Shown here one piece after another: positions 1 through 64,000 of a stretch of 64,000 bases of DNA (its first letter is position 1; each line of letters starts with the position of its first letter). The notes below the pieces were generated by a model, which was given only the letters and a program-made list of their open reading frames with translations, did no database searches and was not told where the DNA came from. The DNA lies in contig NC_087247.1 of NCBI RefSeq assembly GCF_037042905.1, positions 39,184,001 through 39,248,000 of the forward strand. The letters run 5' to 3'. This stretch comes from Lytechinus pictus. Taxonomy: Eukaryota. A program made the translations under genes and the position numbers.

Positions 1-205
1 TTCCAGTCAGTCGCCGGTGAGGCGCACACAGTAATGGACAAGCTACAATGACTTTCACATCCTACCGGGTACCCATTTAGCACCTGGGTCGAGAGTGGCA
101 AACTGTGGATTAACGCCTTGCCAAAGGACGCCAGACCGTGGTGGGATTCGAACACACGACCCTCTGTTTACAAGGCGAGAGTCAGAACCACTACACCACG
201 GCTCC
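1..205 (-). mobile_element. tRNA-derived SINE (3' part runs off the window start)
   Basis: Minus strand reads GAGCCGTGGTGTAGTGGTT...GTTCGAATCCCACCACGG (Pol III A and B boxes), followed by CCCAGGTGCTAAATGGGTACC, a body shared with the SINE at 48706-48993. Confidence 0.8.
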
Positions 206-1010
206 TCCAGTAATATACCGAGAAATATAGATTAACGTTTCCTTTCATGACGATTGTCCTGATATGAAAATTTCGTTCACACAACATGTATTTGTTTTTT
301 TCAGGATTTTGTTTTTTTTTATTTGTTGGCATTGCACCATGCTTTTATATATTTTTTTTATTAAGACTTATTTCCGAAAAATCGATATGATGTTCATCAC
401 AATAAAAATTATGAAATGAACTTGAGTCATCATAAAAATTGAAATTGAAATAATCTGAAGAGTTTGATAACAACAGAAACAACGTTGGATTCAAAACTGA
501 TTATTGTGGAATACCACATGAAATAGACCTGTATTCATTTACCATCATAATTAACAAACTGTTTGCTGTTTCGTGAATAATCATCAAACCATTCTAATGC
601 TATACCACGAATTTTTAGCTGTAGAAAAAAAAACCTTTCTAAGTCATACCTATAAGATAATATTTTGCAATTTATGATATTAAATTATTTTCTAAATACA
701 TTTTTGTGTTGCACAATAATTGTAGAGTGACTCCCAAAACACACCTAACAGTACACCATCCGCTCGATAACAAGTAGACAGAATTAATAGATTGCAATTT
801 ATCAACGATATTAATTCAAAGCTCTCATCAATGCACATAATTATGGTTTATCATTCGATTTATTACTAACATGTCGAATAACAGTTAATACAAAGGGAAC
901 GGTTGCTGATGGGAAATGCATTGCACTACTGATTGTATTTCTCCTTTACTCCACCTGCTGTCCATGGATGTCTAAAAGTTTATCTTTAAAAGACGGTTTT
1001 GTTGGCAATA

Positions 1011-1110
1011 ATGTTAACGAACAAGAACACAATCGTTGTCGGCATCATCGTTTCGTTGATCATCGTCAATCTCGAGTTCGTTCTTCGGAGACTACTTGAT
1101 ATTCCACCAG
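1011..1110 (+). CDS. Sulfotransferase gene 1, coding exon 1 (type II signal anchor)
   Basis: MLTNKNTIVVGIIVSLIIVNLEFVLRRLLDIPP; in-frame TAA upstream at 987-989; CAG|GTGTGT donor, phase 1, as in the three paralogues. Confidence 0.7.
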
Positions 1111-1443
1111 GTGTGTATTATCATACCCCACTCCCTCTCTATCTATGTCTGCCTCTCCGATTGTCAAATTACAACATCAAATCTTCTAACATAAAAAACA
1201 AATCGAGTAAAATCACATGATTATATATTATTGCATATAATAATTTGCCCTTCTTAAAGAATAAAAGAGCTTAATTTCCTTCATTTTCCAGTAACGGGAT
1301 TACTCGGAAACGAATGTATGTTTAATTATGATTTTTTTAATGTTGTTGTTTTTTAATCATTCAGTGAAATAAATTGAGATGATGGGCTTAAGATATTTGG
1401 GGATTTATGACCATGATGACAGTTCAAATAGTGTAGTCCCTAC

Positions 1444-2300
1444 CAGGGGCGGCGGAACCGGGGGGGGGCAGGGGGCAATTGCCCCTTCCCCCGAAATTCC
1501 CCATAGGAAAAATTACTTTTTCCAAAATGGAAAGTGCCCCTTTTTTCAAAATGAAATACCCTTTTTGAAATAAAAACATAGTACAGTTTAGGTTAGAAAA
1601 TCACAAAATTTTGGCTCGCGCTTTGCACTCGCATCAATTATTGTTTAGTAAGGTACTAAATCTGTTTTTGGTTACAAAAAGTGCCTAGAAATTTCCAGTT
1701 CATTCGATTGGTGAGATATGTATCCTATTGACCAGTCACTAAATGCAGTCCTTATCAGATTTTTGATTTGGGGCCCTATGCATAAAAGTTACTATAATGG
1801 TAACTTTGCCATCGAGTGGTAACTTCCATGGAATCCTTGATTTTGATTGGCCGTTGAACATTGTAACCATGCATGGTAGTTACCGTTGGATGAGAAAGTT
1901 GCTATAATTATTTAGTTCGATACACATCATTTTCATGATTATAATACTGCTCGGAATGTTTAATTTTCATGTCTTATTACATGAAATGTCCACAAGTTTG
2001 TGCTCGCGATTTGCGCTCGCAACATCTCACAAGGATGCCCTTTAAACAGTTATTAGCGCCATGCAGAATTGACCAAAAAGCGAAATTCACAACTTCAGAT
2101 TTCCTAATAATTATATATCTTATCAATCAGAAATCGCTTCAAAAATGCTTTGTTCAACTTAATTACTACAAAACACTCATCTACTTGACGCAGATGATAA
2201 TCTCATGGTGACAATATCCGTTTACACCAAAATGCCAATTTTGGCTTACAAGTGCCCTTTTGGCTCTGCCCCCCCCAAAAAAAAAGTTCCATCGCCCCTG
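1444..2300. mobile_element. Non-autonomous hAT-like element (MITE)
   Basis: Termini CAGGGGCGGCGGAAC / GTTCCATCGCCCCTG; 8-bp flanks GTCCCTAC (1436-1443) and GTCCCTAT (2301-2308); a fragment of another MITE lies at ~1770-1910. Confidence 0.75.
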
Positions 2301-2517
2301 GTCCCTATGATGATGCAATACAAGGGTGTTAGTGGCATCCTTGCCTTATTTGACTTTTATTTGATTATTTAAATCAGCTTAATATTTAGGTAGACAAAAC
2401 TCATATAATATATGAGTAATATCAACCTAACAAAAAATGATATTTCATGTGAAGGATACATGGTCTTAGGCAGATGTTCTTATCAATTACATTTGATTTT
2501 ATTTCCTTCTCTTACAG

Positions 2518-2537
2518 ATCCCATTTATAAACCCAAG
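2518..2537 (+). CDS. Sulfotransferase gene 1, 20-nt stem micro-exon (DPIYKPK)
   Basis: Strong polypyrimidine acceptor TTTCCTTCTCTTACAG; donor AAG|GTGCAG; converts phase 1 to phase 0 as needed to join exon 1 to the 6391 exon. Confidence 0.5.
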
Positions 2538-3411
2538 GTGCAGTTCCGAGAGGGAGAACAAATTGCGATACCATTCACGGTACAATTACTACATATACAA
2601 ATAAATCTTTCATTTTTAAAGCAATATAGTTCATAATACAAGGAATGGAATGTACATAAATCACCAAATAATATGTTTGTTCATTAAAAACACATTGATG
2701 GATGTAGCCATGGTATCAATCGATGTGATCAAAATTGATCAATAATATCATGAATTTATCAGTTGTTTCAATTCCTGGTGGTCTAATCAAACGCCCCGAT
2801 ACTCTTACATTCCCAATTGTGTTATGAATATTCTTCCCAAAACTATACATATATAGAAATGAATGAACGGTTGAAAAAACAATTCATGATAATGTCTATC
2901 GAAGCAAGCATGCATAAGTAATGCAGACTTGATAACAAATAATGAAATGCTCCAGTTTCAACCTATCAGAGGGCAATATTTTGTTTACTCCCATGGACCT
3001 TTTCCGGCAATACGATCACACTTTTTTATAGTGAAAATAATTTGATATTGCTATTTATATCTATATTTTATTTATTTATCTATTTTTTTTTCATTCATTC
3101 ATCTATTATTCACGTTTTCTTAAAAAAAAGAGACAGGGTTGTCCAGTTCAAGCCAATTGTCCTACTTTGCATGGACTCCCTGTCGAATGTATGGTGGCCC
3201 TGAAGGGACATCGCAAATAGACCAAATCGTGAATATTCACGACGAAGTTGGCGACGAAATTCACGACGTCGCCAATTTCGTCATGAATTTCGTCGTCAAT
3301 TTGAATATTCACGACGAAATTGGCGACGAAATTGGCGACGAAATTCACGACATCGTGAATTTCGTCGCCAATTTCGTCGTGAATTTGTTTTGCTTGCTTG
3401 GGCGGTATGCG

Positions 3412-3788
3412 GGTTGAAACCAATTCGTCTGCTGCTAATTCCTCCACTGCAGGGTCGATCTACATTTATTTAGTCTAATGCAATTCTGTCCATTAACTTT
3501 TCGCCTTACAACCATATGGTCCAATAACCATTTGGTCCAGTCATCACTTCGTCTATAATCACCAGTTCGTCTATGACCATTTCGTCTCACAACTAGTTGG
3601 TCTAATATCAATTTTATTTTCCTTAATTTCGCCCAATTAACACTTAGTTCAATTAGACCAAATGGCATATGGAATAAATGGCAATTGGACCAACTTGGTT
3701 ATTAGACAAAATGGCAGTTAGACCACATTGTGGACAGTGGACGAACTGATGGTAGACCAAATGAAAGCAGACGAGTTGGCATTAAACC
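3412..3788. mobile_element. Palindromic MITE built of short ~17-bp subrepeats
   Basis: Ends GGTTGAAACCAATTCGTCTGC / GCAGACGAGTTGGCATTAAACC; left half has TTCGTCT/TTGGTC motifs, right half AGACCAAATGG-type motifs. An inverted half-copy lies at ~5906-6134. Confidence 0.65.
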
Positions 3789-3840
3789 AATTGAAAAAAA
3801 TCATTGAAACGACAGAACTATGTCCACTGCTATCCATATG

Positions 3841-5752
3841 CATAGGCGGATCCAGGGGGGAGGGGGGCCGAGGGGCCCGCCCCCCTATTAGCGGAGCAAA
3901 AAAAAGGAAAAAGGAAAGAAAAAAAAAAGGAGGGAAAAGAGAGTAGAAAAAAAGAAGAGGAGGATCGAGACGAGTGAATAAAGTAAGATGAGGGGAAGAC
4001 ACGGAAATAAAAAGAATATTTCATGTCACTATATACAATTTTCGCTCGCGCTTCGCGCTCACATTGCCTGTTAGGTGATTTTCATATCTTGTTCAATATG
4101 GAGTTTAAATATCAAATTTGGAAGTCAATATACAAAACATATTTTATCTCGAAAATCAACCTCATTATTTTGCGTGATTTACAAATTGATTTTTAAAAAG
4201 TGCTCTGAAAATATGACAGTTTTATGGTCTGAATATTAACATTTTCCGCTCGCGCTGCGCGCCCGCAAATTTCGATTTACCAGGTACCTATTATTTTCGT
4301 GTATTCCATAAAGTTTTCAAAATATCCCTTTTCAGGTCTGATTGTCAAAACGTATCAGCTAGCGCTACACGCTCGCATTTTGATCGTATGTCTTAATATT
4401 GAATATACAATCCCCTTTTCATGACAATGCAAAGATTTAGGCTCGCAATTTGCGCTCGGGTTAATTGTTAAAATATATTAACTGATGCATCCTATTTATA
4501 ATTACAAAAGTGCTTGAAATGTCCAGTTTTCAGGCCATAATATCATCAGACTTCACGCCCTCATTAGGCATTAATGAATAAGATATTAATTTAATAATTG
4601 AATTGTCCCTTTTGTGTCATCTCGCGCCTAGCAAGAGGAATAGGAAGACATTCATCATTTTCATATAATGACATGTCCTACATGTCCTAAGGATGTACCG
4701 GTCCTATGTCAAAACTCAAAGTAATTAGAATGAAAAAAAATCAGCTCTGTGCGATCCATATCCACTTTACAATTTTCTTACAAAGTGCTTGAAATATAGA
4801 GCTGAAATTGACTCTTTTTTCAGATCGGAATATCAAATAGTTTAAGCTCGCGCTTCGCGCTCGCTTTGATTTTCATGATAAAAGATGTATTTAGAATGCC
4901 TAGATTCTAGGTCTAAATATGAAACACGCGCGCGCATGTTTATTCAGATATTCAACTTGTTCTGTATTCAAATCATTATCCAGTTTCAGATCACAATATA
5001 AACAATTTTCTGCTCGCACTTTGTGCTTGCATCATTAATGTAGGAATTACTCATTCTTTTCCAAATTTACAAAACATGAATAGAGTGTCCCGCCTTTTTT
5101 AGGTCTACATCTCGATTTTTTTCCGCTCGCGCTTCGCACTCGCATCAATTGTTTAGTTATATAGCTATCCTGTTCACGATTACAAAAATTGATTAAAATT
5201 TTCCATTCTTTATGTAGAAATGTCAAAAGTTTTCAGCTCGCCCTTCGCGCTCGCATCAATTGTTTATTATATACCTATTCTGTTTAAGTTCCAAAAGTCC
5301 TTAGAATTTCCATTTTTAAGTAAAAATGTCAAAAAAAGCAGCTCGTGCATCGCGCTCGCATTATTTGATTTTTAAAATATATAACGTCTTCATGACTAAC
5401 TGCATGCAGTCTTTAACAGGTACCTATTCCACCAGTTCATTTCTGCTCGCGCTTCGCGTTCGTAGTAATTATTTATTTGCATACACATCTTTTTTAGGAA
5501 AACAAACATTGCCCAGAATGTTCAAATTATAGGAAAAATTACATAAGATTTCAAAAAAAAGTTTATCTCGCGCTTCGCGCTCACATTATATAAATAAAGA
5601 TTATGATATTATATATTTATGTTGATTTATAAGAATAAAGCTAAGAAGACCACCCCTTCACAGAAACCAAAAATCATCTTCGAGCGGCCGATCGGGGAAA
5701 ATATGGCTGAAAAATAATTCCCTCCTATTGGCGAAGGCTGTATCCGCCCCTG
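3841..5752. mobile_element. Non-autonomous DNA element with internal GCTCGCGCTTCGCGCTCGC repeats
   Basis: Ends CATAGGCGGATCCAG / CTGTATCCGCCCCTG; collinear with the copy at 56989-58194; this copy has no matching TSD because its right flank is rearranged. Confidence 0.75.
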
Positions 5753-6390
5753 GAACACCTATAACAGGCAATGCGAGTGCGAAATTTTATATAGTGACAT
5801 GAAAGATTCTTTTTATTTTCATGTCTTCCCCTCATCTTATTTTTTTAACTCGTCTTCCTCCTCTTCTTTTTTTTCTCCTCTCTTTTCCCTCCTTTTTTGT
5901 TAAAAATTGGGCGAAATTAAGGAAAATAAAATTGATATTAGACCAACTAGTTATGAGACGAAATGGTCATAGACGAACTGGTGATTAGACGAAGTAATGA
6001 CTGGACCAAATGTTTATTGGACCATATGGTTGTAATGTTAGGCGAAAAGTTAATGGACAGAATTGCATTAGACTAAAATGAATGTAGATCGACCCTTCGG
6101 TGGAGGAATTAGCAGCAGACGAGTTGGTTTCAACCCGCATACCGCCCAGGCAAGCAAAACAAATTCACGACGAAATTCACGACGTCGTGAATTTCGTCGT
6201 GAATAATTCGCGACGAAATTCACGATGTTGTGAATTTCGTCGCCAATTTCGTCGTGAATATTCGCGATTTGGTCTATATTTGCGATGTCCCTTCAGGGCC
6301 ACCATACGAATGTACATAATACAGTTATACATACATTGAAACTTGGCGCGATATCGTAATTTAATTTCTTCCATCTCAATATATGCACAG

Positions 6391-7362
6391 ATTGGAAATT
6401 TGTACAACAAATCTATGGACTTTTCGACCAAAGCGCAAAGTGAGATAACGTCATCTACAATATCTTTCATGGATGAGCAAGAATCGATTCAGAATGTAAG
6501 ACGAGAGCAGTTACACCAAACCTGCAGGAGGTATGATCTAAGAGGAACATTCTCAGATCTCTTGAAGAGAAAAAAACATCGCCTAATTGTTGACGAGAAA
6601 TACAAACTTGTATACTGTTCTGTTCCGAAGATCGCTTCTACCAGTTGGAAGAGGGTACTTCTTGTTCTTCGAGGAGTCATGAACGACACTTATGAGCTTT
6701 CACAGCCAGAAGTCAACAACAAGGTGGCACCGAGGAAACTCAAGTATCTTGGATTTTATCCAGAGGCAGACGTTCGCAGGATGCTCCGAGAATACACCAA
6801 GTTTTTAGTCGTTCGAGACCCCTTCTCCCGAATCCTATCAGCCTTCAGGAATAAACTAGATCCAGTGTCAGAGTTCGAGAGATGTGCATCCTGGCAGAGA
6901 GGTATCGGTATGCGTATTCTGAACAAGTACAAATCTTGGTCACTCCTTGAGCCGAAGCGTCCGGTCTTCAAAAGCCTCTCAACAAAGAAAGGAATGGTCC
7001 GCTATGACTTAAACATGGCCGATTTTGTTAAGTTCTTGGTAGACCCTCTCGAGGAGTACGACAACGAGCATTGGTCAGAAATCCATAAAATGTGTTCACC
7101 CTGTTTAATCGATTACGATATCATTAGCAAATTTGAAACGTTGAGTACCGATGCTGAGTACATTCTCCGTCTCCTACATGCAGACTCAGTCGTCCATTTC
7201 CCGTCAACGATTGGAAGTAGTCCAACAAATAGCTCCAATATTGCATCTATAAAGTCATACTACAAAGATGTACCTAGGAGAGATTTGAATAGATTATACA
7301 AACGCTTTCAGTTAGATTTCGAATTATTTGGTTACGAAAAACCTGATATTTGTTTACCGTAG
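6391..7362 (+). CDS. Carbohydrate sulfotransferase (Sulfotransfer_2, CHST11/HNK-1ST-like) gene 1, catalytic exon
   Basis: 5'-PSB VPKIASTSWK, 3'-PB RDPFSRILSAF, HW...CSPC, C-terminal DFELFGY; acceptor GCACAG at 6385-6390, phase 0. Model 1011-1110, 2518-2537, 6391-7362 = 363 aa. AATAAA at 7556-7561. Confidence 0.93.
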   Translation: MGNLYNKSMDFSTKAQSEITSSTISFMDEQESIQNVRREQLHQTCRRYDLRGTFSDLLKRKKHRLIVDEKYKLVYCSVPKIASTSWKRVLLVLRGVMNDTYELSQPEVNNKVAPRKLKYLGFYPEADVRRMLREYTKFLVVRDPFSRILSAFRNKLDPVSEFERCASWQRGIGMRILNKYKSWSLLEPKRPVFKSLSTKKGMVRYDLNMADFVKFLVDPLEEYDNEHWSEIHKMCSPCLIDYDIISKFETLSTDAEYILRLLHADSVVHFPSTIGSSPTNSSNIASIKSYYKDVPRRDLNRLYKRFQLDFELFGYEKPDICLP

Positions 7363-8721
7363 TCATTTTAGTGAATGTATATAGGGCATAAATTTCAGCA
7401 CTATACTACATAAGTTCGTGATTTCTTTGACGAGATCCCTGAGTCAACAAACGAGTTCACCCGTCGCGAACCGAGTCATATGTTCTCTCTGTTCTTATGT
7501 CTAATTCAATGTATAAAATGCATTTGATATACTGTTCCTTTGTTGCTTTTTGTTCAATAAAGTGATGCAAAACAACATTATTACGATTAAGATTACAATG
7601 ATCATTCATCAATGAATATTGGCTTTATTTTTTCTTCCGGGACGTAGGCCTGATATGCAGGTTTCGGTTATGAATTCGTCACGGGTTTTTGAAAATACGA
7701 GCGAGTAAAAATGTCAACATTCTTATCATAAAAATCAAATTTTGTGATAGATTTCGACATGAGATTCAGAAAATAATATCATATTGAACCCTCTCTCTTT
7801 CCTTTCCTTTTCATTCCTTTTCATTCCTTTTCTATTTTTTCTTGGTCGTTTTTTTTTTTTTTTTTTTTTTTTTTGGGGGGGGGAGAAGGGGGGTTGGGTC
7901 AAGAGCCCCCCCCCCCCATCTGTACGCCACTGCTCCTACATGCCTAAATATGCACCAAACACAAGCCCACATACAGTCATGCTCCCAGTTCGTTGAAGAC
8001 TGACACCTCTGTCCTACAGAGGCTCATGAAGTCATGTCAGATTATCGTCAAGAATTTTTTAACCTCTTAGTAAGAAATTAATATTAATGTGTTTTTTTAA
8101 TTCTTCTCACCTCACTCTCTCATATTATTTGCATAAAAGACAAAAATAACCTGGTAAGAGAGATGCTGAGGAGAGAATAAGAAAACATTACATATCAATT
8201 TTATCTTACCTATCCTCATGCCGCTTCTCAACTACTACTTTATTTGGATGTTTTTCAATGCATCGTAAAATTCTGCAGTACTTTTTTTTTCATATTTGTG
8301 ATATTGATTTCGGCTTCATGGGTAAATATGAGCACTGGAGTCTCAAGCTTAAAAACTGTTGTATTCATTATCTTTTTATTGGCAGTGCTGTCCATTATAA
8401 TAATGGACAGCATTGCCAATTCTAATTTTTTTTTAAATGCTTTATATGGTCAAGAGCCCTTGTTTTCGTACTATTAGTAAGATGATTCCGTTGTTTAGAT
8501 GCACTGAACTTCTGAAACTGCGATGTTAATTTTTTTTTTTTTGGGGGGGTAGAGACATCGAAATTATTGATATTATACAACTTACACACGATCGGTCATA
8601 CTAAAGTCTTCTAGTTATCCCTAGTAACAAACGTATCTAATTCACCGTTATGTATGAAAAAAAACACGCGGATGGGATCCATGCTTCATCATTAGTCGTT
8701 GTTATGACCGGCAATTCTATA

Positions 8722-9708
8722 CAGTGCGTATCAAAAAAAGTTTACACTTACACAAAATCCTGTAAAATTATACATTTGTAATATCCTGAAGATTTTTCCA
8801 CATTTTAACATTGGTACAGATCCATTTAAGCAAATGACGATATAACTGTCGAAAAATATTTCCGCTTGAGTGAGCACCACTTACTTTTGAAAAGTTAGTG
8901 AAAAATTATTTGCACAGAACTTTGAAATAGTTATGCGAATAAAAGTAAACCTTAATCATGAAGAATACGTGGAATTTAGCTAGTAAAATTGATTTGAAGA
9001 TATATTTTACCTTTTTAACATGTTTCCTTTCCCAAAACACTTCGAAGAGTGCATTGCGCCCCACCCCACTCCTCCACACACCGAGGCCATCGTGACGATA
9101 TTTGCTTTACACTGAGCTGTGATTTACATGAAATGGCTTAGGCTTGATTTTCATTTTGTTAATCATTGTCAAGCTTGGAAAAAAGTGAGGAGAAACAAAT
9201 ATTAAATGAAAAAATGAAATGTAAACCCACTTTAAATGATAAAAACTTAGTGAAAAAATGCGGAAGATGTCTGATATAAACTTTTGTTTAGATTCAGTTA
9301 GGTCCTCAGATCCAGCTGGCACAAAAAGGGTGAAAGTTGTTCTTACTAAGTGCTGAAATTTCAATTTGGGTGGCCAAATTGTTACAAAATGCTTGAATGT
9401 ATCTGTTTTATTTCAATTGACTAAAAGTGCAAGGGAAATGTATGAGAAATGTTTCGCAGGGTAAGTTTGATTTCGCCCTTTCCCCTTGACACAGCGTGAA
9501 AACAAGCATTTCTGCGCAAACAGATTTTTATGAGCTTTACAATAATGGACAGTGTTCACTCAAGTGTAATATTCTTTCAAAACTTTTACTTTCATTGGAT
9601 GGATGAGACCCAAACCCAAGATTATATGTGAAAAAAATTACCCACATGTTGTATATTTTTTTATTCCCAGGGCTTTTTCAAAGTGTAAACTTTTTTTGAT
9701 ACGCACTG
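8722..9708. mobile_element. Non-autonomous Tc1/mariner-type element
   Basis: TIR CAGTGCGTATCAAAAAAAGTTTACACTT at both ends, TA on both sides (8720-8721, 9709-9710), no transposase ORF. Confidence 0.85.
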
Positions 9709-9969
9709 TAGAACAAGCTTTACGGTTGTCATCCTTTATTTAAGAAGATAAAAACGAAATGTTGACGGTCGTGATTAGAATAAAAGTGCTCAGTTCATTT
9801 GAAATAGGGTCCAGGAAGAGTTCGTGGAAAAAGATACCTTATTTGAGCTCAAAGAAATTCAGCCGGAAAACTGAGAACTCAAATATTATATATTTAAGCG
9901 TTCTCTGATCACAAGCGTTTGATTGATTTTCATTAACGCCACTCTCCGCCACGCCATCACAATAGCAAG

Positions 9970-10087
9970 ATGTTGCCACCTCATAAAGTAAAGGTTGTTC
10001 TCTGTCTAATAGCTCTTGCTTGTATGGTATTAGTATCAATCTTCACATCATTGACAACACCATCTATTCAACATATGATTAAAAGCA
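9970..10087 (+). CDS. Sulfotransferase gene 2, coding exon 1 (signal anchor)
   Basis: MLPPHKVKVVLCLIALACMVLVSIFTSLTTPSIQHMIKS, then A|GTAAGT consensus donor, phase 1. Too short for the ORF track. Confidence 0.8.
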
Positions 10088-10792
10088 GTAAGTTCATTAC
10101 TTTACTTTATTTATCCGATTTATTATGATAACGACTTTAGAATTATATATCAGAAATGGCTGTTAGTAAGTATATAGACTCACCGGTGTTTTAGGTTTGA
10201 ATGATTACGTGATACTATTAGTCAGAATATCGCTTTACATTCATATGCTGTGAAGGAAAATTAACAAGGGTAAATTATGTACTTTCATTAACTAAACATA
10301 ATTATGTGTACTTTAATGATCCTTTTGCAGATTTGACTTTTGTTACAGCTCATGACACAAAATGAGATTAAATATCGTGTATGACATGAAATCCAATCTT
10401 CTCCATGGCTCTGGTTCTATGATATCGTTTCCTGACGTATCAATTTCAGATTATACGCTGATATTTTCCAAGTAAGAAAGGTGGTAATCTATCCAATTTT
10501 GGTGTCTAAGAGTTTGGGAAAATTCAATGCACTTTTCTATTTATATATCAAAGATATCAAACTTCAGCGGTTGAATTATCATTGCCATGACTGTTATGAC
10601 AATTTCAATAACTTCTTTTCATTGATTGGATCGTTAAAATTTCTCAGAAAATTCTCCCAATTTTTAATCGCATTGTTCGGAATTCATTTCGATAGTCATG
10701 ATAGTTAGATTTGAAAGATTAGATTAGATATTTAGATTTGTCATAGTTTATGTAATCCATGTACTGGATTATTTTTCTATATATATTTTCAG

Positions 10793-10839
10793 GATATGAC
10801 ACGCTTTCAATGATACATCATCCAGTGTTTTTGAAAGGG
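10793..10839 (+). CDS. Sulfotransferase gene 2, 47-nt stem exon
   Basis: TTTTCAG acceptor, GGG|GTAAGG donor, open frame RYDTLSMIHHPVFLKG, phase 1 to 0. Confidence 0.75.
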
Positions 10840-11621
10840 GTAAGGATATTATTGCTATTATCACTAACTGTTTCAAGCGTTATATTTTGATATCTTCTTA
10901 TTATGGTGTCAACACAATTTCACATTTACGCATAATAGCCGTTACACACTCATTAAACAAATCAGTCAATTTGACTAGAGTAGTAGCCAGCTGGGTGCAA
11001 TTGATATGTCTAGTCACATTTCTGACGTATATTGTAGTCAGAATCCTAGTATATAAACTACAACTAGAATAACAATTGCACTCATCTGACCCGACTAATA
11101 GTCATTTTGACTGACTTGTTTTGAGAGTGCATGCACATATAAACTTTCATCTGTAAGACAATTTGGGATCAATCTCGGTTTTAGTTTAGTTTGAATCTAA
11201 ATCTCAACTCATGGCAAAAATGAAAAAAGTACATTTAGAGGCAAACTGCGAGGATTGTAACCTTTCTCTTAAAGGTTATTTATATTTTCAGTCGAAATGC
11301 AGCATTTATGCTTATACGAATTACTCCTTTCTTGTAACATACATCGATTATGGTATTTTTAGCCTACGTATGTGTATCTATGTTGTCAAATGTAAATGAA
11401 TCGCATTATTGCTAAAATGTTTTTTTAATAAACATAGGTCTTGTTTCTTCCATATTATTAGACCTCTCCCTCATGATACATGCACTAACAATTCAAAACA
11501 AAGAAATAAGTGTAATTATTGTAAAACATTTGTACATCGGGTAAGTCAGTGCAATTAGAATATTAATATATTTTCATTGCGCATCGTAATCGTTTTACAT
11601 GTTTCACAATTAAATTCTTAG

Positions 11622-12617
11622 ATGGCGTCATCTACAGCTCACTCGCCCGTAATTCATCCTACGAGATCGAACTCGACTATGATGCTGACATCGAACGATG
11701 ACATTAACGCATCTGAATTTATGAACATCCAGGTCGACATTCAAAGGCGCCGTAGAAAGCATTTAGCAGATGTATGCTCTGCGAATGGTATCCACCAGGT
11801 AGCGGGCTCCCAAGACAGTAATTTCATCGTCGATAAGAAATACAAGCTCGTCTATTGCTATGTTCCCAAGGTGGCTTGTACTAGCTGGAAGCGAGTCTTT
11901 CTTGTTTTAAATGGTGTCATGAAACGTCCTGATGATCTGCCACAACCTCAGGTCAATAATGTTATCGGACCTCGTAAACTCTCATTTCTTTCGTCTTACA
12001 ACAAGAGCAAGAGAGCTGAAATCCTAAAGAGCTACACCAAATTTTTGGTGGTTCGCCACCCGTTTCATCGTATATTATCTGCCTATCAGAATAAATTATG
12101 GGCAGGCTCCACATCGAAAACATCAATAATATTTCAGAAAAAAATTGGTTTGCATATCTTGGAAGGATACAGAACAAGTACTTTATTAAATAACAAGACT
12201 GGGAGTGTAGAGCAAAAAACGATCGTCAATAAACACGGAGATAAAATCAAATATGACCTCCGATTTGATGAATTTGTGAAATTTTTAACGACAAAGACAG
12301 AGAAACCATCACTTCTCAAGAATAGTCATTGGGGTGAGATCACGCATAGATGCAAACCTTGTGACATCGACTACGACGTTATCAGCCATTTCGAGACCCT
12401 GGTTGACGACGCTATTTACATTCTTCGTCGTGTTCATGCTGACCATATCGTCAAGTTTCCATCTTCGAATGGGAGTAGTCCGACCAACAGCTCATCAAAG
12501 TATCTTTACCAGTCTTACTACGCTGATATTCCTCAGGATGATTTACAGAAACTTTATCAAAGATATCGTCTCGATTTTGAATTATTTGGATATGAAAAAC
12601 CTGATAGTGTTTTATGA
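11622..12617 (+). CDS. Carbohydrate sulfotransferase (Sulfotransfer_2, CHST11/HNK-1ST-like) gene 2, catalytic exon
   Basis: VPKVACTSWK, RHPFHRILSAY, HW...CKPC, DFELFGY; acceptor TTCTTAG ends at 11621, phase 0. Model 9970-10087, 10793-10839, 11622-12617 = 386 aa. Confidence 0.94.
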   Translation: MASSTAHSPVIHPTRSNSTMMLTSNDDINASEFMNIQVDIQRRRRKHLADVCSANGIHQVAGSQDSNFIVDKKYKLVYCYVPKVACTSWKRVFLVLNGVMKRPDDLPQPQVNNVIGPRKLSFLSSYNKSKRAEILKSYTKFLVVRHPFHRILSAYQNKLWAGSTSKTSIIFQKKIGLHILEGYRTSTLLNNKTGSVEQKTIVNKHGDKIKYDLRFDEFVKFLTTKTEKPSLLKNSHWGEITHRCKPCDIDYDVISHFETLVDDAIYILRRVHADHIVKFPSSNGSSPTNSSSKYLYQSYYADIPQDDLQKLYQRYRLDFELFGYEKPDSVL

Positions 12618-15014
12618 GGATAACTTTAAAACATTTTGGAACACAGAATAAAGGATGTACCAGGCGTGTTTACCCGAAGATTCATATTTGGTGTGGCTTT
12701 AACCGGTCTGTAATAAGTAAACTATATATATGTATATATCAGGCATATATGTTTCTTGTTGTTTCGTCTGGCAATGCTCTGACAAGTTTTCAGCTTGTCA
12801 AAAACCAGAGTATCAATAAAACATGACCATAAACATCATAAATACTTGGTCAACATGTCTGTTGAACTAGATATCAACGAATATCGTGTATTGAACGGGT
12901 CTTTTAGTTATTTTCACCCAAATTCTCTTAGGCAATTATAGTGCTGGTACTCGGAGGTCTGTCGTTTGATCTCACAGTTTGCTATTCGTAGACTCTTAGT
13001 CAGAGACAATATATGTATAGCTAGTAAAACCGTGCCAAATAAATTCTCTACTCGTGAGTTTAAACTTTCAAGTTCGCTTTTCTTTCCCTTTTTTATTTTT
13101 TTCTCTTCTTTTTGCAACTTTTGGAAAAGCATAAGAGGCGGTTGCCCCCTTGCCGCCACACACGAAGAAAAAAAATCACACTATATAGACATTACAAAGA
13201 GTACCGTCGTCCCGCTGACAAATATTGACCATTTGCATGGATTTAGTGGACATTCCAATCATTCAAATCACCCTCAGTTTTGGCCAAAAGTACTTGCCAT
13301 TTTTTAGTTATGATCGCTTAACCTGTATATACAGGGGGGGTTGGTGTTTTTTTTTAATATATAGGGCCTACTATGTAATCGTGGAACATCATTGATAAGT
13401 ATAGTATTTGTGAAGTAGAACTCACATATACTTACAGAAATCTTTTGAAAATCCCAAGGATAGGCAACTTATTTTCCTGTTTTGTAACTCATCATTTCAC
13501 CCTCTTGTATGATCTTGATTAAAAATGTCATCAAAACAATTGTAAATTATTGATGGTATCAAGTTCAAGTTTACATGTACTTAAAGAGATGATTTATTTT
13601 AGTTTGTCTTTTGTTTTGCCGGTTCTTGCATGCCCTTGATATAGTATTATAAAGTTATCTTTCATTGATTACATGACAATAAATGACGAAACATTGCGAG
13701 AGGACAAAGATAGGAGAAAGTGCAGTAAAGGAACCTATGAAAAGGAATAGGAAAAACTTGGGTCTTTTTAGGAAATTGGGAAGGAGGAGGAAGAAATAAA
13801 GAGACATAAAAGGAAATGACGATAAAGAAAAATCATTAGAAGAAAAACAAGACGGACTTCAGGGAAAATATATGTATTGAGATTCAAGTAGCTCAAAATA
13901 ATTATGAAACTGTGAGGCCTACGTACAGAAAACAACATAAAAAGAAGTGATTTAATGATTAAGTTCATGTCTATATCATTTCGAGGACCGGCCCCCCTAT
14001 TTTTTTTGGCAACCAAAAAGAATCCTTTTAACTTGAGAGAAACGCTGAAAAACAGAAAGAAAAGTACGAAGGAGGTATAATACCCATGTTTAATTTACAG
14101 CCTCGTTAATTATTCCTCGAAATAGGCGGATAATCCATGTTTTTTGCATTTACATTAGAAACGTTTAGATTTCCGTGGATTTCCGTTTAAATTCTATCAT
14201 CATCATTTTGCCAGATGTCTAAGCTTTAAGTCGATACCAAATTTAGCTGCCCGTTTTTATGTTAGAGCCGATTTTACTTGACACAACACCCTCAAAACCT
14301 GTTCAAAAACGGTCATTTTTATACCGCGCAGTCATCGCAGCGCACAGTGTGGGGTGTACATTGTCGTTCATGTTTGCATGGCGAGGACGATTCCCCTTCC
14401 ATTCCATGAAAATGACATGAATTCCGGGCATGATGCAAACAAAATAAAGGTTGGTAACGCAAATAAGGGCTACCCGCCCCTCTTCCAGAGATAAAAGTTA
14501 CTTGTAGAATAATTTCAGCCAAAAACCCTCCTCACAGTAAAACATTCGTGGAGTTATATACTCTGCGTTATACCCAAGTCTACACCGCTTGATAAAGCAC
14601 GGTTATTTTTTTCAGATTTTTAAATATTTTTTTAAATCTTATAATCATTTTGATGTCATAAAATTATTTTCAGGATCTCATACACACTTTTTAGGCATGT
14701 GAGAAGCATAAATCAACATTCACTCTGGTCATTCTTAAAGTAACACATAACACAAAGTTTATACTGCACATTGTTTAGCGTAATTTGTCTTTTCACAGAT
14801 AGGTTTTAAGTAGCCAATCAAAATTTGGTATCAAAGTGACGTCATATCGGCTTTACATTATGTTCAGTCGATTCTACGCCCAAAATTACCCTTAATCAAC
14901 ATGTTAAAGTAAAAATATAACCCGGAATATAATTTTGGCGCACTTTCAACTAATTCTGGCCCACTGTGGGCCGGCCCGATCTTGACAGGCTTGCAGTGGC
15001 ACCGCATTCTGTAA

Positions 15015-15532
15015 TAGTCCAGGATAGAAGAGGCATAACCTTGTTAATAACAATGTTCCCATATACATAATAAATGATATATCTCGTTAGTAATGGTGAT
15101 CTGTATACAGTACTTCGCTCATAGATCATAATTTCTTGCAGTTTAGTGCTAATTTGTGTGAAAATTAGTTTTCCCTATTAAGGTTATGCTGTACATAATA
15201 GAGTATACAGAGGCCTATGTCGGCCATTTTGAATATCCAGAAAATAAATATGTTGTCAATTTTTTTTTTCCAGACAGTATTTCACTCCTGCCACACAATT
15301 TCATGCATTTTATAGCCAATGTGTGGGCAATTTTGTGATTTTCATGCGTAATTTGCATATTTTGGCGGCCATATTGGATTTTGCCAATTTGCAGAAAATG
15401 CTCAAGGTTACACGAGTGGCATCATTCAGATTCGTAATTAGCACCTTCGAATTGACAAGAAACCATCGAAAAATATTGTATATATAAAAAAACAAGGTTT
15501 AGTCAATTTCCTATGGGGCCTATCCTGGACTA
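15015..15532. mobile_element. Non-autonomous DNA element with TAG termini (possibly Academ-like)
   Basis: TAGTCCAGGATAG ... CTATCCTGGACTA, flanked by TAA/TTA. Superfamily is guessed from the TAG termini only. Confidence 0.55.
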
Positions 15533-17060
15533 TTAGTTCACATGTATGTGTAAGTAAACCACGCTACCGCAACTGCGCGCATCAAGACATTCTCCTGCAC
15601 TCCATCAACGGCCGATTAGCTCTGCATAGGAGGATTACCATATTATGTGCACAAGTAGGCTGTAAAACAATATGTAAAAATGCTTAAAATTTCCGGTTTT
15701 CAGGCCGATTTCGAGCTCTCATTAGTATGATATTGATAAATAAGGTAACAGTTTCATGAGTTCCTAATAATGAAATTGTCCCTTTTTTCAGAATAGAATA
15801 TCGGTATCGACAAGTTTCATCTCGCGCTTAGGAAGAGGAATAGGAAAAAAGTCATTTTCATATGATGACAAAATGTCCTTACAATTTCCCCGGGTGCTTA
15901 GTCTAAACAATAATTTTTTTTTTAATGGATCGTGCTTCGCGATCGCATCGTTTGTGGAGTACGTTTCATATCCACTTCACAATCCTACGATGCTTGAAAT
16001 AGTGCTTAAATTGACCATTTTCAGATCGCCATCAATTTTTTCAGCTTGCGCTTTATTATGTCAACTTCTGCATCGATATAACAATACCAAACAGACGAGT
16101 TTAGGTGTATCCTAACAACAAGCCGTGGGTTAATAAAGAACTTCGCGATTTACTAAGGGAGAAGGGCGCAGCGCTCCAGCGCTTTCGACTGGAAATACAG
16201 CGTTATGAAAGAAACCCAAAGAAAAATCAAGCAGCAGACGGAAAAATGTAAACGTTCCTACAAAGAAAAGATTGAACGGAACTTTCGATAACCCCAGATG
16301 CAGGATATTACTGGATACAATAAAGATAAATCCAAATCTGTGCCAACCGAACAAGATATTAGTTTTGTTGATGAACTAAACAATTTTTGCTGTCGTTTTG
16401 ATGCTGAAAATTTTGGTAGTGAAAATGAAGAAATCAAAAGTAAGGTGAACGAGATGCCTGATCAAGCACCTATCCAAATTTCTGAGCATGACATAAGAAG
16501 AATAATTTCAGGCTTACAAACACACAAATCTCCCCGGCCAGATGGACTAGGTAACAAGGTACTTAAAGTATACAAGGATCAATTAACCCCAGTATTCACT
16601 AAGTTATTTGAGAAATCCCTCATTTTAGGTAGCATCCCACAGTTATTGGAAACGATTAATAATCATCCCCATTCCAAAAGGAAAACAAATCAAAGAAATT
16701 AATGATTTCAGACCAATATCTCTTACATGCAACGTAATGAAATGTTTGGAGAAAATCGTTCTGAAACATCTCATTAGACAAGTGGGTGACCAGATAGATA
16801 TACACTACTCAAAAAAAGTTAAGGACCACTTTTTAAAACGTACATAAAGATTTTATACAAGGTGTTTTATTTCTGGAAATACCTCAGTACCACTGTCCTA
16901 AATGTCCTTAAACACGCTGTAATCAATTTCACGCATGGGTGGTTTCAGTTGTTGCACAATGTCTCTCGCATCACTGCACATCCTGAAAAGTGGGCCCCGA
17001 GGGGTATCAGCTACCGACATGAAGTGGTAAAAACGAATGTCTGAGTGTCTTTCAGGCAGT

Positions 17061-18089
17061 TCAGTAACGAGTGTGACCACCTCCTGCAGCAATAACGGCT
17101 TCACAGCGCTGTCTCATGGAGCTGATGAGGCGATTGATGTCTCTGACGTCCAGTGCATCCCATGCAGCCTCCAGAGCCACACCCAGCTGCTGCAGTCCAA
17201 GTGGATGGGCTTCGAGCTGCTCGAGACTCCTCCCCATCATGTCCCAGACGTGCTCTGTCGGGTTTAAGTCCGGGGACCTCGCTGGCCACTCCATACGCTC
17301 AATCCCCTGGCCCTCAAGGAACTCGGTCACCACCCTAGCTCGGTGGGCACGGGCATTGTCATCCATGAAAATGATGTTTTGTCCCACATTTTCTGCAAAT
17401 GGCACCACTATAGGTTCAAGGACCTCATCCCTGTACCTCACTCCTGTCATTGCTCCCCCTGGGACCACGTAGAGACGAGTACGGTTGGCGTAGGTGATGC
17501 CTCCCCACACCATGACGCTGCCTCCCCCATAACGGTCATGTTCTGCAATACAGGGGTCTGCAAATCTCTCTCCTGGTCGCCTCCAGACTCTCGAACGTCC
17601 ATCATTGTGGTCAAGGGAAAATCTGCTCTCATCTGTGAACAGAACTCTACGCCATTGCTGTCTGGTCCATCTGACATGCTCCCGGGCCCAGTTGAGACGA
17701 ATTCTTCTGTGAGCAGGGGTGAGTGGGACACACTGAGCTGGCCGTCTGGCATGCATATTGGCTCTGTGAAGTCGGTTACGGATTGTTTGAGTGGAAACAA
17801 TCACTCCAGTTGCTGCAGCGAAGTCATTGTTGAGGCGGCGTGCACTGTGAAAGCGGTTGCGGAGGCTGAGATTCGTCAAGTAGCGATCATCTCTAGGGGT
17901 TGTCGAAACTGGTCCGCCACTGCGGGGTCTCTCGGAGTATAGCCCTGTCTCTCGGTGTCTTTGATTTGCTCTGCTAATGACACTGTGTGACACGCCCATC
18001 ATTCTGGCTGCTCTTCGCTGACTGAGGCCAGCTTCCAGCATCCCTAGGGCTCTGGCTACATCTGTTTCACTTAGGTGGTGTCTTGGCAT
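17061..18089 (-). CDS. Tc1-family DD34E transposase, left copy (342 aa)
   Basis: Paired-like HTH N-terminus, VLFTDESRF, FMDDNARAH, SPDLNPTEH (34 residues between second D and E); ATG at 18089 mirrors 18420. Confidence 0.93.
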   Translation of the reverse strand: MPRHHLSETDVARALGMLEAGLSQRRAARMMGVSHSVISRANQRHRETGLYSERPRSGGPVSTTPRDDRYLTNLSLRNRFHSARRLNNDFAAATGVIVSTQTIRNRLHRANMHARRPAQCVPLTPAHRRIRLNWAREHVRWTRQQWRRVLFTDESRFSLDHNDGRSRVWRRPGERFADPCIAEHDRYGGGSVMVWGGITYANRTRLYVVPGGAMTGVRYRDEVLEPIVVPFAENVGQNIIFMDDNARAHRARVVTEFLEGQGIERMEWPARSPDLNPTEHVWDMMGRSLEQLEAHPLGLQQLGVALEAAWDALDVRDINRLISSMRQRCEAVIAAGGGHTRY

Positions 18090-18415
18090 TGCTGTTGTAG
18101 GCAAGTTGTTGATTGTACAGACTAAAGACGGAAAATGCTTTGGAAGACACTTGTCTTATGGCCCACTGCAATGATGCCAGAGACATCATGAAAGAACTGC
18201 ATGTGTGAAATTGATGTCATTGTGTTTGATGGCATTCTGGACAGCTGTATCTTGGCATTGCTATTGTCAGCAAGTTGTTGATTGTAGAGACTAAAGACAG
18301 AAAATGCTTTGGAAGCCACTTTGTACGGGCACATTGCAATGATGCAAGAGACATGAAAGAACTGCATGTGTGATATTGATTTCATTGTGTTTGATGGCAT
18401 CCTGGACAGTTGGAT
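18082..18415. repeat. Two diverged ~165-169-bp direct repeats forming the palindrome spacer
   Basis: Units 18082-18250 and 18251-18415 both start CTTGGCATTGCT and end GGACAG(C/T)TG(T/G)AT; roughly 85% identical by eye. Confidence 0.85.
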
Positions 18416-18419
18416 AGCA

Positions 18420-19448
18420 ATGCCAAGACACCACCTAAGTGAAACAGATGTAGCCAGAGCCCTAGGGATGCTGGAAGCTGGCCTCAGTCAGCGAAGAGTA
18501 GCCAGAATGATGGGCGTGTCACACAGTGTCATTAGCAGAGCAAATCAAAGACACCGAGAGACAGGGCTTTACTCCGAGAGACCCCGAAGTGGCCGACCAG
18601 TTTCGACAACCCCTAGAGATGATCGCTACTTGACGAATCTCAGCCTCCGCAACCGCTTTCACAGTGCACGCCGCCTCAACAATGACTTCGCTGCAGCAAC
18701 TGGAGTGATTGTTTCCACTCAAACAATCCGTAACCGACTTCACAGAGCCAATATGCATGCCAGACGGCCAGCTCAGTTTGTCCCACTCACCCCTGCTCAC
18801 AGAAGAATTCGTCTCAACTGGGCCCGGGAGCATGTCAGATGGACCAGACAGCAATGGCGTAGAGTTCTGTTCACAGATGAGAGCAGATTTTCCCTTGACC
18901 ACAATGATGGACGTTCGAGAGTCTGGAGGCGACCAGGAGAGAGATTTGCAGACCCCTGTATTGCAGAACATGACCGTTATGGGGGAGGCAGCGTCATGGT
19001 GTGGGGAGGCATCACCTACGCCAACCGTACTCGTCTCTACGTGGTCCCAGGGGGAGCAATGACAGGAGTGAGGTACAGGGATGAGGTCCTTGAACCTATA
19101 GTGGTGCCATTTGCAGAAAATGTGGGACAAAACATCATTTTCATGGATGACAATGCCCGTGCCCACCGAGCTAGGGTGGTGACCGAGTTCCTTGAGGGCC
19201 AGGGGATTGAGCGTATGGAGTGGCCAGCGAGGTCCCCGGACTTAAACCCGATAGAGCACGTCTGGGACATGATGGGGAGGAGTCTCGAGCAGCTCGAAGC
19301 CCATCCACTTGGACTGCAGCAGCTGGGTGTGGCTCTGGAGGCTGCATGGGATGCACTGGACGTCAGAGACATCAATCGCCTCATCAGCTCCATGAGACAG
19401 CGCTGTGAAGCCGTTATTGCTGCAGGAGGTGGTCACACTCGTTACTGA
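18420..19448 (+). CDS. Tc1-family DD34E transposase, right copy (342 aa)
   Basis: Intact ORF with RSGRP, VLFTDESRF, FMDDNARAH, WPARSPDLNPIEHVW and GGHTRY end. Confidence 0.95.
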   Translation: MPRHHLSETDVARALGMLEAGLSQRRVARMMGVSHSVISRANQRHRETGLYSERPRSGRPVSTTPRDDRYLTNLSLRNRFHSARRLNNDFAAATGVIVSTQTIRNRLHRANMHARRPAQFVPLTPAHRRIRLNWAREHVRWTRQQWRRVLFTDESRFSLDHNDGRSRVWRRPGERFADPCIAEHDRYGGGSVMVWGGITYANRTRLYVVPGGAMTGVRYRDEVLEPIVVPFAENVGQNIIFMDDNARAHRARVVTEFLEGQGIERMEWPARSPDLNPIEHVWDMMGRSLEQLEAHPLGLQQLGVALEAAWDALDVRDINRLISSMRQRCEAVIAAGGGHTRY

Positions 19449-22400
19449 ACTGCCTGAAAGACACTCAGACATTCGTTTTTACCACTTCATGTCGGTAGCT
19501 GATACCCCTCGGAGCCCACTTTTCAGGATGTGCAGTGATGCGAGAGACATTGTGCAACAACTGAAACCACCCATGCGTGAAATTGATTACAGCGTGTTTA
19601 AGGACATTTAGGACAGTTGTACTGAGGTATTTCCAGAAATAAAACACCTTGTATAAAATCTTTATGTACGTTTTAAAAAGTGGTCCTTAACTTTTTTTGA
19701 GTAGTGTATATCAGTTTGCTTATAGAGAAATTAGAGGAGTAGACAATGCAATTATGACATTTCTACATAATATATATAATCACTTGGATTACGCAGGTAA
19801 TTCTGTTAGATGCTTATTCGTTGATTTTTCAAGTGCTTTCAACACAATTGTACCGCATATACTTGCTAACAAGCTTGTAGAGATGAAAGCACATCCTACC
19901 CTTATTTTATGGATTCAAGATTTTTTAAACGAAAGACAACAATATGTTCACATGGGAAACGTAAACTCTCATGTCAGATCTATTAGTATTGGAGCGCCCC
20001 AAGGCTGTATGCTTTCCCCAGCGTTATTTTCTATCTACACAAGTAACTGTAAGAGTGTATTGCCATATCACAAAGTATGCCGATGATACGGTAATTTCGG
20101 GTTATATATCATACATCAGAAGTGAAAATGAGTATGTCAGTTGCGTAAATTGGTTTGTAGAGTGGTGTGAACGCCACTACCTCAAATTGAATGTCTCAAA
20201 GACAAAGGAAATGGTCATAGATTTCCGGAGAAATCCACAAGCAAGACAGCAGATTATTATTCAAGGGTCAGAAATTGAAAGAATGCAAACTTATAAATAT
20301 CTGGGAACGACTGTATGTGAATCTCTTGACTGATCACCAAATGTCACTCTGTTGAGGAAAAAGTGCAATCAAAGAATGTATTTCCTGAGAATGATGAGAA
20401 AAATGCACGCGATAGATAAAACTATATTAATTCCCTTTTACAGATCACTAATTGAAAGTGTTGCTACATACAACATCATCTGCTATTTCGGTAATGCTAC
20501 TGCACAAAGATACTAATCAATTTGACAATTAGCCACCGAATGAATGTATGCCCGGATTCTTGATACTTTATACTTTAATCTCTATTCGAACGTTATAATT
20601 TTTGTTACAAGATTTTGACCATGTAAACCCTATGTTTAAATTAAGTTTATTATTCCTGCTAACCTGTCGATGTATTCATATTTGTCATCTCATTTGTAAA
20701 CTGCATTTCCTTGTAAGCATTATTTTGTATTTGTAATGCACCAATGAAAAGCAAATTTCCCGTCAGGGGATAATAAATTTATCAATTCAATTCAATTTAT
20801 TGATTTTCATAGTAAAATAAATGTATCTAGAATGCCGTGATTCTAGGTCTAAACTCTCAAAACTACGTAGTTCGTTCTTTATTCAAAACGTGCTTAATTT
20901 AATTATCCAGTTTCATATCAGAATAGCGCATATCGTTCGCATTATCAATGTAAAAAGATACCCGATTAGTCATCCTTTTCGTGATTTACGAAACATGATT
21001 AGTGTGTCCCGTTCTTAGGTGTAAATCTCTTTTTTTTTTCAATTTTCGCTATGAGAGAGAGAGATAATTCTAATATCAATGGAACCAAATATTGCACAGA
21101 TGTAGATAATTCTAATATTAAACAATAGGGGTATCTTTTAAAAAGGACAGAATTTTGCGAAACTAGATATATTTAATGGATGTATGAAATGAATAATATA
21201 AAATCGTGAGACTTTATCGATGAATAGTTATCTACTGCCCGGTCATTTAAACTTAATCATAGTCCCATGTGTAAAGTTAAATGGAAATTTAGATTGAATA
21301 AATTTTTAGGTAACATCACTAGTTCACATTTTAAGATTGCAGTACTCACATATAATTTTCTTAAATTGCAGTATAGGGTCTCGGTTTGATTAATTAATCT
21401 TACATACAATTAAAACCCTTAGTTAGAGGAATTTTAGATTAAAACTAGAAATTTAATTCGTCATGAGGACGAAATCGGTGATCTGTCTCTTGATTCTCAC
21501 GTATTGTGATCACGATTTTCAAGAAGTTAATTTTTTTTCTCGTAATTCTTATACGTGCGCCCAAGGACAATGTTAAAATGTCTCACAATCTGGATTTGTT
21601 CTTACTCAATGTACATGTGCGACAATTGTGGTTCCATATACCCGAACTGCACAATGATTGGGATATATATTTTGTCAGAATGCCACTCCACTATCAGAGC
21701 TCATTGGAATGCCAGTAAATAAAGCTACCAAGAGGAAATCTGAGATGTTATTGTTAATATCATCATTATTAAACGCCGACTATTCTTCGACAGTTGTTTT
21801 CATAAACGTTGTATCATCAGTGACAATTATATTGGAGTGACCTTCAACAGTGTCACGAAAATATCTTTGTCAGATGCAATGAATGAATTGTATTCATTAT
21901 TCTGCATGTAACATCAAGATCAAATATGAAAGAAATCAGGTGAAATGCTTAGCGATGTTAATTACATTCGACTTAAATAAATAGTTGGCCATGAAGTGGG
22001 AATAGAATTGTAATTTCTCAAAACTTGATTGACGTTTCCTGCAAACTCAAGTGTTATTTTGACAGCTCTTTAAATAGTAATTAACAGCAGTTATTAGATT
22101 GACTTTTACCAGTCTCCATCTTGATTAGCCAGTTCGTTGTGAATTTACTTTTGGTATCCTGCGTGTATTGAACTACTGTAGAATAATACATCTATCAGTA
22201 GTACCTAACCAAACACACGAGTGGATGAAAGTAAAAATGATAATAATAATGAATAATAATAATAAAGTAATGACAATGAAAATGATAATAATAATAATAA
22301 TAATGATAAAACATGTTTGAGATTTATTCGTTTGCAGTAGATTGACAATTCTTTAAATCTCTCTGTGATAAACATCAAACCACCCTTCAGTTAAAATTGT

Positions 22401-22905
22401 TCTATATTTGATATGAATCTCATCACATGCACTTAATTACACAGTTCAAACGTTGGTGATATTGAGATGAATCATGACTAGCGACCCTCATCTATGACCG
22501 GCGAACCTCTTCTACTATTATGACTAACCATCCTTATCTACTCTTGTGACCGGCGAACCTCTTCTACTATTATGACTGTCGACCCTCATCTACTATTATG
22601 ACCGGCGAATCTCTTCTACTATTATGACCGGCGAACCTCTTTTACTATTATGACCGGCGAACCTCTTCTACTATTATGACCGGCGAACCTCTTCTACTAT
22701 TATGACCGGCAAACCTCTTCTACTATTATGACTAGCGACCCACATCTACTATCATGACCGGCAAATCTCTTCTACTATTATGACCGGTGAACCTCTTCTA
22801 CTATTAAAACCGGCGAACCTCTTCTGCTATTATGACTAGCGACCCTCATCTACTATTATGACCGGTGAATCTCTTCTACTATTATGACCGGCGAACCTCT
22901 TCTAC

Positions 22906-24359
22906 CACTGGCGTAAATCCGTGTTGATGGGTGGGGGGATGACTGAAATATTTTGGCATTTTTTTGCAATCATGTTTTTAGATATGCAAGGAATTGTCAT
23001 TGATATGTCCACAGTGGCGACCGTGGGTCACGGCATGGGGGGGGGGGGGGCACCAGCAAAATTTTTGAATGACTGAGTGAGTGACCTAATAGAGACATTT
23101 TAAGGACAATGTCATTTAGCGGATATGTATCTCACTGATCAAATAATGCGAGCGCGAAGCGCGAGCTGAAATTTTTTTATTTTCACACCTAAAAAGGGAC
23201 ATTATAATCAAATTTGTGTAATCATGATAGGTACCTGTCTCGCTTAACAATGCGAGCGCGAGCTGAAAACTTAGATAATTCAGACCTGAAGTGGGACATT
23301 CTAAGGTTTCTTTGTAGGAATTAACTAGGACCATACGTATTTCATTAACCAAATGGTGCGAGCGCGAAACGCGAGCTGAAAATTTTTGATATTCAGATCA
23401 GAAGAAGGGACGTTTTAAGGACTGATTTTAGGATTTCATGAAGAGCAGACATATCTCACCAATCCACTAATGCGAACGTAATCACGGACAGGAAATGTTT
23501 CATATATACGAAGACCTTAACATGGGGCAATCACTTTTGAGTCATGAAAAAAAAAGCATATGTCATTACATAAAACAATGATAACTCAAGTGCTAGGAAA
23601 TATATTTGGTTTATATTGACTTGAAAACGGGATGTTTTAGTACAACAGGATTATGTATCTCGTTAAACAGACAATGCGAGCACCAGGAACAATGAAGACG
23701 TAGGCCCTGGGCAAATTATGTTTCATAAAGTTATGATAAAAATGTTTCTTATGTAATGTAACTTAACATAGTTATAATATAATATAACATTCTAATGAAT
23801 AATATTTTCTTCTTTCCCACTACGTTTCTCTTCCTTTCTCCCTCTTTTCTCCTTTCCTCCTTTCCCCGTTTTTTTTTGGTCAGCCGATGGGGGGGGGAGG
23901 GATGTGCCCCCCATGTCCCCCGTAGTTACGCCACTGTATGTCTATATGGCAAATACCCCTCCAATATTATTATCTTTTTTACCACATGATGGTTTAATGG
24001 TTTTATTAGAGATTACATTCAACAAATTTTTGACATTCCATCTTAATCCCTTCCCAAAGACCCCAACATTGATGAATTGGAAGAAACGGGGGTTTCTCTT
24101 CAATGTTATAATAAGGACATAAGTATTTCGTTTGGAAATGGTGAACTGGCTCTTTATTTGCATTTTATGATTCAATAATATTATCTTATTTGTTAAGCGG
24201 TATTTTTGGAAGAATTTTCACCAATAAAACAATTATCTCTTGTGATTTCTTTTTCATTTCTTTCGTAAAAAGTGGGGGGAATGTTTGTACAGGCCACCCC
24301 CCCCCTCCTCGAAAAGTGGGGGGATATATCCCCCCATCCCCCCGGGATTTACGCCAGTG
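22906..24359. mobile_element. Non-autonomous hAT-like element inserted in the minisatellite
   Basis: TIR CACTGGCGTAAATCC; perfect 8-bp TSD TCTTCTAC (22898-22905, 24360-24367). Confidence 0.88.
23012..23936. mobile_element. Non-autonomous hAT-like element nested in the previous one
   Basis: Ends CAGTGGCG / CGCCACTG; TSD TATGTCCA / TATGTCTA (7 of 8); internal GCGAGCGCGAAGCGCGAGC motifs. Confidence 0.8.
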
Positions 24360-25539
24360 TCTTCTACTATTATGACTAGCGACCCTCTTCTACTCTTGTG
24401 ACCGGCGAACCTCTTCTACTATTATGACTGTCGACCCTCATCTACTATTATGACCGGCGAACCTCTTCTACTATTATGACTGTCGACCCTCATCTACTAT
24501 TATGACCGGCGAATTTCTTCTACTATTATGACCGGCGAACCTCTTCTACTATTAAAACCGGCGAACCTCTTCTACTATTATGACTAGCGACCCTCATCTA
24601 CTATTATGACCGGTGAATCTCTTCTACTATTATGACCGGCGAACCTCGTCTACTATTATGACTAGCGAACCTCTTCTACTATTATGACTGGCGAACCTCT
24701 TCTACAATCATGACTGTTATTCATCGAGATTAGTTATGCGTGTAATAAAAAATGTTATCAAAATATTTCATCATGTTTTTGTCATGAAACTTCTTCTTTC
24801 TTTCGTATTTCGGCTCGGGGGAAATTCTGTGGACGAAGAAAAGTAGAAACCAATTTGTCTATAATGAGCTTAGATTATAAAAGTAAACTATCATTGTTTG
24901 GCCAAAAAAATAATAAATCTTCATGTTATTTCTTATTAATATGAGGCAAGTTCATAATTTAAGAAAATATGAAATTAATAATCTGTTATCTTTCACTATA
25001 TTGTTGTTTTAGGTTTTATATAATTGATTGCTGCTAAAAAAAATTTGTGAAGTTATCATATACGATCCGGATCACCCCAAATTATCAATCTTCTAATCGA
25101 TTGGTTTGACAAAGTTTTATCTTTGAAAGTTGATTATTTTTGCATTTTTTGAGAGGCATATACCTCTTTTGAGCTTCAATCCTCAATATTATAAAAATCA
25201 ACACAACTTGATTGACAATTGACGTTCCATAGCCTAAAACCCATAAATGAATTCGTAAGTGGCATTGGTCTATATGCAATAAGAAAAAAAGGGGGGAATG
25301 TAAGTGGGAATGATGAAACTGGTAATTATTTACACGACATGGAGCACTTCATGCATAACAAGCCGACCTCATGTCAACATTTTACAAGTGTGTGTCGTGT
25401 GTGGTTGTAAAAGTGGATGGTTGAGGAGAGAGAGGGGGGGTTAGAGAATCTCCACTCCAGTTTCAAAACAGCGTCATCGTATAATCAAATTAGAGAAATG
25501 AGACGCCAATGTGAACACAAGTTCGAACTAATAACGAAC

Positions 25540-26365
25540 TAATGATATGTAGGGTTAATTTGTTCCAAAGGGTTGGTCCAGCTACAGCAAATGATCTACT
25601 TCCATAAAAGCATGTATGGGTTTTGGGATTTTGAAGAAGTACTTGTTTGCTTGATCGAAGGTTACGGGATGGGTTATAATCATTTAGTAAATTGGACAAG
25701 TATGATGGAGATAAGCCATGCTGAGCTTTAAAACTAAACAAAGAATCTTAAATGTGATGCGCTTTTCAACAGAAAGCCAATGTTATTTCTTTAAGATACT
25801 GGTAATGCTGTGTTGTCTAGGAGTACGAGTTACTAGCCTAGCTACAATATTTTGCAGCATCTGCATACAATGTATGTCTTTTGGGGAAGACCATATAACA
25901 AGCTATTACATGAGTCGATTCGACAAATGCACGGACCACGTTTTTGTTGCCTCTTTATTCAGAAAACCTCTTATTCGACTGATACATCTGATCATGGCAG
26001 ATTTGCAAACAGAACTAATCTGCTCTTTCATATTGATATGTCTATCAAATATAATCCCTAAGTTTGTAGCATTGGCAGCAGGAGCAACATGATTATTGCC
26101 AACCCTAACATCAATCATACTTATTTTTGTACGAAACTTCGAAGTAAAATGTATAAGTTTTTTCATCATTAAGAAACAGCCTATTTTTGGTTGCCCAACT
26201 TCTAATACCAACGATGCAGGCTATCAGGGGGGGGGGGGGGTTCAACCGAAACTTGGCGATCACATTGATTGAAGACAATATACATTTGTGAGTCATCTGC
26301 ATATAGCATTACATCAACACCATGAGATCTAATAATGTCATTGATAGGGGCAGTGTAAGGGCAAT
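25540..26365 (-). mobile_element. Degenerate L2/CR1-type LINE fragment (RT C-terminus)
   Basis: Fragments across frames: MLYADDSQMY, NLGIIFD, FKAQHGLSPSYLSNLL..YNPSRNLRSS, YGSRSFAVAGPTLWNKL. Confidence 0.8.
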
Positions 26366-27887
26366 GAAGGCAGCAATGAAAAATATCATACAAGACTGGA
26401 CTTTGTTTGATTTTCCTTCCAGTTATTTTAATTGATCTGCTTTCATCTGGTCATTATGCAAATAACTTAAGTGCTCTTCTGGGCCGCAACAAGTGTTTTG
26501 CATACAATTCACATACAGAAAAAAGGTCATAATTTCTGAAATTAATTCCGAGCAACTGTGTGCCGTTGTGACATTAAGTGTGAGTGTGGGTGCGTATCTA
26601 CTAAGCAAAAAAAAAACACACAAACAAAAAACCTTTTTTGCGTAAAGGATTACAATATCATAGTTATGATGATTTAAAACGACTCATATCCAGATATGCA
26701 TACAAACAGAATGAACAGGGATTTAAGTTTATAAACGATATTGGTGAAATCTATTCAACAATAATAGTACTATTTAAGGGGAAATGTTATTGGGAATTCG
26801 TTTGGAAATTATTGACCTAAAATGTGTTTGATGATATCTTGAATGCACAAGAACAATCTTTTTCATCTCATTTGATAACATTTAAGCGAAATTGTATCGC
26901 ATGACATTTTTTTTGGGGGGGGGAACTGATCTCATGTGAATTTTAAATACTTTGACATTTCTTATATATTTTGGCCAACTTTTTTTTCTGCATTTCAGGG
27001 AGAACTTTCCCTCTGATAATATATTTCAGCTTAGGCCCCTTTTGACTCTCTGATAATATATTTCGTTAGATGCGTCGTTAAAGGTGTCCAAACAAACGAC
27101 CCCACCCTACTGGTCAAAATATTGACTGACTGAACAAGACGGGATGAGATGTACCTTTGCTCCCACCCGAGGTTTAAAGGGAAGGAGCGTCCAAGGTGTT
27201 CTAGTATTATCATTGCAGAGAATTTGCTTGGAAAATATCAAACACTGAATGGTTAAAAGACCGCCATATCGTTCTTGCTTACAATATAAATACATCAGAC
27301 GTCATAACTTAGAAAGTGTATCGAGTTCATTATCTAATAATGATTTATGATTTATAAAATTGGTTAGCACTTAAAGGCGAAGATCACTCTGATTATATGT
27401 TAAAACTCGAAAAAAGACAGAATATTGTTTAAAGTTCCGCCAACGAATAATTAAGTTATGAATGTTTAAACTTTCTATTTGTGACGTCACAGTTAAGCAG
27501 CTCCTGAATATATCTTTGTATAAATTCCCCCAAAATTGCAATTTCCTTAAAAGAAAAAAATGACAGTAACTTGATTTTTATGAATATATCATCAGACACA
27601 TTATTCCATACTTCATTCTATAAGAAAAATGTTTTCATTCATCATTATCCAATAAAAAATTAGTTTACGGAATTTATACATTACATGTGGGGGAGCTGCT
27701 TGCAAATGACATCATAAATCAAAAACTATAAAATTTCATTACCCTCTTGTTCTTCGATGTATTCTCATCAAACCTTCGCGAATACCCTTGATATAATTAG
27801 TGTATACTAATGCACTATATTTCTCTTTATGATATACAGTTGATCCTGTCTTGATGTGCGTGAACATTCCACATCGTGAATGATATC

Positions 27888-28029
27888 ATGCAATATTTAA
27901 TCATGCCTAACTACAAACAACCTAAACTACTACTTATTGGGACAATACTCCTCGTTGTCATGGTATCTTCTTATTCCTTGATATCACCCAACCTGCTGAG
28001 AGAAATCATTATTCAGAAGTCTTCTAAAG
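27888..28029 (+). CDS. Sulfotransferase gene 3, coding exon 1 (signal anchor)
   Basis: MQYLIMPNYKQPKLLLIGTILLVVMVSSYSLISPNLLREIIIQKSSK, AAAG|GTACAT donor, phase 1; start may instead be ATG 27903; acceptor at 27838-27839 implies an upstream non-coding exon. Confidence 0.75.
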
Positions 28030-28054
28030 GTACATTTGCTTCTTATTCACCTCT

Positions 28055-28285
28055 NNNNNNNNNNNNNNNNNNNNNNNNNNNNNNNNNNNNNNNNNNNNNN
28101 NNNNNNNNNNNNNNNNNNNNNNNNNNNNNNNNNNNNNNNNNNNNNNNNNNNNNNNNNNNNNNNNNNNNNNNNNNNNNNNNNNNNNNNNNNNNNNNNNNNN
28201 NNNNNNNNNNNNNNNNNNNNNNNNNNNNNNNNNNNNNNNNNNNNNNNNNNNNNNNNNNNNNNNNNNNNNNNNNNNNNNNNNNNNN
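28055..28285. other. Assembly gap next to (ATT)n-like low-complexity tract
   Basis: Run of N. Confidence 0.99.
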
Positions 28286-28426
28286 TTATCATTATTAGCA
28301 TTATTATCATTATCATTATTATTTGATTATTATTATTATCGTTAGTATTATTATTGTTGTTGTTGTTTTTCTTCTTGTAGTTATATAATGTAACCGTGAT
28401 AACGTAAATCTCATTTTTCATTCCAG

Positions 28427-28497
28427 CAGAGCCCCCAAAGTCTAATTTTATACCAATCGGTGAAGTTGTGTCCATAGGAAATGCAACCTTTCATTCT
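28427..28497 (+). CDS. Sulfotransferase gene 3, 71-nt stem exon
   Basis: TTTTTCATTCCAGCAG tandem (NAGNAG) acceptor, TCT|GTAAGT donor, AEPPKSNFIPIGEVVSIGNATFHS, phase 1 to 0. Confidence 0.75.
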
Positions 28498-28989
28498 GTA
28501 AGTACTATTTAACATTTCATTTTTAAATTGCCGATGTAATATGAAACAGAAATGATAAGAATTATGGAATATAAACATATAATTGAAATTTCTCCCGGGG
28601 ATGAACAATATACATTACAATGTGGAACATGCGCGAGTCTAACGAATGGGACCTGTTTCAGGAAACTTGTTATAATAACAAATGTGAAATAACAGTTCAA
28701 ACTTACTAAAATAATTCAATTTGATTTGCTGATATTAAACTTATTACAGAAATTGTGCATTTTTTATTATGACAATTCTGTATGAAAGAGGACCATGGTG
28801 CCAATGACATATATTCGGGGCCCGTTTTGGCAATCAAGGTGATTTACTTTTTCATTTAGATTCAACTGCATATCCGATTGATGACACCATGTGCTTATTT
28901 GGGATGTTTCTTCTGGATGGTTTCTACGGAATATGGAAAAATCACATCATGTAGGCAAAAACAAACAGTTGAAATACAAGATGACAGCT

Positions 28990-31900
28990 TATCGTCACCT
29001 TGTCTACTTGTCCAGTAAACTTTGCCTGACGAGTCCTAATAACTCGTCACCTCGTCTACTTGTCCTTAACGTCATCCCGTCGAATTGTCCTTAAATGCTG
29101 TGACTTGCCTAGTTCTGGTAACTCGTCACCTCGTCGAATTGTCCTTAACACTTTCCCGTCGACTTGTCCCTAACACTTTGACTTGCCGAATTCCGATAAC
29201 TCGTCACCACGTCGAATTGTCCTTTAATGCTTCACCTGCCGATTTCTGATACCTCATCCACTCGTCCACTTGTCTTTTACACTTTCCCGAGGACCTGTCC
29301 TTAACACTTAGACCTGCCGAATAGTGATAACTCGTCCACTTGTCTGTAACACTTTCCCGTCGACTTGTCCTTAACACTTTGACCTGCCGAATAGTAATAA
29401 CTCGTCCACTTGTCTGTAACACTTTCCCGTCGACTTGTCTTTAACACTTTGACCTGCCGAGTTCTGATAAGTCGTCACCTCGTCTACTTGACCTTAACAC
29501 TTTGACCTGCCGAGTTTTGATAACTCATCACCTCTTCTACTTGTCCTTAACACATTGATATGCCGAGATCTGATAACTCGTCACCCCGTCGACTTGTATT
29601 TAAATGCTTTCACCTGCCATGTTCTGATATTTTGTCACCCCGTCGACTTGTCCTTAACACTTTGACCTGCCGAGTTCTGATAAGTCGTCACCTCGTCTAC
29701 TTGTCCTTAACACTTTGACCTGCCGAGTTCTGATAACCCATCACCTCGTCTACTTGTCATTAACACTTTTATCTGCCAAGTTCTGATAACTCGTCACCCC
29801 GTCGACTTGTCCTTAACGCTTTGATCTGCCGAGTTCTGATAACTCGTCACCCCGTCGACTTGTCCTTAACACTTTGATCTGCCGAGTTCTGATAGCTCGT
29901 CACCCCGTCGACTTGTCCTTAACACTTTGATCTGCCGAGTTCTGATATCTCGTCACCTCTTCCACTTGTCCTTAACACTTAATCTAACGAGTTCTGATTA
30001 CTCGTCACCTCTTCCACTTGTTTTTAATACTATGACCTGCCAGGTAATGATAGCTCGTCACCCCGGCGAATTGTCCTTAACACTTGATCTGCCGAGTTCT
30101 GATAACTCGTCACCCCGTATACTTGCCCTTCACAATTTGATCTGCCGAGTTCTGATAACTCGTCACCTCTTCCACTTTTTTTAATACTTTGACATGCCAG
30201 GTTATGATAGCTCGTCACCCCGGCGAATTGTCATTAAATGCTTTGACCTGCCGAAATCTGATAACTCGTCACCTCGTCCACTTGTCCATAACACTTTGAT
30301 CTGCCAAGTTCTGATAACTCGTCACTTCGTCGACTTGTCCTTAACACTTTGATCTGCCGAGTTCTGATAACTCGTCACCTCGTCCACTTGTCTTTAACAC
30401 TTTCACGTCGACTTGTCCTTAACACTTTGATCTTCCGAGTTATGATAACTCGTCACCTCGTCCCCTTGTTTTTTACACTTTGATTTGCCAGGTTATGATA
30501 GCTCGTTACCCCGTCGACTTGTCCTTAACACTTTGACCTGCCGAGTTCTGATAAGTCATCGCCTCGTCTACTAGACCTTAACACTTTGACCTGCCTAGTT
30601 ATGATAACTTCTCCAACCCTCTACTTGTCCTTAACGCTTTGATCTGCCGAGTTCTGATAACTCGTCACCTCGTCCACTTGTCTTTAACACTTTGATCTGC
30701 CGAGTTCTGATAACTCGTCACTTCGTCGCCTTGTCCTTAACACTTTGATCTGCCGAGTTCTGATAACTCGTCACCTCGTCCACTTGTCTTTAACATTTTC
30801 CCGTCGACTTGTCCTTAACACTTGATCTGCCGAGTTCTGATAACTCGTCACCTCGTCCACTTGTCTTTAACACTTTGATCTGCCGAGTTCTGATAACTCG
30901 TCACTTCGTCGCCTTGTCCTTAACACTTTGATCTGCCGAGTTCTGATAACTCGTCACCTCGTCCACTTGTCTTTAACATTTTCCCGTCGACTTGTCCTTA
31001 ACACTTGATCTGCCGAGTTCTGATAACTCGTCACCTCGTCCACTTGTCTTTAACACTTTGATCTGCCGAGTTCTGATAACTCGTCACTTCGTCGCCTTGT
31101 CCTTAACACTTTGATCTGCCGAGTTCTGATAACTCGTCACCTCGTCCACTTGTCTTTAACATTTTCCCGTCGACTTGTCCTTAACACTTGATCTGCCGAG
31201 TTCTGATAACTCGTCACCTCGTCCACTTGTCTTTAACACTTTGATCTGCCGAGTTCTGATAACTCGTCACTTCGTCGCCTTGTCCTTAACACTTTGATCT
31301 GCCGAGTTCTGATAACTCGTCACCTCGTCCACTTGTCTTTAACATTTTCCCGTCGACTTGTCCTTAACACTTGATCTGCCGAGTTCTGATAACTCGTCAC
31401 CTCGTCCACTTGTCTTTAACACTTTCCAGTCGACTTATTCATAACACTTTGACCTGCCTAATTCTGATAACTCGTCACCCCGTCGACTTGTCCTAAACAC
31501 TTTGATTTGCCGAGTTCTGATAACTCGTCACATCTTCCCCTTGTTTTTAACACTTTGACCTGCCGAATTCTGATAACTCGTTACCCCGGCGAATTATCCT
31601 TAACTCTTTGACTTACCGAGTTCTGATAGCTCATCACCCCCATCGACTTTCTTTACATGCTTTCGTCCACTTGTCTGTAACACTTTCCCGTCGACTTGTC
31701 CTTAACACTTAGACCTGCCGAGTTCTGATAAATCATCGCCTCGTCTACTAGACCTTAACGCTTTTACCTGCCTAGTTATGATAACTTCTCCACTCCTCTA
31801 CTTGTCCTTAACACTTGATCTGCCGGGTTCTGATAACTCGTCACCCCGTCGACTTGTCCTTAACGCTTTGATCTGCCGAGTTCTGATAACTCGTCACTTC

Positions 31901-32140
31901 GTCGCCTTGTCCTTAACACTTTGATCTGCCGAGTTCTGATAACTCGTCACCTCGTCCACTTGTTTTTAACATTTTCCCGTCGACTTGTCCTTAACACTTG
32001 ATCTGCCGAGTTCTGATAACACGTCACCTCGTCAACTTGTCTATGACACTTTGGTCTGCCGAGTTCTGATAACTTATCAACCCGTCTACTTGTTCTTAAA
32101 GCTTTATTCTACCAATTTGTGATGGCTCATCACCTCGTTC
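28990..32140 (+). repeat. 53-bp satellite array with 183-bp higher-order repeat, in intron 2 of gene 3
   Basis: Monomer CACTTTGATCTGCCGAGTTCTGATAACTCGTCACCTCGTCCACTTGTCCTTAA (TAAC at 29761, 29814, 29867); CATTTTCCCG marker at 30794, 30977, 31160, 31343. Confidence 0.92.
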
Positions 32141-32963
32141 TAAAACAAATTGACCTACCAAATGTATTTATTTTCTCGTTTTCTTTTCCTAAACAAGTCT
32201 ATGTGCTTAATCAAACCGACTCATCGCCTCGTTTGCATGTTTTCATTGCAAGTCTGAAAGAGGCTGCTTCAACCCGATCCTTTCATCGGCATTGACATTC
32301 ACGTTACCATCAACAATCTACAAAACTTGGAAATCAAATTGGTCCAAAATATTTCATAACCAATAAATGATGCTAACTTATACATAAAATAAAGTATTTG
32401 CTCGATCTAGCTAATTCAATTAACAGTATATTGACACTTTAACTAATTGAGCTCAGTTAATTTCATGTTGTCTGTGATGGAAATAGTTAAACCGTCGCGA
32501 CGGTTTTCATAGAAAAATACGATATATACTATATATTTTAAAATGATATGCATAAGAAAAAATGTTTGATACCGAAGGTTTAACCCCAATAGTCCCTCGG
32601 GACCATATAGACCTTCGACATCTGTGCGATGAACCCGTAATGTGAATAGCTGGCATCATGACGTTTCATAGTAAGTCGACTTGCCTAACGTTGTTCTAAA
32701 TCAAGTGAATAAATAATTCGTCTTCTCGCGCAAGATTGTCTTGGCATACCAGCTTCAATTTAATAATAATATTACATGTAATTATTACTCTAATAAATTC
32801 CTGCTTTTTTATGTTGACCAGATATTTCAAATTGACTTAATGATCATGAAAAGTCTACTTGGAACGCCAATAAGAATGTACAAAGAAATTTTATCCCACT
32901 AGTTCACTTTTAATCAAATTTATAACTCCGTATTGTATGTGATTTATCTTCCATCTCACCCAG

Positions 32964-33839
32964 GAGGTTATTCAAGATGCATTCATCCACTCACAGAAGG
33001 TCATTCAAAAGGAGCGTCGAAATAGAATTACAAACGTGTGTGAAAAATATCATATGACATCACGAGATGACGTAATAAGCAAACCTCCATTTAATATCAT
33101 AGTTGACCACAATCACAAAGTAATATTTTGCTTCATTCCGAAGGTGGCGTGTACCAGTTGGAAAAGAATATTCCTCGTTCTTAAAGGGATAATCAGCGAC
33201 ACTGATGAAATAAATCAACATGATATCAATCATCATGAACAGAAAAGTCTAGACTTTTTCTTCCGTCAGACGAGGCAGATGAGAAGACATATTTTGGAAA
33301 GCTACACAAAGATTATGTTCGCAAGACACCCAATGTCGCGTGTTCTTTCTGCATACACAAACAAACTCTCCCCGAATTCGACGTTCAGTGGAGCCAAAGG
33401 ATGGCAAAAGGGGCTTGGAAAGAGGATTTTGAAGCACTTTTATCCCACTTCTACACATAAGACGTATGACCTTTCATTTGTAGATTTTGTGAAGTATCTT
33501 GGGGAAGAAAATGAAGGAGATGGTGATTCAAAAGGCAGAGACAACAAGCATTGGAAAGAAATACATAAGATGTGTTCACCTTGCAGTATCAACTATGATA
33601 TAATTGGAAAGATTGAAACGATGAGCAAGGATGTTGAGTTCGTTTTGAAATCCCTCCATATCTCTGACATGGTAAAGTTTCCTTCGTCGAGTGGTAGCAG
33701 CCCAACAAATAGCTCAAATCATATCATTCCATATTACACACAGATGCCAACTGAAGACGTCATTAGGTTGTACGAACGTTATCGGCTTGATTTCGAGATG
33801 TTTGGATATGATATACCAAACGAAATACAATTAAACTGA
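32964..33839 (+). CDS. Carbohydrate sulfotransferase (Sulfotransfer_2, CHST11/HNK-1ST-like) gene 3, catalytic exon
   Basis: IPKVACTSWK, RHPMSRVLSAY, HW...CSPC, DFEMFGY; acceptor CTCACCCAG ends at 32963, phase 0, in frame with ORF 33036-33839. Model 27888-28029, 28427-28497, 32964-33839 = 362 aa. Confidence 0.92.
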   Translation, partial: EVIQDAFIHSQKVIQKERRNRITNVCEKYHMTSRDDVISKPPFNIIVDHNHKVIFCFIPKVACTSWKRIFLVLKGIISDTDEINQHDINHHEQKSLDFFFRQTRQMRRHILESYTKIMFARHPMSRVLSAYTNKLSPNSTFSGAKGWQKGLGKRILKHFYPTSTHKTYDLSFVDFVKYLGEENEGDGDSKGRDNKHWKEIHKMCSPCSINYDIIGKIETMSKDVEFVLKSLHISDMVKFPSSSGSSPTNSSNHIIPYYTQMPTEDVIRLYERYRLDFEMFGYDIPNEIQLN

Positions 33840-36236
33840 AATCACTATTTATTTCAAACTCTTTAATATGGATTCTATTTTTATATATAAATGTATTCTA
33901 CGAGTTTCTAGGTCAGCTTTTAACTCTAAAGTACAACGCAGACTTGGCTTAAGAGGTCACCTGGCTATAAGCATTAATATGACACACACCCATGCATTTG
34001 AAGGTGTTATTAAATTTGTGGGTAAAGTGTTATTGCATTTGTGGGTTTTTATTTCATTTTTAGGTGTAACATCTCCTCCCTCAAAAAAGAGAGAATTAAT
34101 AATATTTAAGGTTACAGTGCGTGACGCGCGTAACATCTAGAAAGTATATATAAGGGCGTTTCGGGCAACATACATTTTTTGGCAATTTTTTTCCTTTTTA
34201 TTTGAGGGGGCGATAGAAGGGTAAAATTATCAAGCATATCAAATAATTATTGAATAGGATGTGAATTATAACAAAACGGGGAAAGGGGATCATGGTCGCA
34301 GCTATACAGTTGATCAGATATTTAATACTTAATAACTGCCATTGTGGTTATAAGAAAAAGAAGATGTTTCCGTTGTCCGAAACACTTGTAAACAATTGAT
34401 GTATTCGGAAGAGAGAAACATTATCTAAGTTTTAAGTGCAGTGATAGAATACCTAAGATGATATAAAATCAATTCTTAAGCCAGTGATAAACATTTTATG
34501 AAGAACAGCAACCCTAGTCTTGTGTGTTATTTGTGATATGGGTGGGGTGTATATTGTAAAGGTGTGCGTGTGGGGTGGGTATACGTGTGTGTGAGGTTTG
34601 ATTTTACACTTATGCCTGTTAGATTTTGTTCTGCTTTTATATTTGCCATTTTGCATAACTAATAAGCATTGAAAAGGTTTAGGGCACGGATCGGATTATG
34701 TGTAACAAAACCCTGATTGTTCTATACAAATCAAATATTAGGCTAAGATAAAGATGATCACCAGCTCAGCTGCAGTGATTTTTGTGAGGGGCGAGATGCT
34801 ATCTAATTTTAAATGCGATTCTGCTAATATATAACCAAGCTATCTCGTCCTCCCTTTTTTCCACCCCTCGCCACTTCTTGAAAAATGTAGCGCCAACTCT
34901 AGGTGTGGTACTTCAAAAATAATTTATTCGGTGTTCGGCTAAAGGGCGTCAACAAAAGCAAATTGTTGATTTGAATGGATAAAAGCAAAATCTAGCGAAA
35001 CACTGAAAATTAATTAAAATCGTACGTAAAAATAATGAATTTATGACAATTTAGTATATTCAGTATATCTATATACAAAAATGGTATAACTTTCAAATTC
35101 ATTTTACTCGTATCATTACACAGAAATATGATTCGACCACCCAAAGAAAAAAAAAAATTTGAGGTTTAGAACTGAAAAACGGGACATTCTATTAACCTAT
35201 TTAATCATGAAAAGTATGGGTTTTTACTACAGAAATGATGCGAGCGCGAAGCGCGAGCTGAAAATTTGTATATTCCAATCTGAAAAGCGGACATTTTGAG
35301 GACGACTTTCAATAAAGAACGAGTTTTGTATCTCGATCTCGCTTGCTGATTTTTGTGTAACATTACAATCTTATTTTATTTTGCACATGTATGCGGAATT
35401 ATTGGGGGGGGGGGCAAAACGATATGTTTGCCCCCCCAATATTTTCATTGGTGGGGCGATCGCCCCCCTGCCCCCCCCCCCAGGATCGACGCCTCTGCTC
35501 CCAATACCTCTTCCACCCTTGTCGCTAACACTTTTGACAAAATGTTATAAGCTACATTCAAAAGAGTTATCGGCCTGTAGTTTTTCATGTGCAATGGATT
35601 TTTACCTTTTTTTTCAATTAGAGTAATGACACTGCTCCTATTAGCGGAACAGCGACCTCTGTAATTTAAACATTGCCATTACACAAGTTGAAACTATAGA
35701 GGTGTCTGAGCTCGAGTTGAAGCAAAAGCAATAATACCGGGCAATAACGCCCTGTTTAAATTCGATTTAGTCATCAAATTAGGGTCTATACGATTTTGTT
35801 TAACGCGGAGTTTAAACAAGTTGTTTTTAAGTTTTAGGAACATCGTAAGATCAGCGCAGGTCCACTTTGGACCTCTATGATGCCCCCAAACATAAGAAAT
35901 CGTTAGATGGTCGAAAATAATAAACACGATAATTACAATGCAACAAAAATCGTATATATCAATCGCACGATGAATATTGATCGTAGTACGACAATACTCT
36001 ACTACAGGAGGGATGTGCTCTGATGGAAGAAGAAGTAGTAGTAAATATAAACTAAATATAAATGCGGTATAAAGGGACGGGTGTAAATCCCGGGGGATAT
36101 CCCCCTCCCCACTTTTCGGAGAGGGGGGTGGCCTGTTAGTACGATCACCCACCCCCCCCCCTTCAAAGACGAAAACAATATTGTATATCATCATACAGAT
36201 AAAACTACTACTGCCAATCTGTTGATTCCTCTTTAA

Positions 36237-36832
36237 AGTACAAGTCTACCCAAAAAAAAAAGCTGATTTGAATAGAAAGAAAAAAATCAAACAAGCATAA
36301 CACTGAAAATTTTATCAAAATCGGATGTAAAATAAGAAAGTTATAACATTTTCAAGTTTCGCTTAATTTCTCAAAACAGTTCTATGCACATCCTGTTCGG
36401 TATTCAAATGAGGGGACCGATGACATCACCCACTCACTATTTCTTTTGTATTTTATTATATGAAATAATTTGATTTTCCCGTCATTGTCATGTGAAACAA
36501 AGTTTCATTCCTCCCTGAACACGTGGAATTCCATCATTTTAACATTTTGTGGTTCAAGCAAGGGGGTCCTAATTGTCAAATTCGTAAAAATTGAAATATT
36601 GTATAATTCAAACAATAAAAAACAAAAGAAATCGTGAGTGAGTTACATCATCGACTCTCTCATTTGCATATTACTGAATTGAGCATAGAACTGTTTTGTG
36701 AAAATAAGCGAAACTTTAAAATGTCATAACTTTCTTATTTTACATCCGATTTTGATTAAGTTTTCAGCATTATTCATGTTTGATTTTTCTTTATTTATCT
36801 AAATCAACTTTTTTCTGGGGTGAACTTGACCT
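36237..36832. mobile_element. TTAA-targeting MITE with long TIRs (Kolobok-like)
   Basis: TTAA|AG...CT|TTAA; ~200-bp imperfect inverted arms (AAAATCGGATGTAAAATAAGAAAGTTAT and its reverse complement). Degenerate relatives at ~27371-27780 and ~60410-60870. Confidence 0.8.
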
Positions 36833-37184
36833 TTAAAAGCTGTTGAAGTGCTTATACTTGCCAAATATTACTTTATAAAAACGCAATTTTTCCTCTCTCG
36901 TGCTAAATCTCATGCAACTCTGAATTTGGCGGTGCCAAACTGCCAAATTCCTGTACGTTTGGCTTTATTGCACATGTTATTACCGGCTGCATCACGTTAT
37001 GGTTATAGAGAATTTGTATGATTTCAACGTCAATGGTTATAACTTTGATCATTACATTTCAATACATACCGGCGTGGTGAATGGGGGTGGGGTGCTATCT
37101 TGGCACCTATGTGAATAAGAGAGGGATAGTTTGTACAAGTATAGGCCTACCCCATCATGCGTAACCTGTTATTATTACCCTTCT

Positions 37185-37319
37185 CCATTCTCATACGTCA
37201 AGCGCCTGACAAGAAGGCAGGTGCCATCTTTAAAGTCTTTGGTACGATTCAGCCGGGATCGAACCCATGACCTCCAGTTCATGAAGCGGGCACTCTATCA
37301 CTGAGCCATCATGTCCGGT
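37185..37319 (-). mobile_element. tRNA-derived SINE fragment (second family)
   Basis: Minus strand GATGGCTCAGTGATAGAG...GGTTCGATCCCGG (A/B boxes), followed by ACCAAAGACTTTAAAGATGG body. Confidence 0.7.
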
Positions 37320-40300
37320 TCTGACATGAATTGGACTCCAACTAATTTTGTGACAAAGAAAAAAAAACTGCGAGAAAAAGATAGAAAAGTAAAGGGAAAA
37401 GGTTGAAATAAATTATAATATCTTAATTTTCTGTCAAATCTATCACAAAATTAGAATTTTTTGATAAAAAGATCCAATATTTTTATTTCTAGCTTCGCTC
37501 ACTCACAGCTTTCTTGAAATGTTGCCCCATTTTACATTATCTCTCGACCCCTCAAAATATTTTGCTTATTACGCTTATTTGACTGTTGACAATGATCAAA
37601 TCAATACCATTACTAAAACACAAGAACAGTAACATTTTCTGTATCTTTACAATTTAAAACAACATTTATTACCAAAACAATCTAATAATTATTTCAAATG
37701 TGAATTTGTTTACAATTTTGCATCATCTCTGAATATAAGTTTAAAGACTGTCCAAAATTATTCCTTTCAGCAATATTGTCCATGTAATTTGCATCCGTCG
37801 ATGTGTTATATTCCATGTTTTGGGTTTATGTCGTAGTCTGTAATGGCATATGATTCCATATTATGGTAACTTCCATTCTCATTCCATCTGTAACAAATTA
37901 ATAAATGAGTTTTCAGTGAATACATTTCAACTGTCCAATCTCCATTTTCTTCCTTTGGTTTAAAATGATACACAGTTTTGGACAACATTCGGTCTTCTTT
38001 ATATTGAAAAATGCTCACGTATTAATATACATGGTCATTCCAACAACTGTAATTCAGTAGTTTATGTCACAATTAAAACCATTAAAACAGTCATCACAAA
38101 AAAAAAAATCGTCATAGGCCTTTTGCTGTCACCACAAAATATAGCCTTTGATGTATAGGATACCCCAAAATTGAATTTTCAGCTCAATATATTGCTATCA
38201 TCCCCCCTCCCCAACTGCTCGAACCTGATTTACACCACTGTATAAAAAAACAAACCGGAAATGGGAGTTTTTATCACTTTTAAGAAAAATAGTTTAATTA
38301 CAATTTCTTGTTTTCACACAGAGAAATCGAGATATTCATAGTTAGTAATGTTGTATTTCCTAACTATAGGCCCAATGATTATTCAGCAGACAGCAGACAT
38401 TCCTCTTGCATTTTTCGCCATCAAAACATACTTCATATCATCGTCAAAACAGAAGTACTTTTGTCACATGTATTTCAGTATAATGAAACACTAGTGTTAT
38501 TGTTGGGCAATTGCAAAAGTGACATACAATTCATGATTACAAAATACTACTATTTCTTCCTTAATTCTAAATAGTACTTTAATCTCAGAGAGTGGATTAG
38601 TATAATAATAATAATACATCATGTTACTCACAGCAGCCAAAACAATGATGAGTTTGATGACGAAAAAATAACATAATACTAAAAAGAACAGCAATATTAA
38701 TACAGGTGAATTACTGTGAAATGCCTTATTGCAAGAATCCAAGCCAAAATAAGATTAATATAAAAGGGACATACAACAAAATCTACAGAACAGACTATAA
38801 TTGTAAATTGTAGATCGATCATACTTGAAAGGCCTCTAAAATAAATCCGAGAACATTTTTTTCATAAAAAAATCCATACTGATTTACACCCTTTATGAAA
38901 ATTGTTATTTTTTTCAATTTCACAATGGCCAACTTGGAAAATTCCTTTTTCAGCCAATCTTAAGAATTGGATGAAAAGTAGAAAGTCACACTAATTTGTT
39001 TTTCTTAATATATATGAGATCACGAAATCTCTAGTGGTAATTTGGTTGGTAGATTGTGATAAGCAGGGTCAAATCTCATGTTTTCAAAGAAATTAATTTA
39101 ATCATTTGTTTGTGGTTCTCTAATTGGGAGGCTTAATCATTCCCCAAATAGTAAAAACATTGATTCAAGTCCTCCTTAAAACAATTGACAAAATAAGGTA
39201 TATTAGTATTTTGGCAAATTTAATAAAAATGAATGTGTAATTAATCAATAGTTGGAGAAATCCCAAGGTAACACTATTCCGGCAATATGAAATTTCCACA
39301 TTTTAGTGGAAAATTACACATTCGTTAAAAAAACTTTTTTGTCTGATTTCATTATTTCATTATAATGTTATATCATAATAATATTATATATTAGGGTTGA
39401 CTTCAGTCTCAATTTCAGTCACAACAATTAATAATTACTTTACTATCTATTACATTTATAGTATCATGGTAACTTTGCTCGGTAGCCAATCAAAATGAAG
39501 GTGCCAATACAATGGAAAATTGCCATTTAACTGTCTTTTCATTCATACATTACAACAGGTCAAGTACTCAAAAGTTTATTAGGAAAAATACATTTCAGTT
39601 TCAGATCCACAGTAATATAGGGTATATCATCTTCTATGATGGCATACAGTAAATAATAGTGGAAGAAATCATGATCAATGCAAGATTTTTAGGAAAATTA
39701 AGGACATTTTTTTTCATTCGCTATGAAAGCTGTAAGGACAGAGGTGGTATATAGCTTTCACACTGGAAAGAATTTAATTAAAGCTTGCAATAGACTCAAT
39801 AAATGAATAAAAGAAAGCCACATGTGTACCTCTATCACATTAGCTGGATATGAATATGATTATTATAAATATAGTGAATTTGTTATTATGTCATAAATCC
39901 TTTTTGGCTCATATCTCGGTACATGCTAGTGCTACTTAAGTCATGTGCGGTTTTCTAAACAGCTTTATAAACATGCCACGGGTAACATATCTGCCAATTT
40001 ATAGAAATCCATATCAAAGAGTTGTAACACGAATGGCAACATTTTCTGGAAGCAAAAATGGAATTTGCACTGGAATAGACATATTGCTTAATTTAGCAGA
40101 AAGAAAATGGCATCCAAATCATTAACTGTCACTATTCTCTGTAGAGTGCCCTCTACAAACAGATACAGAATCTAATTAAACTAGTCAGTAGTGGAGTGTA
40201 TTTAATTGCCTACAAGACAGGAAGGAGGTCGTAACTTGCTCTTCAACATTTTGAGATTGTAGTAAGTAATAGAATAATCAATAAATATTGTGACAACCAG

Positions 40301-41704
40301 AAAGCCTATTCACTAGATGAGACTGATGTCCGATAACTTAACCAGAAAAAATATGTCTATTTGCTCAAGATTTGATGAAACATATGCATCAAATAGCTAA
40401 AAAACTAATAATAATAAGTAATTGTGAAGGTTTATTATTCACAATATTGCCTGACATATAGCTTTCAATCAATTCATGAAATATTGCCTAAAAAGTTCTT
40501 AAAAATGCGGTCTTATCCAAACAACCTGTCTGGGCATACAACAACTGGGTATATTACATAATGTCTGACCGTAATAACACACATCTGAGTAATGAATAGA
40601 TTTGCTTGGTAGGAAATGATTAAAAATATAATTTTCTCGAACTCAATATTTGCCAACCACCAAAACAATGCAGCAAATTGATTTCAAATGATTTAAGTAG
40701 CTACTTTTGACAGTGATACATCATGACCAATAATTCAAGTAAAAAAACGAGTAAAAGTACCTCAAATCACAGAATCTTTACATCTGGGATTAAACAAATG
40801 ACAATAAGACAAACACTACATTCTGCCAATGATAAACATTACAAAATGAGGCATAATACAGGTACATATAGTACTGAATGGTGAGCACAAAGCTTTCACT
40901 AGCCCTGTCCTCCATAAAAAGGAAAATGATAAGTGTAATTTCAATTCATACAATATTCCCTAATTGAGTATCCTTCAATGTACAGGGCGAAAAATCAAGG
41001 TATTTAGTTTAAATTTGAACTATCAAGACAAAAGGTTACATTTCAATTATTTGTTTTTGTATACAATCAACACTTATTATAAGAAATAAATCTTCTGGTT
41101 TAGACTTTAACTGCTTACATCCATCGATTGCTTCCATCAAAATTACCTGAGTATAACAGCAATTTTGTTTCAATAATACTGATACAAATTGAATTTCCAT
41201 AATCAACTTTAGGTGTGCACTTTATTAACTGGTGTGGATAATAGCTGGCAATGTAAATAAGCCTGCAAGGTATAAACTAAAATGCATATTACATGACTGA
41301 CCTTTGTTATCACTCTGTACATTTCCTTGTTCTTATGTTCTCTAGTTAATGTAGTCATAACAACTAAAAGGCATATCTTAAAGTTAATGACATTTCTTTT
41401 AGTTCTCATGCCAACATTTTTGGGATTTTTTTAATAGGATTTTGAGAAATTTCTTTTCTGACGTCATTTTAAATACATTTACTACAATTTTGACTCATTA
41501 ATCTACTGACCTCTATATGCCCATACAGACATAAGTTTGTATTTTTTCCATTCAGTGAAAGCAGTTTTTATCATAACTGTTTAAACAAAATAAGAGGTAG
41601 TAATCATCTCATGGTTGAGTGATTATTGTCCTTTTACAAATTATCAAATAAAATGATTTTACTGTTATTTTGGCAAAAAATGACACTGCATCTTAAATAC
41701 AAGT

Positions 41705-42016
41705 GCCCATATTCTGAAGTCGGGTTTAACTTAGACCGTGGTCTAACTCTATGCGAAACTTATGTAATGCCAAACACATCAAAATTTTGTTTTCATTGAA
41801 TGCTTCTCATGTTTACTGTGCTATTTCCTAATTATTAAATGATGAAGATAACTATCTTAATTATCCTTCCCAGTCAGTTAAGAATGATCTGAGAGTCAGA
41901 TTAGCTGATATATTAAAACCTCTACCATTAGGGAATTATGTCACAACTGGCTATCCATAGTTACAACACAACTTTAAACTAGAGTTTGATTTAAACCCAA
42001 GTTCAGAATATGGGTC
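41705..42016. mobile_element. MITE (~310 bp)
   Basis: GCCCATATTCTGAAGTCGGGTTTAA ... TTAAACCCAAGTTCAGAATATGGGTC imperfect TIR. Confidence 0.7.
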
Positions 42017-42595
42017 AAGGAGTTGACAGGTCAATCACATTTTTCAAACATAGGTCAGTAAATGGGTGTCCAAATACTCCCGCCACCTAATCTTTGTCAG
42101 GTGATACCAGTAGGTAATTTATTATGCAATTATTAAAAAAGGGAAAGTTACTGATTTTCCCTGCATTTATAACTTAACTGTGGCAAGAATGGCGACTCAC
42201 TGTCATGCATGTGTGTGTGTGTGTGTGTGTGGGGGGGGGGGGGGTCAATGATTATTTGAAATTATCAGGTACTGATTTCATTTAATACTGTTGCCATCAG
42301 TATTTCATCATCTCATGTATAGCTGATGGTTCAACTTCAAAGAGGAAAGCATCTTTACAACTCACTAAATGACTTTTGTAAAAATAGGTACATAATACGA
42401 AACACTTAAATATTGATTAATTTACATAATCTATATCAATACCTGAGCTATGTCCATTAGAAACCATTTATCACACGAGGCCTGTTTCTATCCCCTTACA
42501 AGTACTTCTAAGGTCCCACAGCCCTATAAGGGATAAAAATAGTACATGCATAGCATGCAACAATCAAACATTCACTTTGTTTTAAGGACGTTCCA

Positions 42596-43506
42596 CAGTT
42601 TAAATGAAATCCATGTTATTTTGCACAGAAATACTTCAGCACCTGAATATTTCATATACGCAAAAAAATAACATGGGTTCCTGTGCTTGATTTTTTACTA
42701 TTGAGCTTTGAAGTTCATCCAATTGGAGGTTTTCGAGAATTGTGCATTCAAAAGAATTTGGCATTTTTAGACCCTAGATCATTTCGTTGAGGTTAAACCT
42801 CTATTACCAAGTCAAAATCAATGTAAGTTTCATCAAATTTTACAGTATAGTTAAGAATTGTATACTGGAGATAGAAAATTTATTCACATTGCTATTCGTT
42901 TTTGTGCCTTTAAGGCTGGCAGCACTTCCATTTCTCTAACATGGTGTGAAAGATGACAAAAACATAATCTCAAAAAGTTGAAATTTTTATTACAAATCTG
43001 AGAAGTACAATAAATGCTGCAGTTTATTCAAAATCTGTCTCATTTTCACAAAAATTTGCAAGCTTGTAGAGAAAGGTGTACTTAATCAGTATAAACATTA
43101 AAAAAATGGGGGTTTATGTGCTTGTTTTCAAACTATCAGCATTTTTGTTTGAGCTAGGGTGCTATTCAAAATGCGCCAAAGGCTCTGTATCTATGAGAGG
43201 AAAAATTCCAAACCACTCTACCATTTATTCGAACTCAAGGTCATAGTTGTAATACTTTGCAGCAATTCAGAGTAAAGTATTCGGAAATTGTAGTAGTATT
43301 ATAAAAAAACAAAGGTTCATTGATTATTTTCAGCTAATTAGCTTTATAAAATAACATATCAGACCTATAGTTAGAATGCAGATCATGTGAAAAATCAGCT
43401 GATATCTATAGCTGATCAATCACCTGTTCATCCATTGTGACGTCAATGCGCATAGGGTAAAATATGTGCAGATCATGATGCGCACACACATAGTTGAGGA
43501 ACGTCC
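42596..43506. mobile_element. TTAA-targeting non-autonomous element (Kolobok-like)
   Basis: TTAA|GGACGTTCC ... GGAACGTCC|TGAA. Confidence 0.6.
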
Positions 43507-43911
43507 TGAAGTTACTATTTCCCATTGTCCAATTATTATTTCATAAGGAGAAATCTGCTGAGATGTACAACACTGGACCAAGGCAAGTATAAAAAATTTG
43601 CCAAAACAAATTAAATAACATGTCCTATCACCTTTCATCAAGAAATAAATCAACCAGGATCTTAAAATGGTGAATTTTATGTAAATTTTGCAGTAGAGTG
43701 GTACACATATCAAAATGAAAAATACAAATTTTTATATCAAAAGTGATTCTGACAAGAGTTGCTATAATGAACTCGTTCATAAAAAAAGGTGTGTGTTTGA
43801 CACAGTAAAGGGCACATAATGAAGTCTTGAAGTACAACCTAGTGCATTATCAATTGTAGTTAGTAGGTTAAATGTTGTTTATATAAAAAAGAAGCTCTGA
43901 TCAATCTGTTG

Positions 43912-44877
43912 CTACCGTACATCAAGCACATCATCCACAGTGGCATGGTAATCAAACATAAGAAAATCAATCAAGTAGCGATTATATAGATTTGTAATGT
44001 CATCATGTGGTAGAGTTGTGAAGTACTTTTGTATAAGGTAAGGATCAGAACTGTTGGTTGGTGAACTACCTTCCGCTGATGGAAATTTTACGACTTTATC
44101 TGCCCCACTGATTTTCAAGATATACCGTGCATCGTCCTCAAGTGTTTCGATCTTACCTATAACATCATAATTTATCATGCACGGAAGGCAACTTATATGT
44201 AAATCCCTCCAATGCTTATTGCCATTCTTTTGTCCTTGTGGGGTGTAGATAAACTTGACAAATTCACCAAATGAAAGGTCGTATTTGCTCGAGTTAAAAT
44301 TTTCCCTTGAAGCGCGCGCCTTCTCAGCATCCTCACGGAATATGCTAATAATCTTGGTACCAATTCTCTTTTGCCACTTTCCTGCCCGAGTGAAGGTACT
44401 ATCTGGTGCGAGTTTGTTCCGGTACGCCGACAAAACACGGGAAAATGGGTGTCTGGCAAACATGAATTTTGTGTAAGTCTTAAGGATGTGTCTTCGTTCT
44501 TCTTCAGGGTAGGACTGTAAAGATTTGAGACTCTTAGCCCCCTGACGATTGGTGAAAAACTGTGGAATGCTTTCTGTTGAGTTGTACTGACCACTCAGTA
44601 CTAAGAACACTTTCTTCCAATTAGTACAAGCAACCTTCTGAACATAGCAGTACATTAGCTTATGTTTGTCATCAACAAGGATATTCCAAGGTGGATGTTT
44701 TGCCATGTCTGCCTCAGGATTTGGGTGATATTTCTTACAAACTCGCTTCACGTTAAACTGACGACGTTTCTGAATCTCTCTCTGTGCATTCATGAAAGCC
44801 ACATCGTTTGAGTAAGAACTTTTCAGAAATCTGCTGGAGTTCCAGCTTGCTTCTTCCCTCGATGATCCAATGTCCAC
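43912..44877 (-). CDS. Carbohydrate sulfotransferase (Sulfotransfer_2, CHST11/HNK-1ST-like) gene 4, catalytic exon
   Basis: VQKVACTNWK, RHPFSRVLSAY, HW...CLPC, DFLMFDY; acceptor TTGCAG immediately upstream on minus, phase 0. Model 51738-51615, 45563-45481, 44877-43912 = 390 aa. Confidence 0.94.
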   Translation of the reverse strand: MDIGSSREEASWNSSRFLKSSYSNDVAFMNAQREIQKRRQFNVKRVCKKYHPNPEADMAKHPPWNILVDDKHKLMYCYVQKVACTNWKKVFLVLSGQYNSTESIPQFFTNRQGAKSLKSLQSYPEEERRHILKTYTKFMFARHPFSRVLSAYRNKLAPDSTFTRAGKWQKRIGTKIISIFREDAEKARASRENFNSSKYDLSFGEFVKFIYTPQGQKNGNKHWRDLHISCLPCMINYDVIGKIETLEDDARYILKISGADKVVKFPSAEGSSPTNSSDPYLIQKYFTTLPHDDITNLYNRYLIDFLMFDYHATVDDVLDVR

Positions 44878-45030
44878 CTGCAATTTGACAAATAAAAAAT
44901 GCATTTTGATATATCCACTAAACACAGAAGGTTTAATCCTAAATGTAATTGTACTATGCTATATCAAAGTTTACAATTAATAATAGTAAATATCAATTCT
45001 TTTGATTAAACAAAATAATTATCCACTTAG

Positions 45031-45181
45031 CAGGGGCCGCGGAACTGGGGGGGGCTGGGGGGCTTCAGCCCCCCCACTTTTTTCCAAAACCGTGTACAAA
45101 AACGTAAAAATGACCATATGATTGTGATTTTTAGCATGGTCAGCCCCCCCCCCCACTTTCAAAACCGTTCCGCGGCCCCTG
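45031..45181. mobile_element. 151-bp MITE
   Basis: Perfect 15-bp TIR CAGGGGCCGCGGAAC; CTTAG duplicated at 45026-45030 and 45182-45186. Confidence 0.85.
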
Positions 45182-45480
45182 CTTAGTAATATTGATGACG
45201 GTCAATGATATTTTTCTAAGATCCCAAAGTAAAATATCAGCTACACAGTAACATCAATGTTGATATCTTGAAGATGAAAAAGATCGTTCAAACACAGGAC
45301 AATGAGTAAAACAAATCTGGTTATTTTGCTCATTAAAAATATAGGCAGCACAAAATGGCAACTAAATACAGGCAATTGAAGTAAAATATACTTGTGAAAA
45401 TTAACAAATTGTGGAAGTATGAGTCATTTTATTAATGAATGTCACTTGTGTCAGCAAGAAGATTGGATTTGATGTCTTAC

Positions 45481-45563
45481 ATGTACAGCTAATGATTCAT
45501 TCTCATGTTCTCGTCCTTTATTTGTTGTATGGGATGAAAAGACTCCTTCAGGGTGTATCCGAT
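45481..45563 (-). CDS. Sulfotransferase gene 4, 83-nt stem exon
   Basis: Acceptor CTCTCCAAAATAG, donor CAT|GTAAGA, DRIHPEGVFSSHTTNKGREHENESLAVH, phase 1 to 0. Confidence 0.75.
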
Positions 45564-45922
45564 CTATTTTGGAGAGATAAACATGTAGAGAAAGATTGGA
45601 GTGGAGGATATAGTCACAAACAAACTTTGGAATTGGTATTTCAAGAATATACTTTCTCAGAAAAAACAGAACAAAGGTCAACAATTATTGAACAAATGAA
45701 TCAAAGTAAGTATACAAAGATTATTGTCTTAATTAATTTCATAAATAAATCTTGATACTAGCCTCTAAATACATGGACTCATTTTAAACAGATCAGTGGT
45801 AGCAAATAGAAGCCTAGCTCTCACTTGATATTGGATGCAAAATTATGCCATTCTGAGATGGATAATGTGAGGAAGCAAGCCAACCAAGCTTCACAAAAAA
45901 TTTACCATGAAGATCTTCTATA

Positions 45923-47782
45923 CACAACCAAAAAAGTAATTCCCCCTAAATCAAACTGCTGTAACTTTTGAACGGAATAAATGTGAGATATAATATTTGT
46001 AGGTGGTTTTCTTCACTTATCACAAAACTCCTAGCGAAAAATGAGATTGATCGGTTGAGTCATGTATGAGTAATCGAATTAAAAATTATCATTTTTGAAA
46101 GTCATAAGAGTCGTTTTTCAGATTGTGGACGAAGGTTGTTTTTTGGTGAATTTTATGGTGCTAATGCTGTTTTAGTATCCATCATTAAGCCACTCCACAC
46201 AAAATTTTGATATGTATGTTCATGGTTTAGTGAGCACAATTTGATTTTGTGGCATATCATCCCAGCGGTTGATGGTATTATCCTCTATAGTTTACAAATA
46301 ACTTTTTAAAATTGGAAAATGTTAGTGGCTCCCCTCCCCCAATTTCTCGCCCCCTCCCATTTTCAAATTCTGGATCCACCACTGATTTGTCCATGAATTC
46401 AACTGATCCTGAGAGATTGTCAGAAAAAGAATGCATTCATGCAATATAAAGAGTATTCATTCCTAGGTTTTCAAATGTGCTCGCTCAACCATGAAAGTGT
46501 AAAAAAGTTCGGAAAGTGTGTGGTGGTTAAATGATGATGATAAACACAACAGCAATTAAGTCACATTTGAAACTGATTTGCCCCCATTATTCACATTTAT
46601 AGCCCCTCAAAATGAGTCTGTGACATTAAAAATGCCACTTTTCTCCCTTTGATGCATGCTCACTCATCCATAAATAAACAAACCAATTTCATTTTTGCAC
46701 AGAATTCTGCCCACAGGTTGATGAACATTACTGCCAAATGATATTGCTAAAGACACTTTTGTAAAAAGCAAGGGGTTACTTATTCTTAAACATAATGCAC
46801 CCATAGTGTACACAATGTCTATAGAAGAGGAAATCAAAATTTTAACAAAAGTGAAATGATGGTTTGTTTCGTTTGTTTGTTACTTCTGCTAACAGTTTTT
46901 TCATGAAACTTCCAACATGGCTTGACACTATGCAAAAGTCGCGCACACTAAAATAATCATACGATACGGCATAGAGTGGGGCCAAGGCCTTGAACTTTCT
47001 TCTCATGTGCATAATTTTCGAATATCATGGGCTCACTGAAGCATTAGCATTCAGGATTTTCATAAAAATAAAATCAAATGAACTATGCAAGAAGGTTTGT
47101 GACAGATATCCAAAGTTAGAAATTACAGTTTTTCAAATTAAGTAAAAAGAGCTATTCTCATTCCACATGTTCATTCAAGCGTGAATGTTTAATTAAACGC
47201 CGTTGAATCATTGGAGCATGTTAATTGGTCCTGAACATAATGGAAAAAAAAGGTTTACAGGAAAATTTCAGTTCCCAAAATGAAACAATACTTGCCTGTA
47301 CTTGAAAATCATATTTTTTTCTTTGAATGTTCATTGAACCGTGAAATAATGAATATTGTTGAAGATACTCTTCCTAAAAATAACTGTCATCACATTCGAT
47401 CAGTTTTATCGATAGAAATGTGTAAAAAAAAATCAATTATAGCAAATTTTGACTTGTTTATTCAACCGTGAAATTTCGCAAAAAGGTTGTATCTTCTTTT
47501 AAAAAGAACCTTTTACAAGCCTTCTGACGATTTTCATGATGAGAATGTGGAATTTGTTCCAATAAAATGGAATCAAAGTCATAATATTTGGCTTGTGACT
47601 TTTAAAAAGTGGCAATTTTACCTTCTGGCCATGCTCACTGAAGCATGACATAAAATACCTCCGTAACATTCACTCAGAAGGAAGCTTATAAAATTACCTA
47701 GACGCTCATGTAAAAATATATTAAAACTCGCAGTGGTTTGGAAATTATGGATGTTTGTTTAAGGGGGGACTTTTTTGTTGTG
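45923..47782. mobile_element. Old non-coding TA-flanked DNA element (Tc1/mariner-like ends)
   Basis: TA|CACAACCAAAAAAGT..CCCCCTAAA ... TTAAGGGGGGACTTTTTTGTTGTG|TA. Confidence 0.6.
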
Positions 47783-48705
47783 TATAGAATAGACTAGATC
47801 TGGTGCATGCATCTTCCAATTGGATGCAAATCCTATTATTTTACTTTAATTTCCTCCTTTTTTCCCCTTTCTCACTTTTTGCCCACACCCCCTCTTAATG
47901 CAACCCAGGGCACTTGCCCCCCTGCCACATTGATACACCACCGCAAATACCCCTTTCAAACTTAGGCTGGGGGATAATTAATCAAAAGCAGCCCTTTACT
48001 CTATACTACCTTTATATCATTAGAAATTTGATAATTATTAGAAAATAACCAATATAATTAGAAAAAACAGAAACAGAGTCAGTAAAGCAGAAAAAAGTAG
48101 ACAGGAGATAACTAAAATCATAAATGTTCTGAGCTCTAGTCATATAATTCAAATATTTTTGTTCAAAAGATTGCCAAAGTTATTTATCCAGATTTGCTTT
48201 TGAAATTGTGAAATTTGTGTGAATTCAGTGTACAACTCGTGTCTGTATGCTAAATCTTCTAGTATAATTGCATTTACAACTAAGTAATTGCATAAATGAA
48301 TAAATCATTATTTTTATTACATAGTCTTAGAACCTTTTCCATGCCTTTCTTCCATTGTGTAAATTGTATGTGCCCTTTAAATTTAGATTGATATCAGGAA
48401 ACATAATTAAATGTCAGATTGAATCACTCAAACATGCTGGTGCTAATGTATCAAGTTGGTAACGTGTGTTCGATCTCTCCCTCTCCCCCCCCCCCCCTCT
48501 CTCTCTCTCTCTGCGTGTGCTTCCCCTCTCATTTCAATCTGATATCACTCGGAATATATTCCTAATTTCAGTGTCTGGTGCGTGTTGTTCATTAGCAGAT
48601 CTTAATCTACTTGATTGAAAATAGAAAGTGCATGGCTATATGAAGCATACAAACTGAGTTGGGAAGAGATAGATTTGTTCTAATAAGTCTTTTCCATTCA
48701 ATTAA

Positions 48706-48993
48706 TAATAATAATAACATAGGGTATTCATATTGCGCACATATCCACCTTGTTAGGTGCTCAAGGCGCTCCTCCTATATTACCCGGCTAAGCTAGGCGT
48801 TCATAGCGCACACAGCTTTTTAAGGAATTACTTCCTACCGGTACCCATTTACCTCACCTGGGTTGAGTGCAGCACACTGTGGATCAGTTTCTTGCTGAAG
48901 GAAATTACGCCATGGCTGGGATTCGAACCCACGACCCTCTGTTTCAAAGTCCGAAGACTAATCCACTGGGCCACAACGCTCCACAACGCTCCA
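48706..48993 (-). mobile_element. Full-length tRNA-derived SINE with L2-like tail
   Basis: Head GGAGCGTTGTGGCCCAGTGG...GGTTCGAATCCCAGCC, central CCCAGGTGAGGTAAATGGGTACCGG, tail GCGCCTTGAGCAC..GTGCGCAATATGAATA plus (TTA)n; CAATTAA on both sides (48699-48705, 48994-49000). Confidence 0.88.
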
Positions 48994-49084
48994 CAATTAA
49001 ATATTGTTTTCCAAAGGAAAATAACAAAGAAAAAGGAAACTGTAATTCAAATCGAAGAAAATGAAAGACTACTTTCAAATATAT

Positions 49085-49930
49085 CAAAGTGGAATGCCCC
49101 CGGCAGTCTCGCCTGTATCATGCAATTAAATATAGCAGCAGTGTAGATTTTGTGAAATTGAAATACCAAACCCCTTATATCTGAATTTCATGAAATATGA
49201 AAATAAATAAGATGAATATATTTCTCTTTAAACTAAAAGAAAATATCATAATCAAACCAAATGACCTTAAATGACCTTCAGCTTTGAATTTGTAACCTTC
49301 ATTCCTTCCATCTCATTTGTGATATCTGATGACCATCTTGCACAAGTTGTATTCAACCCGTTTAAATAATTTTTAATTAATGAAAAAAAATGTAATTTTT
49401 CATCACAGATGATTAATCTGTGATGGCCTTTGACCACGACCCAGTGACATGAAATTATTCTTATTGAATTGAGTTGCTGTTATCCAAAAACAGATTCATA
49501 AAATATGGACTTAAAATTTTGAAATTATCATGAAAATCTAAATCTTAACCATTGGGTAATTGAATTTGATACTACAAAATGGTCAAAGTTTACTGTTAAG
49601 GGACCCAAAGTGACCTTTGACATTGGTCTATTGACCTGATATTACATTTATTATTACAAAATCTGAACATTTGGTTAAGCTTTTGACATAGCAGGGTTAA
49701 AGTAAATCTACCTAAAATGACCTCTGACCTTCATTGCATCACCTAAATATCAGACCAAAATATATATGACACTTGATTACTATTCTGGTTAATTTTGCTT
49801 GTTAATTATACTTTGAAATTTAAGATGGCATTTCAAAAACCTATAACCATGGTAAAAAAAAAACCCGAACAACCTGACGTTGAAAAAGCAGTGCCTGGCC
49901 TATATGTCTCGCTCCTGCCAGGCGAATCAA
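49085..49930 (-). mobile_element. Degenerate Helentron-associated (HINE/DINE-like) element
   Basis: Same ends as 50535-51430 (AAGTGGAATGCC..GGCAGTCTCGCCTG; GTCTCGCT..CAGGCGA) and decayed TGACC-rich internal repeats. Confidence 0.6.
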
Positions 49931-50534
49931 AATGAAAAAGCGTGGTAATAAACCCAACCCTACTAAAAAGGGGTTTGCTAAAATCCAATTCATCAATATG
50001 AAAAAAAAATACTGATCAAGGGTACTTTGGAATGCATAACATGCATTGAAGTCAGATATTTTTTTCTTGAATAAGTACGTCATACTGCGAACTGAACTGG
50101 TAAAAAAGCTTGCATTTTGGGGAAGAAGATGATTATTTCACAAGTATAATTATACAGAGTCGGCATTCAGGGATTGCAATACCTTACTTTTTGAGTGAGA
50201 TTAGAGTATTCACTTGAAAAAGAAATCCTTATTTCAACAGTCGATATACATGCACTTTAATTTCCCATAGTGGATTGGATCCAGCGCTTCTGTTAATATA
50301 TACTAACTGTCATAAATCGAGAGCCAAATGCACAGGAATGGCCAATACGCAGACAAAAAATAATTGAATTTTCTACAAAGTCATGTTCTATATAGGTAAT
50401 CTTAATTTGCATACTTGGAATTACAACTAAATCAAAATCTGCATATTCAGATAATTCTTTAATAATAATTATTATAATTACCCTCCTAACTTAAAAAACA
50501 CATTTTGAGTTTGTCGCCAACACACATAATATAG

Positions 50535-51430
50535 AACAAGTGGAATGCCTCTGGCAGTCTCACCTGCATTACGCGATTCGCTTTATCAGCAATGCTGACT
50601 TTGAAGACAGCTATTGAATAATTATTCACAGTAGAAAACACTCATATGATAATAAAACACCATGTTCATTGACCCAAAATGACCTTGACCATGATCATGT
50701 GATCTAAGCCGTGTGCAAAACATTCATTCATACTTGATTACTCTTATGTCTATGTTTCATGAACTACATGTGTAGATTCATAAAATTATGATGCCTATTC
50801 AACAAATACCCCGAACATGGCCAAAGTTCCTTGACCTTAAATGACCTTTGGTCTTGGTCATGTGACCTGAAATGTGCACAGGATATTCAGGGATACATGA
50901 TTACTCTTATGTCAAAGTTTCATGAACTAGATCCATAATCTTTTAAAGTTATGATGACAATTCCACAAATATCCCCAACATTATAAAAGTTCGTTGACCC
51001 TAAATGACCTTTGACCTTAGTCATGTGACCTCAAACTCGCACAGGATCTTCAGTGCTACTCTATTACCCTTATGTCTAAGTTTCATGAACTAGGTCCATA
51101 TACTTTCTAAGTTATGACGACATTCCAAAAACTTAACCTTGGTTAAGATTTCGATATTGATTCCCCCAACATGGTCTAAGTTCATTGACCCTAAATGACC
51201 TTTGACCTTGGTCATGTGACCCGAAACTCAAGTAGAATGTTAAGTAATACTTGATTACCTTTATGCCGAAGTTTCATGAACTCGGTCCATAGACTTTCTA
51301 AGTTATAATGACATATCAAAAAATATACCTTGGTTAAGATTTCAATGTTGACGACGTACGCCGCCGTTGGCGACCGCCGTCGGAAAAGCGGCACATATTA
51401 TGGTCTAGCTCTGCTATGCAGGCGAGACAA
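50535..51430 (-). mobile_element. Helentron-associated (HINE/DINE-like) element with internal tandem repeats
   Basis: Subterminal inverted repeat GTCTCGCCTGCA-type / TGCAGGCGAGAC, short hairpin and (GCC)n tract at one end, AACAAG at the other, about four 160-190-bp internal units, no TSD. Confidence 0.7.
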
Positions 51431-51614
51431 ACTATATTTTAAAGAGACGTGATGAAGGTCCGCCGTGCAATAATCATGCCTAATCATCATGTAACAAATT
51501 TAAAATTTGTGACGAGAACACAATTATTTCTCAATATATGATTCAACACAAGTGTTAATTGCATCAAGCTGAGTCCCATCTCGCCATTTGAACTCGTTTT
51601 GAATAAATACAAAC

Positions 51615-51738
51615 CTGTTATTCTAGCAAGTACTGATGATTGGATGGATGGTCGTGACGGAGAGATGTAAACCAGAATGGTGAAAGTAAACATTAAAATC
51701 AAAGCACACCACAGAGCCAATTTACTAATGGAAGCCAT
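51615..51738 (-). CDS. Sulfotransferase gene 4, coding exon 1 (signal anchor)
   Basis: MASISKLALWCALILMFTFTILVYISPSRPSIQSSVLARIT, CAG|GTTTGT donor, phase 1; acceptor TTCTCTTTTCAG at 51763-51764. Confidence 0.8.
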
Positions 51739-52410
51739 ATTGAATTCCGATATTTAATCAATCTGAAAAGAGAATGAAAATAAGCGTTGAAAGTTAAAGC
51801 TACAACTAAAAGGTGAAATAGGAATATATATCAGCATTATCAGTTTCATGTTTTTTCATAAAGAATAACTAGCAACGATTAATTCAAAAGATAAAACAAA
51901 ACATATTGGACTCCGCATTTAGAATTAACACAAGGAATACAATCATTATCATCATTGTTACGTGTGTGCGTTTTTCCAATTAGGCGGAAATCCAAATGAA
52001 ATATCAAATTTAAAAAAAAATTGATTTTGTACAGTCTCCAGTTATGATTCACACAACCAACAATGAAGATGTTTCGAAAAATGACGCATCTTAATAATGA
52101 AACCTGACAGATAATCTTATACAGTTTATAGAAATTGCACAGTTATTTCCTTAGTTAGAGCAAGAACAAACTTGTAGAAACAGAATGATTGATCATCACC
52201 GCAAGAAATGTTATCTTGGTTCCAAGTTATACACAAACTGGCCATGTCGGTGAGCAAATGCAAGTAAAACAAGATCACTTCTGTCAATTCGACCAACTCG
52301 ATATCGTTGGTTTGTGCCCTTATCTTCCAGTGAAATACATGCCGCCAGGAACTTTGTTTCTATGCGTCTTGGTTTTATCATAGAGTATAGCTCTATGGTT
52401 TTATCGACAA

Positions 52411-52500
52411 CTCACTTGCACGCTCGTGATCAACACTGCATCTCGCATCCCCTACATTCTCGTCATCGTGATTGGATGTATATCGATTAGTGGAACGCAA
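52411..52500 (-). promoter_or_regulatory. Probable non-coding first exon donor and promoter of gene 4
   Basis: Minus-strand CAA|GTGAGT donor at 52415, CCAAT on minus at 52471-52475, locally CpG-rich. Confidence 0.4.
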
Positions 52501-53521
52501 GACTCCTCCTTCAACATCATCCTCCGTGCATGCACGTGTTGTTCTCCCAACTCTCTTCTCACTCTTCACTCAATTTGTCTACCCCCCCCCCCCCCCGCAG
52601 TATGCCTACACTACCACTGTCAAAACTTTCATTTTGTTGGAAACCTCAAGACCTCGCTACGATCATACGAATGAAACCAATCATTTTCACGGTAAAAGGC
52701 CAACATTTTGATAAATGCGAAGATATTGAGTTTTTAATATTTTGAGACGTATTTTCCTCATGAATAAGGGTTTCGTCTCGAAGGTTAAACCAATGCAATG
52801 TAGAAGGTAACAAAAGCTTAATGTGGTGTTCACGTACGTGTATCCCAGCAGTGGTAAAGGAATTATTAATGGCAATTTGATAGGTAAAATGTTAGAGTGA
52901 GTATATTAACTGCTGTTATTCTTCTTCATTTTTTTCTAGCAAATAAGATAATCATGCGGTCAATTAAGGGTTAATCTCAGTCAGATGTTCAGTGACTACA
53001 ACCTTTTACAACATTTACAAACACATACGTTTCTTGTGTTTTCTGTTGTTATTCAAATATTCAAGTATATCTGCTTAATTTCAGGAAACTTTCTACCTAC
53101 TCTAGGTTGAAGTCCCCTTTAACCTTTAAGATATGATCGTATTGCTGCTCAAATCGCTTTACAATGTAGACAGGGTCGGTCCTACATGCAAAGGAACACA
53201 TACCCAAGATAATGGGTTCATATCTAATGCCGATGGGATACGGCTGCATGGAGTGTTAAGAAAGACTTTGATTTATGAGTGCATCTGAGCAAACACAATC
53301 TACTCAAGCGTGAAATGAAGCAACCATGCAAAGAGTTAGCCCCTGCATCATAAACGACCAATAGTCTACCAAGACAGCCTACGCAATCCGGATAACAGAG
53401 GAACGAAAATATGGACAGGGTGATGGAAGGTAAATTTTTGGAAAGTATAGGAGCAGGAGCAGGAGTAAAAGTAGATGTTGGGGGAAGAAGGACTCAGGAG
53501 AAGAAGAAGAAGAAAGAAGTT

Positions 53522-53593
53522 TAGTAGAAGTAGTTGTAGTAGTAGTAGTAGTAGTAGTGGTGGTAGTATAGTAGTAGTGGTAGTATAGTAGTT

Positions 53594-53631
<38 letters not shown>

Positions 53632-53660
53632 AGTATAGTAGTAGTGGTAGTATAGTAGTT

Positions 53661-53693
<33 letters not shown>

Positions 53694-53695
53694 GT
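53522..53695 (+). repeat. (GTA)n microsatellite running into assembly gap 53696-53919
   Basis: Direct reading. Confidence 0.95.
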
Positions 53696-54534
53696 NNNNN
53701 NNNNNNNNNNNNNNNNNNNNNNNNNNNNNNNNNNNNNNNNNNNNNNNNNNNNNNNNNNNNNNNNNNNNNNNNNNNNNNNNNNNNNNNNNNNNNNNNNNNN
53801 NNNNNNNNNNNNNNNNNNNNNNNNNNNNNNNNNNNNNNNNNNNNNNNNNNNNNNNNNNNNNNNNNNNNNNNNNNNNNNNNNNNNNNNNNNNNNNNNNNNN
53901 NNNNNNNNNNNNNNNNNNNAACGTCAATATTATTCTACTCAAAACGATTCACACATCAAAAAGAAATTACTGATGTCAATATCAGAAATAATCAGATAAA
54001 AGGGACACAAGTTCTCTCTTTTTCCCACTCTATGGACATAATTATCGAATGATATTCATAATTAAATCCCTCTCTCTCTCTCTCTGACAGCGCTCACTTC
54101 CCCGTCTCCCTCTCCTCCTCTCTCCCTATGTTTGTATGTCTCCCCCCCCCCCCCTCTCTCTCTGCATGCCCTCACAACCCTGAAGACATGTCTGGAGTGA
54201 TATAGGGTCAATAATTACAAATAAGATAGAGCGCCACTCTCATCGATCGTTAATAAAATCGCTGGTGGGTATTCTTCCCATTTAGTCGTTTCAAAAGCCA
54301 GGTGATGGCAAGATTGAATTAATAAAGGTTCTATATGTGAAGAAAAAAATACGAATCACGGAGGTTGGGGATGTCTGCGTGGGCATGTTATTATTTCCAC
54401 AGTCATGTAGAATCTATTCTCTTGCATTAACGTCAAGATCAGAGCTCAAGCTATAATAACATTTCCATACAGAAATCTTTAATGAGCCTACTTTCCCCAT
54501 GTATGTTTTTTTTTGTTGGGGGTGTTTGTTTTCT

Positions 54535-55973
54535 TATCTTATGTTTGTTAACCATGGGTTGGCTGGTAGATTCCTTGGGTTCCTCTACGGTAAACACATT
54601 GTTTAAAATGTATGCAACGCTGTTTACTATAACGAACCTTACAGTAATAATATTGTTTAATAGTTTGAACAACCATGCATATTTTATTGAGAAATTGAAA
54701 AATATATAATGTCATACTTTTGACTTATCAAATCAAAATCATAAGACTTTGTAAGTAGACATGACAAATTGGAATATCTCGCCAATCTCATCAAGTGGAA
54801 TAGCACTTTTAGGCTTCCTAACAACCCTTCTCAAAACATAGACTACAGATTTACAACTAAAAACACCTAGCTTGGTTAGACAAGCAACCTGGGCGTGTGA
54901 TGTCGGACGCTCTATTCTAGGTTTGCGAGGAAAATCCAGGCTAGCATCCTAACAAGAATGCTTCGGTCCTTCCTTCTTGGATGTTCACGTTGATGAGATT
55001 CTGATTTAATATTCCTAATTGTAAAATCCAATTAAATAAGCGGTGAAGAGGAATTATCTAAGAGCAATATAGGTGAACGGCAGAATCGTAATGCGAATCG
55101 TCAGCCCCCTTGGATGACTTCTTTCGAGAACTCTTTTGATATTTCTGATAATCGACGTTCAAACTATTTCAAATCTAATTGAGAAGTTTTCTTATCATCA
55201 CACGATTACATTAAAACAAAGTTATACAGATATAAATTATTACAGATTCAAAGAAAGAGAAAGGTGGTGATCTTCAGTATAATAAAAGGGGATCATTGTT
55301 AACAAATAAACCTTGGATAAAAAAGAAAGACAACAAAATGACATTTATTTCCTTCTGATGCCATTCTACGTCACATGACATGCGGGAAGATGGGTATTGT
55401 TGTTAATCAGAATGCATAAGCCTATAATGTACTTCGTTTGTAGGAAAGACTATCGGGCTGGCAAACGTCATGGAACACAATTTATTTCGGTATTTAATAT
55501 ACGTTTTTCAACACATGCTTTATCTAATTCACGGTATGATATTCACATTTCATACAGAAGCAAATAATTACTGTTTTAGCCCATCAACACCCGCCCCTCC
55601 ATCCACCCGTAACCTCCCCCCGGACATAGATGAACACGTCGACTATTACCTTGCTTCTTTCGGGTAATCATTAGAATTTCATTTTACATTAGAATTTCTC
55701 TAGCAATGTGCAAAAAAAAGCGGGATAAACTGAAATACATTCTTGTTAGCACAGACAGGTCAATTATGCAAGGTGAAATGTCTTTATTACTCGAGCGCCT
55801 ATGTAATTTGATATGTCTTCTTTTACATTCTATCTACGGCTTTTAAATCATGGCGGCCATATTCGCAGGATCTAGGATTTCATGAAAGAGGGCCAGTCAG
55901 TTGGGTCAATTTCCTTGGATAGTTTTGACTAGAAAATGCCGTAGAATAGATTTTAAAAGGAGCATAGCTCTCA

Positions 55974-56009
<36 letters not shown>

Positions 56010-56068
56010 TTACCGTAGAGGAACCCAAGGAATCTACCAGCCAACCCATGGTAAATAAACAAAAGATA
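54535..56068. mobile_element. Putative 1.5-kb element bounded by 64-bp inverted repeats
   Basis: 54535-54598 is the reverse complement of 56005-56068 with 3 mismatches (48-bp perfect core ACCATGGGTTGGCTGGTAGATTCCTTGGGTTCCTCTACGGTAAACACA); outermost bases are TA. Confidence 0.6.
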
Positions 56069-56988
56069 TATATATAACTCGTCAAAAGAGTGCCATGATG
56101 ATTTTTGGGTAAAACGTGTTCATGTGCTGTCTACTGAATCTGTTTATGGTTCAATTTGAGAGCGATATTATTTTTTTTTAAAGATGATGCATACTTCTTC
56201 CATTTTTTTCTTCATCATCTTTTATAACTTGTCGTTATATATTAATGATATTAATGTTCATTCTCTTCATCATCTCCCGCTTTCGCCACCTTTGAGTATT
56301 TAATGAAAAAAAAAGCGATATACGTTTTTCATTTTCCCTCTCTTCCATTGTAACCCTTCTCTTCATCTTTCTCTTCTATTTATATAAGTTTCTCTCTCTC
56401 TCTTTGCCTCTCAATATGATTTTCCGAATCCGTCTTTCTTGTCCTAACGTATTTGGCTGAACATCAACAAGGCATGCCATCAATTTTGAAGATATATTGC
56501 CAATCGGAGGAAAAGACTGTCGTAAGATAATGCACTTTACATGATTATCTCTACTGATCTATGCAAACACCGATCCATTTTATGAGACAGTAATAAATCG
56601 TAACTTAATCCGAAGAAAAGTGGTAACACGACTTGAAATTCTTTTCCAACAGCGTTATAGCACGCCAATGTTGTGGTGCTTCATCTCAACCATGGACCTA
56701 TTGTGTTTCAACCAACCTAATATTGTAATGAATGAATAAAATGAAACTTTATTCGTTACATACATGAGGATGTGCCGAGTGGAACACCTCTGGCAGTCTC
56801 GCCTGCATTGCGCGATTCGATGTAGCAGCAGTGATGACTTTGAAACAGCTATTGAATAATTATTCACAAAAGAAAACATTCATAAGATGTTAAAATACTA
56901 TATCCAACGACCCAAAATGACCTTTAACCATGAGCATGTAAGCTAAGATGTTTGCAAAACAATCATTTATACTTTAATTACCCTTATG

Positions 56989-58194
56989 CATAGGCGGATC
57001 CATGGGGGGCCGATTAATGGTTAAAAATGTATCAACTGATTACTAATGCATCCTATCAGGCCATAATATCATCAGATTCCGCGCCCTCATTATGCATTAA
57101 TAGATAAGATGTCAATTTAATAATTAAATTGCCCCTTTTGTTCATTCAGTTATTCAGTTTCAGATCACAATATCAAAATTTTTCTGCTCGCCCTTTGTGC
57201 TCGAATTATTAATGTAGGAAGATACCCTCTTCCTCATCCTTTTCATGATTTACAACACATGAATAGAGTGTCCCGTTCTAGGTCTAAATCTCGATTTTCC
57301 CGTTCGCGCTTCGCGCTCGCATCAATTGTTTAGTTATATAGCTAACATGTTCACGATTACAAAAATTGATTAAAAATTTCTATTCTTCATGTAATTTTTC
57401 AGCGAGCTTCGCGTTCGCATTATTTGATTGTTGAAATATGTAACGTCTTCATGGCTAAGTGCAAGCAGTCCTTAAAGGCACTTTTCGATCAGTTAAAAAC
57501 GTATACAAACATTTTCTGCTCGCGCTTTGCGCTCGCATTATTAATGTAGGAAGATCCCCTCTTACTCATCCTTTTCATGGTTTACAAAACATGAATAGAG
57601 TGTCCCGTTCTAGGTCTTAATCTCGAATTTTTCCGCTCGCGCTCGCATCAATAATTGTTTAGTTATATAGCTATCCTGTTCACGATTACAAACATTGATT
57701 AAAATTTTCCATTCTTTAAGTAGAAATGTCAACATTTTTCAGGTCGCGCTTCGCGCTCGCATTATTTGATTGTTTAAATATGTAACGTCTTCATGGCTAA
57801 CTGTAAGCAGTCTTTAACAGGTAGGCCTACCTTTTCGATCAGTTCAAAACGTGTATCAAAAGTTTCTGCTCGCGCTTCGCGTTCGTAGTAATTATTTAGT
57901 TGCAGGCACATCTTTTTCAGGATAAAAACTTTGCCCAGAATGTTCAAATTTTAGGAAAAAATACATACAATTTTTTTTTTAATTTGCTCGCGCTTCGCGC
58001 TCGCATTATAAAAAAAGGATTATGATATTACATATTTATGTTGATTTATAGAATAAAGCTAAGAAGTGACTTTTGGGACTACCCCCTTCAAAGAAACAAA
58101 CAAAAATTCATCTTCGAGCGGCCGATCGGGGAAAACATGGCTGAAAAAAAAAATCCGCCCCCCCCCCTATTGGCGAAGGCTGGATCCGCCCCTG
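56989..58194. mobile_element. Non-autonomous DNA element, same family as 3841-5752
   Basis: Ends CATAGGCGGATCCA / TGGATCCGCCCCTG; 6-bp TSD CTTATG (56983-56988, 58195-58200). Confidence 0.85.
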
Positions 58195-58406
58195 CTTATG
58201 TCTGTTTCATGAACTAGATCTATAAACTTTCTAAGTTATGATGCCAATACAACGAATACCCCCAACATGAGCAAAGTTCATTGGCCCTAAATGACATTTG
58301 ACCTTGGTCATGTGACCTGAAACTCGCAAAGGATGTTCAGTGATACTTGATTGTCTTGATATACTCTTATGTCTAAGTTTTATGAACTAGATCCATAAAC
58401 TTTTAA

Positions 58407-58941
58407 TCCTATCCAGGCCGGGGGGCCTCGGAGCCCCCCCCCCCCCTCAACGATTCGCGCAATATTTTCGTCGCACGAAATTTTTTGACCGCTCGCTGAC
58501 TTTTTACTTTCAAATCTTGCGCAACTTTTGAGACCAGTTTTGCGTCACCCGGGTATGCGGTTCCGAAATTACGCAACATGCATGTCAGACCAAAATTTGC
58601 CCAAAACGTGATTTCGTGTAAAAAGTCAATGCAAATTGTGTTTCAACCAAAAATCATATATGAATGATTATTTTTAGTTTTGCTAGTCTAGATGTATTCA
58701 TTTTATGATGCTTATGATCTCAGAAGAGTCCCAAACAAATTTCATTGAAAAATTAATGAAAAACATAAGGTAAAACAACAACAACATACATAAAAATTGC
58801 AAAAAAAACAATGTAATACATAAGAAACTGATATCACAATGTTTTCATGTAAACTTGCTAAGAACAACACAAAGAGTTTTTCAACGGCCGAGATCTCAAG
58901 GGCCATATGAACTCCCAAAATACCCCGGCCTATACATAGGG
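58407..58941. mobile_element. piggyBac-like MITE
   Basis: TTAA|TCCTAT..AGGCCGGGG ... CCCCGGCCT..ATAGGG|TTAA; removing it restores the host repeat unit (AAACTTTTAAAGTTA). Confidence 0.75.
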
Positions 58942-61900
58942 TTAAAGTTACGATGGTGATTCAACAAATACCCCCAACATGGCCAAAGTTCATTGACCGT
59001 AAATGACCTTTGACCTTGTTCATGTGACCTGAAACTTGCACAGGATGTTAAAGTGATACTTGATCACTCTAATGTCCAAGTTTTATGAATTTGCTCCATA
59101 AAAATTTAAAGTTACGATGGAAATTCAACAAATACCCCTAACATGCCCAAAGTTCATTGACCCGAAATGACCTTTGAACTTGGTCATGTGACCTGAAACT
59201 CGGGCAGGATGATAAGTAATACTTCATCACCCTTATATGTAGTAATACTTCATTACCCTTATATGTAAGTTTAATGAACAAGGTCCATATACTTTCTAAG
59301 TTATGATGTCATTTCAAAAACTTAACCTTAGGTTAAGATTTGATATTGACGCCGCCGCCGCCGTTGAAAAAGCGGCGCCTATAGTCTCGCTCCGCAGGCA
59401 AGACAATATAAATATTAGTCAACAATGATGCATTGCATGAAAACTTCCGACAAATGAAGATGTAATTTGTGATATATCAGAACATTTTCCATAAACCAGA
59501 ACTTGACTCATTGTTCAACAAACAAAGGAAAATACGTATTTTTAGTAATTTTCTAATAAAATTTTCATATTAAATTTAAAAAATCACGACAAAATATCGA
59601 AAATGTGTGTAAGCTTGGTTCTTCTCATAGAGTTCTCTTATGTGAAACAAAAATATCATAATCGGTTGGAAAATGACGAATAATTTTTCCGATTTTCATA
59701 TAACTTACGCATAAAGCTGAACATTGTTACTAGAGAGTTGGCCCTATATAGCCTTGGGATATTGAAGTATACACTCTCAGCTGCATGATATCATGAAATC
59801 ATGAAAATGACTACATAACCGTTTAATTATTAATTTCACAAATATGACATTAATGTGAGCAAAAACACCAGAGACATGAGTGTCATGTGTGCATTGGTAT
59901 AGATTGAGAGACTACTCATGTAAAGAATGGCATTAAGGATATATATTTTAATTGTAAAGTTCCATGAAGGACGATAACTTTATCTAATCCCATTATCATT
60001 TTTGTTACCATTAATAAACACTAAAGATAACGCTCATCTGTTTAAGTTATTATTCACTCACATCATATTCCTTCCTGTGTACAGTGAACTTTTGCATCCA
60101 TATCTTGCAATTCTAACTAAAAAAGAGATTGCTGAAATAAAGACAGCCCAAAACCCCCCAATAAATTCGCCTTGGTTGTTCTTGCCAAAAAAAAACAATT
60201 CGCATTTTCAATAGCAGATATTTGGATATATAGGCAACGTCAAGCCAAAATAATTCAACTACATTTAACGCCAATATTCGTATTAATTACGTTTAATAGT
60301 GGATTTTTCCAATATTTGAAAAACACACCATTTAAACTATCATTTCCATAATAAAACACTGACAAGTAATTTGGCAGTCTATTAAGGTTACAGGCTATGC
60401 ACGTTAAATTCAAATGCAAAGTCCACCCCAATAACAACTTGATTTGAATAATAGAGAAAAATCAATTAAGCAAACCACTGTAATTTAATCAAAATCCAAT
60501 TTGGGGCGTTAAATCATTACATGTGTTGCTTCATAAAATAACCATACGCACAACATTCGAGTATTTAAATTTAAGGGAAATGCGATTATGTAACGCATCG
60601 TTTTTGTGATTATTGTGATTATTTCGAAATCTTCTTGATTATTAATTCTATTCATTTCATCGGTAAAGTACTAAAGTATGACAATACAACAGGAATGGTA
60701 ATGCGTAACTATAATTGGCTCCATGTATATCACTCTTTCGAGAAACAAAGCAAACCTTATTAGAAAATGCAATAGTCTTATTTAATATCCGAGCAGATGG
60801 AATTTTCATTATTTGTATCATCTGATTTTACTTAATTCATTTATATCCATTATTTGGACTTGGCCTTTAAACTTGATATGGACCATGGTGAAGATTGAAG
60901 GTATTCTGTATATGGACCGATGCTCTAATTTCTCAGGTAATGTTTACTATATATATCGCATATTCACTTAACTTGCTTAACAAAATGCACCAAAAAACAC
61001 AAACAGATGCACCTCAAAATAAAAAAAGAGGAAAACAAAATAAGAGACAAAAAAAGAATTGGAAGAGGGTACAGGGGAAATTAACAAAATTAGAACAGGG
61101 GGAAAGGAGAAAGATGCTGGATTGAGTGAAGACACGAACCCAGTCTGTAGATGGACAGTGAAAGGAATATTGATCTATGTCATTGGCATCGCCTACGATC
61201 GAGCTTTACAAACAAGATAGTGGTCGTAAAGACCCTGTCACACTCGTAAAGAATCAGAAGCAATCCAGTAGAATTGGCTAAAACAAGTTTTGTTTCTTAA
61301 TTCAGGCAATCTGATGAGGACCTTTTTTTTTTTTAAGTTTGCAAGATTTTGTCTGACCATGTGGATTTGGTGGCTCCTTGATGCCTCCAGCAGGCGACGA
61401 CCGCGTCTTGAAGATGCGTGGTGTTTCCTAATAGACCTAATCTCTAAAATGAAATCAAAATGTGTAATTATTGTCATTGCGAATGTTGATGGAATTGTCA
61501 ACGAATATAATTTTTTTTTTTATATTCAGACTGATTTTTAAATGTCGTTTTTTTTATATTATATATTAATACCTAGGTGAAAAGCTTGAATTGTTCATGA
61601 GAATAGATAGCGTTCATATCAGGCTCATGCAGTAACCAAGGCATCCGGAATGAACTGATAATTTATGATTATTTAGAATATGTACAGTGAATACACAAGA
61701 TTGTTCCTAAAGATAAAAATACATTTAATCCGTCCGCACTTCCACTCATTCTGCTTGTAGTGTGACTAGGGTATTAGATTATGGATGGTACTAGTCGGGG
61801 GTGATCGAGTGAAGTGCCCGGGCAGGAAGCACCTGTCTCTACGCATACTAAATAAGATGTAAAGTGAGTCCCGGTGTCAATTTGGGAACCAATTTTCCAA

Positions 61901-64000
61901 ACTAAAAGGAGTCGTTATTCAACCATTTAAAAGCTCGATGCGACACCTCATGTCGATATGGATTGATTTATACTTTGACATCTATGCGACCAAGATACCA
62001 AGGTACATAACACCCAATATTCAATTAAGTTAATTCCCATTTATGTGAACATAATTATCTACCTTTTCTATTTCAATAATAAAAAAAAGAATTAATAATT
62101 GCATACAGCATAACGACCGATAGTTTCATCAATGAAAAAATATCTGAATATCAATTCAGTATAAGCTTTTTATCTAATTATCCAAACTATTATTATTTCA
62201 TCTAGTGTATTAATTTTTTTATATCATATCATTTATCGTTATCTAATAATGGGGTATTAGAAGGCGTGATAACTGAAGAAAATAAATTAATTGTTTTACA
62301 TAGTCTGAACTTTGAATTGACAATTCTTGCATTTGAACTTTGCACGTATTGCAGAAAAATACAAATACAACCACGAAACAAAATATCCTCGTAACTTCAA
62401 GTTTTCACAGTCTAGTATATGAAAGAAAGACAAGCTAAAAAAAACCACACGTTTTCTCCGGTCGAAAGGGGCGGTATTTCCACATTAATTTCACCCATCA
62501 AAATTTCGTACAAATACCCCTGACAGGTCATGGTCTAAATCATTTTACGTTGCAGTCCGGGTAAACCATTCGCAAAAGCGCTAATCCAGCTCCAGTTCTG
62601 TGATAATTGCAGACAAAGCCCATCGTTTTATATTGCATATGTCTGGAGTTTGAGAATAGCCCAGAGCACTTTGGTCAGTATAGATTAGTGTCAGTGGATG
62701 GAGGCCCCCATCACCTAGCCGTTAAATCATGTATAGAGCCTGAAGGGATTGTATAATCTTACTGAGATGTAGACACATCACATAAGGTAATGGCCGTCAG
62801 ATTAAGGGATGGTGATAGGAGTGAAGTCGATAGGCAGAGAATTAAATATAATGCTTGTATACAAACATGACCTCTTTGTTTGTTTTTTGTTTTTATGAAC
62901 TACGACGGAAAAAAAGGTTCTGTTATGAAACACATCCTGTTTTTGACGAACACTTCACCAATTTTTTTTTTTTGTATTCTACGAAGAACCTAAAAGGGAA
63001 ATTGGTTTAATTTTCGAAAGATAAATGATAGTCGCACATCGTGCTATAGGAATCGCACCTTTCAACATTTCCCTCTTGAGATACTGCGGAGCACAAAGGG
63101 TCTACACGACTCATTTTGTTCGCAAGTTTGCGCGGGAAACGACATCTATTCCCATGAGAGATGGTGCATAAAGAAATCTTGCGGTAGAACAACAAAAGAG
63201 GAGTAACTTATCCTCCATGGGGAGACAGTGTTCGCGTCGTCTGCTCAAACAAGCGAGGCGTGACATAAACTGTGACACCAAAACCCCGCCAAATTCACGA
63301 CGTTGAACGTGCAGGTGTCGGTTTACTCGTCGTTCTCCCCTAAAGGGCAGTGCTGGGATAATCGCAACCCTTGATTAAAGAGCTACAAAATGGTAATTGC
63401 GTGTATGCAAGGTTCTGTGACGCATGCAATAAAAAGTAACTATATCCAGGAACAACATTTGCGGCTCTGTTAGTCGTCCTCGAATCTAAATATCCTCCAC
63501 CCCTATTTAAAATCCTCGCTCTCTTCCTCCCAACCCCTCCTTTATCTTATCAAACACGCATAATACAAAACTTTTAAACTTTTAAAATCTCATGACCATA
63601 TGAAATATTGGAAACTTGCAATTGTTCCCTAATTGATGCTTCATTCAGAAGATAGACACGACCCCCCCCCCATTGAAATAAAATGAATAGATAAATAGAT
63701 AAAAATAAGAGGAGAAATCAACACATATAGTAAAGTATAGTTCATGTTTTATTCGCACTTTTCTTTAATAGTGTCTCGTGCAAAAAGGGTAGTAAATATA
63801 GTGCCCGGTTTCCATCTACCATTTTTTTATCATTATTATTTACTTTTCTCCGTCTTTACCTTTCTGCTTCTAATTAATTGGTGAAGACGCCGCCCAAATT
63901 ACAGATTGATATCAACACCTATTCAATCATAACATGGACGAGGCACATGTCAAGCATTGTCTACATCTTTAATACCCCCTTTACACCAACGCTTCGTCCA

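Follow-up and report, generated by a model that had tools for sequence, protein, structure and literature searches.

A palindromic Tc1 element with two transposase genes and two 3' ends belongs to a young, mobile subfamily of fold-back derivatives

A LINE open reading frame in the 64,000-nucleotide stretch of Lytechinus pictus contig NC_087247.1 analysed here (hereafter, the window) is interrupted by a palindrome carrying two transposase genes, which raises the question of whether such a structure can move as one unit and how it came to exist. The palindrome spans positions 16803-19706 and consists of two 1291-bp inverted arms around a 322-bp spacer, with TA at both borders. A repeat search of the window returned the arms as 16797-18093 and 18416-19712 (1297 nt, 99% complementary, 322 nt between them); subtracting the TA and flank bases from the 1297 nt gives the arm length of 1291 bp. 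Aligned to one another, the arms show eight differences (four private to each) and no net indel, in agreement with an earlier note on this DNA, which had reported 1291-bp arms with about eight substitutions and no net indel, and a 322-bp spacer. That note had also described an outward-facing, complete 342-aa ORF in each arm, and both are open and intact to their stop codons, the left at 17061-18089 on the reverse strand and the right at 18420-19448 on the forward strand. When the entire window was searched for the terminal 22-mer with up to three mismatches permitted, it was found only at 16803 and at 19685-19706. Both termini are 3' ends and the spacer is free of a terminal copy, as previously claimed, and neither half therefore owns a pair of ends.

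Both ORFs contain the Pfam domains HTH_Tnp_Tc3_2 (~1e-19) and DDE_3 (~1e-19), and among named homologues the closest are Tc1-like and Tcb transposases (48-52% identity). Counted within the ORF (MDDN…NPIE), 34 residues separate the second D of MDDN from the E, which bears out the previous DD34E designation; this D is presumably the catalytic one, assigned by comparison with the Sleeping Beauty motif. TA borders the window copy on both sides and, with a single exception, the 66 family members with both ends examined. The 1896-bp monomers of this family have the layout by which Tc1 elements are defined, a lone transposase gene with a 5' TIR on one side and a 3' TIR on the other. The window element, with a second ORF and a 3' end on both sides, is therefore a rearranged derivative inside the Tc1 family rather than a canonical member.

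The host LINE ORF lies on the forward strand on both sides of the palindrome, with its upstream portion at 16298-16800 and its downstream portion at 19709-20333, as determined from the ORF list and comparison with a paralog; the right flank matches the Pfam reverse transcriptase domain RVT_1. A paralogous LINE copy on another contig, 93% identical, is continuous through the insertion site (…GATAGATATGTATCAG…). The TA target site duplications at 16801-16802 and 19707-19708 were read from the flanks, the left one also from this paralogous empty site. The uninterrupted paralog, together with TA on both sides, indicates that the insertion was precise and that its removal restores the LINE frame; the earlier note had made the same claim from the TA flanks and the frame, and the empty site shows the same.

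The parent of the palindrome can be recognized in a conventional monomer of 1896 bp, which is composed of a 5' TIR, ~2.5 tandem 168-bp UTR units, a 342-aa ORF and a 3' TIR. The two monomer TIRs are ~84% identical overall, with their outer 34 nt identical, and it is the 3' end that both ends of the window element match (left-arm 3' TIR, ~195 nt, 16803-16997, reverse strand; right-arm 3' TIR, 19512-19706, forward strand). The left, long arm (16803-18093, reverse strand) corresponds to monomer positions 1896 to 606 and comprises the 3' TIR, the 3' UTR and the complete ORF. It is continued by the spacer sequence at 18094-18412 (reverse strand, monomer 605 to 286), which consists of the left copy's tandem ~168-bp 5'-UTR units (unit 1, 18094-18246; unit 2, 18247-18412), each opening with 16 nt copied from the ORF start and closing in inner-TIR-like sequence; this tandem 5'-UTR nature of the spacer had been overlooked in the earlier note. 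A GAT filler at 18413-18415 marks the fold-back junction and is diagnostic for a subfamily that we term type A. The right, short arm (18416-19706, forward strand) is an inverted copy of monomer 606 to 1896 that starts 4 nt upstream of the ATG and runs to the 3' end. The right copy has no 5' region of its own, the spacer 5' UTR being oriented with the left ORF, and an in-frame ATG further upstream at 18366 would add 18 codons to its ORF from inverted unit 2.

Relative to the monomer, type A has therefore exchanged the first 285 nt (the 5' TIR and a partial unit 3) for inverted monomer 606-1896, and the join (…CAGCTG/GAT/AGCAATG…) carries the 3-nt filler and no microhomology. Because the spacer is made of the monomer's own tandem 5'-UTR units, the dimer is a derived form: where the monomer has its 5' TIR, it has an inverted copy of the part from the ORF through the 3' end. 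On the basis of these comparisons, we conclude that the dimer descends from the conventional monomer. Two other origins were considered and rejected, namely nested insertion of a monomer within a monomer, since the junctions join internal to internal sequence without terminal sequence or TA, and homologous recombination between arms, since homology at junctions is at most 7 nt.

The type A junction occurs at 27 genomic sites on 11 contigs. Full-length copies of 2901-2909 bp account for 18 of the 27 and deletion or insertion derivatives for the other nine, and at 23 sites both ends are present with TA/TA and unique flanks. The full-length copies (n = 18) each occupy a unique TA-flanked site and form a star-like phylogeny. 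Nearly all variable columns in type A (107/109) are singletons, there is no fixed difference between left and right arms, and the arms of one copy differ at 0-11 positions, about as much as copies differ from one another. The dominance of singletons and the lack of a fixed arm difference point to a single origin of type A. Both ORFs are open in 12 of the 18 full-length copies, and private divergence is ~0.13-0.20% in every group, which points to the same age for all of them. As judged from these sequences, type A is a young mobile subfamily of a DD34E Tc1 family, and the window palindrome inserted as a single unit.

These counts also decide between the options that the earlier note had left standing. 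A genome-wide comparison of palindromes with monomers, which it had proposed as a check, yields the junction at 27 sites with conventional monomers alongside, and the palindrome is no one-off. Its reading of an obligate-dimer family holds insofar as the element moves as a unit in dimer form (27 junctions, 23 with TA/TA), but not with respect to "obligate", as monomers coexist (~132 5' ends). Its alternative, a foldback arising here at or after insertion, is ruled out by the one junction common to 27 sites, which makes the rearrangement older than the window insertion.

Long-read chemistry is known to produce artefactual palindromes. Short-read contigs from four public runs covering 18060-19800 contain monomer-type joins only (ORF start to unit 1, unit 2 to unit 3), and none bridges 18401-18416, with the reservation that such contigs drop minor variants. 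Logan contigs encoding a 99%-identical protein are likewise ordinary monomers plus flanks. A metagenome collection scanned for the type A junction and, as a control, for the monomer junction matched neither, the family being absent there. An assembly artefact, or a fold-back rearrangement local to the window locus, would accommodate the unbridged junction, but it is almost certainly wrong given that 11 contigs share the junction, that each of its 27 loci is set apart by unique flanks, exact TA/TA and substitutions private to it in both arms, that deletion derivatives are found and that the paralogous empty site exists. A faint further indication comes from 10 sampled junction words of another copy, of which runs under one organism code hold 6/10 and all other runs 5/10, a difference of a single word. 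The palindrome with two transposase genes is thus confirmed, at the level of the assembled sequence, as neither a one-off nor an artefact.

Type A turned out to be one of many such derivatives. Genome-wide motif counts are 425 for the 3' TIR versus 132 for the 5' TIR, the latter serving as the proxy for monomer number; a monomer-junction search (two mismatches) also catches the unit 1/unit 2 boundary. Of 62 elements in a contiguous sample, 41 end in a 3' TIR on both sides, all of them with TA duplications. Among opposite-strand 3'-motif pairs without the type A junction, each of the 27 examined is a 3'-3' fold-back with TA/TA, as are 10 more loci of a second class (type B), while no inverted 5'-motif pair, which would mark a 5'-5' element, occurs among the 100 matches listed. 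The genome-wide 3'-3' total of ~146 is an estimate from motif counts and not a full census; on this reckoning, same-end fold-backs account for about half of the family or more.

The same-end elements sort into at least 23 junction classes. Besides type A, 20 inverted junctions were typed exactly (L080-L082 excluded), of which 15 have 1-7 nt of microhomology and five have a filler of 2-7 nt. Long-arm breakpoints all fall at monomer position 716 or below, a bias with P ~1e-5 under uniform breakpoints (first 20 classes). A complete ORF is preserved in the long arm of 18 of the 23 classes and is absent from the other five, so that ORF retention is not what sets the breakpoint limit. Fold-back derivatives are 1.4-3.1 kb long and mostly carry one ORF, whereas type A carries two complete transposase genes. 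Three classes have been amplified by transposition, type A to 27 copies, type B to 12 and the class 566/695 to at least four, all of them at unique TA-flanked sites.

The abundance of these elements could be passive, that is, random replication or repair errors might have accumulated through ORF retention or neutrality rather than through better transposition of 3'-3' elements. Consistent with this, the outer 34 nt are identical between the TIRs, the majority of classes are singletons in the sample and most long arms retain the entire ORF. We nevertheless consider it very unlikely, since it does not account for an estimated ~146 3'-3' elements against no 5'-5' element among the 100 matches listed, for the growth of types A, B and 566/695 within the monomers' own short burst, or for the five classes without a complete ORF.

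The number of origins bears on a different possibility, that all classes derive from one ancestral composite of two complete monomers, arranged head-to-head so that the 5' ends met, which was mobilised through the outer 3' ends and lost various central segments through abortive gap repair. Formally, any junction joining a long arm to x with a short arm from y can be written as a central deletion of such a hypothetical composite. Abortive gap repair typically leaves microhomologies such as those at the junctions, some type A copies have undergone secondary deletion, and two elements with different centres (L066 and L075) carry an insertion at the same site; these two inserts are, however, several percent apart and may be independent hits on one hot spot. 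Type B argues the other way. Its 12 copies carry 1479 G>C on both arms, a variant found elsewhere only in monomer L018 and missing from type A and the other classes, and this mirrored change implies that classes arose independently at least twice, on each occasion from a single monomer lineage. A search of the genome for the end-TA-end centre of a head-to-head composite found none, there is no inverted 5'-motif pair among the 100 matches listed, and a composite leaves unexplained why one arm always extends to position 716 or below. A single composite ancestor is therefore improbable, if less so than passive accumulation.

Instead, we consider it likely that recurrent microhomology-mediated fold-back repair makes same-end elements, which transposase then mobilises. 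Each class would begin with a break within the 5' ~700 nt of a monomer, followed by an inverted template switch or fold-back repair guided by microhomology, the simplest trigger being a transposase cut at the 5' end with limited end loss; a template switch during SDSA, as put forward for the Goblin MITE, is an alternative route. The type A junction itself shows filler and not microhomology, a counterpoint to this explanation. DNA between two inverted 3' TIRs would be a substrate for the family's transposase, whether encoded in cis or in trans, so that a new fold-back could become a transposon. We further propose, tentatively and with less than even confidence, that fold-backs are a frequent by-product of transposition (at least 23 classes, each perhaps a separate event, among the ~280 insertions of one burst), that they begin with a 5'-end break and that two-3'-end elements out-transpose the wild type by virtue of a better 3' TIR. 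A better 3' end could explain both the thriving 3'-3' and the missing 5'-5' elements, by analogy with Mos1 RR compared with LR and LL. Because the outer 34 nt are the same in both TIRs, any such putative advantage must sit further inward. Finally, read-through transcripts of the palindromes would be expected to form long double-stranded RNA, which might feed silencing in the manner of Mu killer.

In this family, the monomer parent, more than 20 breakpoints and amplified products coexist at ~0.2% divergence, so that sequence reveals the rule of formation, namely breakage within the 5' ~700 nt, a join at inverted microhomology and a copy to the 3' end. The origin of long-TIR and foldback elements thereby becomes testable on natural material, as does the question of why natural Tc1/mariner elements retain unequal, "suboptimal" ends. 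The share of 3'-3' elements, at about half or more of the family, with no 5'-5' element among the 100 matches listed, is what the in vitro end preference of Mos1 would predict. If fold-backs are indeed by-products favoured by a better 3' end, symmetric long-TIR descendants would be replacing an asymmetric transposon naturally and at present, and a route to foldback and long-TIR elements would be directly observable. The twin-transposase palindrome is also a potential source of a 1.3-kb hairpin and may bear on how a host first recognizes an invading DNA transposon. For annotation, same-end palindromes would be mis-called as paired truncated copies or assembly errors.

A literature search of incomplete coverage did not turn up any published twin-transposase Tc1 palindrome. 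In the Tn5 and Tn10 composites, complete units with both of their own ends flank cargo, and the same is true of the Sleeping Beauty "sandwich" vector. The window element resembles these in that an inverted, transposase-bearing pair moves on its outer ends, but both of its halves are incomplete, with no inner ends and no cargo, and the spacer is its own 5' UTR, so that the analogy with Tn5/Tn10 drawn in the earlier note does not carry over. FB, Galileo and the C. elegans PAL/CeleTc elements, as listed in PMC3814204, are also mostly one long inverted repeat; their arms are usually non-coding or composed of sub-repeats and come without a known origin, whereas here the arm is a transposase gene whose parent and breakpoints are readable. 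Mu killer of maize is a single, non-amplified Mutator-element locus with silencing activity (PMC3440606). The likeness here is structural, in that read-through transcription is expected to give a long hairpin RNA, and the same-end palindromes differ in being multi-copy and themselves mobile.

The closest parallels are found within Tc1/mariner elements. In Mos1, RR elements are 26x more active than LR, and LL elements 50x less active (Auge-Gouillou 2001, as reported in PMC4505599). Like Mos1 RR, the palindromes have two 3' (right) ends, and the Mos1 ranking as reported there agrees with the excess of 3'-3' elements and with no 5'-5' element among the 100 matches listed. The Mos1 elements in that account are laboratory constructs with 28-bp IRs that differ at four positions, whereas ours occur naturally, and their parent's two TIRs share the outer 34 nt and differ further inward. 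The Goblin MITE of Aedes aegypti derives from the Tc1/mariner element Ozma (Yang et al. 2013, PMC3814204): both of its subterminal regions come from the parent's right end, joined at an inverted microhomology and later amplified, an origin ascribed to SDSA template switching in gap repair (PMC3814204). The fold-backs share with Goblin a same-end origin from an identifiable Tc1/mariner parent, joins at inverted microhomology or filler, and later amplification. Unlike Goblin, which is a short, non-coding MITE of one class, they are 1.4-3.1 kb long and usually retain one ORF (two in type A), have at least two origins and at least 23 junction classes, and constitute about half or more of their family.

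An inverted-repeat search of the window recovered arms at 16797-18093 and 18416-19712 (1297 nt, 99% complementary, 322 nt between them); once the TA and a few palindromic flanking bases are removed, the element proper spans 16803-19706, with arms of 1291 bp that differ at eight positions, four private to each arm, with a net indel of zero. Both transposase ORFs are open, encode 342 aa and point outward, the left on the minus strand (18089 to 17061) and the right on the plus strand (18420 to 19448); HTH_Tnp_Tc3_2 and DDE_3 domains are present in each (Pfam), and the DD34E spacing was counted directly from MDDN to NPIE. The terminal 22-mer, searched across the whole window with up to three mismatches, matched only at the element's two outer termini. 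TA lies on either side, and on a different contig a host-LINE paralogue (93% identical) reads uninterrupted across the insertion site (…GATAGATATGTATCAG…). The description of arms, ORFs, ends and site in the earlier note was correct in every detail checked. The element sits in a LINE (window 16298-16802 and 19709-20333) that encodes an RVT_1 reverse transcriptase, the domain being found in the flank downstream of the element; a genome search gave only two related stretches, which are 93-96% identical and separated by 8.5 kb on one contig (C10), and one of these provides the empty site.

The 322-nt spacer consists of two tandem units of ~168 bp, ~88-90% alike and both in the orientation of the left ORF, each opening with 16 nt that duplicate the ORF start and closing in inner-TIR-like sequence. 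A foreign origin was rejected, as these are the element's own tandem 5'-UTR units, and the spacer is the left copy's 5' UTR. The right copy begins 4 nt upstream of its own ATG and lacks any 5' region, and three bases (GAT, 18413-18415) separate it from the left-copy part. The right gene is thereby without its native 5' UTR; in type A, an in-frame ATG in inverted unit 2 (window 18366-18419) would add 18 codons to give a 360-aa ORF. The family 5' UTR (monomer ~215-605, window 18094-18412) is itself the product of an earlier rearrangement: a 168-bp unit is repeated 2.5 times in tandem, each repeat holding both inner-TIR-like sequence and a duplicate of the ORF's first 16 nt. Some genomic copies carry extra units, examples being junction matches 166 bp apart on contig C5 (38191082/38191248) and 335 bp apart on contig C11 (4494160/4494495).

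When the spacer was used as a query, at least 40 copies at 99% identity were found in the same genome, and the fetched loci had two main forms, a 2.9-kb palindrome and a conventional 1896-bp monomer, the latter being the parental form. The monomer runs from the 5' TIR through a partial third unit, units 2 and 1 and the ORF (ATG at 610) to the 3' TIR, its TIRs being ~195 nt each, identical over the outer 34 nt and ~84% identical overall. In these coordinates the palindrome, termed type A, reads from 1896 back to 286, then GAT, then 606 forward to 1896. Its junction occurs at 27 genomic sites, compared to 0 for a reversed control pattern; 18 copies are full-length (2901-2909 bp), nine have secondary deletions or insertions, and the 23 that keep both ends have TA on both sides and unrelated flanks. 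The element therefore moves as one unit and as a family, as the earlier note had proposed, while its notion of an obligate dimer is contradicted by the coexisting monomers. Rearrangement at this insertion site itself, which it had also raised, is ruled out by one junction common to 27 sites; these sites, the flanks and private substitutions rule out an assembly artefact and segmental duplication. The type A junction was unbridged in contigs of four public runs, which, for a variant making up ~7% of copies, counts neither for nor against it; a word-index search gave a hint, one extra word of the junction stretch in runs under one organism code. Near-identical 31-mers of the element occur in public runs under about a dozen organism codes, as well as in marine, aquatic and echinoderm metagenomes, and the Tc1 family is either common to many close relatives or horizontally spread.

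Singletons account for 107 of the 109 columns that vary among the 18 full type A copies, and left and right arms show no fixed difference, indicating a single origin from a founder with identical arms. Arm differences inside one copy (0-11) are similar to those between copies, and private divergence is ~0.17%. Type A thus spread by transposition in a recent burst. Both ORFs are open in 12 of these copies, one in five and none in one. Six of ~280 private variants occur in mirrored form on the two arms of a single copy (L023, L003 and L032 of type A; L024 of type B, a second amplified fold-back class; L034), including a frameshift in L023 that cuts both ORFs to 213 aa, which suggests that gene conversion between arms, or the re-copying of one of them, takes place now and then.

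Genome-wide, a 3'-TIR-specific motif gave 425 matches versus 132 for a 5'-TIR-specific motif, from which we estimate the elements with two 3' ends at roughly 146 and the conventional ones at no more than ~132. For a contiguous sample, the part of the genome under the first 100 listed 3' motifs, the motifs were paired and every remaining opposite-strand pair was examined. All 23 of these pairs and both apparent orphans were 3'-3' fold-backs, that is, derivatives bounded by two copies of the monomer's 3' end, bringing the sample to 41 fold-backs (12 type A, 4 type B, 25 others) versus 21 monomers. Every examined fold-back with both ends has TA on both sides and unique flanks, and no inverted pair was present among 100 listed 5' motifs. 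Three monomer-type junction matches lie inside 19 kb on contig C10 (17441916-17460645), which could stem from hopping over short distances or from duplication of a small block.

The 41 sampled fold-backs fall into 23 junction classes, written as the inner limits x of the long arm (1896 to x) and y of the short arm (y to 1896): 286/606 (type A, 27 copies genome-wide), 243/1107 (type B, 12 copies), 566/695 (at least four), 213/642 (at least two) and 19 found once each. Exactly typed junctions have microhomology of 1-7 nt or filler of 2-7 nt. While y ranges from 606 to 1733, x is at most 716 in all 23 classes, so the long arm always covers all or nearly all of the ORF and reaches the 5' UTR or 5' TIR; this limit has P ~1e-5 under uniform breakpoints for the first 20 classes, and three classes added later (x = 406, 698 and 716) keep the pattern. 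In seven classes the break lies no more than 131 nt from the 5' tip. Keeping the ORF intact does not account for the limit, since five classes have lost the first codons. Two fold-backs with different central junctions (L066:2373-2951 and L075:2579-3157) carry a MITE-like insert of ~594 bp with its own inverted ends at an identical 3'-TIR position (monomer 1779/1787, 8-bp duplication); the inserts are several percent apart and the host arms >99% alike. The position could be a hot spot for insertion, or the two could have a common ancestry.

Against descent of every class from a single ancestral composite, the substitution 1479 G>C is present on 24 of 24 type B arms and, among 124 aligned stretches, has only one other carrier, the monomer L018. 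Type B therefore derives from one L018-like monomer, with both arms copied from that source, and its origin is independent of type A. Also against a composite, its expected head-to-head centre (end-TA-end) is absent from the genome. Together these results favour recurrent fold-back formation, with the composite a less favoured reading left to the unmarked classes. On the recurrent reading, up to ~23 formation events, only two of them shown to be independent, took place within a burst of ~280 insertions; private divergence is alike in all groups (0.13-0.20%), and many events in one burst point to a link with the transposition cycle.

We propose that a break at or near the 5' end would be followed by loss of 0-0.7 kb from the broken end and then by inverted, microhomology-primed copying of the element outward as far as its 3' end, by fold-back priming or by switching templates onto the complementary strand. 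The product, bounded by two inverted 3' TIRs, would be movable by transposase; read-through transcripts of the palindrome would form a 1.3-kb hairpin and, speculatively, cause silencing. A published alternative, put forward for Goblin, a MITE derived from Ozma of Aedes (PMC3814204), is an SDSA template switch between TIRs; it accounts for perfect ends in situ but leaves the limit on x unexplained.

The window element belongs to known kinds, the same-end fold-back derivatives. What is unusual is that two intact transposase genes are retained, that same-end forms arose at least twice, in at least 23 junction classes, and that about half, or more, of a young Tc1 family consists of them. Because the outer 34 nt of the TIRs are identical, any end preference would have to lie further in. 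For Mos1, one study (PMC4505599) reports activity 26 times that of the natural pair for two right ends and 50 times below it for two left ends; in this family, the prosperity of 3'-3' forms and the lack of 5'-5' forms parallel that right-end preference.
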